Program-made: the position numbers and the translations under genes
In this document: positions 1 through 32,000 of the stretch, piece after piece
How the letters are laid out: each line of letters begins with the position of its first letter
Numbering within the stretch: position 1 is the stretch's first letter
Assembly: GCF_000217795.1 (NCBI RefSeq)
Contig: NC_015681.1
Location: 641,244-673,243 of the forward strand
DNA: 32,000 nucleotides
Reading direction: 5' to 3'
Source: Thermodesulfatator indicus DSM 15286
Lineage (GTDB): Bacteria > Desulfobacterota > Thermodesulfobacteria > Thermodesulfobacteriales > Thermodesulfatatoraceae
Notes under the pieces: model-generated
What the model saw: only the letters and a program-made list of their open reading frames with translations
Told to the model about the DNA's origin: nothing
The model's database searches: none

Positions 1-1225
1 CCTGCTTTATGTCCACCTGCCCCACAGTGTAACGTGGCCCCTCTTCAATGGGAATGGTTATATAAACCCACTCACCCTTACGTTTTATGCGGGGCTCACC
101 CACTTTAACGTCTATGTAGCCGTGATTTTGGTAAAAAGCCACGATCTTGGGCAAACTCCGATAAAGCCCCCCATAACTGTAAACACCAGGTGGAATACCT
201 CCGGTAAAAAACGTCTTTATCTTTTTTAGCCAGGAAAAATGTCCCTTTTCACTTACTTCAAGAAGTTTTTTAAGGTCATTATCAGAAAAGGCCTTATTGC
301 CTTCAAAAGTGATTTTCTTGATATAAATCTTTTTACCTTCTTTTATTTTAAAGATGACTTCTACTTCTCGAGGATTAAGTTTTTTAACCTGAGTTTGTAC
401 CTTGGTGTCATAGAACCCTTTTTCTTTGTAAAAGAGTTTTATTTTTTCTGCAGCTTCGTCTATTTTGCGAAGATTCAAAATTGAAGACGTTTTAAGCTCG
501 GTGATCTTTTGTAAATCTTTCTCTTTAATAGCCTTATTGCCTTGATAAACTATACGTTTTACTACTGGCTTTTCACGTACAATATATGTAACCACCAGGC
601 CTTCTTTCGTTTGTTCTACATCTACCTTAACGTCGTCGAAATAACCCAGTTTATAGATATTTTTTATGTCTTCTCTTATTTTTTGGGGATCAAAAATATC
701 CCCTGCTTTTAAGGAAAGTACCGGATAAATGGCATCGGCATCCATGCGTATATTGCCTTTAATTTTCACCTCAGCCACTATTTGTTGGCGAAGAAGGGTT
801 TTTTCAATGAGATTAACCGTCTTTTGCGTTAACTCTTTAAGCTCTGTTATCTTTCCTTCGGAATAAAGACGTTTGGGGTATGGACTTCCGCAATTATAGA
901 CTTTCAAATCAAGGCTTACCTGACCGGCAATATACGTAAGCGAGCCAGAAACAACTGCGGAAACAGGAAATTTCTTACAATAAAAATTAAAGTCATGCTT
1001 GGCTTCTTCAGAAAAAAGAACTTTAAAGCCTCTATTTTCTAAGGAATCTCTGAGAAGATGGTTAATCTTTAAAAGCTTTTCCTGGTAATTTTTAGGAGCA
1101 TTTATCTTCAAAGGTAAAAAAAGAAGAGTCTTTTTTTCAGCCAAAGCCTTATCAAGGCCTAGGCAACTCAAAAAAAACAAAATTGATAACAAAAATAAAG
1201 TTACTTTTTTAAAGTCCAAGGCCAT
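1..1225 (-). CDS. bamA: Outer membrane protein assembly factor BamA (Omp85 family), N-terminal part; gene continues beyond the left edge
   Basis: Absent from the supplied ORF track because it has no stop codon inside the window. Manual translation of the minus strand from the ATG (complement of 1223-1225) stays open to position 1. It begins [29 protein letters not shown] (signal-peptide-like). It then shows successive POTRA-type repeats: VAEVKIKGNIRMDADAIYPVLSLKAGDIFDPQKIREDIKNIYKLGYFDDVKVDVEQTKEGLVVTYIVREKPVVKRIVYQGNKAI ... IKKITFEGNKAFSDNDLKKLL ... FYQNHGYIDVKVGEPRIKRKGEWVYITIPIEEGPRYTVGQVDI. It overlaps the lolD 3' end by 25 nt. Confidence 0.8.
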   Translation of the reverse strand, partial: MALDFKKVTLFLLSILFFLSCLGLDKALAEKKTLLFLPLKINAPKNYQEKLLKINHLLRDSLENRGFKVLFSEEAKHDFNFYCKKFPVSAVVSGSLTYIAGQVSLDLKVYNCGSPYPKRLYSEGKITELKELTQKTVNLIEKTLLRQQIVAEVKIKGNIRMDADAIYPVLSLKAGDIFDPQKIREDIKNIYKLGYFDDVKVDVEQTKEGLVVTYIVREKPVVKRIVYQGNKAIKEKDLQKITELKTSSILNLRKIDEAAEKIKLFYKEKGFYDTKVQTQVKKLNPREVEVIFKIKEGKKIYIKKITFEGNKAFSDNDLKKLLEVSEKGHFSWLKKIKTFFTGGIPPGVYSYGGLYRSLPKIVAFYQNHGYIDVKVGEPRIKRKGEWVYITIPIEEGPRYTVGQVDIKQ

Positions 1226-1917
1226 GGTTCATCCTTTGGTAGTTCAATAATTTTTCTGTTACTCAAACCAAAAACCCGGTCCATTTTGGCTGCTAGCTCT
1301 GGATTATGGGTAACTACCACTAAGGTGGTAGCATGGGCTTGGTTAATGTACAAAAAAAGATCAACTATTCCCTGAGCCGTCTTTACATCCAGATTACCAG
1401 TAGGTTCATCAGCTAAAAGTACCGGAGGGTTTAAAACCAAGGCTCGGGCAATAGCTACTCTCTGCCTTTCCCCGCCAGAAAGTTCAGATACACGATGAGT
1501 TAGTCTATGCGAAAGACCAACCTTTTCAAGAATGGCTTCGGCAAGCTCTCGTGCTTCTTTAGTAGGCCTTCCTTCAATCAAAGCAGGGAGCATAGTGTTC
1601 TCGAGAGCATTAAACTCTGGCAATAAATGATGGAATTGGAAAACAAAACCCAGTTTTTTATTTCTAAAACGAGAAAGCTCTAGATCAGGGAGAGAAAAAA
1701 CATCAACACCGAAGTGAAGCACCTGGCCACTGTCCGGACGGTCAAGAGTTCCTATGATGTGAAGCAAAGTCGTTTTTCCCACCCCTGAAGCCCCTACAAT
1801 AGCCACTTTTTCACCAGCAAGTATTTCAAGGTCTGCACCTTTTAAAACCTCTACTCTCCCCAGACCTGAGCCGTAAACTTTGGTAAGATTTTTGGCCTCA
1901 ATAGCCAGCTTAGTCAT
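1201..1917 (-). CDS. lolD: Lipoprotein-releasing system ABC transporter ATP-binding protein (LolD-like)
   Basis: 238-aa ORF with Walker [13 protein letters not shown] signature LSGGERQR and Walker B LLADEPT. It overlaps the upstream LolC/E-type permease gene by 8 nt. Confidence 0.85.
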
Positions 1918-3184
1918 AACGCAGGACCTCAGCTGGAGGAAGTTTGGCCGCCTGCCGTGCAGGATAAACCGTGGCCAAAAGGGCCAGGAAAATGGCTGAA
2001 ATGGAAATTAAAGAAATATCAAAAAAATCTACCAGTACGGGGAGCGTTTCTACAAAATATACATCTCCAGGGAGTTTAATAATAGGATAACGGTCAATGA
2101 AGAAACAGAGGGAAAGTCCCGAGAGGACTCCCAGGATAATCCCCGAAAGCCCAAGTAAAAACCCGGTTAACATAAAAATTTTAAGGATAGAACGATCAGA
2201 CGCCCCGATAGTTTTTAAAATGGCAATATCCGCTTTCTTTTCTCCAACGAGCATAATCAGGGCAGCCACAATATTAAAGGCCGCTACCACGATGATAAGG
2301 GTCAAAATGATAAACATAGCTGCTTTTTCAAGCTTGAGAGCAGAAAACAGGCTAGCATTCATAGTGCGCCAATCAATCACCCAATAAGGGAATCCAAGCT
2401 TTTTAGCTACTAATTTAGAAAATTCTCCGGCGTAAAAAGGGTCAGTTATACGGACCTCTATGTTGGAAACGCCTTTTGTATCAGCCAGGTTTTGAGCAAG
2501 TCCTAAAGGAATAAAAGCCAGAGAAGAATCAAATTCATAAAGCCCGGTTTCAAAAATACCTCCAACCGTTAAAGTTTTCATCTTGGGCAGAAACCCCACT
2601 ACCGTCGCCCGACCCTGAGGAAGAATAACAGTAACTTTGTCTCCCTTAGTTAAATCAAGGTTTTTGGCAAGACGCCAGCCTAAAATAATTACAGGTGCGT
2701 CTCCTTTAAGCTCGAGAAAACTGCCCTGCTTGAGTTTAATTTTCTTAAAAAATTTATTCGCCTCTTTTCCTGGAACCCCCCTAAGAATAACTCCAGACTG
2801 GCCTTCTCCTGCAGAAAGCATACCCTGGAGAATCACCGAGGGTAAAACATCTTCGACTTTTACCTCGCCTTTGCCTCGCAAACGGCCAAGCCAATAGAAA
2901 ATACCTTGCTTTTTAAGGCTCATGCCTTTAATCTCTTGCATAACTTGCTGGTAGTTAGTGATAGGCCCCCCCATCTTTTGAACGATAACGTGGGCGTTAA
3001 TGCCAAGAAGTTTATCACGCAACTCTTTCTGAAACCCTGACATCACCGAAATAACTACAATCAGGGCGCAAACACCTATAGCCACCCCAAGGATGGCCAT
3101 CCCCGAAATAAAGGAAGTGAACCGGTGTTTCTTACGAGAAAGCAGATACCTAAAGGCAATGTACCATTCAAAACGGCTTATCAT
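1910..3184 (-). CDS. Lipoprotein-releasing system permease, LolC/LolE family (FtsX/MacB-type)
   Basis: 424-aa ORF with the N-terminal FEWYIAFRYLLSRKK motif plus TM1, a large extracytoplasmic domain and a C-terminal FtsX-type TM bundle. It has a 4-nt overlap with the lysS stop and is paired with the LolD-like ATPase. Confidence 0.85.
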   Translation of the reverse strand: MISRFEWYIAFRYLLSRKKHRFTSFISGMAILGVAIGVCALIVVISVMSGFQKELRDKLLGINAHVIVQKMGGPITNYQQVMQEIKGMSLKKQGIFYWLGRLRGKGEVKVEDVLPSVILQGMLSAGEGQSGVILRGVPGKEANKFFKKIKLKQGSFLELKGDAPVIILGWRLAKNLDLTKGDKVTVILPQGRATVVGFLPKMKTLTVGGIFETGLYEFDSSLAFIPLGLAQNLADTKGVSNIEVRITDPFYAGEFSKLVAKKLGFPYWVIDWRTMNASLFSALKLEKAAMFIILTLIIVVAAFNIVAALIMLVGEKKADIAILKTIGASDRSILKIFMLTGFLLGLSGIILGVLSGLSLCFFIDRYPIIKLPGDVYFVETLPVLVDFFDISLISISAIFLALLATVYPARQAAKLPPAEVLRYD

Positions 3185-4674
3185 TTTTGCTCTGGCCTGA
3201 GATGAGGAAAAAGGATAACCTCCCTTATTGAGGGTGAATCAGTAAAAAGCATAACTACCCTATCAATACCAATTCCTTCTCCAGCAGCTGGGGGCATGCC
3301 ATATTCCAGAGCCCGAATAAAATCTTCGTCTATCTCTGGGTGAATCTCCGGATCATCCTTTAAGCGGCGTTTAATTTGCTCTTCAAAGCGTGCCCGTTGA
3401 TCCCGAGGGTCATTAAGTTCAGAGAAGGCGTTGGCTATCTCTCGCCCGGCAATAAATAACTCAAAGCGGTCGGCTACGCTTGGGTCTTTTTCATTACGCC
3501 TGGCAAGAGGTGAAATATCTACTGGGAAAGCAATGATAAAAGTAGGTTGAATAAGCTCAGGTTCAACCAGGGCGTCAAAGAGTTTGGCCCAAAGTTTACC
3601 CAGCACAGGCTCACGTTCATCAATCTTTATTTCTTTTTCTCGGGCAAAAGCAATAACTTTTTCGCGATCATCAAGGACTTCTTCAGGCACACCACCAATA
3701 TCTATCAAGGCCTGTTTGAAGGGAATTTTAGGCCAAGGAGGAGTAAAATCTATTTCCTGGCCCTGATAAACGATTTTTGTATCACCTTTTAACTCACGGG
3801 CTAGACCTACAAATATTTCTTCCGTGCGAGTCATCAGGTCTTCATAAGTGGCATAGGCCTCATAAAACTCTAGCATAGTAAATTCAGGATTGTGTTGAAT
3901 GGATATACCCTCATTTCGGAAATTGCGATTAAGCTCAAAGACTCTCTCAAAACCTCCCACCAAGAGGCGCTTTAAATAAAGTTCTGGGGCAATGCGGAGA
4001 TAAAGTTCTCTTTCAAGGGCGTGGTGATAGGTTTTAAAAGGTCTAGCCGTAGCTCCCCCAGGAATTGGCTGCATCATCGGGGTTTCTACTTCAAGGAACC
4101 CCTGAGAAGAAAAATAACGCCTAAAATACTCAACGATTCGGGTACGAGTACGAAAAATCTCCCTTACCCGCTCATTCATAATAAGATCCAGGTAACGGCG
4201 ACGATAGCGAAGTTCAACGTCCTGAAGACCGTGGTATTTTTCAGGCAGAGGCCTTAAGGCTTTGGTTACCAGCACTACCTCTTTGGCCAGGATAGTTAAC
4301 TCACCGGTTTTAGTTTTAAAAAGAGAGCCTTCTACCCCGATTATGTCGCCCAGGTCAAAATATTTTTTGAAAAGCTTAAATTTTTCTGCTCCTAGTTCGT
4401 CTCTCTTAATGAAAACCTGTATGCGGCCAGTCTCATCTTGAATATGGATAAACATGGCCTTACCAAAATCGCGACGAGCCATAAGACGCCCAGCCACTTT
4501 GAACGTGGCCTCAAGTTTCTCAAGCTCCTCTGGCTGGTAATCTCCAAATATTTCTTTTATTGCACCGGCTTTGTCTTCAGGCTTGAACTGGTTTGGAAAA
4601 AGGGGGACACCCTGAGACTCAAGCTCTTCGGCCTTTTCACGTCTTACTTTTAATACCTGGCTTTCCTCGCTCAC
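3181..4674 (-). CDS. lysS: Lysine--tRNA ligase, class II
   Basis: 497-aa ORF with a GTG start at 4674 preceded by GGAGG. Class II core motifs are present (PGGATARPFKTYH, NRNFRNEGIS, GEGIGIDRVVMLF), with an N-terminal OB-fold-like anticodon-binding region. Confidence 0.95.
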   Translation of the reverse strand: MSEESQVLKVRREKAEELESQGVPLFPNQFKPEDKAGAIKEIFGDYQPEELEKLEATFKVAGRLMARRDFGKAMFIHIQDETGRIQVFIKRDELGAEKFKLFKKYFDLGDIIGVEGSLFKTKTGELTILAKEVVLVTKALRPLPEKYHGLQDVELRYRRRYLDLIMNERVREIFRTRTRIVEYFRRYFSSQGFLEVETPMMQPIPGGATARPFKTYHHALERELYLRIAPELYLKRLLVGGFERVFELNRNFRNEGISIQHNPEFTMLEFYEAYATYEDLMTRTEEIFVGLARELKGDTKIVYQGQEIDFTPPWPKIPFKQALIDIGGVPEEVLDDREKVIAFAREKEIKIDEREPVLGKLWAKLFDALVEPELIQPTFIIAFPVDISPLARRNEKDPSVADRFELFIAGREIANAFSELNDPRDQRARFEEQIKRRLKDDPEIHPEIDEDFIRALEYGMPPAAGEGIGIDRVVMLFTDSPSIREVILFPHLRPEQK

Positions 4675-4743
4675 AAAAAACCTCCGTTACTCTTTGTTGA
4701 GGCGAAAGATAACGCCCTTATTAAATCTCGCAAAGGGGCAAAT

Positions 4744-6255
4744 TTAGCCAAATAGTTTTTTCTGGCGGGCCTTAGGTTTAGTTTTGGAAGACTTTTCTTT
4801 TATGGGCAGTGTTTCAAAAAAAGGGCTCACTTTTCCTGAAAGCTTGTGGCCATAAAGAAAGCGACCTGTTTTAACCTGAGTAAAGTAAAAGCTCTCCTGA
4901 GCCCGGGTTACGGCTACATAAGCTACGCGCTTTTCCTCTGCTAGGTCGTAATCTTCCAAAAGGGTAAACGGAAGAAGACCATCTTCAGCCCCAACAAGAA
5001 TTACAACCTTGAACTCAAGACCTTTGGCCTCATGAATAGTAAGAAGAGGTACCCCGTCTTTTCTTATAGAAATACTCGCAAAGGTTTTTAGCATCTCTAG
5101 ACGAAACAAAAAGCCTTCTAAAGATTGACTTTCTAGCCAGGCCTCCTTTACTGAAGAAGGACCTTCAGCCAGATATGCCTCTAACTCTTTTAAGCTCTTA
5201 ATACTTTTAGCTATATCGCTTAGGCTCTCAATAGCAGAAATTTCTTCTTTCAAGTTTTCTGAAGGCACTTGAAAAGGGATACCAAACTTAATAAAGGCCT
5301 CTTTTATCGGATTGAGTAAGGTTCGTACCCTTGATAAGATCGCTATTTCAGGAGGAGCAAGCCCTCTTTGGCTGGCCTCCATCTGGAGACCACCTAACAA
5401 TTCGCTAACTAACTTGGCCACTCCTTTGGCCTCATTAAATGGCTTGTTAAAAGAAAGCCCTAAACGATTTCCACCCTTTTGCACAGCCTCAAGAGGCTCT
5501 AAAGGGAAACCTTGAGTTTCTCTAAGAGTCTCCGCAAAGTTAAGGACCTTTTCCGGTACCCGATAGCTTTTTTTGAGAAAATATATTTGAGGGGCAAGAT
5601 AATCTACAAATTCTTTTATTACTTGGGGACAGGCCCCACGAAAACCGTATATAGCCTGGGCAGGATCACCTACCAGAAAAAATTCGGCCTTGGTAAAAGT
5701 TTTTAAAAACGAAGTAAGCTCCGGGTTAAGGTCCTGAAATTCGTCTATCAAAAGATAAACCTTTTCTTGTTGTAGATAATGCCCCGTAGCTTCTTTTAAC
5801 AAGAGAGAAAAATCGTAAAGACCATGTAATTTTAAGGCCTCTTCCCAGAGAGAACGATAATGGTTTTCGCCTTTATCTAAGGCCTTTCTAAAATCCTTGA
5901 GGGAAAGGCCCTTACGCTTAGAAAGGTCTCTCGCTAAGGCCTTTAATTCTTCTTCTGTGGCCAAACGCGGCTTAATGCCTTTTGCTTTTAAAAGATCGTA
6001 GGCAAGGGCGTGAAAGGTATCTACCTTTACTCCTTTGATACCTATTGAGGCCAGCCTTTCTTTTAATTCCTGTGTGGTTTTAATAGTAAAGGTAAGAATT
6101 AAAACTTTCTCAGGATCAATCCCTTGTTCAAGCAAATGAATGGCTTTGGCTAAAAGAACTCTAGTTTTACCGGCTCCAGGACCAGCTACAACTAAAGTAT
6201 TGCCTTTGGCCTTAACCGCTTGCTCCTGATACTGATCAAGAGAGATTGACGTCAT
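4744..6255 (-). CDS. UvrD/Rep/PcrA-family superfamily-1 DNA helicase, short form
   Basis: 503-aa ORF with Walker A AGPGAGKTR, motif II IDEFQDLN, GDPAQAIYGFRGA, TIHEAKGLEF and motif VI AVTRAQESFYF. It is clearly shorter than canonical UvrD/PcrA. Confidence 0.8.
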   Translation of the reverse strand: MTSISLDQYQEQAVKAKGNTLVVAGPGAGKTRVLLAKAIHLLEQGIDPEKVLILTFTIKTTQELKERLASIGIKGVKVDTFHALAYDLLKAKGIKPRLATEEELKALARDLSKRKGLSLKDFRKALDKGENHYRSLWEEALKLHGLYDFSLLLKEATGHYLQQEKVYLLIDEFQDLNPELTSFLKTFTKAEFFLVGDPAQAIYGFRGACPQVIKEFVDYLAPQIYFLKKSYRVPEKVLNFAETLRETQGFPLEPLEAVQKGGNRLGLSFNKPFNEAKGVAKLVSELLGGLQMEASQRGLAPPEIAILSRVRTLLNPIKEAFIKFGIPFQVPSENLKEEISAIESLSDIAKSIKSLKELEAYLAEGPSSVKEAWLESQSLEGFLFRLEMLKTFASISIRKDGVPLLTIHEAKGLEFKVVILVGAEDGLLPFTLLEDYDLAEEKRVAYVAVTRAQESFYFTQVKTGRFLYGHKLSGKVSPFFETLPIKEKSSKTKPKARQKKLFG

Positions 6256-6305
6256 AGGGGCATTTTAAACCAAGTGGAAAGGCAACGAAACAGCACCTAG
6301 GAATT

Positions 6306-7223
6306 CTAAATGGCCTGTTTCCAGGCCTCTTTTATGCTTTCTTTTACAAACAGTAGATGTTCAACAATGGTTTGATAAAGCTCTTCGTCAAGACCTAGCT
6401 TTTTGAGTAAAGGAGAAGGATCTTCTTTAGGCGCTCCGGGGAGTTCAGCAAGTTTTAATTGATGAGATATCAAATCTGCCAGTTTTATAACGGCTGGTTC
6501 GAAAAGAAACTTGCCTTTGTAAAAGGGATTATGATGAAATCTAGCCACTTTTATAAACTTTTCTGGAAGTCCCCAGCGTTGAAGGAGCCAACGCCCAATC
6601 CAAGTATGAGCCAGCCCAGCTTCAAGTTCAATGGCTAAAAGGGATTTTTCGCTATTTTCCTGAATAACAAGAATTTCTTCAAACTGATCAGGAAAAAGAT
6701 GAAGGGTCGCCAATCTTCCTATATCGTGTAAAAGCCCAAGAGTAAAAAACAAGTCTTCATCTTCGGCATCTAACGATTGGGCAATTACTCTAGCCGTAAT
6801 ACCTGTAGCAATAGAATGGATCCAAAATTCGTGTACATCGAAATTTCTTATATTTTTGAGGGTTTTGAATACGCTAAAAACACAAATGCTAAAGGCTATC
6901 TCGCTAACTTCGCGCACCCCTAAAAACATGATAGCCCTGTCAAGGGTAGTTATCTCTTTTTGAGTAGAAATGTACGCTGAATTAGCTACTGAAAGAATTT
7001 TAGCGGTAATGGCTTGGTCATACCTGATAACACCTTCAAGTTCGGCAATGTCTGGATCCCCTGAGAGAAGTTCAAGTAAACGGTAGGCAATATCTGGTAA
7101 AGTTGGGAGTTTTTTGGCTTCAATTATCTTATTTTGGGGAGTACGTAGGGGTATCATATCAATGACCTCGGCTTGAGAGGAAGCTTCTTGCTGGTTTAAA
7201 TTTTTTACCTGCATTTCTGGCAT
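6306..7223 (-). CDS. HDOD domain-containing signalling protein
   Basis: The track ORF is 6306..7247, but the ATG at 7223 (MPEMQVKNL...) lies 6 nt downstream of AAGGAGG, so I place the start there. The KKLPTLPDIAYRLLELLS ... AITAKILSVANSA ... LGLLHDIGRL pattern is typical of the HDOD domain. Confidence 0.8.
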   Translation of the reverse strand: MPEMQVKNLNQQEASSQAEVIDMIPLRTPQNKIIEAKKLPTLPDIAYRLLELLSGDPDIAELEGVIRYDQAITAKILSVANSAYISTQKEITTLDRAIMFLGVREVSEIAFSICVFSVFKTLKNIRNFDVHEFWIHSIATGITARVIAQSLDAEDEDLFFTLGLLHDIGRLATLHLFPDQFEEILVIQENSEKSLLAIELEAGLAHTWIGRWLLQRWGLPEKFIKVARFHHNPFYKGKFLFEPAVIKLADLISHQLKLAELPGAPKEDPSPLLKKLGLDEELYQTIVEHLLFVKESIKEAWKQAI

Positions 7224-7268
7224 AAAATTCCTCCTTGGTACAAACATCGGAAAAGAATTCCAAAAACT

Positions 7269-7739
7269 TTAAATTAGCCCGAGAAGTTTTTGGGATATCC
7301 AAATTTGGCTATCATCAATGATATGAATAACGCCAATACCCTTTTCAGAGAGCTTACGGCTGATAAACCGTCGGTGGCAACGCCAGGGGAATTTTTCCGC
7401 ACAAATAATAACGCTAGTGTCTCCTTCAATTAAGGCTAAAAGTCTATTTAAGCCTTCGGCAAAATCCTCAGTTTGCATATATTTTTCATAACCTTCACGC
7501 CTAAAACCACCAAGCTCTTTGCCAAGCCATACGTAATAAAAGCCTTCCTCTGCTAGTTTTTTAGAAAGAATTTCCTGATTAAAGTGGGGGAACCGCCGAC
7601 TTTTAGGGAACGACCGCACATCAATCACCTGTTTTATTTTGTACTTTTTGAGTATCCTCAAAAACTCGTCGAAACTTCTGGTAGAGGTCCCAAGGGTATA
7701 TACTACTTTTTTACTAGGTTCTTGTCTTTGCTCAGGCAT
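7269..7739 (-). CDS. DUF488 family protein
   Basis: 156-aa ORF. YTLGTSTRSFDEF ... VIDVRSFPKSRRFPHFN ... YVWLGKELGG ... VIICAEKFPWRCHRRFI matches the conserved DUF488 pattern as I know it. Confidence 0.8.
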   Translation of the reverse strand: MPEQRQEPSKKVVYTLGTSTRSFDEFLRILKKYKIKQVIDVRSFPKSRRFPHFNQEILSKKLAEEGFYYVWLGKELGGFRREGYEKYMQTEDFAEGLNRLLALIEGDTSVIICAEKFPWRCHRRFISRKLSEKGIGVIHIIDDSQIWISQKLLGLI

Positions 7740-7785
7740 GGTTTATCTTTGTAGCTGACCATAAATATTTAAAGGAGGTCAACAC

Positions 7786-8004
7786 ATGCCGATATATGAA
7801 TTTGTTTGCAAGGACTGTCGCCATATATTTGAAAGCCTTTGCTTTACTTCTCGTGACATAGAAAGTGTAAGGTGTAAACGCTGTGGCAGCAAAAACGTAA
7901 GTAAATTAGTTTCTACTTTTAGTAGTCGAGTAGGAAGTTCGTCATCTTTTGGTGGAGGTTTTAGTAGCGGAAGTTCATGTGGCGGGCTGGGAGGATTTTC
8001 CTGA
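7786..8004 (+). CDS. FmdB-family zinc-ribbon protein (CxxC...CxxC) with Gly/Ser-rich tail
   Basis: 72-aa ORF. MPIYEFVCKDCRHIFE ... VRCKRCGS is the FmdB/CxxC_CxxC_SSSS signature. AAGGAGG lies 7 nt upstream of the ATG. Confidence 0.75.
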   Translation: MPIYEFVCKDCRHIFESLCFTSRDIESVRCKRCGSKNVSKLVSTFSSRVGSSSSFGGGFSSGSSCGGLGGFS

Positions 8005-8033
8005 GCCTAGTTTAAACTGCAGGTAGCAGCAAA

Positions 8034-8642
8034 ATGCTTGAAAAAATAGTCTCCTTTATCTTGCAAACCACGTCTCAGCTTGGTTATCCAGGAATTATTT
8101 TATTGATGGCCCTTGAGTCATCATTTTTCCCTTTTCCCAGTGAAGTAATCATTCCCCCGGCCGCCTATCTAGCGGCCAAGGGGGAATTCAATATTTGGTT
8201 GGTTATTGCCTCGGGGATTCTGGGAAGTCTTTTAGGGGCTTGGTTTAACTACTTCCTGGCCATGCGCCTAGGAAGACCAGCCCTTCAGCTACTCATATTG
8301 CGTTACGGGAAATTCTTCTTTTTACCGCCAGATACACTTTTACGTATGGAAAAATTCTTTGCTGAACACGGGCACATAAGTACTTTTGTGGGGCGCCTTA
8401 TTCCTGGTGTTCGCCAGTACATAAGCCTTCCTGCAGGTCTTGGCCGCATGAATCTGGCCCTTTTTTCTTTTTACACAGGTCTTGGAGCAGGAATATGGGT
8501 ATGTATTCTTGCGGCGGCAGGTTATCTAATAGGGGCCAACGAAGCCCTTTTAAAAGAGTGGCTACACCGCAGCTCAGCCTTTTTAATTCTATTTTCCGTA
8601 ATGCTAGTAACTCTTTATGTCTATTTCAAACGCAGACGTTAA
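8034..8642 (+). CDS. DedA family inner membrane protein
   Basis: 202-aa polytopic membrane [28 protein letters not shown] and [18 protein letters not shown] are typical DedA/SNARE-associated motifs. Confidence 0.85.
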
Positions 8643-9190
8643 AGTAAGGGTTTTTGTTTAAGGCTATCTACGTCTAAAAAAGACGGTTCTTCCAAATAAA
8701 AGAGGAATCCCTTGGGCCTTTGGCCGAAAATGTGGGTAAGAATTTTTTGATAAAGGTTGACTTGTTCCTTGTGCGCCCGGCGGCGACCGCCAAGTTTGTA
8801 TTCAATGACCACTGGGCCTTCCCTGGTTATCACCAGACGGTCAATCCGGTGAAGCATACCTGTTTTATCTTGCACTTCGATTTCTTTAAAAACTTCAACT
8901 CCTTCTTCGAAATAAGGTTTCACTTCTTCAAGTAATAGGGCCTTAGTTAATATTTTTCCGAGTTGTTTTTCCGTTTCAGAAAAATCCTCCCTAAAACGAG
9001 GATCAAAAAGGGCCAAGGCCCTTTTTAGAGCCTTTTTAACAAAAGATGATACCTCTTTGCGCTGGTATCCTTTAGGCAAAGAGGGCAAAAAATAAAGGGC
9101 CTGATGGGCAATTTCACCGTAGCTTATTTCCCGACTTCGTTCTCCCAAAAGCTCAAGATCGTAGCGGCGCACCCTCAGATTAAGACGCAT
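8639..9190 (-). CDS. Stand-alone PD-(D/E)XK (RecB/AddA-type) nuclease domain protein
   Basis: 183-aa ORF with RecB-family nuclease motifs in order: [16 protein letters not shown] (Asp), VIEYKLG (ExK), QVNLYQKIL (QxxxY). It has no Cys cluster. It overlaps the helicase stop by 11 nt. Confidence 0.7.
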
Positions 9191-11654
9191 TTCTAAACCC
9201 CAATTCGTTTAAAAAGGTTCTTACGATATCTCCTGTACCGAACTGTTCTCTTGGAGCCTTTTTTTCAGGTACAAAAACGAAGAGCTCCTCTTTGGCCCGG
9301 GTAAAAGCCACGTAAAGAAGATTTAAATTTTCCAAGGCCTGAGCCGCTCTTTCACGTAAAATCTTTTCTTTTACGGGCTGAGGATAAGGTTTTTGTACGT
9401 AGGCCAAGGTCCCCTCTTCAAGGGAAACAAGCTTTGAAGTCTTAATTTCCCAATGAATAAAGGGGAGAAACACAACGTCAAACTCAAGGCCTTTGGCTGC
9501 GTGAATGGTCAAAACACGCACAGCAGCAACCTCTTCCGGAAGCCCCAAACGCTCTTCGGGAGCCTTTTCTTCCCAGTGTTCAAGAAAAGAAGAAAGCCCT
9601 GCTCCCTCTTGTTCAAAAGCTAAGACCAGAGATAAAAACCGGTGTAAAAAGGCCTCCTCAGCAGGAAAACGCTCGTAAACTTTAAAAAGAAACATTATTT
9701 CGCGTACCAAATCATAAGGGGAAAGAAAACCCGCCTTGGCCAGCAATGGTTCAAGATAGTTTTTAAAGCCTTCTTTATCAAATTCTGCACAAGAGTCTTT
9801 TAGACAGCCTTTTTTACCAGCCTCTAGCCAAAATTCTTCTGGAAGATTTAAAAAACCTTTGGCCACAGGGCTCCTCAAAAAACCCGCAAGGGCCACGTTA
9901 TCATAAGGATAGTCTAGAAAAGAAAGGAGCGAAATTAAAGCCTTAATCACGGGAGAACTGGTAAGGCGTAAGGCATTTTCAGTCACCGCGGGGATACCCA
10001 TTTCAAAAAGAAGGCAGGCCATATCTTCAGCCTGGTTGTTAGTGCGCACCAAAATGGCCAGACTTTTTTGGCCAATAAGAGAACGTTTTTCTTGCAAAAT
10101 GTCTTTCAACTTTTCTTTTAAAGCTTCTTCTTGGGCCTGGCGTGTATCACCCTCATAAAAGATAATTTTCACCTGGCCGCCTGGCTTTTTTTCGGGAAGT
10201 TTTTGGTTTGCCCGAGAAAAGGTGTTACAAATAAATTTGGCCAGTTCCTCAGCGTGCGAACTGGCCAAGTTCCTTCGTTTACGGTCTTCTTCTGGATGAA
10301 GCATTTTAAAGGCAATGTTTCGAGCGTGTTTTTCTTCAGCAAGGAGCTCAAAAAAACTGTTATTAAAGGACACCAGCGCCTCTTTAGCGCGCCAGTTAAA
10401 AGGTAGGGGTTCATCTATTAACTCAGCAGGTAGTTCCTGAGGCACCAGATTAAAAAGCCTAGGATCGCCTCCTCGCCAAACATAAATGGCTTGTTTTATG
10501 TCACCCACGTAAGTTAAGGTGCCCCCCTGGCTCAAAGCCTCTTCTACCAATGGTTTTAAGGCAGACCACTGTTGCTGGCTGGTATCCTGAAATTCGTCTA
10601 TCAAAAAATGTCTAAATCTGGACCCAAGTTTACAGTAAACGAGGGGGACTCCTTCTTCGCGCAAGAATTTTTCTACTAATTCTATCCAGCCACCGCCGTG
10701 AATGAGGCCTTCTTGGCGGCGCAAACGTTCAAGTTCATTTTTTAGTTTCTCGTATAAACGGGCATAAGGTATAAGCCTTACGATGGCCCGCGCCAAAAGA
10801 TATTCTTCAAGCCTTTCTTTAAATTCCGTATAGCGTTTTTCAACTTTTTCAGGGATAAAACGGCTTTTAAATAATTCTCTGGCATAATCTTTATGAAACG
10901 GAGTAGCGTTAAAGTGGCCAAGGGGGTCGAGGAATTTTTCTTCCCAGGAAGAATACCTGAAAACGAGCCCCTCCTCTTGAACCACGGCTAAAAAGTCCTT
11001 GGCAGCCTGTTCAACACTTTGGGCCAGTTCTTCAAGAAGGTAATCTTCTTTTACTCCAGCAAGGGATTTGCCTTTTAGTTCGTAGCGAAAGAGATCGAGT
11101 AAGGTTTTACGAATAGACTTTTCCGGGTTAAAGCCGCTTCTGGTTTCTATCTCTAGGAAAGTCAAAAGCACTTCACGAAAAACATTGCGAATATCACTTT
11201 CTCCTTCGCGTAAGGAAAGAAGTAAACGGTCGTAGGCCCTGGCTAAGAGGATATCTTCTTTCAATTCGGCCTCAAGGTCTGGCCTAAGGCCTGCCTCAAG
11301 GGCCACTCCCCTCAAAATACTAAAAATCAAGGAATCGATGGTACGCACCTGGAGGTCGTTGAAGTTTTCAAAAATTATTTTTAGCCACTTATGAGCAACT
11401 TCAGGCGAAAGCTTAGTTTGGGAAGCAAGGCTTTTACCGTAAGAAGTTTCAAGGGCAATACTCTTTAAGGCCTTTATAAGCCGTTCTTTCATTTCAGCCG
11501 CAGCCTTGTTGGTAAAAGTGATAGCCACTATGGAACGCAAATTGGCCGGGCTCGGAGGAAGGCTAGCCAAAAGTTCAAGAAACCGGCTGGTGAGCCTATA
11601 AGTCTTTCCCGCTCCTGCAGAAGCCTCTATTCTCAAAATAAAAGGGCTATTCAT
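9180..11654 (-). CDS. UvrD/AddA/RecB-like superfamily-1 helicase lacking its own nuclease domain
   Basis: 824-aa ORF with Walker A EASAGAGKTYRLT, motif II LIDEFQDTSQQQW, YVGDIKQAIYVWRGG, LTIHAAKGLEFDVVF and motif VI YVAFTRAKEELFVF. It is overlapped at both ends by neighbouring genes (8 nt upstream, 11 nt downstream). Confidence 0.8.
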   Translation of the reverse strand: MNSPFILRIEASAGAGKTYRLTSRFLELLASLPPSPANLRSIVAITFTNKAAAEMKERLIKALKSIALETSYGKSLASQTKLSPEVAHKWLKIIFENFNDLQVRTIDSLIFSILRGVALEAGLRPDLEAELKEDILLARAYDRLLLSLREGESDIRNVFREVLLTFLEIETRSGFNPEKSIRKTLLDLFRYELKGKSLAGVKEDYLLEELAQSVEQAAKDFLAVVQEEGLVFRYSSWEEKFLDPLGHFNATPFHKDYARELFKSRFIPEKVEKRYTEFKERLEEYLLARAIVRLIPYARLYEKLKNELERLRRQEGLIHGGGWIELVEKFLREEGVPLVYCKLGSRFRHFLIDEFQDTSQQQWSALKPLVEEALSQGGTLTYVGDIKQAIYVWRGGDPRLFNLVPQELPAELIDEPLPFNWRAKEALVSFNNSFFELLAEEKHARNIAFKMLHPEEDRKRRNLASSHAEELAKFICNTFSRANQKLPEKKPGGQVKIIFYEGDTRQAQEEALKEKLKDILQEKRSLIGQKSLAILVRTNNQAEDMACLLFEMGIPAVTENALRLTSSPVIKALISLLSFLDYPYDNVALAGFLRSPVAKGFLNLPEEFWLEAGKKGCLKDSCAEFDKEGFKNYLEPLLAKAGFLSPYDLVREIMFLFKVYERFPAEEAFLHRFLSLVLAFEQEGAGLSSFLEHWEEKAPEERLGLPEEVAAVRVLTIHAAKGLEFDVVFLPFIHWEIKTSKLVSLEEGTLAYVQKPYPQPVKEKILRERAAQALENLNLLYVAFTRAKEELFVFVPEKKAPREQFGTGDIVRTFLNELGFRNAS

Positions 11655-13062
11655 CTTTCGGACGTTTAATTTCCACTCTAAGGATTATCTCTTGTTTTCC
11701 ATTAGGAGGAAGATTAAAGCGCCATATAACCTTGCCATCAGGATGTTTTTCCTGCCAGGGAGGATTAGCCTGTGCTTTGATTTTTACTTCTTTTTTTCGG
11801 CTTATTGGCACTTTATCTATGATTTCCAGGTCAAAAGGCCTATCATAGTGGTTGATAAACACAGTTTTTACCTCGCGCAAGCGGGTCTTCTTACCGAAAA
11901 AGCTATCTCCTTTGACATCCTTTAGGACAACCCGTTTTATTTCAATAAGAGAGGCTGGCCCGAAATAAACTTTTTGACTTATACCGGGATTTAAGGGGCC
12001 GATTTCCCCCTCCCCTACGAGAGCTCCATCCAGGTAAAAACGGGCCTTTAATCGAGGAAAACTCCTGTCAGGAATTAGGTCCGCCCTGAAAAAGGCTTTA
12101 TTTACCGCATAAACCGGTGCTTCTAAAAGGAATTTTTCAACTTTAAATGTTTCTTCACCCAGAGAAATAGCAGTTGGCTTACCTGAAGGTAAGTCAACAT
12201 AAGAGACTGTTACCCTTTCCCAAATATTTCCTGGAGACTTTTCTCTTTTTATTTCTTTTACGGCCTCTACAGTCTTTCGTAAAAGGAGCTTAGGCCGAGG
12301 AGAAAATTCATCTACTATCCAGGGAGTAAAGGGAGGAGGTTTTAGCACAGCAAAATCTTCCCCACGGGGATAAAAGATTATCTTTACTCCAGGCCAAGAG
12401 TTACCGCTCTTTTGGGTAATTAAACCCATGGCCCTGAGAAAGAGTTCTTTATCCTGGGTATTTAGTAAACATTCATAATTTTCGCGCCAGGAGATGAGCT
12501 TTCCAGCAGGATAGCGCACTTGAAAGCTCCCCTGCCCTTTTACCTGAATTATTAACGCTGAGGTGTTAAGAGAAACTATTTGACTTTCAAGTTCTTTAAG
12601 CTGTTTTTTTAGTGTTTCTCTCTCTTTTTCTTTGGCAAGCTTAGCTATAAAAAGCTTTTTCCACACCTGGTGATAGCTTTCAAAAACCTGCGGGGAAGGC
12701 GTTTCTCTCTTTCCTTTTAAGGCGTCTTCAACCAGAGATATTTCTCGGTTCAAGGTCTCTATATCTCTTTCTAAGGCATCAAGTTTTTCTCTGAGTTTTT
12801 TTACATTAAGACTTAGAAGATCTTTTTTGGAAACTTTTTCAAGAGAAATGGAGATGAGCCTTAATCCCGAAGAGGCCCTAAAATTTATTTCCTCAGGTGA
12901 GACTTCTTTGGCCAGAATCAGACGGTTAAGCCCGGCTTTTAAAGGGAATTCTTCTACGATAAAAATTTTATGCTGGTAAATCTCTATTTCTTTTACTTTG
13001 GCTTTAGCAGAACTAGGCAGAATAATTATTATTAGAAAATAGACCCAAAAAAGCTTTTTCAC
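11647..13062 (-). CDS. Secreted DUF4139/DUF4140 (MuiA-like) protein with central coiled coil
   Basis: 471-aa ORF with a GTG start and a signal peptide (MKKLFWVYFLIIIILPSSAKA). A long heptad-like K/E/L region sits in the middle (LREKLDALERDIETLNREISLVEDAL ... LKKQLKELESQI). The C-terminal beta-rich region (ARFYLDGALVGEGEIGPL ... FDLEIIDKVPISRKKEVKIK ... GKVIWRFNLPPNGKQEIILRVEI) matches my memory of the DUF4139 family. No HMM was run. Confidence 0.6.
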   Translation of the reverse strand: MKKLFWVYFLIIIILPSSAKAKVKEIEIYQHKIFIVEEFPLKAGLNRLILAKEVSPEEINFRASSGLRLISISLEKVSKKDLLSLNVKKLREKLDALERDIETLNREISLVEDALKGKRETPSPQVFESYHQVWKKLFIAKLAKEKERETLKKQLKELESQIVSLNTSALIIQVKGQGSFQVRYPAGKLISWRENYECLLNTQDKELFLRAMGLITQKSGNSWPGVKIIFYPRGEDFAVLKPPPFTPWIVDEFSPRPKLLLRKTVEAVKEIKREKSPGNIWERVTVSYVDLPSGKPTAISLGEETFKVEKFLLEAPVYAVNKAFFRADLIPDRSFPRLKARFYLDGALVGEGEIGPLNPGISQKVYFGPASLIEIKRVVLKDVKGDSFFGKKTRLREVKTVFINHYDRPFDLEIIDKVPISRKKEVKIKAQANPPWQEKHPDGKVIWRFNLPPNGKQEIILRVEIKRPKDE

Positions 13063-13120
13063 GGCAGGCCTCTAAAATTTTATTAAAAAGAATAACCAGA
13101 TTTATGGGGACAGGCAAACC

Positions 13121-14227
13121 CTAATAAGCCTCGGAAATAAGATGGCGATTACCGATATTGACTTTTTTGAGCCCGTATTTTTTGGCTATGGCCAGGGCCA
13201 TTTCTACATGACGCCTAGAAGTAGTAGGAAGGTCATCGAGGTAAAAAGTAGGGTAATAAGCCAGAAGAGACCAAGGAATATCTTTTGATAGAGAAGAGAT
13301 AAAGGACGCTATCTTTTCCAGTTCTTCTTCGTCGACATAGCCTGGCACAAGAAGAGTAGAAGCAACTAAGGCCGGAAGTTCAGGGCGACCCTCGGCCATC
13401 TCTGCTAACAAAGCAAAATTCTCCCAGGTTTGCTTATTAGAAACACCACAAAGGGCTTGATGAACTGTGACACTGGCGGCTTTAAGGTCGATTTTTATAC
13501 AGCCACCAGACCCGAGAGAAAGCCTCATCATTTCCTTTATAACGCGGAAGTTTTCGGCACCATTGGTTTCCCAGCACACGCGAAAGATTTTTTCTTTTCT
13601 GAGTTCACGAGCCTTATCTGCCCAAAAAATAGCATGAAGGGCCTGAGGCCCTGGATCTCCTCCAAAAAAACATACACAAGAAACATGTTCTTTAAGGTCA
13701 GCAAACATATTGGCACTAGAAATCAGAGGGCCTCCCAGCCTACGGTTTCTAAAATGCCAGTTCTGGCAATAAAGACAATTAAAGTTACACGCCTCGTAGA
13801 AGACCGCTAGATTGGCGTAACCTCGCTCAGGGCCAGGCAAATAAGCAAAATGGGGATAACCAGCCCCAGTCCCGCCAGGACAAACAAAATCAGCCACACA
13901 ATTGGTGGGTAAAGGATCAAGATACCAGGATACATAGGCCCCATCTCGCCCGGGACCTATTAATCGGCCTTGGCGGTTTTGCCATACACCACAATAACCG
14001 TATTCACCTTCTAGAATACGACATTTATGATGACACAAGTTACAAGGAAGCCCATCGGGGGCCTTAGGAGGGACTTCTGGAAGGCCAAAATCCTTTCTAG
14101 TAAGCCGATGTATTTTTTCTATTTCTCTGCCAATTTCAGGCCATTTTTCCCGAATACAGCGCACACAAAAACCGATTTTTGAAGAAATAGTGACAGATTC
14201 CCTTCCACAGGCACGACAAACACCCAT
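13121..14227 (-). CDS. Radical SAM enzyme (PflA / AmmeMemoRadiSam-like activase family) with N-terminal zinc ribbon
   Basis: 368-aa ORF with the radical SAM cluster motif CNFNCLYCQNW. The N-terminus has a CRACGRE...CVRC zinc-ribbon-like pair and a second Cys-rich block, CNLCHHKCRILEGEYGYCGV. Its start is 1 nt after the nfeD stop. Confidence 0.8.
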   Translation of the reverse strand: MGVCRACGRESVTISSKIGFCVRCIREKWPEIGREIEKIHRLTRKDFGLPEVPPKAPDGLPCNLCHHKCRILEGEYGYCGVWQNRQGRLIGPGRDGAYVSWYLDPLPTNCVADFVCPGGTGAGYPHFAYLPGPERGYANLAVFYEACNFNCLYCQNWHFRNRRLGGPLISSANMFADLKEHVSCVCFFGGDPGPQALHAIFWADKARELRKEKIFRVCWETNGAENFRVIKEMMRLSLGSGGCIKIDLKAASVTVHQALCGVSNKQTWENFALLAEMAEGRPELPALVASTLLVPGYVDEEELEKIASFISSLSKDIPWSLLAYYPTFYLDDLPTTSRRHVEMALAIAKKYGLKKVNIGNRHLISEAY

Positions 14228-14228
14228 A

Positions 14229-15509
14229 TCAGCTTTTTCTTTTTACCCTTAAACGAAAACCCTCTACTTTTTCTACAACTACTTCTGTGTCTTCGGGGAT
14301 TTCTTCATCACTTATTGCCTGCCAGATTTCACCGTGTACAAAAACTTGTCCACCTTTAGGGCCAACCCGAGTAAGAGTTTTACCTGTTTCCCCAATAAGG
14401 CCTTCTGACCCAGTGGTAGGCTTACGCAAAACCGCTTTAGCGGCTAAAAAAGTTATACCTACAAAAAAGAGAGCTGTGCTTCCAAGTATGGGGAACAAGA
14501 CTTCTTTGGCCAGTTTAAGACCTTCTGGACTTTGATCAAAAAGCATCAGAGAACCAAAAATAAGACTTAATAAACCGACCAGAGCCAAAAGCCCGTAACT
14601 GGTTAGCTTGATTTCTAAAAAGAAAAATAAGCCAGAGAGCAAAATCAACAGCAAACCAGCATAGTTAATCGGTAAAAGATGCATAGAATAGAAAGCAAAA
14701 ATCAGACACAAAGCCCCTATTACCCCTGGAAGAATAGCCCCTGGATTTGAAAACTCAAAGTAAAGTCCGGCCAAACCTAACATGAGAAGAATATAAGAAA
14801 TATTGGGGTTAGTTATCAGGCGAAGAAGTTTATCTCTAAATGATTCTTTGAGGGTTATAGTTTTAGCGTCTTTGGTCTTTAAGATAACTTCTTTATTGTT
14901 GGCTAAAAGCACTTTACGGCCATCTATTTTTTGTAGCAGATCGTTAGGATTTTCAGCAATTAAATCAATAACTTTTAGTTTAAGGGCCTCCTCCGCAGAG
15001 ATAGAAACACTTTTCAGCACAGCTTTTTCCGCCCAGCGTGCATTCCGCCCCCTGAGCTTAGCTAAAGACTTGGCAAAAGCCGCTAAATCGTTAGCGGCCT
15101 TTCTCATCATTTCTTCGTCTTTTCCTCGTCCCATAGTCACTGGATGAGCCGCACCGATATTGGTGCCCGGAGCCATAGCAGCTATATGAGCAGCCAGAGT
15201 TATAAAGGTTCCCGCTGAAGCAGCATGAGCCCCTGAGGGATACACATAAACCACCACTGGGACCTCAGCAGATAAAATATTTTTTACTATTTTGCGAGTG
15301 GTAGAAACAAGACCACCCGGTGTATCAAGTTCAATTACGAGACAAGAAGCCCCTTCTTTCTCAGCCTTATTGATAGCTTTTTCTATTTTGGAATTAGTAA
15401 TAGGAGTAATGGCTTCCTGAATAGGAAGAATATATACTTTTTCTGCTGCCAAGACATTTGGAACAAAAAGAAAAATTAAGAGAAATGATAAAAGGAAATA
15501 TCGGGCCAC
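14229..15509 (-). CDS. nfeD: NfeD-family membrane-bound ClpP-class serine protease
   Basis: 426-aa ORF with a GTG start preceded by GGGAG. It has an N-terminal signal/anchor, a ClpP-like domain (LVIELDTPGGLV, YVYPSGAHAASAGTFI), a multi-TM middle and a C-terminal NfeD OB-fold (GETGKTLTRVGPKGGQVFVHGEIWQA ... VVVEKVEGFRLRVK). Confidence 0.85.
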   Translation of the reverse strand: MARYFLLSFLLIFLFVPNVLAAEKVYILPIQEAITPITNSKIEKAINKAEKEGASCLVIELDTPGGLVSTTRKIVKNILSAEVPVVVYVYPSGAHAASAGTFITLAAHIAAMAPGTNIGAAHPVTMGRGKDEEMMRKAANDLAAFAKSLAKLRGRNARWAEKAVLKSVSISAEEALKLKVIDLIAENPNDLLQKIDGRKVLLANNKEVILKTKDAKTITLKESFRDKLLRLITNPNISYILLMLGLAGLYFEFSNPGAILPGVIGALCLIFAFYSMHLLPINYAGLLLILLSGLFFFLEIKLTSYGLLALVGLLSLIFGSLMLFDQSPEGLKLAKEVLFPILGSTALFFVGITFLAAKAVLRKPTTGSEGLIGETGKTLTRVGPKGGQVFVHGEIWQAISDEEIPEDTEVVVEKVEGFRLRVKRKS

Positions 15510-15632
15510 TTTCTACTCCCAAAATTAAGTATTATCAAACATAAGTTAATAAACTACCCAATAGATATCAAACAATTTCGCCAAAATCTCTGCTTGAACA
15601 TTGTGGCAATGCCTCCTAAACCCCCTGTTTAC

Positions 15633-15667
15633 GGGCGGGGCAAAACCTCGCCTCTATTTGTTTGTGT
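15633..15667 (+). terminator. Intrinsic-terminator-like hairpin inside a GC-rich intergenic island
   Basis: An 8-bp stem (15633-15640 GGGCGGGG pairing with 15646-15653 CCTCGCCT, two G-U pairs) has loop CAAAA and is followed by CTATTTGTTTGTGT. No annotated plus-strand gene ends here, so the transcript it would terminate is unknown. Confidence 0.3.
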
Positions 15668-15915
15668 AGGGACGGCCTGGAAGGCCTTATTATTCCTGCT
15701 ACCTATACAAATGCGGTTGTAGGGTTAAGCGGGAATCTAGGATAAAAATTAAAGGGTAAAGTTTTCGGAATTTTAACCGATAGTATTTATGTAACTTTTG
15801 TTCAAAAAAACTTAACAAGTTTTAAAAAAAATAAAATAAATACTTGTTTTATCAAAAAAATTGATTAAACTTCCCTTTAATAGCAACAAAAATAAGGTTT
15901 AAAGGAGTTGATAAA

Positions 15916-16902
15916 ATGGCTCTTACATTAAGACAACTAGAAATATTTTTGGCAGTGGCTGAAACCGGGCATGTTACCACCGCGGCTAAGAAGATTTTTT
16001 TAACCCAATCAGCGGTAAGCATGGCTATTTCAGAGATGGAAAATATTCTGAACGGCCCTCTGTTTGATAGACAGGGCAAAAAGTTGGTTTTGAACGATCG
16101 TGGAAGGTTTTTGCTGCCTCATGCCCGCGAAATAGTAAATAAAATTCGCAATTTGGAACTTCTTTTGTCAGAGCCTGAAAACAAAATTGTAGGTACCCTT
16201 CACGTAGGAGCCAGCACCACCATTGGCAATTACGTAATGCCATTTATCGTTAGTGCCTTTATAGAAAAATACCCCGATGCAGAAATCAAACTCATTGTAG
16301 GAAATACACGCCAAATTGAAGAGCAAATAGAAGAAGGCATTTTAGACATAGGTTTTGTAGGAGGCTCTGTTCATAGTGACAAAATCGATGTTAAACCCTG
16401 GCTTGAAGATCGTATTCATATAATTGCTGGGGCTAATCATCCTCTGGCCCAAAAAGATAAAGTAACCTTAAAAGACCTTGAAAAGGCCCGTTGGATTATA
16501 CGTGAAGAAGGCTCTGGAGTAGCTGAAATCTTTGAAAACGTGATAGCCAAACAACTACCCAAAATAAACGTTTTCCTGCGGTTGGGTCATACAGAGGCCA
16601 TTAAAAAAGCAGTTGAAGCTGGCCTTGGTATTACCTGTCTTTCGGTCCTTACAGTATGTAGAGAGGTTGAACACGGCTGGATTAAGATTCTTGATGTCCC
16701 TGAACTAGAAATAAGCCATCGTCTTTCTATGATTTTAAGAAAAGACAAGCTTAAAACCAAGCTTCTTTCAGAATTTATGAATTTCTGCGAAGTCCTTGAG
16801 GTATGTTGCCAAGCTCAAAGTGCTTGTTTTACTTCTCCTGAACAGCTCATTTCTATATTGTCAAATTATGAGAGCTTACCACAAGCACAAATAAGCCAAT
16901 AA
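15916..16902 (+). CDS. LysR-family transcriptional regulator with Cys-rich C-terminal extension
   Basis: 328-aa ORF with AAAGGAG 8 nt upstream. It has an N-terminal wHTH (LRQLEIFLAVAETGHVTTAAKKIFLTQSAVSMAISEME) and a LysR substrate-binding domain. The tail carries C-x5-CC-x5-C (FCEVLEVCCQAQSAC). Confidence 0.9.
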   Translation: MALTLRQLEIFLAVAETGHVTTAAKKIFLTQSAVSMAISEMENILNGPLFDRQGKKLVLNDRGRFLLPHAREIVNKIRNLELLLSEPENKIVGTLHVGASTTIGNYVMPFIVSAFIEKYPDAEIKLIVGNTRQIEEQIEEGILDIGFVGGSVHSDKIDVKPWLEDRIHIIAGANHPLAQKDKVTLKDLEKARWIIREEGSGVAEIFENVIAKQLPKINVFLRLGHTEAIKKAVEAGLGITCLSVLTVCREVEHGWIKILDVPELEISHRLSMILRKDKLKTKLLSEFMNFCEVLEVCCQAQSACFTSPEQLISILSNYESLPQAQISQ

Positions 16903-19335
16903 ATGGGAAAAACAAATTCTCAAGAAGAAAAATGGGGGGCCGTTTTACGGCCCCTTCGTTTTGTAAGTCGAAATGATTTTGCCAATCTGAATAAAGTCAA
17001 AAACCTTGAAAACACTTTAAAAGACGCCTTAGCGCGAATAAAAGACACCCTTCCTCAAGAAATTTATTCTCAAATTTTTAATCTTTTGGATCGTCTAGAT
17101 AAACTTTCTTTTGACGAAAAAAAGGCCCACCTTGAAAAAATTTTTTCTTTATTAGAAGACGCCTCTCAAGAAACTCTTCAAAAAGTCTGGCCACCACTTG
17201 AAGACGTTTACATAGATCTTGAAACTTATCGCTTATACCGCAAAGAATTAAGCAAACCTGTCCAATTTTTAAAAGGAGTTGGTCCTAAACTTGCTCACAA
17301 ACTTGCCACCAGGGAAGTAAAAACTGTCGAAGATTTGCTTTTTTTTCTGCCAAGAACTTATGAAGACCGTCGTAAAATGCGTTTTATCGGTAGCCTAAAA
17401 ACCGGAGAACAGGCAGTAGTAGAAGGGGAGGTTGTTCTTTCGGGAGTAGTCAAATTTAAAAGACGACGGGTTTTTGAAATCGTTATCTCTGATGGTACTG
17501 GTCTTTTGGCGGCCAAATGGTTTCATTTCAACGAAAAACGACACAGAGAAACCTTTCGCCCTGGACGCAAGGTCATACTTGCAGGAGAAATCTCGACTTT
17601 TGCCGGACGCAAAGAAATGATTCATCCTGAAGTGGAATTCCCTGAAGATGAAAAAGTAGGCCTTCATGTAGGAAGAATCCTCCCCGTTTATCCCACTATA
17701 GAAGGGGTTTCACCTAAAGTTTTACGTCGCATCATAGCTAACGCTGTAGAGGAATACGCTGAAAAAGCTATAAGCCCTATCCCGGCCAAAATTCTAAATA
17801 AAAGAAGACTTTTACCCGTTCCTTTAGCCCTTAAAGGAATACATTTCCCTGACCCTCAGGATGACATTTACATTCTCAATGAAGAAAAAAGTATTTACCA
17901 CAAAAGCTTGGCCTTTGACGAATTCTTTTACCTAGAACTGGCTTTGGCTTTACGCAAATCCCAAATCGCCCGGGCTCCTGGTATAGCTTTCAAGCCAGGA
18001 ACTCCCCGCGTAAGAAGATTTCTTAAAAGTTTGCCCTTTAAATTAACTAGAGCTCAGACCCGCGTTTTAAAAGAAATCGAAAAAGACATGACCAGCCCCT
18101 ATCCCATGAATCGTCTTCTTCAGGGAGATGTCGGGTGTGGTAAAACAGTGGTAGCTTTTCTCGCCGCCCTTATCGCCATTGATAATGGCTATCAGGTAGC
18201 CCTCATGGCTCCTACCGAAATACTTGCCGAACAACACTATCTTAACTTTAAAAAATACGCAGGGCTAATTGGCGTGGAGATAGCTCTTTTAACCGGTGGT
18301 AAAACTGCTCGCGAAAAAAAGGAAATATACCAGGGCCTAAAAGAAGGCCACATTAACCTCGTAATCGGCACCCACGCCTTGTTCCAGGAAGCCGTTGAGT
18401 TTAAAAAATTAGGCCTGGTTATAGTTGACGAACAGCACCGTTTTGGAGTTTTACAAAGAGCAGCACTTAGACAAAAGGCCAAAGGCCTTGAACCAGATAC
18501 ACTGGTTATGACCGCTACCCCCATTCCCCGTACCTTGGCCATGACAGTTTATGGTGACCTCGATGTCTCCATAATTGACGAATTACCAGCAGGGCGAAAG
18601 CCAGTTAAGACTTATCTTTTTACCGCTAAAGATCGCCAGAAGGCCTACGAAATAGTAAGGCAAGAGCTTTCCAAAGGCCATCGGGCCTACGTTGTGTTCC
18701 CACTAGTTGAAGAATCCGAAAAGATGGATCTGCTGGCCGCTACTACAATGGCTGAACACCTGCAAAAAGAGCTTTTTCCTGATTATCAGGTAGGCCTTTT
18801 GCACGGAAAGATGAAACCTTCAGAAAAAGAAGCGGCTATGGCCGCCTTCAAAGAAGGCCGAACCCAGATTCTTGTCTCCACCACAGTTATTGAGGTGGGC
18901 GTAGATGTACCTGAAGCCACAGTTATGGTTATTGAAAATGCTGAAAGATTTGGCCTTTCGCAGCTTCATCAGTTACGAGGCCGAGTTGGTAGAAGTGCTA
19001 GAGAATCTTATTGTCTTCTGGTGGCCCATAAGCTAAAACCAGGAAGTGAGGCCTTAAGGCGCTTAAAAATCCTCTGTGAAACCACAGATGGCTTTCGTAT
19101 TGCCGAAGAAGACATGAAAATTAGAGGTCCTGGAGAAATACTTGGTACTAGACAGTCAGGCTTTTTTGCCTTTAGACGCGCTGACCCTGTAAGAGATTAT
19201 GATATGCTCGTGATAGCTAGGGAAGAAGCATTTTCTCTGTTAAAAGAAGACCCATTACTAGAAAATTATCCTTTGCTTAAAGAGATTCTCATGGAAAGAT
19301 GGCAGGAACGTCTAAAACTTTCAGAAGTGGCTTAG
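16903..19335 (+). CDS. recG: ATP-dependent DNA helicase RecG
   Basis: 810-aa ORF with FLKGVGPKLAHKL, then the wedge/OB region, then SF2 motifs GDVGCGKTVVA, VIVDEQHRFGV, TATPIPRTLAMT and QLHQLRGRVGRS. Its ATG directly abuts the lysR-family stop (TAAATG). Confidence 0.95.
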   Translation: MGKTNSQEEKWGAVLRPLRFVSRNDFANLNKVKNLENTLKDALARIKDTLPQEIYSQIFNLLDRLDKLSFDEKKAHLEKIFSLLEDASQETLQKVWPPLEDVYIDLETYRLYRKELSKPVQFLKGVGPKLAHKLATREVKTVEDLLFFLPRTYEDRRKMRFIGSLKTGEQAVVEGEVVLSGVVKFKRRRVFEIVISDGTGLLAAKWFHFNEKRHRETFRPGRKVILAGEISTFAGRKEMIHPEVEFPEDEKVGLHVGRILPVYPTIEGVSPKVLRRIIANAVEEYAEKAISPIPAKILNKRRLLPVPLALKGIHFPDPQDDIYILNEEKSIYHKSLAFDEFFYLELALALRKSQIARAPGIAFKPGTPRVRRFLKSLPFKLTRAQTRVLKEIEKDMTSPYPMNRLLQGDVGCGKTVVAFLAALIAIDNGYQVALMAPTEILAEQHYLNFKKYAGLIGVEIALLTGGKTAREKKEIYQGLKEGHINLVIGTHALFQEAVEFKKLGLVIVDEQHRFGVLQRAALRQKAKGLEPDTLVMTATPIPRTLAMTVYGDLDVSIIDELPAGRKPVKTYLFTAKDRQKAYEIVRQELSKGHRAYVVFPLVEESEKMDLLAATTMAEHLQKELFPDYQVGLLHGKMKPSEKEAAMAAFKEGRTQILVSTTVIEVGVDVPEATVMVIENAERFGLSQLHQLRGRVGRSARESYCLLVAHKLKPGSEALRRLKILCETTDGFRIAEEDMKIRGPGEILGTRQSGFFAFRRADPVRDYDMLVIAREEAFSLLKEDPLLENYPLLKEILMERWQERLKLSEVA

Positions 19336-19345
19336 GGAGGATGAA

Positions 19346-20647
19346 ATGAGTATCGCGATTGGCATTATAGGTTTAGGCACGGTGGGTTCAGGAACTGTAA
19401 AAATTCTTTTCGAAAATCAAAGCCTAATTAAAAAGCGCCTGGGGTGTCCATTAATAATCAAAAAAATAGCCGTAAGGGATCCCTCTTTGCCCCGCCTAGT
19501 GGAGGTACCTGATACCCTTCTTACCACCGATGTAGAAAGTCTTTTTCGTGATCCTGATATCAAAATCGTAGTAGAGCTTATTGGAGGCCTTGAGCCTGCT
19601 CGTACCTTTATTTTACAAGCCATTAAAGCTGGCAAGCACGTGGTAACGGCTAACAAGGCCGTACTTGCTGAATACGGCCAGGAGATCTTTAAAGCCGCCA
19701 AAGAAGCTGGCGTTGATGTGGCCTTTGAGGCCGCTGTAGGCGGAGGTATTCCTATCATCAAGACGTTAAAAGAGAGCCTTGCCGGGAACCGCATACTGTC
19801 TTTAACTGGTATTGTTAATGGCACGTGTAATTACATTCTTACCCGCATGACAGAAGAAAACATCTCCTTTGAAGAAGTCCTCTCTCAAGCTCAAAAGGCA
19901 GGCTATGCCGAAGCAGATCCTAGCCTTGATATCGATGGCTTGGATGCTGCTCACAAATTGGTCATTCTTACTACCCTTGCTTATGGAACTGAGGTCTCTA
20001 TCGATGACATTTATGTAGAAGGGATCCGTAATATTGAACCTACAGATATTGCTTTTGCTAAAGAATTTGGCTTTGTAACCAAGCTTCTAGCCATGTGCAA
20101 AGAAACAGAAGAGGGACTTGAAGTAAGGGTACACCCCACTTTAATACCAGAAAAACACGTACTGGCTTCAGTCAGAATGGCCTACAATGCTTTTTATATA
20201 AGAGGTGATGCCGTAGGCGATGTCTTACTTTATGGTCTTGGAGCTGGGCAGCTACCTACTGGAAGTGCTGTAGTCAGTGATATTATCGATCTTGCCAGAA
20301 ATGTTCTCAGTGGAGGAAGTGGACGGGTTCCACCCCTTTCATACCAGCTGAGTGATTTAGCCAGGCTTCCGATAAAGCCAATGGATAAAGTGGTTTGCCG
20401 GTATTATTTTCGTTTTTCAGTACTTGATCGTCCAGGTGTTCTCTCAAAAATAGCCGGCATATTGGGACAAAATAACATAAGCATTGCCTCGGTGATCCAA
20501 AAAGGGCGCGAAGAAAAAGGCCCTGTTCCCATTGTAATGCTTACCCATGAGGCCAGAGAGGCTTCTGTGCGCAAGGCCCTTGAAGAAATAGATCAACTTA
20601 ATATAGTTATTGCTCCTACTAAGTTTTTACGCATTGAAAAACCTTAA
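19346..20647 (+). CDS. hom: Homoserine dehydrogenase
   Basis: 433-aa ORF with GGGAGG 5 nt upstream. It has the NAD-binding IIGLGTVGSG, the catalytic region NGTCNYILT ... AEADPSLDIDGLDAAHKL and a C-terminal ACT domain (YYFRFSVLDRPGVLSKIAGILG). Confidence 0.95.
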   Translation: MSIAIGIIGLGTVGSGTVKILFENQSLIKKRLGCPLIIKKIAVRDPSLPRLVEVPDTLLTTDVESLFRDPDIKIVVELIGGLEPARTFILQAIKAGKHVVTANKAVLAEYGQEIFKAAKEAGVDVAFEAAVGGGIPIIKTLKESLAGNRILSLTGIVNGTCNYILTRMTEENISFEEVLSQAQKAGYAEADPSLDIDGLDAAHKLVILTTLAYGTEVSIDDIYVEGIRNIEPTDIAFAKEFGFVTKLLAMCKETEEGLEVRVHPTLIPEKHVLASVRMAYNAFYIRGDAVGDVLLYGLGAGQLPTGSAVVSDIIDLARNVLSGGSGRVPPLSYQLSDLARLPIKPMDKVVCRYYFRFSVLDRPGVLSKIAGILGQNNISIASVIQKGREEKGPVPIVMLTHEAREASVRKALEEIDQLNIVIAPTKFLRIEKP

Positions 20648-20692
20648 GTTAAATGCAAACAAAAACTTGATAAAAGTGAGGAGGCAGGCTAC

Positions 20693-21274
20693 ATGTTCCC
20701 TATTACCAAAGAAGATACTTGTTGTATCCTGGAATATAAGGGAGAGACTATGGAAAAGTTAAAACTTGTTATCTCTGAAAAGGAAATCAGGATCAAAATA
20801 GAAGAACTAGCAGAGGCTATCTCTCAAGATTATGCTGGAAAAAAGCCGGTCTTTATAGGTGTTTTAAAAGGAGCTTTTATCTTTCTGGCAGATTTGGTAC
20901 GAAAGGTTTCCTTAGAAGGATTAGAAATAGATTTTGTTCGCCTAGCCAGTTATGGTCTTTCAGACACAACCTCAGGGGAAGTCAAAATCATAAAAGACAT
21001 AGAGCTAGACCTTGAGAACAAGGACGTTTTAGTTATAGAAGACATAATTGACACTGGTATAACGCTAGATTTTTTTCTCAAACACTTGGAAAAATATAAA
21101 CCTAATTCGGTAAAGGTTTGTTGTTTAATTGATAAACCTCAGAGAAGAGAAATAGAAGTCCCTATTCATTATCGGGGTTTTTATATCCGAGAGGGTTTTT
21201 TAGTAGGTTATGGCCTTGATTTTGCCGAAAAATACCGACAATTGCCAGAAGTTTACGAAATAGTTAAGGAGTAA
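20693..21274 (+). CDS. hpt: Hypoxanthine(-guanine) phosphoribosyltransferase
   Basis: PRPP-binding motif VLVIEDIIDTGITL and C-terminal FLVGYGLDFAEKYRQLPEVY. Two candidate starts exist: ATG 20693 (GAGGAGG upstream) and ATG 20750 (MEKLKLV..., AGGGAGAG upstream), which would give the more usual length of about 174 aa. Confidence 0.9.
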   Translation: MFPITKEDTCCILEYKGETMEKLKLVISEKEIRIKIEELAEAISQDYAGKKPVFIGVLKGAFIFLADLVRKVSLEGLEIDFVRLASYGLSDTTSGEVKIIKDIELDLENKDVLVIEDIIDTGITLDFFLKHLEKYKPNSVKVCCLIDKPQRREIEVPIHYRGFYIREGFLVGYGLDFAEKYRQLPEVYEIVKE

Positions 21275-21279
21275 TCAGG

Positions 21280-21426
21280 TTGAAAAAATTTTTTAAGTTT
21301 GTTTTTTTATACTTTAAAAACAGCCCTTGGTATATGTGGGTAATACGTATCGGATTAGCTTTACTTTTATTTAAACTTTTTATGTGGTCTCAAAAGCTAG
21401 GTCAAATATCCAAAGGTGGGGGCTAA
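21280..21426 (+). CDS. Candidate 48-aa small membrane protein (below the ORF-track size cut-off)
   Basis: A TTG start lies 8 nt downstream of AAGGAG. The translation is (M)KKFFKFVFLYFKNSPWYMWVIRIGLALLLFKLFMWSQKLGQISKGGG, with one hydrophobic helix. Its stop lies in the loop of the downstream terminator hairpin. There is no homology evidence. Confidence 0.25.
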   Translation: MKKFFKFVFLYFKNSPWYMWVIRIGLALLLFKLFMWSQKLGQISKGGG

Positions 21427-21448
21427 AACCCCCACCATCTATTTTCTT
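21406..21448. terminator. Bidirectional rho-independent terminator between hpt (+) and the sulfur-relay operon (-)
   Basis: A perfect 8-bp GC-rich stem, GGTGGGGG (21415-21422) / CCCCCACC (21429-21436), has a 6-nt loop. It is followed by ATCTATTTTCTT on the plus strand and by TTTGGATATTT on the minus strand. Confidence 0.7.
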
Positions 21449-21626
21449 ACCACCAACTTATAGTCTTATCCGCCTCAAAGATTAATTGTATCAGTTTGTC
21501 ATAGTCCTGATCTTCTTTAGCTTCATAAAGTTTAAACTCAAGAGCTTCATTTCCTTCATTCAATATAGCTACCAACTTTTTTACTTCTTCGTTTGGTTCA
21601 GTTCTATATACATGGAGAATTTTCAT
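21447..21626 (-). CDS. Small conserved hypothetical protein, last gene of the YedE-TusA cluster
   Basis: The track ORF starts at 21632 (MHMKIL...), but that ATG is only 1 nt from AAGGAGG. The ATG at 21626 (MKILHVYRTEPNEEVKKLVAILNEGNEALEFKLYEAKEDQDYDKLIQLIFEADKTISWW) has 7-nt spacing. I recognise no named domain. Confidence 0.6.
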   Translation of the reverse strand: MKILHVYRTEPNEEVKKLVAILNEGNEALEFKLYEAKEDQDYDKLIQLIFEADKTISWW

Positions 21627-21645
21627 GTGCATACCTCCTTACCAA

Positions 21646-22014
21646 TTAATCAGCACAAGCTGGTGGTGGATCATGTTTTTGTTTAGGCAGGCCATATGGA
21701 ATAACAACATCAGCTTCTTTTAATTTTTGAGCCAGTTCTTCAAGGGTAATAGGTGTAAGGCCTGCTTCCTCGATATTGTATTTTTTAGCTTCTTCGTCTT
21801 CTATAGTATCCACTACACAATAAACTTCTCCTTCCATATCGCGAATCCACTCAATGTTTTCTTTTACGTAATCATTAAGCTTGGGCATTTTTTGGTAAAA
21901 AATGCAAGCATGAGAATAGTGATTCTCAATAGCCTGTCCTAAAGTTGATCGTATAGCATCGGTAATATAAATACGATTGGCTATCAAAAAATATATTTTC
22001 AAACTTTCACTCAT
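21646..22014 (-). CDS. Conserved hypothetical protein, possibly DsrE/F/H-fold, with C-terminal Pro-rich Cys tail
   Basis: 122-aa ORF with AAGGAGG 6 nt upstream. LKIYFLIAN ... EVYCVVDTIEDEEAKKYNI ... ADVVIPYG resembles the DsrF/DsrH strand-helix pattern. It ends in KHDPPPACAD. Confidence 0.65.
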   Translation of the reverse strand: MSESLKIYFLIANRIYITDAIRSTLGQAIENHYSHACIFYQKMPKLNDYVKENIEWIRDMEGEVYCVVDTIEDEEAKKYNIEEAGLTPITLEELAQKLKEADVVIPYGLPKQKHDPPPACAD

Positions 22015-22026
22015 AGTCGCCTCCTT

Positions 22027-22359
22027 TTAAAGGACTATATATTTACCACATTGAGAAAGAAGCTCCCCATGAAAGGCTTGGGTACGCATCTGTTTAGGGC
22101 TCATACCAGCGGGAATATCTGTATCTACATCAAAACCTTCACACACATAAGAATCTGCACAAATTGCCAGGTCTTCTTCGGGAACCATTTTTACTAACTT
22201 GGCAAATTCAGAATGTTTGGTAAGATGGATGGCCTTGAAGGTGAGAAATATTTTTACTTTTTTACCGGCTCTTTGAGCCGCTTCAACTATCTTCATTAAA
22301 TGGGTCATATATTGAGGATTAGTAACAAAAATCCCCAGCTTATCCGGATCTTTAGACAT
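22027..22359 (-). CDS. DsrE/DsrF-like sulfur-relay family protein
   Basis: 110-aa ORF with AAGGAGG upstream. KLGIFVTNP ... KVKIFLTFKAIHL ... LAICADSYVCEGFDV ... GKYIVL fits the DsrE/TusD-like fold pattern. The call is by motif recognition only. Confidence 0.65.
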   Translation of the reverse strand: MSKDPDKLGIFVTNPQYMTHLMKIVEAAQRAGKKVKIFLTFKAIHLTKHSEFAKLVKMVPEEDLAICADSYVCEGFDVDTDIPAGMSPKQMRTQAFHGELLSQCGKYIVL

Positions 22360-22382
22360 AAAAGCACCTCCTTTTTAGAAAA

Positions 22383-22643
22383 TTATCCGCCCTTTTTAAT
22401 ATAGAAGCGTATGAAACCAGCATCTTCTCTTTCGCCTAAATATTCGTGACCAGCTCTTTCGCACCATCCAGGAAGGTCATTTCTTGAGCCAGGGTCAGTA
22501 CCCAACACCTCTAATATCTGTCCTTTTTCCATCTTTTGGATAGCCTTTTTGGTCTTAAGCAAAGGCATAGGACAGGAAAGACCTTTACAATCTAAAGTAA
22601 CATCTGCTTTGATCCCTTCGGGAGCTACTTTTACATCAGCCAT
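22383..22643 (-). CDS. tusA: TusA/SirA-family sulfurtransferase
   Basis: 86-aa ORF with AAGGAGGAGG upstream. The conserved Cys motif DCKGLSCPMPLLKTKKAI and the two-layer alpha/beta length are typical of TusA. Confidence 0.85.
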   Translation of the reverse strand: MADVKVAPEGIKADVTLDCKGLSCPMPLLKTKKAIQKMEKGQILEVLGTDPGSRNDLPGWCERAGHEYLGEREDAGFIRFYIKKGG

Positions 22644-22681
22644 AATTCTTCCTCCTCCTTTATTTGGATTTATTTGTTTAT

Positions 22682-23848
22682 TTACATTTCTATTACAAAT
22701 TTATTTGAATCTTCATTCCAGTCGATAATTATATACCAGAGCACACAAATAAAAGTTATTAAGAATAAAGTCCCACCATAACCTAGATACTCTGGCATAA
22801 ATATAGCCTTACCTAAATAACCATTTTCTATTACTTCATATTCAGCGAAATAATGTCTTATAAGGGAGTTAGAAAGAGCAAAAAATATTACAACAACCCA
22901 AAGCTTTATCTGTCCTTCAGCTACTCTCCAGAGAGCTCCTGAACCACAACCACCTGCCACAACCATAGCTGCTCCAAAAATAAAACCTCCAAGTAAAGCT
23001 CCTAAACCAAAAGTAGGGGTTACATATACCATTTCTGGACGAATTTCTTGATATTTGAGAATAGAAACTCCAATAGCTCCCAATATAATACTAACCATTA
23101 CAGCTTTACCCATAGAAGCCTCACCAGTAACAAAGGGCTCTCTAAAACCGTTAACCATACAAAAACGGCTACGATGTATTACATATCCAATACCAGCTGT
23201 AATAATGAGACAACCACCTAAGATCTCACCATTATCCATATCGCTGTTAAAATAGGCATAAGTAGCAACTATTAAGCCTACAAATAGTAAAAACCCAATA
23301 TAAGGGCCAACTTTCTTGAAGCTTATTTCAAAACCACCTGAGCTGGGAAAACGTTCAAGCTCCCAGTAAAGATATTTAACACCTAAAATTACACCAAAAA
23401 CTAAACCTACCGCCATCAAAAATCCGTTGGCCGCAAGATTTTGAATAGCCACGTAGAAACCACCTACATTACATCCCATAGCCAGAGCCGAACCCAAACC
23501 CATCAGAATACCGGCTATAATAGCTTTTACGTATTCGATCTTGGGAGGAAAACGCAGACCAAATTCACGGGCAAAGAAGGCGGAAATGGCCGCCCCCCAT
23601 ATATAACCAATATTTAATACAGAAGACGAAAACTCTAGAGGATGTGGGGGGGCTTCATCATAAAAACCTATACCGTAAAAAAACCAGTCTGCCCAATTTC
23701 TTATACCACCTACAATCCCCCATGGGCGGTACCACATTTCTAAAAAAATAGCAAATAAGGCCAACAATATGCCGCCCATCATAGGAGACCAGGTACTCAC
23801 CGCGAAGGACCTCCAGCTTCTAGAAATGGCTTCTTTGAAGTCAGACAT
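22682..23848 (-). CDS. YedE/YeeE-family sulfur-compound transporter
   Basis: 388-aa polytopic membrane ORF with GGAGGGAGG upstream. It has three Cys in Gly-rich membrane motifs (LAMGCNVGG, RFCMVNG, AGGCGSGALW) and is encoded directly upstream of tusA. Confidence 0.85.
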   Translation of the reverse strand: MSDFKEAISRSWRSFAVSTWSPMMGGILLALFAIFLEMWYRPWGIVGGIRNWADWFFYGIGFYDEAPPHPLEFSSSVLNIGYIWGAAISAFFAREFGLRFPPKIEYVKAIIAGILMGLGSALAMGCNVGGFYVAIQNLAANGFLMAVGLVFGVILGVKYLYWELERFPSSGGFEISFKKVGPYIGFLLFVGLIVATYAYFNSDMDNGEILGGCLIITAGIGYVIHRSRFCMVNGFREPFVTGEASMGKAVMVSIILGAIGVSILKYQEIRPEMVYVTPTFGLGALLGGFIFGAAMVVAGGCGSGALWRVAEGQIKLWVVVIFFALSNSLIRHYFAEYEVIENGYLGKAIFMPEYLGYGGTLFLITFICVLWYIIIDWNEDSNKFVIEM

Positions 23849-24252
23849 ACATGACCTCCCTCCAAATTATATTTCTTTACTATAAAATACCAGGCTCTAA
23901 TGTTGCCTATCAAAACTGAATAAAACTGTCAAATTCTTTGAATATAGAAAAAACTATTTTAATCTCCGAAATAAAAAGTTTTTTTCTTTCTGTCTATGAT
24001 AATCTTGCCAAAAGGCAAAATGTGAAGTTTGTTTTAAAAAAACACAACTAAATTATTAATGTGAACATAGAAAAACAGATGACAATTTATGGACATTTTT
24101 ATTCGGTCATGGCAAGCGCTAAAGTGACGAAACAATCCCATAAGCTTACCGAGGCGGCTATGTCGCCTCGCGATAATATTTTGTTGTACAAAAACATCCG
24201 GCTCAATAGTTTGAGAAAATTTTAAGTTTTTGAGCAATTTAAGGGGTTTATT

Positions 24253-26895
24253 ATGAAACAAGTAAAATTTTTGTTTTTTTCATTTTTTATCATATGTCTG
24301 GCTTTAAAAGGGGTATGGGCTATGGAAATTGCTCCTGGACTTTACAAAACTGTTCTGGATAATGGGCTCACCTTAATAGTTGAAGAAAATCACCGAGCTC
24401 CAGTGGTTTCAGTCCAAGTATGGGTAAAAGCTGGAAGCGCTTATGAAAAAGACGACGAAGCCGGCATAACCCATTTAATAGAACACATGATTTTTAAAGG
24501 CACCGAAAAGCGCAAGCCTGGAGAGATTGCCGACACTATTGAAAGTTTTGGCGGAAATATAAATGCTTTCACCTCTTATGATTATACCTGTTATTACGTT
24601 AACGGCCCATCAGAGATCCTTGATACAGCTTTAGATGTCCTTTCTGATGCTATTTTTCACTCGGTTTTTGATCCCACCGAACTCGAGCGCGAAAAACAAG
24701 TGGTTTTAGAAGAAATGCGCATGCGGCAAGACCGGCCAGCTCTGGCCTTGGCAGAAGCGGTAATGCAAAAAGCTTATCTCAAATATCCTTATCGTCGTCC
24801 TATAATCGGCTATCCAGAAACAGTAAAGGCCATCACCCGTGATGATATTTTAAAATATATGGCTAGAAGATATCGTCCCGCCCATATGGCAGTGGTCATT
24901 GTAGGTGATGTAGAAGCCGAAACAGCACTTGCCAAAGCAGCGACTTATTTTGGCCAAGAACCTAAAAAGCCCCCTGTAGAAGTGAATTTCCCAAAAGAGC
25001 CACCCAAAAAAAAGCCCATTTTAGTTACTCTTAATAAAGAAGTTCAGGAAGGATATTTTCAGCTGGCTTTACCAGGTCCCAGCCTTTTAGACAAAGAGGC
25101 TCCAGTAATGGATGTTATCGCCGCTATTTTGGGGCAAGGTGAATCTTCACGCCTTTACCGCGCACTCAGACGAGAAAAAGGTATTGTACATACAGTTTAT
25201 GCTTACACCTTCACCCCCAAAGGCCCAGGGCTCTTTGAAGTAGCGGGCACAGCCCCAGTAGAAAACCTACGTGAAAGTTTAAAAGAGGCTTTGGTAGAAA
25301 TATTCCGTTTGAAATACGAGCCAGTTTTGCCTGAAGAGTTAAACAAGGCCAAAGTCATGGTAGCGGCTGATTTTGTTTATAGCCGTGAAACTATGCAGGG
25401 AGAGGCTCGCAAGCTTGGAGCCTTTGAAATGATTACTGGTGACCCATTAAAAGCCAAGGCTTATCTTGAGGCCATAAAAAAAGTAACTCCGGCCCAAATT
25501 AAAGAAGTAGCCCAGAAGTTTTTTACCCCCCAAGCAGTAGTAGCAGGGCTTCTAGCCCAAAATGTTTCTCAAATAATCTCCCAAGAAGAGTTAGAAAACC
25601 TAGTAGAAGAAGCGGAGATGGAGGCCTCTGGCATAACCCCGGAAATGGAACGCTGGGTAGCCCCAACGGTTAAAAAGAAGCTTCCAAACGGGCTAACGGT
25701 ACTTATTACTCCCCAAAAAGACGTTCCTTCGCTAGCTATGACTTTAGTTTTTCCAGGAGGCCTTAGATTTGAAACCAAAGAAACCAACGGTCTTTTTAGG
25801 ACCCTTGCCGGGTTATGGACCAAAGGCACCACTAAACATTCAGCTGAAGTGTTGGCTACATTGATTGAATCCATGGGTGGAGAGATTTCTGGTTTTTCCG
25901 GACGCAATACCTTTGGCTTAAAAGGCGTTTTCCTTGCTGATTATCTGGATAAAGCCCTTTCTATCTTTGCTGAAATAGCTGAAAATCCAGCCTTTTCGCA
26001 AGATGAATTAGAAAAACTCAAACCAGAACTACTTTCAGCTTTAGCTCGCCAGAAAGATGATCCCCTTCAACTGGCGGTGAAGGAATTTTATCGCCTTCTC
26101 TTTTCTCCACATCCATACGGCCTAAATATTTTAGGTTCTCCAGAGGTAATACAAAATCTCACAGCTGAAGACATAAAGAAGGCCTATGATTCTTTTGTTG
26201 CTCCTTCAAGAGGAGTGCTGGCCATTGTTGGCGACGTAGATCCTGAAAAAGTTTTGCCTTTAATAGAAAAATATTTTGGTACTTGGCAAAAAGAGGCTCC
26301 ACCATTGCCAGAAGATAAGGAACCTGAGCCACTTCTTGAGCCTAGAATTTCTACCATTAACATGGACCGTGAACAGGTTCACCTTATCCTAGGCTTTAGA
26401 GGGCCTGATATATTCTCTCAGGACCGATATGCCATGGAAGTTTTAAACGCCATTTTAGCTGGGCAAGGCGGGCGCTTATTCAAAGAATTACGAGACAAAG
26501 AGGCCCTCGCCTATTCGGTTACTTCCTTTCTAACCTTAGGAATCAACACAGGCGGAATTGGTTTCTATATAGCAACAGAACCGGCCAAAAAGAAGTTAGC
26601 TCTAGCTGGGCTCTGGCAGGAGATCACCAAAATAACCCAAGAAGGCGTAACCGACGAAGAAATAAAACGAGCTAAAAGATGGTTAGTAGGGCGCTACTTA
26701 ACAAGTCTCCAAACCAACAGTGCCCAGGCCATGGAACAGGCGGTAAATGAAATCCTGGGGCTGGGATATAATTACGGTTTGCGTTACATTCAAAAGATTC
26801 AAAATGTTGACTGGGAAAACATAAACGACGTAGCTAAAAAATATCTTCAAAATCAAAGCTATGTCTTAGTCACCGTAGGGCCAATTGAAGACTAG
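24253..26895 (+). CDS. Secreted M16-family zinc peptidase, tandem (two M16 modules fused, PqqL-like)
   Basis: 880-aa ORF with a signal peptide (MKQVKFLFFSFFIICLALKGVWA) and the inverted zincin motif HxxEH (GITHLIEHMIFKGT). A second M16-like module begins after about residue 470 (KKKLPNGLTVLI...). Confidence 0.9.
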   Translation: MKQVKFLFFSFFIICLALKGVWAMEIAPGLYKTVLDNGLTLIVEENHRAPVVSVQVWVKAGSAYEKDDEAGITHLIEHMIFKGTEKRKPGEIADTIESFGGNINAFTSYDYTCYYVNGPSEILDTALDVLSDAIFHSVFDPTELEREKQVVLEEMRMRQDRPALALAEAVMQKAYLKYPYRRPIIGYPETVKAITRDDILKYMARRYRPAHMAVVIVGDVEAETALAKAATYFGQEPKKPPVEVNFPKEPPKKKPILVTLNKEVQEGYFQLALPGPSLLDKEAPVMDVIAAILGQGESSRLYRALRREKGIVHTVYAYTFTPKGPGLFEVAGTAPVENLRESLKEALVEIFRLKYEPVLPEELNKAKVMVAADFVYSRETMQGEARKLGAFEMITGDPLKAKAYLEAIKKVTPAQIKEVAQKFFTPQAVVAGLLAQNVSQIISQEELENLVEEAEMEASGITPEMERWVAPTVKKKLPNGLTVLITPQKDVPSLAMTLVFPGGLRFETKETNGLFRTLAGLWTKGTTKHSAEVLATLIESMGGEISGFSGRNTFGLKGVFLADYLDKALSIFAEIAENPAFSQDELEKLKPELLSALARQKDDPLQLAVKEFYRLLFSPHPYGLNILGSPEVIQNLTAEDIKKAYDSFVAPSRGVLAIVGDVDPEKVLPLIEKYFGTWQKEAPPLPEDKEPEPLLEPRISTINMDREQVHLILGFRGPDIFSQDRYAMEVLNAILAGQGGRLFKELRDKEALAYSVTSFLTLGINTGGIGFYIATEPAKKKLALAGLWQEITKITQEGVTDEEIKRAKRWLVGRYLTSLQTNSAQAMEQAVNEILGLGYNYGLRYIQKIQNVDWENINDVAKKYLQNQSYVLVTVGPIED

Positions 26896-26927
26896 CCATT
26901 GATTCTCGCTTAAGCGGGAATCAATGG
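26896..26927. other. Strong stem-loop immediately after the peptidase stop codon (terminator or RNA-stability element candidate)
   Basis: CCATTGATTCTCGC-TTAA-GCGGGAATCAATGG forms a 14-bp stem (one G-U) with a TTAA loop, starting 1 nt after TAG. It is not followed by a clear T-tract on either strand. Confidence 0.4.
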
Positions 26928-27028
26928 TACTAAAATAGCTGCCCTTGAGGCCAGTTATCGCGGGTTCACCCTGAAAGGACTCTAGGGTTACGCCCCCATA
27001 CCTTGCCTCCAATAGTTACCAGGGGAGA

Positions 27029-27334
27029 CTAGGGGTTATACATTTTAAAGGTTTCGTGTAAAGATTGAGCAATAGCTGAAAGGACAGCCAGCCATATAGC
27101 CAATTTGATACCGCTTTTTAAAGGAAAAGGTTGTTTTAAAAATTTGCGACAGATACCAGAAAACATGTAAGCCATAACACCACTATAAAAAAAGAAACTA
27201 AAAACCCACCTGAAAGACTCATAAATAGTTCTTTCGAGGTTTTCAGGATAATAGCGAATACTGAAAAGAATGCACAGAATAATTCCCGAAAAAAGGTATA
27301 TTTTTTCTTTTAAGGTAAAAGAGGGCCAATTCAT
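27029..27334 (-). CDS. Small hypothetical membrane protein (about 3 TM helices)
   Basis: 101-aa ORF whose start overlaps the DUF364 gene stop by 4 nt (ATGA). It has three hydrophobic segments (IYLFSGIILCILFSI, WVFSFFFYSGVMAYMFSGI, IKLAIWLAVLSAIA). I recognise no domain. Confidence 0.55.
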   Translation of the reverse strand: MNWPSFTLKEKIYLFSGIILCILFSIRYYPENLERTIYESFRWVFSFFFYSGVMAYMFSGICRKFLKQPFPLKSGIKLAIWLAVLSAIAQSLHETFKMYNP

Positions 27335-28095
27335 TCTAATCTTAAGTTTACTTTTTCCACGTAAGGTTTAAAAGCCTTGGTACCTTTTGCTTCACTTACC
27401 AGGGTTAAAATCTTTTCATCTTTTACTAGCAGGCCAGAAAGGATGGTTATCGGTGTATCCCTGAAGGCTTCGGGAAACAAAGGAGTGCTAGGCCCTAGAA
27501 GAATTACTTCTCGTGGTTTATGCAAATATTCAAAAATTTCTTCAAGGGTTTTATTTATAAGGGTAACCGAGGTAATTATAGCTACAGTGGCCTGGGGCAA
27601 AAGGTCAAACATATCACTTTCGCGAAGAGTTTCCGCGTGTCTAGCTGGATTTCTTTCAAATATCCATAGTTCCGCCACTTTATTTCTCAATTTTTGTGCC
27701 AGAGGTTCAAAATAACCCACCATAGCCACTCTATCTTCAGAAGTTATCGTGGCAAGTTTTAAAGGATCTCCCAAAAGATAGTCTTCTCTAGGATTATTCA
27801 AAATGGCATTTATAGTGGCTAACCCCACTCCCGCTTCTAACAGATTAGCCGAAAGGAAATACTTAGCCACTACGTCAGCAGGTTTCCCTGCAAAACTAAC
27901 TTCTGGCGGCAGTATATTACAACTCAGTTTTTCTTCTAAAATGGTATAGCCCAAACCTATTTGGCCGCTATCAAGCTTTACGGCTGTATAACCAAGACCG
28001 AGGCGCACGTCATCTATCATGCGTCCTCGGCCTTGGGAAAGGGCTTTTTCTAAAAGGCGTTCGTAAATATTCATCTTAGGATTTTTTAAGGCCAC
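27331..28095 (-). CDS. DUF364/DUF4213 (putative metal-chelation Rossmann-like) protein
   Basis: 254-aa ORF. VRLGLGYTAVKLDSGQIGLGYT ... VAMVGYFEPL ... AIITSVTLINKTL matches the DUF4213+DUF364 pattern as I remember it. The start is uncertain: GTG 28095 overlaps mrp by 20 nt, and an alternative ATG at 28074 sits just after the mrp stop. Confidence 0.7.
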   Translation of the reverse strand: MALKNPKMNIYERLLEKALSQGRGRMIDDVRLGLGYTAVKLDSGQIGLGYTILEEKLSCNILPPEVSFAGKPADVVAKYFLSANLLEAGVGLATINAILNNPREDYLLGDPLKLATITSEDRVAMVGYFEPLAQKLRNKVAELWIFERNPARHAETLRESDMFDLLPQATVAIITSVTLINKTLEEIFEYLHKPREVILLGPSTPLFPEAFRDTPITILSGLLVKDEKILTLVSEAKGTKAFKPYVEKVNLRLE

Positions 28096-29173
28096 AGCTT
28101 CCCATCTTCTCGAACTCTAGAGACTGAGTAGCTATTTTTTCAGCTATCTCTCCAAAGACTTTACCTAATTCACTTTCAGGATCAAGGGCTGCTGGTTTTC
28201 CAATTTCACCACTTTTGGAAAGATTTGGATCTAGTGGCACCTTGCCAAGCAAAGGTACTCTCAGATCTTTTGCTAGTTTCTCTCCTCCCCCTTCACCAAA
28301 AACAGGGATGACCTGCTCCTTACCATCTGGGCCTACTGTTTTGAGGTAGGACATGTTCTCTACAATACCAAAAATCCTGGTACCAAGTTCATTGAACATG
28401 TTTATGGAACGAACCACATCAGATAGCGCCACTTTTTGAGGCGTGGTAACAATGACCACTCCTCTTAAAGGGAAGACCTGAGCCACGGTTAAAGGTGCGT
28501 CACCAGTTCCAGGGGGTAGGTCAATTACTAAGAAATCAAGAACACCCCAGTCCACAGCTTCAGCAAGTTCTGAAAGGGCCCGATGTACCAAAGGACCACG
28601 CCAAATGATGGCCTGCCCTTCAGGAGCCAAAAATCCGAAGGACATGACTTTAATACCCCAGCGCTCAGGAGGTACCAAAAGATTATCTCTGGTAAAAGGT
28701 CTTTCACCTTGAAGTCCCATAAGCAAAGGGACATTGGGACCATAAATATCAGCGTCAAGGATTCCCACTTTATAGCCTTTTTTAGCAAGAGCCACCGCCA
28801 GGTTCACAGACACCGTGGTCTTACCTACTCCACCTTTACCACTGGCCACGGCAATAATATGTCTTATGTCTTTTAAGGCCTTTTTCTCAGGAACTTTCTT
28901 TTTACCGAGAATTTTTTCACGTTCTTCAGGGGTCATAGTAGTCAGTTCAACATCTACTTCTTTTACCCCTGGAACTTCAGAAACAGCTTTTTTGACATCA
29001 CCAGCAATACGACCTTTCATAGGGCAGCCGGCTATAGTTAAAGCCACTACTACCTTTACCTTGTCACCATCAATTTTTACATCTCGAATCATTCCCAAAT
29101 CTACCAGACTACGGCCAAGCTCGGGATCTTTAACCTTTTTGAGAACCTCCATTATCTCTTCACGCGTTGGCAT
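28076..29173 (-). CDS. mrp: Mrp/ApbC/NBP35-family Fe-S cluster carrier ATPase with N-terminal DUF59 (MIP18) domain
   Basis: 365-aa ORF with AGGAGG upstream. It has a DUF59-like N-terminus (VLKKVKDPELGRSLVDLGMIRDV), the deviant Walker A VASGKGGVGKTTVS, and DLPPGTGD. Confidence 0.9.
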   Translation of the reverse strand: MPTREEIMEVLKKVKDPELGRSLVDLGMIRDVKIDGDKVKVVVALTIAGCPMKGRIAGDVKKAVSEVPGVKEVDVELTTMTPEEREKILGKKKVPEKKALKDIRHIIAVASGKGGVGKTTVSVNLAVALAKKGYKVGILDADIYGPNVPLLMGLQGERPFTRDNLLVPPERWGIKVMSFGFLAPEGQAIIWRGPLVHRALSELAEAVDWGVLDFLVIDLPPGTGDAPLTVAQVFPLRGVVIVTTPQKVALSDVVRSINMFNELGTRIFGIVENMSYLKTVGPDGKEQVIPVFGEGGGEKLAKDLRVPLLGKVPLDPNLSKSGEIGKPAALDPESELGKVFGEIAEKIATQSLEFEKMGSCGLKKS

Positions 29174-29286
29174 AACTCGAACCTCCTATTTGTTAATTGA
29201 GACTTAATTTTAACACCGGTTAACCGGGTGACTAGAGGAAACTAAAGTTTTTTTTGTAAAAGAGATAGCTTTTAGCTAAATAAAAT

Positions 29287-30687
29287 TTACTTACCTAAAC
29301 AGAAATTGCTGAAAATGCGGTCAAGGAGGTCTTCGGTAGTGGTCTCTCCCGTTATTTCTCCAAGAGAGCTTAAAGCGTCTCTTAAATCAATAGCTATAAG
29401 TTCAGGGTAAATATCTGTCTTTTTGAGATTGGAGATAGCCTGTTCTGTTGCTTTTAAGGCGTTTTCAATGGCCATTTTTTGCCGCAAATTGGGCACTACC
29501 GAAGGGATAAATTCTTCCGTGCGACCAGTTACCAGCTCAAAAATGGCTTCAGCTAAAGCCTCAAGACCTTCACCTGTACGCGCGGAGATAAAAATAAGCT
29601 TTTCTTGAGGGAATATTTCGCGATAACGATTCAAATTTTCGTGAGAGGCAATGTCTATTTTGTTGATCACTACCAAGTGTGGCATGGCCTTTATTTCCTG
29701 GTAAAGCTTTAAATCTTCTTCAGTAGGCTCCAGAGAACCATCAAGCATAAAAATTACCACATCTGCGGTAGCAATCTTTTCTTTGGCCTTTTTAACCCCT
29801 ATTTCTTCCACTAAGTCTTCTGTTTCTCTAAGGCCAGCTGTATCAATAAGACGAACAGGTAAGCCTTTTATAGTAGCAAATTCTTCGATAATATCGCGGG
29901 TGGTTCCAGGAATAGGCGTAACAATGGCCCTTTCTTCGGCAAGCAAAGCATTAAGAAGGCTTGATTTACCAACATTAGGGCGGCCTGCGATTACCACGGC
30001 AATACCCTCGCGATACAAACGCCCCTCCTGATAGTTTTTAAGCAATTCTTTAAGCGGCTCAAGAACTTGATTTTCTAAATTTTCCGCCAGTTCATAATGA
30101 GAAATAATCTCTACGTCTTCGTCGGGGAAATCCACGGCCACTTCTACTACAGCCAAAGCTGAAAGTAAGGCCTCACGCACAGGTCTTAATTTCTCAGCTA
30201 AAGCGCCGCGAAGCTGATTTAAGGCCAGCTTAAGACTTTCTTCCGAACGAGCGTTTATAAGGTCTAGCAGAGCCTCGGCCTGAGAAAGATCAATGCGGCC
30301 ATTCAAAAAAGCACGCTTGGTAAACTCTCCTGGTTCAGCCAAACGAGCCCCTTCTTTTAAAACCAGTTCAAGTATCTTGGTTAACACCAGGTAGCCACTG
30401 TGGCCGTAAATTTCAAGGACGTCCTCGCGGGTGTAAGTGTGGGGCTTTCGCATCAAAGTTATTAAAACTTCATCAACAGGAGTCTCGGTTTCAGGATTTA
30501 CTATGTAGCCATAATACAAGCGGTGGCTTTGAAATTCTTTGATTGGCTTCTTGGAACGGAAAAGACGTTTTAAAATTTTCTCTGAAAGACTACCACTTAC
30601 TTTAATGACCCCTATGGCTCCCGGGCCAATAGGCGTAGCAATAGCGGCGATAGTGGCTTCCGTATATTCTAAATCCTTTAACTTCAT
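29287..30687 (-). CDS. mnmE: tRNA uridine-5-carboxymethylaminomethyl modification GTPase MnmE (TrmE)
   Basis: 466-aa ORF with G1 GRPNVGKSSLLN, G3 DTAGLRE and G4 NKID, plus the characteristic C-terminal CLGK tail. It has a 4-nt overlap with jag. Confidence 0.95.
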   Translation of the reverse strand: MKLKDLEYTEATIAAIATPIGPGAIGVIKVSGSLSEKILKRLFRSKKPIKEFQSHRLYYGYIVNPETETPVDEVLITLMRKPHTYTREDVLEIYGHSGYLVLTKILELVLKEGARLAEPGEFTKRAFLNGRIDLSQAEALLDLINARSEESLKLALNQLRGALAEKLRPVREALLSALAVVEVAVDFPDEDVEIISHYELAENLENQVLEPLKELLKNYQEGRLYREGIAVVIAGRPNVGKSSLLNALLAEERAIVTPIPGTTRDIIEEFATIKGLPVRLIDTAGLRETEDLVEEIGVKKAKEKIATADVVIFMLDGSLEPTEEDLKLYQEIKAMPHLVVINKIDIASHENLNRYREIFPQEKLIFISARTGEGLEALAEAIFELVTGRTEEFIPSVVPNLRQKMAIENALKATEQAISNLKKTDIYPELIAIDLRDALSSLGEITGETTTEDLLDRIFSNFCLGK

Positions 30688-31343
30688 TTAGGCCTTCGTC
30701 CAGAAAAACGACTACTCTGAGGGAAGATTACCACACGACGTTTTTGCCCTACCCCCCTACTGCGGCTAATAACCCCTTTCATTTTTTTTACTGCTAGGTG
30801 AATTTGACGACGATCACTAGCAGGCATCGGAGGGAGAAAAACCGGCTTTTTGGTTTTAATAGCTTCTTTGGCTGCTTTGCGGGCCAAACCTTCTAGTTTT
30901 TGGCTCTTACCATTTTTAAAGCCTTCAATATTAAGAGTTATTTTAGGCCCTACCCCTAATCTTTTGGCTACGATTTTGTTAATCAGATACTGCAAAGCAT
31001 TTAAAGGCGCGCCATCTTTGGCCACGAATAATTTACTGTCAGGCCCGGAAAGTGAAAAAGAAATGCCATTTGGTTTAATTTCAAAAGAAAAGTTAATTTC
31101 CAAGTCACCACTAGTTATTAACTTAACTAGAACTCTCTGGGCTTCTTCTGCCCTTTTCTTTAAAAGGGTCTCAGGTTTTATGCTTGCTTTTATGCGCGCT
31201 TTTTTGGCTCCTATTCCAAATATACCTGTAGAACCCTGACTCAAAACCTCTATATCTAGATCGTCTCTTTCTACGCCAAAGTGTTTACAAGCTAATTCTA
31301 CGGCCTGATCTAAAGTTTTGGCTTCGAATTCTTCAGATATCAT
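30684..31343 (-). CDS. jag: Jag/KhpB RNA-binding protein (Jag_N + KH-like + R3H)
   Basis: 219-aa ORF with a Jag N-terminal pattern ([14 protein letters not shown]) and an R3H motif ([11 protein letters not shown]). It sits in the conserved position between yidC and mnmE. Confidence 0.85.
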
Positions 31344-32000
31344 GCCCTACTCCGCTCAAGCATTTTATTAGTAATCACCTGCTGAACAATAGAAAGAATA
31401 TTATTGGTAAGCCAATAAAGAACTAAACCTGAGGGAAAGTTCACAAAAAGTATTGTAAAAAATATAGGCATTAAAAGCATCATTTTTTCCTGAGTAGGAT
31501 CCATAGATGTAGGAGTCAATTTCTGCTGAAAATACATAGAAATTCCCATAAGTATAGTCAATACCGGAATGCCTCCTAAATAAGGGATATCTATACCCAC
31601 CGGCAATCTATCAGGAGAAGAAAGGTCTTTTATCCAGGCAAAGAAAGGTGCATGGCGCAACTCAATGGCCATCAGAAGAACTTTATATAAAGAGAAAAAT
31701 ACTGGAATTTGAATTATCATAGGAAGACAGCCCATAAAAGGATTAACCTTATAAGTCTTATAGATACGCATAAGCTCTTGATTAAGTTTTTCTTTATCAT
31801 CACCGTACTTCTCTTTTAATCTGGCGATAATGGGCTGAAGATCTTTCATCTTTTTCATGTTTTTCATACTAATGTGATTGAGAGGCCAAAAAATAATTCT
31901 AATAAGCACTGTTAACAAGATTATAGATATTCCATAGTTATGAGTGTATTTATAGAAAAATTTGAGAGCATAGAGAAGAGGTTTAGCTATAGGATCAAAA
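31340..32000 (-). CDS. yidC: Membrane protein insertase YidC, C-terminal part (N-terminus beyond the right edge)
   Basis: The track lists only a TTG-initiated fragment from 31918. The frame is open to 32000 ([40 protein letters not shown]...). The conserved YidC/Oxa1 core is present ([55 protein letters not shown]). Confidence 0.9.

Follow-up and report, generated by a model that had tools for sequence, protein, structure and literature searches.

A five-gene YedE-TusA-DsrEFH type II operon of Thermodesulfatator indicus and its probable part in a sulfur relay to the Dsr pathway

Thermodesulfatator indicus DSM 15286 is described as unable to use elemental sulfur (S0), thiosulfate or sulfite as electron acceptors or to disproportionate them (PMC9676032 for disproportionation), so that no tested phenotype of this bacterium needs the compact sulfur-relay operon present in its genome. 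What, then, might the operon do? We analysed it within a 32,000-nucleotide stretch of that genome (the window, to which all positions below refer), where the sequences of its five proteins agree exactly with those of Thein_0621-0625. Public records name the three small proteins among them 'hypothetical' or 'Peroxiredoxin', and an annotation update of the Thein_0621-0623 records would be useful.

The order yedE-related, tusA, dsrE-like, chp, chp was named the YTD cluster by Umezawa 2020 and proposed there as a marker of disproportionation, as cited in three later papers (PMC9751629, PMC9676032, PMC13293266); going by these citing papers, the preliminary description of the locus gave both the name and the marker proposal correctly. 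The window operon conforms to the YTD definition, with adjacent genes in exactly this order. Allioux 2022 reports the cluster in T. indicus itself (PMC9676032), and Supplementary Table S5 of Plum-Jensen et al. (ISME J 2026; PMC13293266) lists strain DSM 15286 under 'YeeE-TusA-DsrEFH type II'. In that study, the DsrE-like, CHP and CHP homologues were purified together, in a 1:1:1 complex. This DsrEFH type II heterotrimer moves sulfur in vitro from TusA to Cys67 of DsrE and on to DsrC, a result obtained with proteins of Electronema aureum GS only (PMC13293266). Given this biochemistry, the preliminary statement that no product of such a cluster had been characterised mechanistically is out of date, and the label of least understood module in the window no longer applies. 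Earlier publications thus cover the locus, the name it bears, the biochemistry assigned to it and the fact that it fails to mark disproportionation, and nothing is new at that level. The present additions are small, namely a subfamily marked by Cys73 and Cys120, to which the window operon belongs, and the retention of the three YeeE cysteines in the YedE-like protein.

Operon layout, transcription signals and synteny

The open reading frame list places five co-directional genes on the minus strand, coding for proteins of 388, 86, 110, 122 and 59-61 aa and separated by spacers of 38, 23, 12 and 13 nt. GGAGG precedes all five starts; counted over both strands, the 32-kb window has 62 copies of the motif, and since only about 0.016 occurrences are expected per 16-nt upstream stretch, its presence at 5/5 starts is not a matter of chance. 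Upstream of the operon lies an intergenic region of 404 bp (23849-24252) with 31.2% GC, against 41.3% for the window. The tight, self-contained five-gene set with its 12-38 nt spacers, the Shine-Dalgarno sequence for each gene and the 404-bp AT-rich upstream region of the preliminary description are all borne out by these measurements.

Within the upstream region, we identified a candidate sigma-70 promoter on the minus strand (23904..23932), consisting of TTGACA, a 17-nt spacer with an extended -10 TG, and TAGGCA, about 55-85 nt 5' of the yedE-like ATG. When seven upstream regions from Thermodesulfatator and Thermosulfurimonas relatives were aligned, the blocks TTTGACA and TTTTGnTA proved invariant in 7/7, between diverged flanks. 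The sigma-70 scan found six sites against 10.1 expected from shuffles, that is, no enrichment, so the promoter proposal depends on cross-species conservation and not on the scan. Rfam models, run over the entire window with gathering thresholds, matched neither a riboswitch nor any other RNA element within the 404-bp leader. At the other end of the operon, a GC-rich hairpin (21415..21436, not assigned to one strand) also serves the convergent hpt-like gene. It has the form GGTGGGGG-N6-CCCCCACC and folds at -19.4 kcal/mol when read on the minus strand and at -18 kcal/mol on the plus, with a z-score of about -3.9 (0/200 shuffles equally stable). Its T-tract satisfies the scan criterion on the plus strand only, which makes the earlier wording, "strong bidirectional terminator", slightly generous. 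We propose that transcription of the operon would start from the candidate TTGACA-N17-TAGGCA promoter and end at the GC hairpin. The neighbours are housekeeping genes (homoserine dehydrogenase, hpt and an M16 peptidase), and no dsr genes were found in the 32-kb window, so the link to DsrC and DsrAB discussed below draws no support from the local context.

The gene order was compared across 80 related genome loci, including Desulfocapsa, Desulfurivibrio and Desulfobulbaceae, the groups where the cluster was defined and tested. Essentially every locus that is not truncated preserves the TusA-DsrE-CHP1-CHP2 order, with CHP2 always after CHP1, and the full five-gene order is found in 49/80; most of the others are contig-truncated or have a divergent yedE. 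The co-occurrence of the two small ORFs with TusA and YedE, for which the preliminary description had suggested a synteny comparison, thus extends across genomes.

Protein components and their relation to known DsrEFH systems

The first gene (22682..23848, minus strand; Thein_0625, AEH44506) codes for the 388-aa YedE/YeeE-like membrane protein, which matches Pfam Sulf_transp with an E-value of 6e-48. The three cysteine motifs pointed out earlier are all present, as C126 (AMGCNVGG), C230 (RFCMVNG) and C301 (AGGCGSG), and these residues are conserved at every related locus with a readable position. Alignment to Spirochaeta thermophila YeeE (TsuA, 6LEO; E=2.6e-19) indicates a shared Sulf_transp fold at low identity, in which the pore cysteines C22, C91 and C293 of YeeE correspond to C230, C301 and C126 of Thein_0625; all three essential YeeE cysteines are thus kept. 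The two homologous halves are swapped relative to StYeeE and collinear with the YedE/FdhT-type model. Like Thein_0625, YeeE has a TusA-family partner, seen in the YeeE-YeeD complex (8J4C). The 388-aa protein remains under the cut-off for every NCBIfam subfamily, both for the TsuA/YeeE models (NF041049, 85.5 bits vs 645; NF052577, 101.5 vs 400) and for the YedE/FdhT selenium models (NF033796, 115.8 bits vs 350; TIGR04112, 44.7 vs 200), and we regard it as a putative sulfur-compound channel. In five relatives, the Cys301 codon is replaced by TGA (selenocysteine), which marks Cys301 as a reactive residue. The candidate SECIS hairpin of these TGA relatives (z=-1.2, no covariation) is not statistically exceptional alone, and it is accepted only when taken with the alignment of TGA to Cys and with a published selenoprotein family, GUxSG.

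The second gene (22383..22643, minus strand; Thein_0624) codes for an 86-aa TusA-family sulfur carrier, with a Pfam TusA (PF01206) match of 5.7e-27 and 93.8 bits, against a cut-off of 28.6. It scores 64.4 bits on the E. coli TusA equivalog NF001423, under the cut-off of 78. Its active-site Cys24 lies in LSCPMP, a Cys-Pro-x-Pro motif already noted in the preliminary description, and is conserved in 77/78 homologues.

For the three small proteins, homology is harder to trace. Pfam searches, suggested at the outset for all five proteins, recovered Sulf_transp and TusA, left the 110-aa protein with a sub-threshold match to DsrE (PF02635; E=0.034, 14.7 bits vs a cut-off of 22.7), and returned no family, DsrH (PF04077) included, for the 122-aa and 59-aa proteins. 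The 110-aa protein (22027..22359, minus strand; Thein_0623) is assigned to DsrE type II through the conservation of the active-site Cys67 and the published carrier listing: I66-C67 is invariant in an alignment of 38 sequences, and C67 is present in 78/78 homologues. Against PDB sequences, its profile gave a weak match to the DsrE-like protein 2qs7 (E=0.28).

The 122-aa protein (21646..22014, minus strand; Thein_0622, 'CHP1') corresponds to DsrF type II. Its AlphaFold2 model has a pLDDT of 93.5; in the C-terminal tail LPKQKHDPPPACAD, which is flexible and bears Cys120, the value drops first to 74 and then to 59. The top four Foldseek matches of this model in the PDB are all DsrE/DsrF-like (3mc3, 3pnx chains A and B, and 2fb6), with 3mc3 reaching E=7e-4, a probability of 1.00 and a TM-score of 0.59-0.60, and the protein therefore models as a DsrE/DsrF fold.

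The last gene, putatively dsrH type II ('CHP2'; 21447..21626, minus strand), codes for 59 aa, or 61 aa if read from 21632. Since GGAGG abuts the first ATG, the second (21626) is the likely start, which agrees with the annotation of Thein_0621, to which the product is 100% identical. In T. indicus, this protein has no cysteine. Its AlphaFold2 model (pLDDT 96.2) shows a beta-alpha-beta-alpha-beta fold, for which Foldseek returned only generic Rossmann-like fragments. An exhaustive HMMER search gave a family of 226 representatives. Lengths were listed for 150 of them and fall almost without exception at 54-61 aa; among these 150, no bridge to the canonical DsrH of about 100 aa was seen. The few longer matches looked like fusions, mis-assemblies or mis-called starts and were of no help: one runs on into cysteinyl-tRNA-ligase C-terminal domains (P0115), one has only sub-threshold TPR matches (P0227), and one has no Pfam domain (P0133).

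When the DsrE-II, DsrF-II and DsrH-II profiles were compared with all PDB sequences, no DsrEFH or TusBCD chains were found, which fits the published identity of <25-30% yet gives no independent support. As a check of paralogy like that among the type I subunits, hhalign gave no match between DsrE and DsrF or between DsrF and DsrH, and a weak one between DsrE and DsrH (E=6e-4, probability 28%) that covers the N-terminal 67 residues of DsrE.

In the canonical DsrEFH type I of Allochromatium vinosum (2HY5) and in E. coli TusBCD, sulfur passes from TusA to DsrC or TusE. These complexes consist of three DsrE-fold subunits, of which E (or D) provides the single active Cys, and the T. indicus complex would probably share this plan. 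At the sequence level, however, no relationship to the T. indicus proteins is detectable (E=0.034 for DsrE; no match for DsrH or for the PDB profiles), and neither DsrE (PF02635) nor DsrH (PF04077), the Pfam hallmarks of type I and TusBCD, is found above threshold. The T. indicus DsrH subunit is also about half the type I size, and type II, unlike type I, co-occurs with reductive and not oxidative dsrAB (PMC13293266).

With DsrEFH type II as described by Plum-Jensen 2026, the window operon shares the same five components and an identical tusA-dsrE-dsrF-dsrH order, the three syntenic small genes lying directly 3' of tusA. Cys67 of DsrE has the same number and the same IC-x-SY context, the subunit sizes match (about 110, 100-120 and 57-59 aa), and the sum of 110, 122 and 59 aa amounts to about 33 kDa, the reported mass of the heterotrimer. 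Several features nevertheless set T. indicus apart. The yedE gene runs in the same direction as the other four and is apparently transcribed with them; in Desulfobulbales-type loci it is divergent. DsrE has further conserved cysteines that are specific to the subfamily, Cys73 (where the Desulfobulbales type has Lys) and Cys104. DsrF is longer by some 10 aa through an internal insert and ends in a PPPxC tail with Cys120, features not found in the Desulfobulbales type, and DsrH ends in TISWW instead of TICWW. The host is also a strict H2-oxidising sulfate reducer, and not a sulfide oxidiser.

Across the 80 loci, Cys73, six residues past Cys67 (IC67-ADSYx-C73-EG), is present in 66 DsrE homologues in addition to that of the window, and the flexible PPPxC tail of DsrF in 67 loci besides the window's own. 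The 13 Desulfobulbales-type loci have neither Cys73 (K or N there) nor the DsrF tail, and this Desulfobulbales or cable-bacteria type is the form tested in vitro (PMC13293266). With two extra conserved cysteines relative to the tested cable-bacterial complex, mechanistic details may differ in T. indicus. In the manner of DsrC, the tail of DsrF could serve as a swinging arm that might shuttle sulfur at the active site of DsrE or resolve it there, perhaps through a Cys67-S(n)-Cys120 or Cys73 bridge; if true, such a tail or bridge would alter the direction, chain length or acceptor of the transfer. That the operon represents a mechanistically distinct DsrEFH type II subfamily is a doubtful proposition.

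Proposed role and competing explanations

The best explanation, which we hold to be highly likely, is a YedE-TusA-DsrEFH type II sulfur relay feeding the Dsr pathway. By homology to YeeE, the YedE-like channel would pass thiosulfate or polysulfide/sulfane sulfur through the cytoplasmic membrane by way of its pore cysteines C126, C230 and C301. Cys24 of TusA would then accept the sulfane sulfur as a persulfide and, by analogy with the in vitro transfer of the Electronema aureum homologues, hand it to Cys67 of DsrE in a DsrE-DsrF-DsrH complex of about 33 kDa. As seen in vitro for homologues, this complex would load DsrC, which is the substrate/product carrier for the dissimilatory sulfite reductase DsrAB; as T. 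indicus is a sulfate reducer, dsrC and dsrAB are expected elsewhere in the genome. In this way, the relay would link the Dsr pathway to sulfur that is external or zero-valent.

The reading of Umezawa, with the cluster as a module dedicated to the disproportionation of S0, thiosulfate or sulfite and as its genomic marker, seems unlikely. All five YTD proteins of Desulfolithobacter dissulfuricans are more abundant in thiosulfate disproportionation (PMC9751629), as is TusA in Dissulfuribacter thermophilus, and many relatives carrying the cluster are disproportionators (Thermosulfurimonas, Caldimicrobium thiodismutans, Desulfocapsa). However, the cluster YedE of Dissulfuribacter thermophilus is less abundant in disproportionation, and T. 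indicus has an intact cluster, yet could not be grown by disproportionation of S0, thiosulfate or sulfite (PMC9676032). Only 25/63 cultured disproportionators have the cluster, and 35/46 of the carriers in culture reduce sulfate or sulfite, no correlation with substrate being seen (PMC13293266). Judged by its own refuting condition, the link to a disproportionating lifestyle drawn in the preliminary description founders on the non-disproportionating T. indicus and on the 25/63 count, and the YTD cluster as a universal disproportionation marker was already refuted.

A further reading directs the sulfur to assimilation or biosynthesis, with YeeE/YeeD-like thiosulfate uptake serving a TusBCD-like complex and, through it, tRNA 2-thiouridine, molybdenum cofactor or cysteine instead of Dsr; we consider this very unlikely. 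Structures related to the membrane protein have been solved for a pair that takes up thiosulfate, YeeE(TsuA)-YeeD(TsuB), and the position of the operon among housekeeping genes and not dsr genes was counted in its favour. DsrEFH is homologous to E. coli TusBCD, and TusBCD works together with TusA in tRNA thiolation, a homology that was counted on the same side. The membrane protein lies far under the TsuA cut-offs, however (85 and 101 bits vs 645 and 400), and homologous TusA, DsrEFH-II and DsrC are not persulfidated by thiosulfate in vitro (PMC13293266). The DsrEFH type II family is moreover largely confined to organisms with dsrAB, 73.9% of the reductive type, and the homologous complex gives its sulfur to DsrC (PMC13293266). 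A selenium-handling module of the YedE/YedF type is hardly credible, even though selen_YedE_FdhT gives the membrane protein its best NCBIfam match, with collinearity from residue 68 to 380, and the TusA-like protein also matches YedF models. The selenium-model scores are far under their cut-offs (115.8 bits vs 350; 49.6 vs 79), the TusA-like protein scores higher on TusA than on YedF, there is no selD or selA context within the 32-kb window, and the partners are probably DsrE-fold proteins, of a kind whose sulfur transfer is experimentally supported (PMC13293266). Curated cut-offs and the published in vitro data (PMC13293266) thus led us to reject both the selenium and the assimilatory readings.

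As a sulfur relay to the Dsr pathway, the operon would most plausibly let an organism with a 'reductive-type' DsrAB oxidise sulfane sulfur to sulfite. A wider question of current interest concerns some 20% of 'sulfate reducers', which might be able to reverse the Dsr pathway as well and oxidise sulfur (PMC13293266). T. indicus, as a cultured, strictly H2-dependent sulfate reducer with a closed genome and an intact, well-signalled operon, offers a clean test organism.

Layout and upstream region of the operon

The operon is a known system, and the T. indicus locus itself is already in the literature. ORF coordinates confirm the placing of its five minus-strand genes in the preliminary description: they encode a YedE-like membrane protein (388 aa, 23848-22682), a TusA-family protein (86 aa, 22643-22383), a DsrE-like protein (110 aa, 22359-22027), and two conserved hypothetical proteins, CHP1 (122 aa, 22014-21646) and CHP2 (61 aa, 21632-21447). 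The short spacers (12-38 nt) and individual Shine-Dalgarno sequences noted there are borne out by measured gaps of 38, 23, 12, and 13 nt and by a GGAGG upstream of all five starts, a motif found 62 times in the window on both strands. In the CHP2 gene this GGAGG directly abuts the first ATG, so translation probably begins at the second one, at 21626, giving a product of 59 aa, which is also the annotated length of the identical database protein.

The AT-rich region upstream of the yedE-like gene is, as described, exactly 404 bp long (31% GC versus 41% for the window). In this leader, TTTGACA and TTTTGnTA blocks are invariant in seven Thermodesulfatator/Thermosulfurimonas relatives, with diverged flanks; from this cross-species conservation we infer a candidate operon promoter, TTGACA-N17-TAGGCA with an extended -10 TG (23932-23904, minus strand). 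The same divergent intergenic region carries a perfect 7-bp inverted repeat, CGAGGCG-N7-CGCCTCG (24150-24170), which lies upstream of both the M16 peptidase start (by about 80 nt) and yedE (by about 300 nt) and may serve as an operator or form an RNA hairpin. Searches for Rfam elements in the window returned none. Downstream, the hairpin GGTGGGGG-N6-CCCCCACC (21415-21436) was previously read as a strong bidirectional terminator. Its fold is stable on both strands (-19.4 kcal/mol for the minus and -18 kcal/mol for the plus strand, z about -3.9), but its T-tract passes the terminator-scan criterion on the plus strand only.

This hairpin is common to the operon and to the convergent homoserine dehydrogenase and phosphoribosyltransferase genes on the downstream flank, while the upstream flank is a divergent M16 peptidase gene. 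The other genes in the window encode an ABC/FtsX transporter, a class II (D/K/N-type) aminoacyl-tRNA synthetase, UvrD-like helicases, a LysR regulator, RecG, an NfeD protein, a radical SAM protein, and, unrelated to the operon, a DUF364/DUF4213 protein ('putative heavy-metal chelation') whose gene adjoins that of an Mrp/NUBPL-type Fe-S cluster carrier ATPase (27331-29173, minus strand). No dsr, apr, sat, or qmo genes lie within the 32-kb window.

Published counterparts and synteny

The name 'YTD gene cluster' (Umezawa et al.), given in the preliminary description, is correct and is cited in several papers. Its proposed use as a marker of disproportionation does not stand: the cluster was found in T. 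indicus DSM 15286, which could not be grown by disproportionation of thiosulfate, sulfite, or S0, so that the organism of the window is itself the published counter-example, and Allioux et al. (2022; PMC9676032) considered the cluster unlikely to be a universal marker. The proteins have since been renamed DsrEFH type II and occur in 985 genomes from 20 phyla, 74% of them with reductive dsrAB, with only 25 of 63 cultured disproportionators carrying them (PMC13293266). The claim that no product had been characterized mechanistically is likewise outdated by the in vitro work of Plum-Jensen et al. (2026; PMC13293266) on the Electronema aureum GS homologues. There, the three small proteins (DsrE-like and both CHPs) were purified together at 1:1:1, forming a heterotrimer of about 33 kDa; persulfidated TusA transfers sulfur specifically to Cys67 of DsrE (abolished by C67S), and the complex gives sulfur to DsrC in one direction only, thiosulfate not being a direct donor. 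Overall, the original observation is upheld and its interpretation partly supported.

A scan of a genome collection with the 122-aa family yielded 80 loci, whose ORFs were searched with the five window proteins. Apart from loci truncated at a contig end, essentially all keep the TusA-DsrE-CHP1-CHP2 order; YedE lies upstream in the same direction in 55 loci, and in Desulfobulbales-type loci it is divergent or distal. Represented among the loci are Desulfocapsa, Desulfurivibrio, and Desulfobulbaceae, from which the definition and the tests of the cluster come. In a check proposed in the preliminary description, the two small ORFs thus co-occur with YedE and TusA elsewhere, and so are genuine genes belonging to a single module. 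In Thermodesulfatator autotrophicus S606, an intact YedE-like gene for 388 aa (L001:4162-5328) directly precedes tusA; Suppl. Table S5 of PMC13293266 gives this strain as 'TusA-DsrEFH type II', without YeeE, apparently a minor oversight.

Assignment of the five products

All five proteins match T. indicus DSM 15286 entries exactly (AEH44506 to AEH44502, 2.32-Mb chromosome); the small proteins are Thein_0621-0623 by record names, and Thein_0624 (TusA) and Thein_0625 (YedE-like) were assigned by consecutive accession numbers. Public annotation of the DsrEFH type II subunits (21447-22359; AEH44502-04; UniRef F8ABQ0-Q2) is stale or wrong: all three are still named 'hypothetical protein' at NCBI, and UniProt calls the 110-aa DsrE-like protein 'Peroxiredoxin'. 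UniRef labels the TusA of T. autotrophicus 'Preprotein translocase subunit TatC'.

The 86-aa protein belongs to the TusA family (Pfam, 6e-27), and its Cys24 is kept in 77 of 78 homologues. The 110-aa protein matches Pfam DsrE weakly (E=0.034, under the gathering score), with Cys67 invariant in 38/38 aligned sequences and 78/78 homologues. Neither the 122-aa nor the 59-aa protein matched a Pfam or NCBIfam family. The predicted structure of the former (pLDDT 93.5) has four top PDB matches, all DsrE/DsrF-like (3mc3, E=7e-4, TM 0.6). That of the latter (pLDDT 96.2) is a beta-alpha-beta-alpha-beta unit for which Foldseek returned generic Rossmann-like fragments only. Its family (226 cluster representatives, nearly all of those listed being stand-alone and 54-61 aa long) aligns weakly with the first 67 residues of DsrE type II (E=6e-4, probability 28%), the alignment stopping exactly at the Cys67 position. 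The DsrH-like assignment is putative and draws on 51-65% identity and the same synteny with Desulfobulbales proteins, together with published work. Profiles of all three small families matched no DsrEFH or TusBCD chains among PDB sequences, in keeping with reported identities of less than 25-30%.

In an alignment of the 59-aa family, the C-terminus of DsrH type II (21447-21464) reads TISWW in the window clade and TICWW in Desulfobulbales-type loci, the variable position aligning with the DsrE active-site Cys67 in the weak hhalign match. In a metagenomic protein of 131 aa (P0133), an N-terminal segment bearing a DsrF-like RSSLG motif is followed by a complete C-terminal DsrH type II domain; this is either a fusion of DsrF and DsrH that exists in nature or an artefact of assembly or of a frameshift.

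The 388-aa protein belongs to the Sulf_transp (YeeE/YedE) family (Pfam, 6e-48) and scores under the curated NCBIfam cut-offs of all named subfamilies (YedE/FdhT, 116 bits versus 350; TsuA models, 85-101 bits versus 400-645). Among solved structures it matches Spirochaeta thermophila YeeE (StYeeE; 6LEO, E=2.6e-19) with homologous halves swapped: residues 216-326 correspond to StYeeE 8-116 and residues 70-152 to StYeeE 237-319. Unlike StYeeE, the YedE/FdhT model is collinear with the protein. C230, C301, and C126 align with StYeeE C22, C91, and C293, the three pore cysteines that function in that channel according to the YeeE structural work.

Conserved cysteines and a possible sulfur relay

The quoted cysteine motifs are present in the sequences, and conservation among relatives adds two slightly new points. 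In five loci (L003:5056-5058, L004:5057-5059, L005:5056-5058, L006:5057-5059, and L011:3096-3098), all Thermodesulfatator atlanticus-like or Thermodesulfobacteriales MAGs, an in-frame TGA replaces the codon aligned with Cys301 (about 22946-22948, minus strand; AGG-C/U-GSG). Located 11 nt downstream is a 9-bp hairpin with GGU in its loop; it is built with synonymous codons other than those of the window, and by itself it is statistically unremarkable. The sequences probably represent a selenocysteine variant; they fit the already catalogued family of predicted selenoproteins 'YeeE/YedE, motif GUxSG' (PMC13188914), marking Cys301 as a reactive residue.

The second point is a division of the relatives into two cysteine groups. 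DsrE Cys73 (22141-22143; IC67ADSYxC73EG) is present in 66 loci and the window, and a DsrF C-terminal PPPxC tail with Cys120 (21655-21657) in 67 loci and the window; in the 13 loci of the Desulfobulbales type, to which the proteins studied in vitro belong, DsrE position 73 is K or N and the tail is missing. The two features co-occur perfectly among related loci, and as these 13 loci probably form one clade, the split may go back to a single event in evolution. The pLDDT drops to 59-74 in the tail, which is probably flexible, and Cys120 may be a swinging-arm cysteine. PMC13293266 mentions neither Cys73 nor the Cys120 tail in its main text or in the supplements consulted.

By analogy with YeeE, the YedE-like channel would pass sulfur species across the membrane via C126, C230, and C301, and TusA would then be persulfidated on Cys24. 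As demonstrated for the homologues, sulfur could move from TusA to DsrE Cys67 in the DsrEFH type II trimer and on to DsrC, which would deliver it to DsrAB. The direction in T. indicus could be sulfane-sulfur oxidation by reversed Dsr, as Plum-Jensen et al. (PMC13293266) proposed for DsrEFH type II carriers generally; alternatively, zero-valent sulfur could be handled in some other way. What remains of interest is the physiological role of the operon in a non-disproportionating sulfate reducer, together with its subfamily-specific cysteines.

Follow-up and report, generated by a model that had tools for sequence, protein, structure and literature searches.

In the window, a stretch of 32,000 nucleotides from Thermodesulfatator indicus DSM 15286, we found at positions 21447-23848 of the minus strand what is, with a probability of about 0.9, a yeeE/yedE-tusA-dsrE-dsrF-dsrH type II operon (formerly the YTD cluster), for which a mechanism can be predicted by orthology. 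The YTD cluster's last three genes were identified as "DsrEFH type II" in 2026, by structure prediction in two papers (PMC13047784 and PMC13293266) and by biochemistry in one of them; in the former (BMC Genomics 2026) the trio is named DsrE-like, Chp1 and Chp2. In SI Table S5 of PMC13293266, T. indicus DSM 15286 (GCF_000217795) itself has the entry 'YeeE-TusA-DsrEFH type II'. The locus is thus published and catalogued by name, and it represents no new system. A sequence-only reading of this DNA had proposed that the three small genes encode a DsrE/F/H-like set fed by TusA, which is also what PMC13047784 and PMC13293266 concluded for orthologues. Its claim that such an architecture had not been described is out of date, since T. 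indicus DSM 15286 is named there as a carrier. The present analysis adds a conserved cysteine at fixed length in a tail of DsrF, a co-varying Cys73 in DsrE and a compensating cysteine pattern in DsrH. The residual novelty lies in the DsrF tail and is modest.

Locus and operon layout

The three small ORFs are encoded on the minus strand directly 3' of tusA, where the sequence-only reading had placed them, and the motifs that it had quoted (KLGIFVTNP, LAICADSYVCEG, KHDPPPACAD and others) were all found. The features of the locus are as follows.

23884..23913, minus strand: sigma-70-like promoter match upstream of yedE (TTGATA-18-TATTTT, extended TG)
22682..23848, minus strand: yedE/yeeE-like gene for a sulfur transporter of 388 aa, which opens the cluster (Pfam Sulf_transp, E=6e-48)
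22383..22643, minus strand: tusA sulfurtransferase, 86 aa, with GLSCPMP active-site motif (Pfam TusA, E=6e-27)
22027..22359, minus strand: dsrE type II, 110 aa, Thein_0623
21646..22014, minus strand: dsrF type II ('Chp1' of the YTD cluster), 122 aa, Thein_0622
21649..21690, minus strand: C-terminal tail of DsrF, LPKQKHDPPPACAD, residues 109-122, with the Cys120 codon at 21655-21657
21447..21626, minus strand: dsrH type II ('Chp2'), 59 aa from the second ATG, Thein_0621
21415..21436, no strand: GC-rich, terminator-like hairpin between convergent gene ends, GGTGGGGG-CTAAAA-CCCCCACC

The trio proteins were exact matches to Thein_0621, Thein_0622 and Thein_0623 of T. indicus DSM 15286, and a GGAGG-type ribosome-binding site precedes each of the three genes; these are real genes and not chance ORFs. 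For dsrH, the ORF counted from the first ATG spans 21447-21632 (61 aa), and the ribosome-binding site AAGGAGGT (21640-21633) abuts this ATG. The orthologues all begin with MK[IL]LHVY and the deposited Thein_0621 is 59 aa long and 100% identical, and the start is most likely the second ATG (21626). Ten nucleotides past the dsrH stop codon lies the GC-rich hairpin, which is likely the operon terminator. The promoter-like sequence upstream of yedE is a consensus match alone, and shuffled sequence gave more such matches. Rfam and tRNA scans of the window gave no matches, and the window contained no dsr genes apart from the type II trio.

We analysed synteny in 83 loci, comprising 80 species genomes (one per GTDB species) and 3 cable-bacterial contigs. 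The trio was preceded by tusA in 80 of these loci, a DsrE-like gene was present upstream in 79 and a downstream gene with a product ending in WW in 78, with most of the remainder explained by contig ends. Synteny of yedE/yeeE was likewise kept in related loci, and its T. indicus product matched the NCBIfam YedE/FdhT and TsuA models only below their cut-offs. The T. indicus genes also show the layout of the family, namely adjacent E (~110 aa), F (~95-120 aa) and H (~57-63 aa), which in bacteria typically stand beside tusA and yeeE/yedE. When compared with their counterparts in a Ca. Electronema genome, E, F and H were 64.5%, 54.8% and 61.4% identical, respectively. This genome belongs to the same genus as the biochemically studied Electronema aureum GS, and the masses of the sequences compared (12700-12712 and 6810 Da) come close to the published GS subunit masses of 12725 and 6814 Da.

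The three subunits and their relation to known systems

The active site published for DsrE type II is Cys67 (PMC13293266), which in T. indicus is encoded at 22159-22161 within the motif LAICADS. The sequence-only reading had singled out this cysteine (in ICADSYVC) for conservation, and it proved invariant: all 121 close homologues have it, as do all 79 loci from which DsrE was recovered. Cys73 (codon at 22141-22143) was also found in 121/121 close homologues and Cys104 in 120/121, the Caldimicrobium group having Val at the latter position. The idea that Cys73, Cys104 and the DsrF Cys120 together form a metal or Fe-S site was set aside as unsupported, in view of this replacement and of the subunit masses of the recombinant orthologue, which match unmodified proteins. 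The match of the 110-aa protein to Pfam DsrE was weak and spanned the whole protein (E=0.034, 14.7 bits, cut-off 22.7), and among 51 orthologues 16 matched DrsE_2 and 10 matched DsrE, all below cut-off. Databases name homologues of this protein 'Peroxiredoxin', 'peroxiredoxin family protein' or 'cobalamin B12-binding domain-containing protein', and if these names were correct the smaller ORFs would be unrelated hypotheticals. The 110-aa protein indeed gave a marginal match to Pfam B12-binding (E=0.086), but this covers 37 residues and reaches 13 bits against a cut-off of 32, and neither the protein nor its orthologues matched any peroxiredoxin family in Pfam or NCBIfam. Given also the strict synteny with tusA and yeeE, and a biochemical characterization of the orthologous cable-bacterial complex as a sulfurtransferase (PMC13293266), we consider the peroxiredoxin or B12-binding annotation effectively refuted.

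The 122-aa protein matched no Pfam family. Its AlphaFold2 model (pLDDT 93.7), in which strands alternate with helices, has a DsrE/F-like fold; as the sequence-only reading had anticipated, a Foldseek search of the PDB with this model returned DsrE/DsrF-like structures as the best four matches (3mc3, E=8e-4, TM 0.63). The same reading had expected conservation of the cysteine in VYCVV, which is residue 66 of this protein, and here it failed: Cys66 was present in only 11/68 homologues. With Cys37 conserved in 12/68, a functional role for either residue was rejected. The DsrH protein of T. indicus contains no cysteine and ends in ISWW, and its close orthologues are mostly cysteine-free. Its model (pLDDT 95.6) shows a strand-helix-strand-helix-strand order, and Foldseek searches of the PDB gave no significant match for it: the best E-value was 0.15, and the hits were only generic Rossmann-like fragments. 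The identification as DsrH thus could not be upheld from the monomer fold alone. We assign the 59-aa protein to DsrH by analogy, from the published heterotrimer models and the co-purification of its orthologue.

Sequence comparison did not link the trio to the classical proteins. None of the three proteins was tied to DsrE/F/H by an above-cut-off match in Pfam or NCBIfam. When the DsrE-II and DsrF-II alignments were used as profiles against PDB sequences, nothing relevant and no DsrEFH or TusBCD chain was returned. Aligned pairwise in hhalign, the E, F and H families reached probabilities below 1%, and sequence therefore cannot demonstrate that the three subunits are paralogous. In one of the two 2026 papers the complex is regarded as structurally analogous to DsrEFH but not orthologous to it. 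In the wider family, E-F and F-H fusions occur naturally (P0274 and P0255), which supports association of the subunits.

DsrEFH type I of Allochromatium vinosum (2HY5) shares with type II three small, paralogous alpha/beta subunits, an active cysteine that follows the third strand of DsrE, and the passage of sulfur from TusA on to DsrC. The two types differ in that their published identity is below ~25%, with the 122-aa and 61-aa ORFs matching neither Pfam DsrE/DsrF nor DsrH; that type II subunits are smaller, with DsrH at ~59 aa; and that the essential Cys20 of type I DsrH is absent from type II (also noted in PMC13047784). Type II genes are linked to yeeE-tusA, unlike those of type I, which are linked to dsrAB; they co-occur with reductive-type DsrAB, and in the clade of T. 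indicus the cysteine-tipped DsrF tail is a further distinction. Another set of DsrE/F/H-like heterohexameric carriers is TusBCD of Escherichia coli, which passes sulfur from TusA to TusE, a member of the DsrC family, in the relay for tRNA 2-thiouridine. The T. indicus operon differs in being coupled to a sulfur transporter and in having no link to tRNA-thiolation genes, and the carriers of type II are dissimilatory sulfur metabolisers, unlike E. coli. A TusBCD-type role in tRNA thiolation was rejected, as no supporting context was found.

Predicted sulfur transfer and physiological role

The closest studied system is DsrEFH type II of the cable bacterium Electronema aureum GS (Plum-Jensen et al., ISME J 2026, PMC13293266), which has the same yeeE-tusA-E-F-H operon, subunits of similar size (110, 115-122 and 57-59 aa across the two), the invariant DsrE Cys67 and, very probably, a DsrF with the same LPKQ..PPPAC[A/S][D/E] tail as in T. 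indicus. Differences are the DsrH terminus (VCWW in Electronema, whereas the T. indicus protein lacks cysteine), the absence of Cys59 from T. indicus DsrE, and the lifestyle of the hosts, a thermophilic sulfate reducer in the case of T. indicus and a sulfide oxidiser in that of cable bacteria. In E. aureum GS the E, F and H subunits co-purify at 1:1:1, the masses of the recombinant subunits are those of unmodified proteins, TusA persulfide loads DsrE and Cys67Ser abolishes this loading, and the complex transfers sulfur to DsrC unidirectionally in vitro (PMC13293266).

By analogy, a reduced sulfur species would enter the T. indicus cell via the YeeE/YedE-like membrane protein and then be carried as TusA persulfide. 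From there the sulfur would pass to Cys67 of the 110-aa DsrE, which together with the 122-aa DsrF-like and the 59-aa DsrH-like proteins may form a 1:1:1 heterotrimer and also a hexamer. DsrE would in turn hand the sulfur to DsrC, which carries substrate for dissimilatory sulfite reductase and would take the sulfur up on its C-terminal arm. For T. indicus itself, we infer complex formation, the transfer steps and their physiological direction from these orthologues. According to a published proposal, DsrEFH type II enables organisms whose DsrAB is of the reductive type to feed sulfur oxidatively into the Dsr pathway; this proposal blurs the boundaries that separate sulfate reducers, sulfur disproportionators and sulfide oxidisers from one another. 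As T. indicus has been reported solely as a sulfate reducer, it may not share the oxidative role that was proposed for cable bacteria.

The operon could instead handle products of thiosulfate or sulfur disproportionation, with the complex acting as acceptor from a thiosulfate-decomposing pair of the YeeE/YeeD type. The YTD cluster has been proposed as a marker of disproportionation, its proteins rise under thiosulfate disproportionation in Desulfolithobacter, many carriers disproportionate (Thermosulfurimonas, Dissulfuribacter, Caldimicrobium), and Thermodesulfatator atlanticus disproportionates S0. However, YTD genes occur in only 25/63 cultured disproportionators and in many sulfate reducers that do not disproportionate, and thiosulfate gave no persulfidation of cable-bacterial TusA, DsrEFH type II or DsrC (PMC13293266). 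T. indicus, moreover, has not been reported to use S0, thiosulfate or sulfite, and its TusA scored 18.5 bits against the TsuB/YeeD model, for which the cut-off is 147.5. We therefore regard a role in disproportionation rather than oxidation as improbable for this operon.

The cysteine-tipped tail of DsrF

The sequence-only reading had pointed out a proline-rich tail with a subterminal cysteine (PPACAD) on the 122-aa protein. This tail is real, flexible in the model, where pLDDT drops to 76 and then 59 over the final residues, and conserved. Its cysteine occurred in 44/68 homologues and in 72/83 loci, that is, in every tail-bearing sequence, and in 11 of the 44 tail-bearing homologues it was the sole cysteine. 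It was the 12th residue after P-Y-G in 104/108 unique tail-bearing sequences, which comprise 59 distinct tails among which its neighbours vary. A metagenome scan was seeded with a four-sequence alignment of tail-less DsrF-II. The tail is a derived trait that marks one large clade and is discussed neither in the main texts of PMC13047784 and PMC13293266 nor in the supplement of the biochemical paper.

Presence of the tail coincided with cysteines in the other two subunits. The tail cysteine and DsrE Cys73 were both present in 68 loci and both missing in 48, with no discordant locus, and a C-terminal DsrH cysteine (a 'CWW' ending) was found in 5/70 tail-bearing loci vs 67/81 tail-less loci; no more than one or two evolutionary transitions probably underlie these patterns, so that Fisher p-values overstate the support. 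The tail cysteine and Cys73 most likely supply a putative second thiol near the active site. Tentatively, type II might need such a second thiol beside Cys67, one that moved between subunits and is represented by the DsrH CWW cysteine in tail-less sets and by the DsrF tail cysteine with Cys73 in the clade of Thermodesulfatator and the cable bacteria, although we judge this rather doubtful.

The tail cysteine might accordingly be a working relay thiol that takes sulfur from DsrE Cys67, possibly via Cys73, on to Cys120 of the flexible arm and then to DsrC; or the arm might dock in the active site of DsrE as a cis mimic of the DsrC arm and gate that site. Its invariance at a fixed spacer, its occurrence as sole cysteine, its low pLDDT and the two co-occurrence patterns are all consistent with such a role, as is the absence from type II of the DsrH Cys20 of type I. 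When offered polysulfide, the cable-bacterial DsrF acquired one sulfur, and transfer to DsrC persisted in the Cys67Ser complex (PMC13293266). The same study argues against it in other respects: the Cys67Ser complex with persulfidated DsrF passed no sulfur to TusA, and in the authors' view the signal from DsrF comes from an exposed cysteine that was persulfidated non-specifically. The sequence-only reading had the tail accept sulfur derived from TusA, and this is not supported by the assays, in which cable-bacterial persulfidated TusA loaded DsrE, not DsrF (PMC13293266). The DsrF of the assayed complex very probably carries the tail, as implied by its mass of 12725 Da, and the role of the tail as an acceptor arm is therefore unproven. 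Whole clades, including the sulfide oxidiser Desulfurivibrio, also work without it. On balance a relay or gating function of the tail is conceivable but unlikely.

The comparison with the C-terminal arm of DsrC/TusE (..AGLPKPTGCV; 1YX3, 1SAU, 2V4J chain C) points both ways. The DsrF tail likewise has GLPK[Q/P] at its start, shows flexibility in the model and in most sequences carries its cysteine 1-3 residues from the C-terminus, but the likeness of the two starts extends over four residues and was noticed post hoc. The tail further differs in standing on a DsrE/F-fold body and not on a DsrC fold, in its proline-rich spacer, which is five residues longer, and in the single cysteine of the T. 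indicus protein, third from the end, where the DsrC arm has a second cysteine ten residues upstream. Should the tail prove functional, the published Cys67Ser results would read differently and mechanistic subtypes of the complex would be defined. If a second thiol is indeed required, the 'non-specific' persulfidation of DsrF and the Cys67-independent transfer to DsrC observed in vitro would be physiological.

Operon layout and identity of the trio

The window contains five closely packed genes on the minus strand (21447-23848), which we take to be a DsrEFH type II operon with a probability of about 0.9.

22682-23848, minus strand: yedE/yeeE-like membrane protein, 388 aa (Pfam Sulf_transp, E=6e-48)
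22383-22643, minus strand: tusA, 86 aa (Pfam TusA, E=6e-27)
22027-22359, minus strand: ORF110 (dsrE), 110 aa
21646-22014, minus strand: ORF122 (dsrF), 122 aa
21447-21632, minus strand: ORF61 (dsrH), 61 aa from the first ATG
21415-21436: GC-rich hairpin 3' of the last operon gene

The three small ORFs that the sequence-only reading had placed after tusA were confirmed as real genes, each with a GGAGG-type ribosome-binding site at its 5' side. Since that of ORF61 (AAGGAGGT) directly adjoins the first ATG, translation likely starts at the second ATG (21626); the resulting 59 aa, to which the earlier size of 59-61 aa is corrected, is the length of the deposited Thein_0621 and of all ORF61 orthologues. 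A weak promoter-like match was found 5' of yedE. The intergenic region of ~400 bp between the divergent yedE and M16 peptidase genes (23849-24252) gave no Rfam match and only weak promoter-like matches, and may serve to regulate the operon. The remainder of the window held housekeeping genes and no dsr genes.

The products of ORF110, ORF122 and ORF61 exactly matched Thein_0623, Thein_0622 and Thein_0621 of T. indicus DSM 15286, which NCBI still labels 'hypothetical protein'. In profile searches ORF110 matched Pfam DsrE over its full length below the cut-off (E=0.034), no family was matched by ORF122 and ORF61, and PDB sequences searched with the E and F profiles yielded nothing, as did hhalign among the three families (E, F, H). 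The AlphaFold2 model of ORF122 was confident (pLDDT 93.7) with alternating strands and helices, and its best four Foldseek matches in the PDB were DsrE/DsrF-like, namely 3mc3 (E=8e-4, TM 0.63), 3pnx, 2fb6 and 2qs7. Homologues of ORF110 were found in Thermosulfurimonas, Dissulfuribacter, Caldimicrobium, Desulfobulbus and cable bacteria, a host range that pointed to the "YTD cluster" (yeeE/yedE-tusA-dsrE-dsrF-dsrH) of sulfur disproportionators, and the literature bore this out. Public names of DsrE type II homologues ('Peroxiredoxin', 'peroxiredoxin family protein', 'cobalamin B12-binding domain-containing protein', 'pterin-4a-carbinolamine dehydratase') are mutually inconsistent and probably wrong.

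The DsrE-like protein, Chp1 and Chp2 (YTD-cluster names for DsrF and DsrH type II) have been modelled as a DsrEFH-like double heterotrimer (BMC Genomics, March 2026; PMC13047784), and the trio was named DsrEFH type II (ISME Journal, May 2026; PMC13293266), a name already adopted by a later paper. The genes were reported in 985 genomes, and supplementary Table S5 names Thermodesulfatator indicus DSM 15286 as "YeeE-TusA-DsrEFH type II" (PMC13293266). The T. indicus proteins share 64.5% (E), 54.8% (F) and 61.4% (H) identity with those of a Ca. Electronema genome. The DsrEFH-like nature of the trio had been deduced from sequence alone and matches this published system, for which credit is due. Because both system and locus are in the literature, this finding is already known; what is new here, a modest addition, is a fixed-length Cys-tipped tail of DsrF together with co-varying cysteine patterns in DsrE and DsrH.

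Conserved cysteines and the DsrF tail

Cys67 and Cys73 of ORF110 were invariant in 121 close homologues. Cys67, within the motif ICADSYVC whose conservation had been expected, is the published DsrE active site (PMC13293266). Cys104 (window 22048-22050, ..QCGKYIVL) was near-invariant (120/121); the Caldimicrobium group, which bears the tail, has Val there, and the near clade that lacks it has Tyr. Within ORF122, the Cys of VYCVV is residue 66 and, against expectation, occurred in only 11/68 homologues; as Cys37 was likewise present in only 12/68, both were rejected as functional residues.

The Cys of the Pro-rich C-terminal tail (residues 109-122, Cys120) did prove conserved, being present in 44/68 homologues, 72/83 loci and 108 of 143 unique DsrF type II sequences. 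In 104 of these 108 it is exactly the 12th residue past P-Y-G, which closes the last strand, and it is the sole cysteine in 11 of the 44 tail-bearing homologues. The 59 distinct tail sequences carry 1-5 prolines each (for example PPPACAD, PPPACSED, APPQCA, PPPDTCG, LPSMCAD plus extension), and model confidence for ORF122 drops over the tail to 76 and then 59. The tail is derived, because no tail follows ..VIPF, the terminus seen both in the wider family (50% cluster level) and in 80/80 metagenomic loci from a distant clade. One tail-bearing representative (P0218, 147 aa) has an internal duplication of ~30 residues, with the ..ISLEELG.. segment twice before a normal PYGLPKQTKEPPPACAE end.

The tail Cys and DsrE Cys73 were both present in 68 loci, both absent in 48 and discordant in 0 (n=116 loci with both genes readable, counted without phylogenetic independence and maybe reflecting only one or two transitions). 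Tail-less lineages have the DsrE motif ICVDSYK[N/K].GYD or LAVCDVSFR.. instead. Cys104 partly follows this pattern, matching it in 58/68 tail-bearing loci. The third-last residue of DsrH ("xWW") shows a Cys distribution opposite to that of the tail, with Ser in 64/70 tail-bearing and Cys in 67/81 tail-less loci. Because so few transitions may be involved, the co-variation of tail Cys, Cys73 and DsrH Cys is suggestive and no proof of coupling.

Sulfur transfer and the possible role of the tail

The Electronema aureum GS complex was purified at 1:1:1 as trimer and hexamer; its DsrE was loaded by persulfidated TusA, loading was abolished by Cys67Ser, and sulfur passage to DsrC was one-way (PMC13293266). 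By orthology, YeeE-mediated uptake in T. indicus would supply a TusA persulfide, from which sulfur would pass to DsrE Cys67 and on to DsrC, every step past gene identity resting on that orthology. That the operon serves disproportionation has some support, a reading weakened by published distribution data (PMC13293266); the literature describes T. indicus solely as a sulfate reducer.

The start of the DsrF tail, GLPK[Q/P], resembles the DsrC arm, the DsrC sequences examined ending ..AGLPKPTGCV, and some DsrF tails read GLPKPSSPPPDTCG. The characterised DsrF (12725 Da) has two cysteines, "one in an exposed position" (PMC13293266). Ca. Electronema DsrF sequences recovered by us have 115 aa, two cysteines, close masses (12700-12712 Da) and the end ..LPKQTNTPPPACAE; the assayed protein thus very probably carries the tail, and its exposed Cys is probably the tail Cys. 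Persulfidated TusA did not load DsrF (PMC13293266), which leaves the proposed acceptor arm for TusA sulfur unsupported in that form. DsrF gained one sulfur from polysulfide, and the Cys67Ser complex passed none to TusA and some to DsrC, a transfer called non-specific by the authors (PMC13293266). The conserved tail is unmentioned in the main texts of PMC13047784 and PMC13293266 and in the supplement of the latter. We regard a functional thiol arm as rather unlikely; the tail may supply a second thiol or serve as a relay or gate. Tail and co-varying cysteines are open to direct mutagenesis in the established assay.

Gene order, fusions and neighbouring genes

Natural E-F and F-H fusion proteins occur in the wider DsrF type II family. 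Among its representatives, P0274 (191 aa) is an apparent DsrE-DsrF fusion, P0255 (174 aa, end ..ITWW) an apparent DsrF-DsrH fusion, and P0290 (156 aa) a mixture of pieces from all three. These support physical association of the subunits, although errors of assembly or gene calling may have produced some of them. The distant tail-less metagenomic clade (loci L084-L163) has the order tusA-dsrF-dsrH-dsrE (TFHE in 31 loci, FHE in 6) and a single-Cys DsrE motif, LAVCDVSFR... In a Thermodesulfobacteriaceae genome (L018, 4609-6027) dsrH is directly followed by another YeeE/YedE-like gene of greater length (466 aa), so that the trio lies between two transporter genes.

Directly after an hpt-like gene of the window, a very hydrophobic 48-aa ORF (21280-21426, plus strand; TTG start, end ..SKGGG) extends into the hairpin, which thus serves this ORF and the convergent end of dsrH alike; it may encode a small membrane protein or be open by chance. 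At 27029-28095 and 28076-29173 (minus strand) a DUF364/DUF4213 'putative heavy-metal chelation' protein adjoins an Mrp/NUBPL-type Fe-S cluster carrier ATPase and a 101-aa ORF of no Pfam family, all unrelated to the DsrEFH finding.
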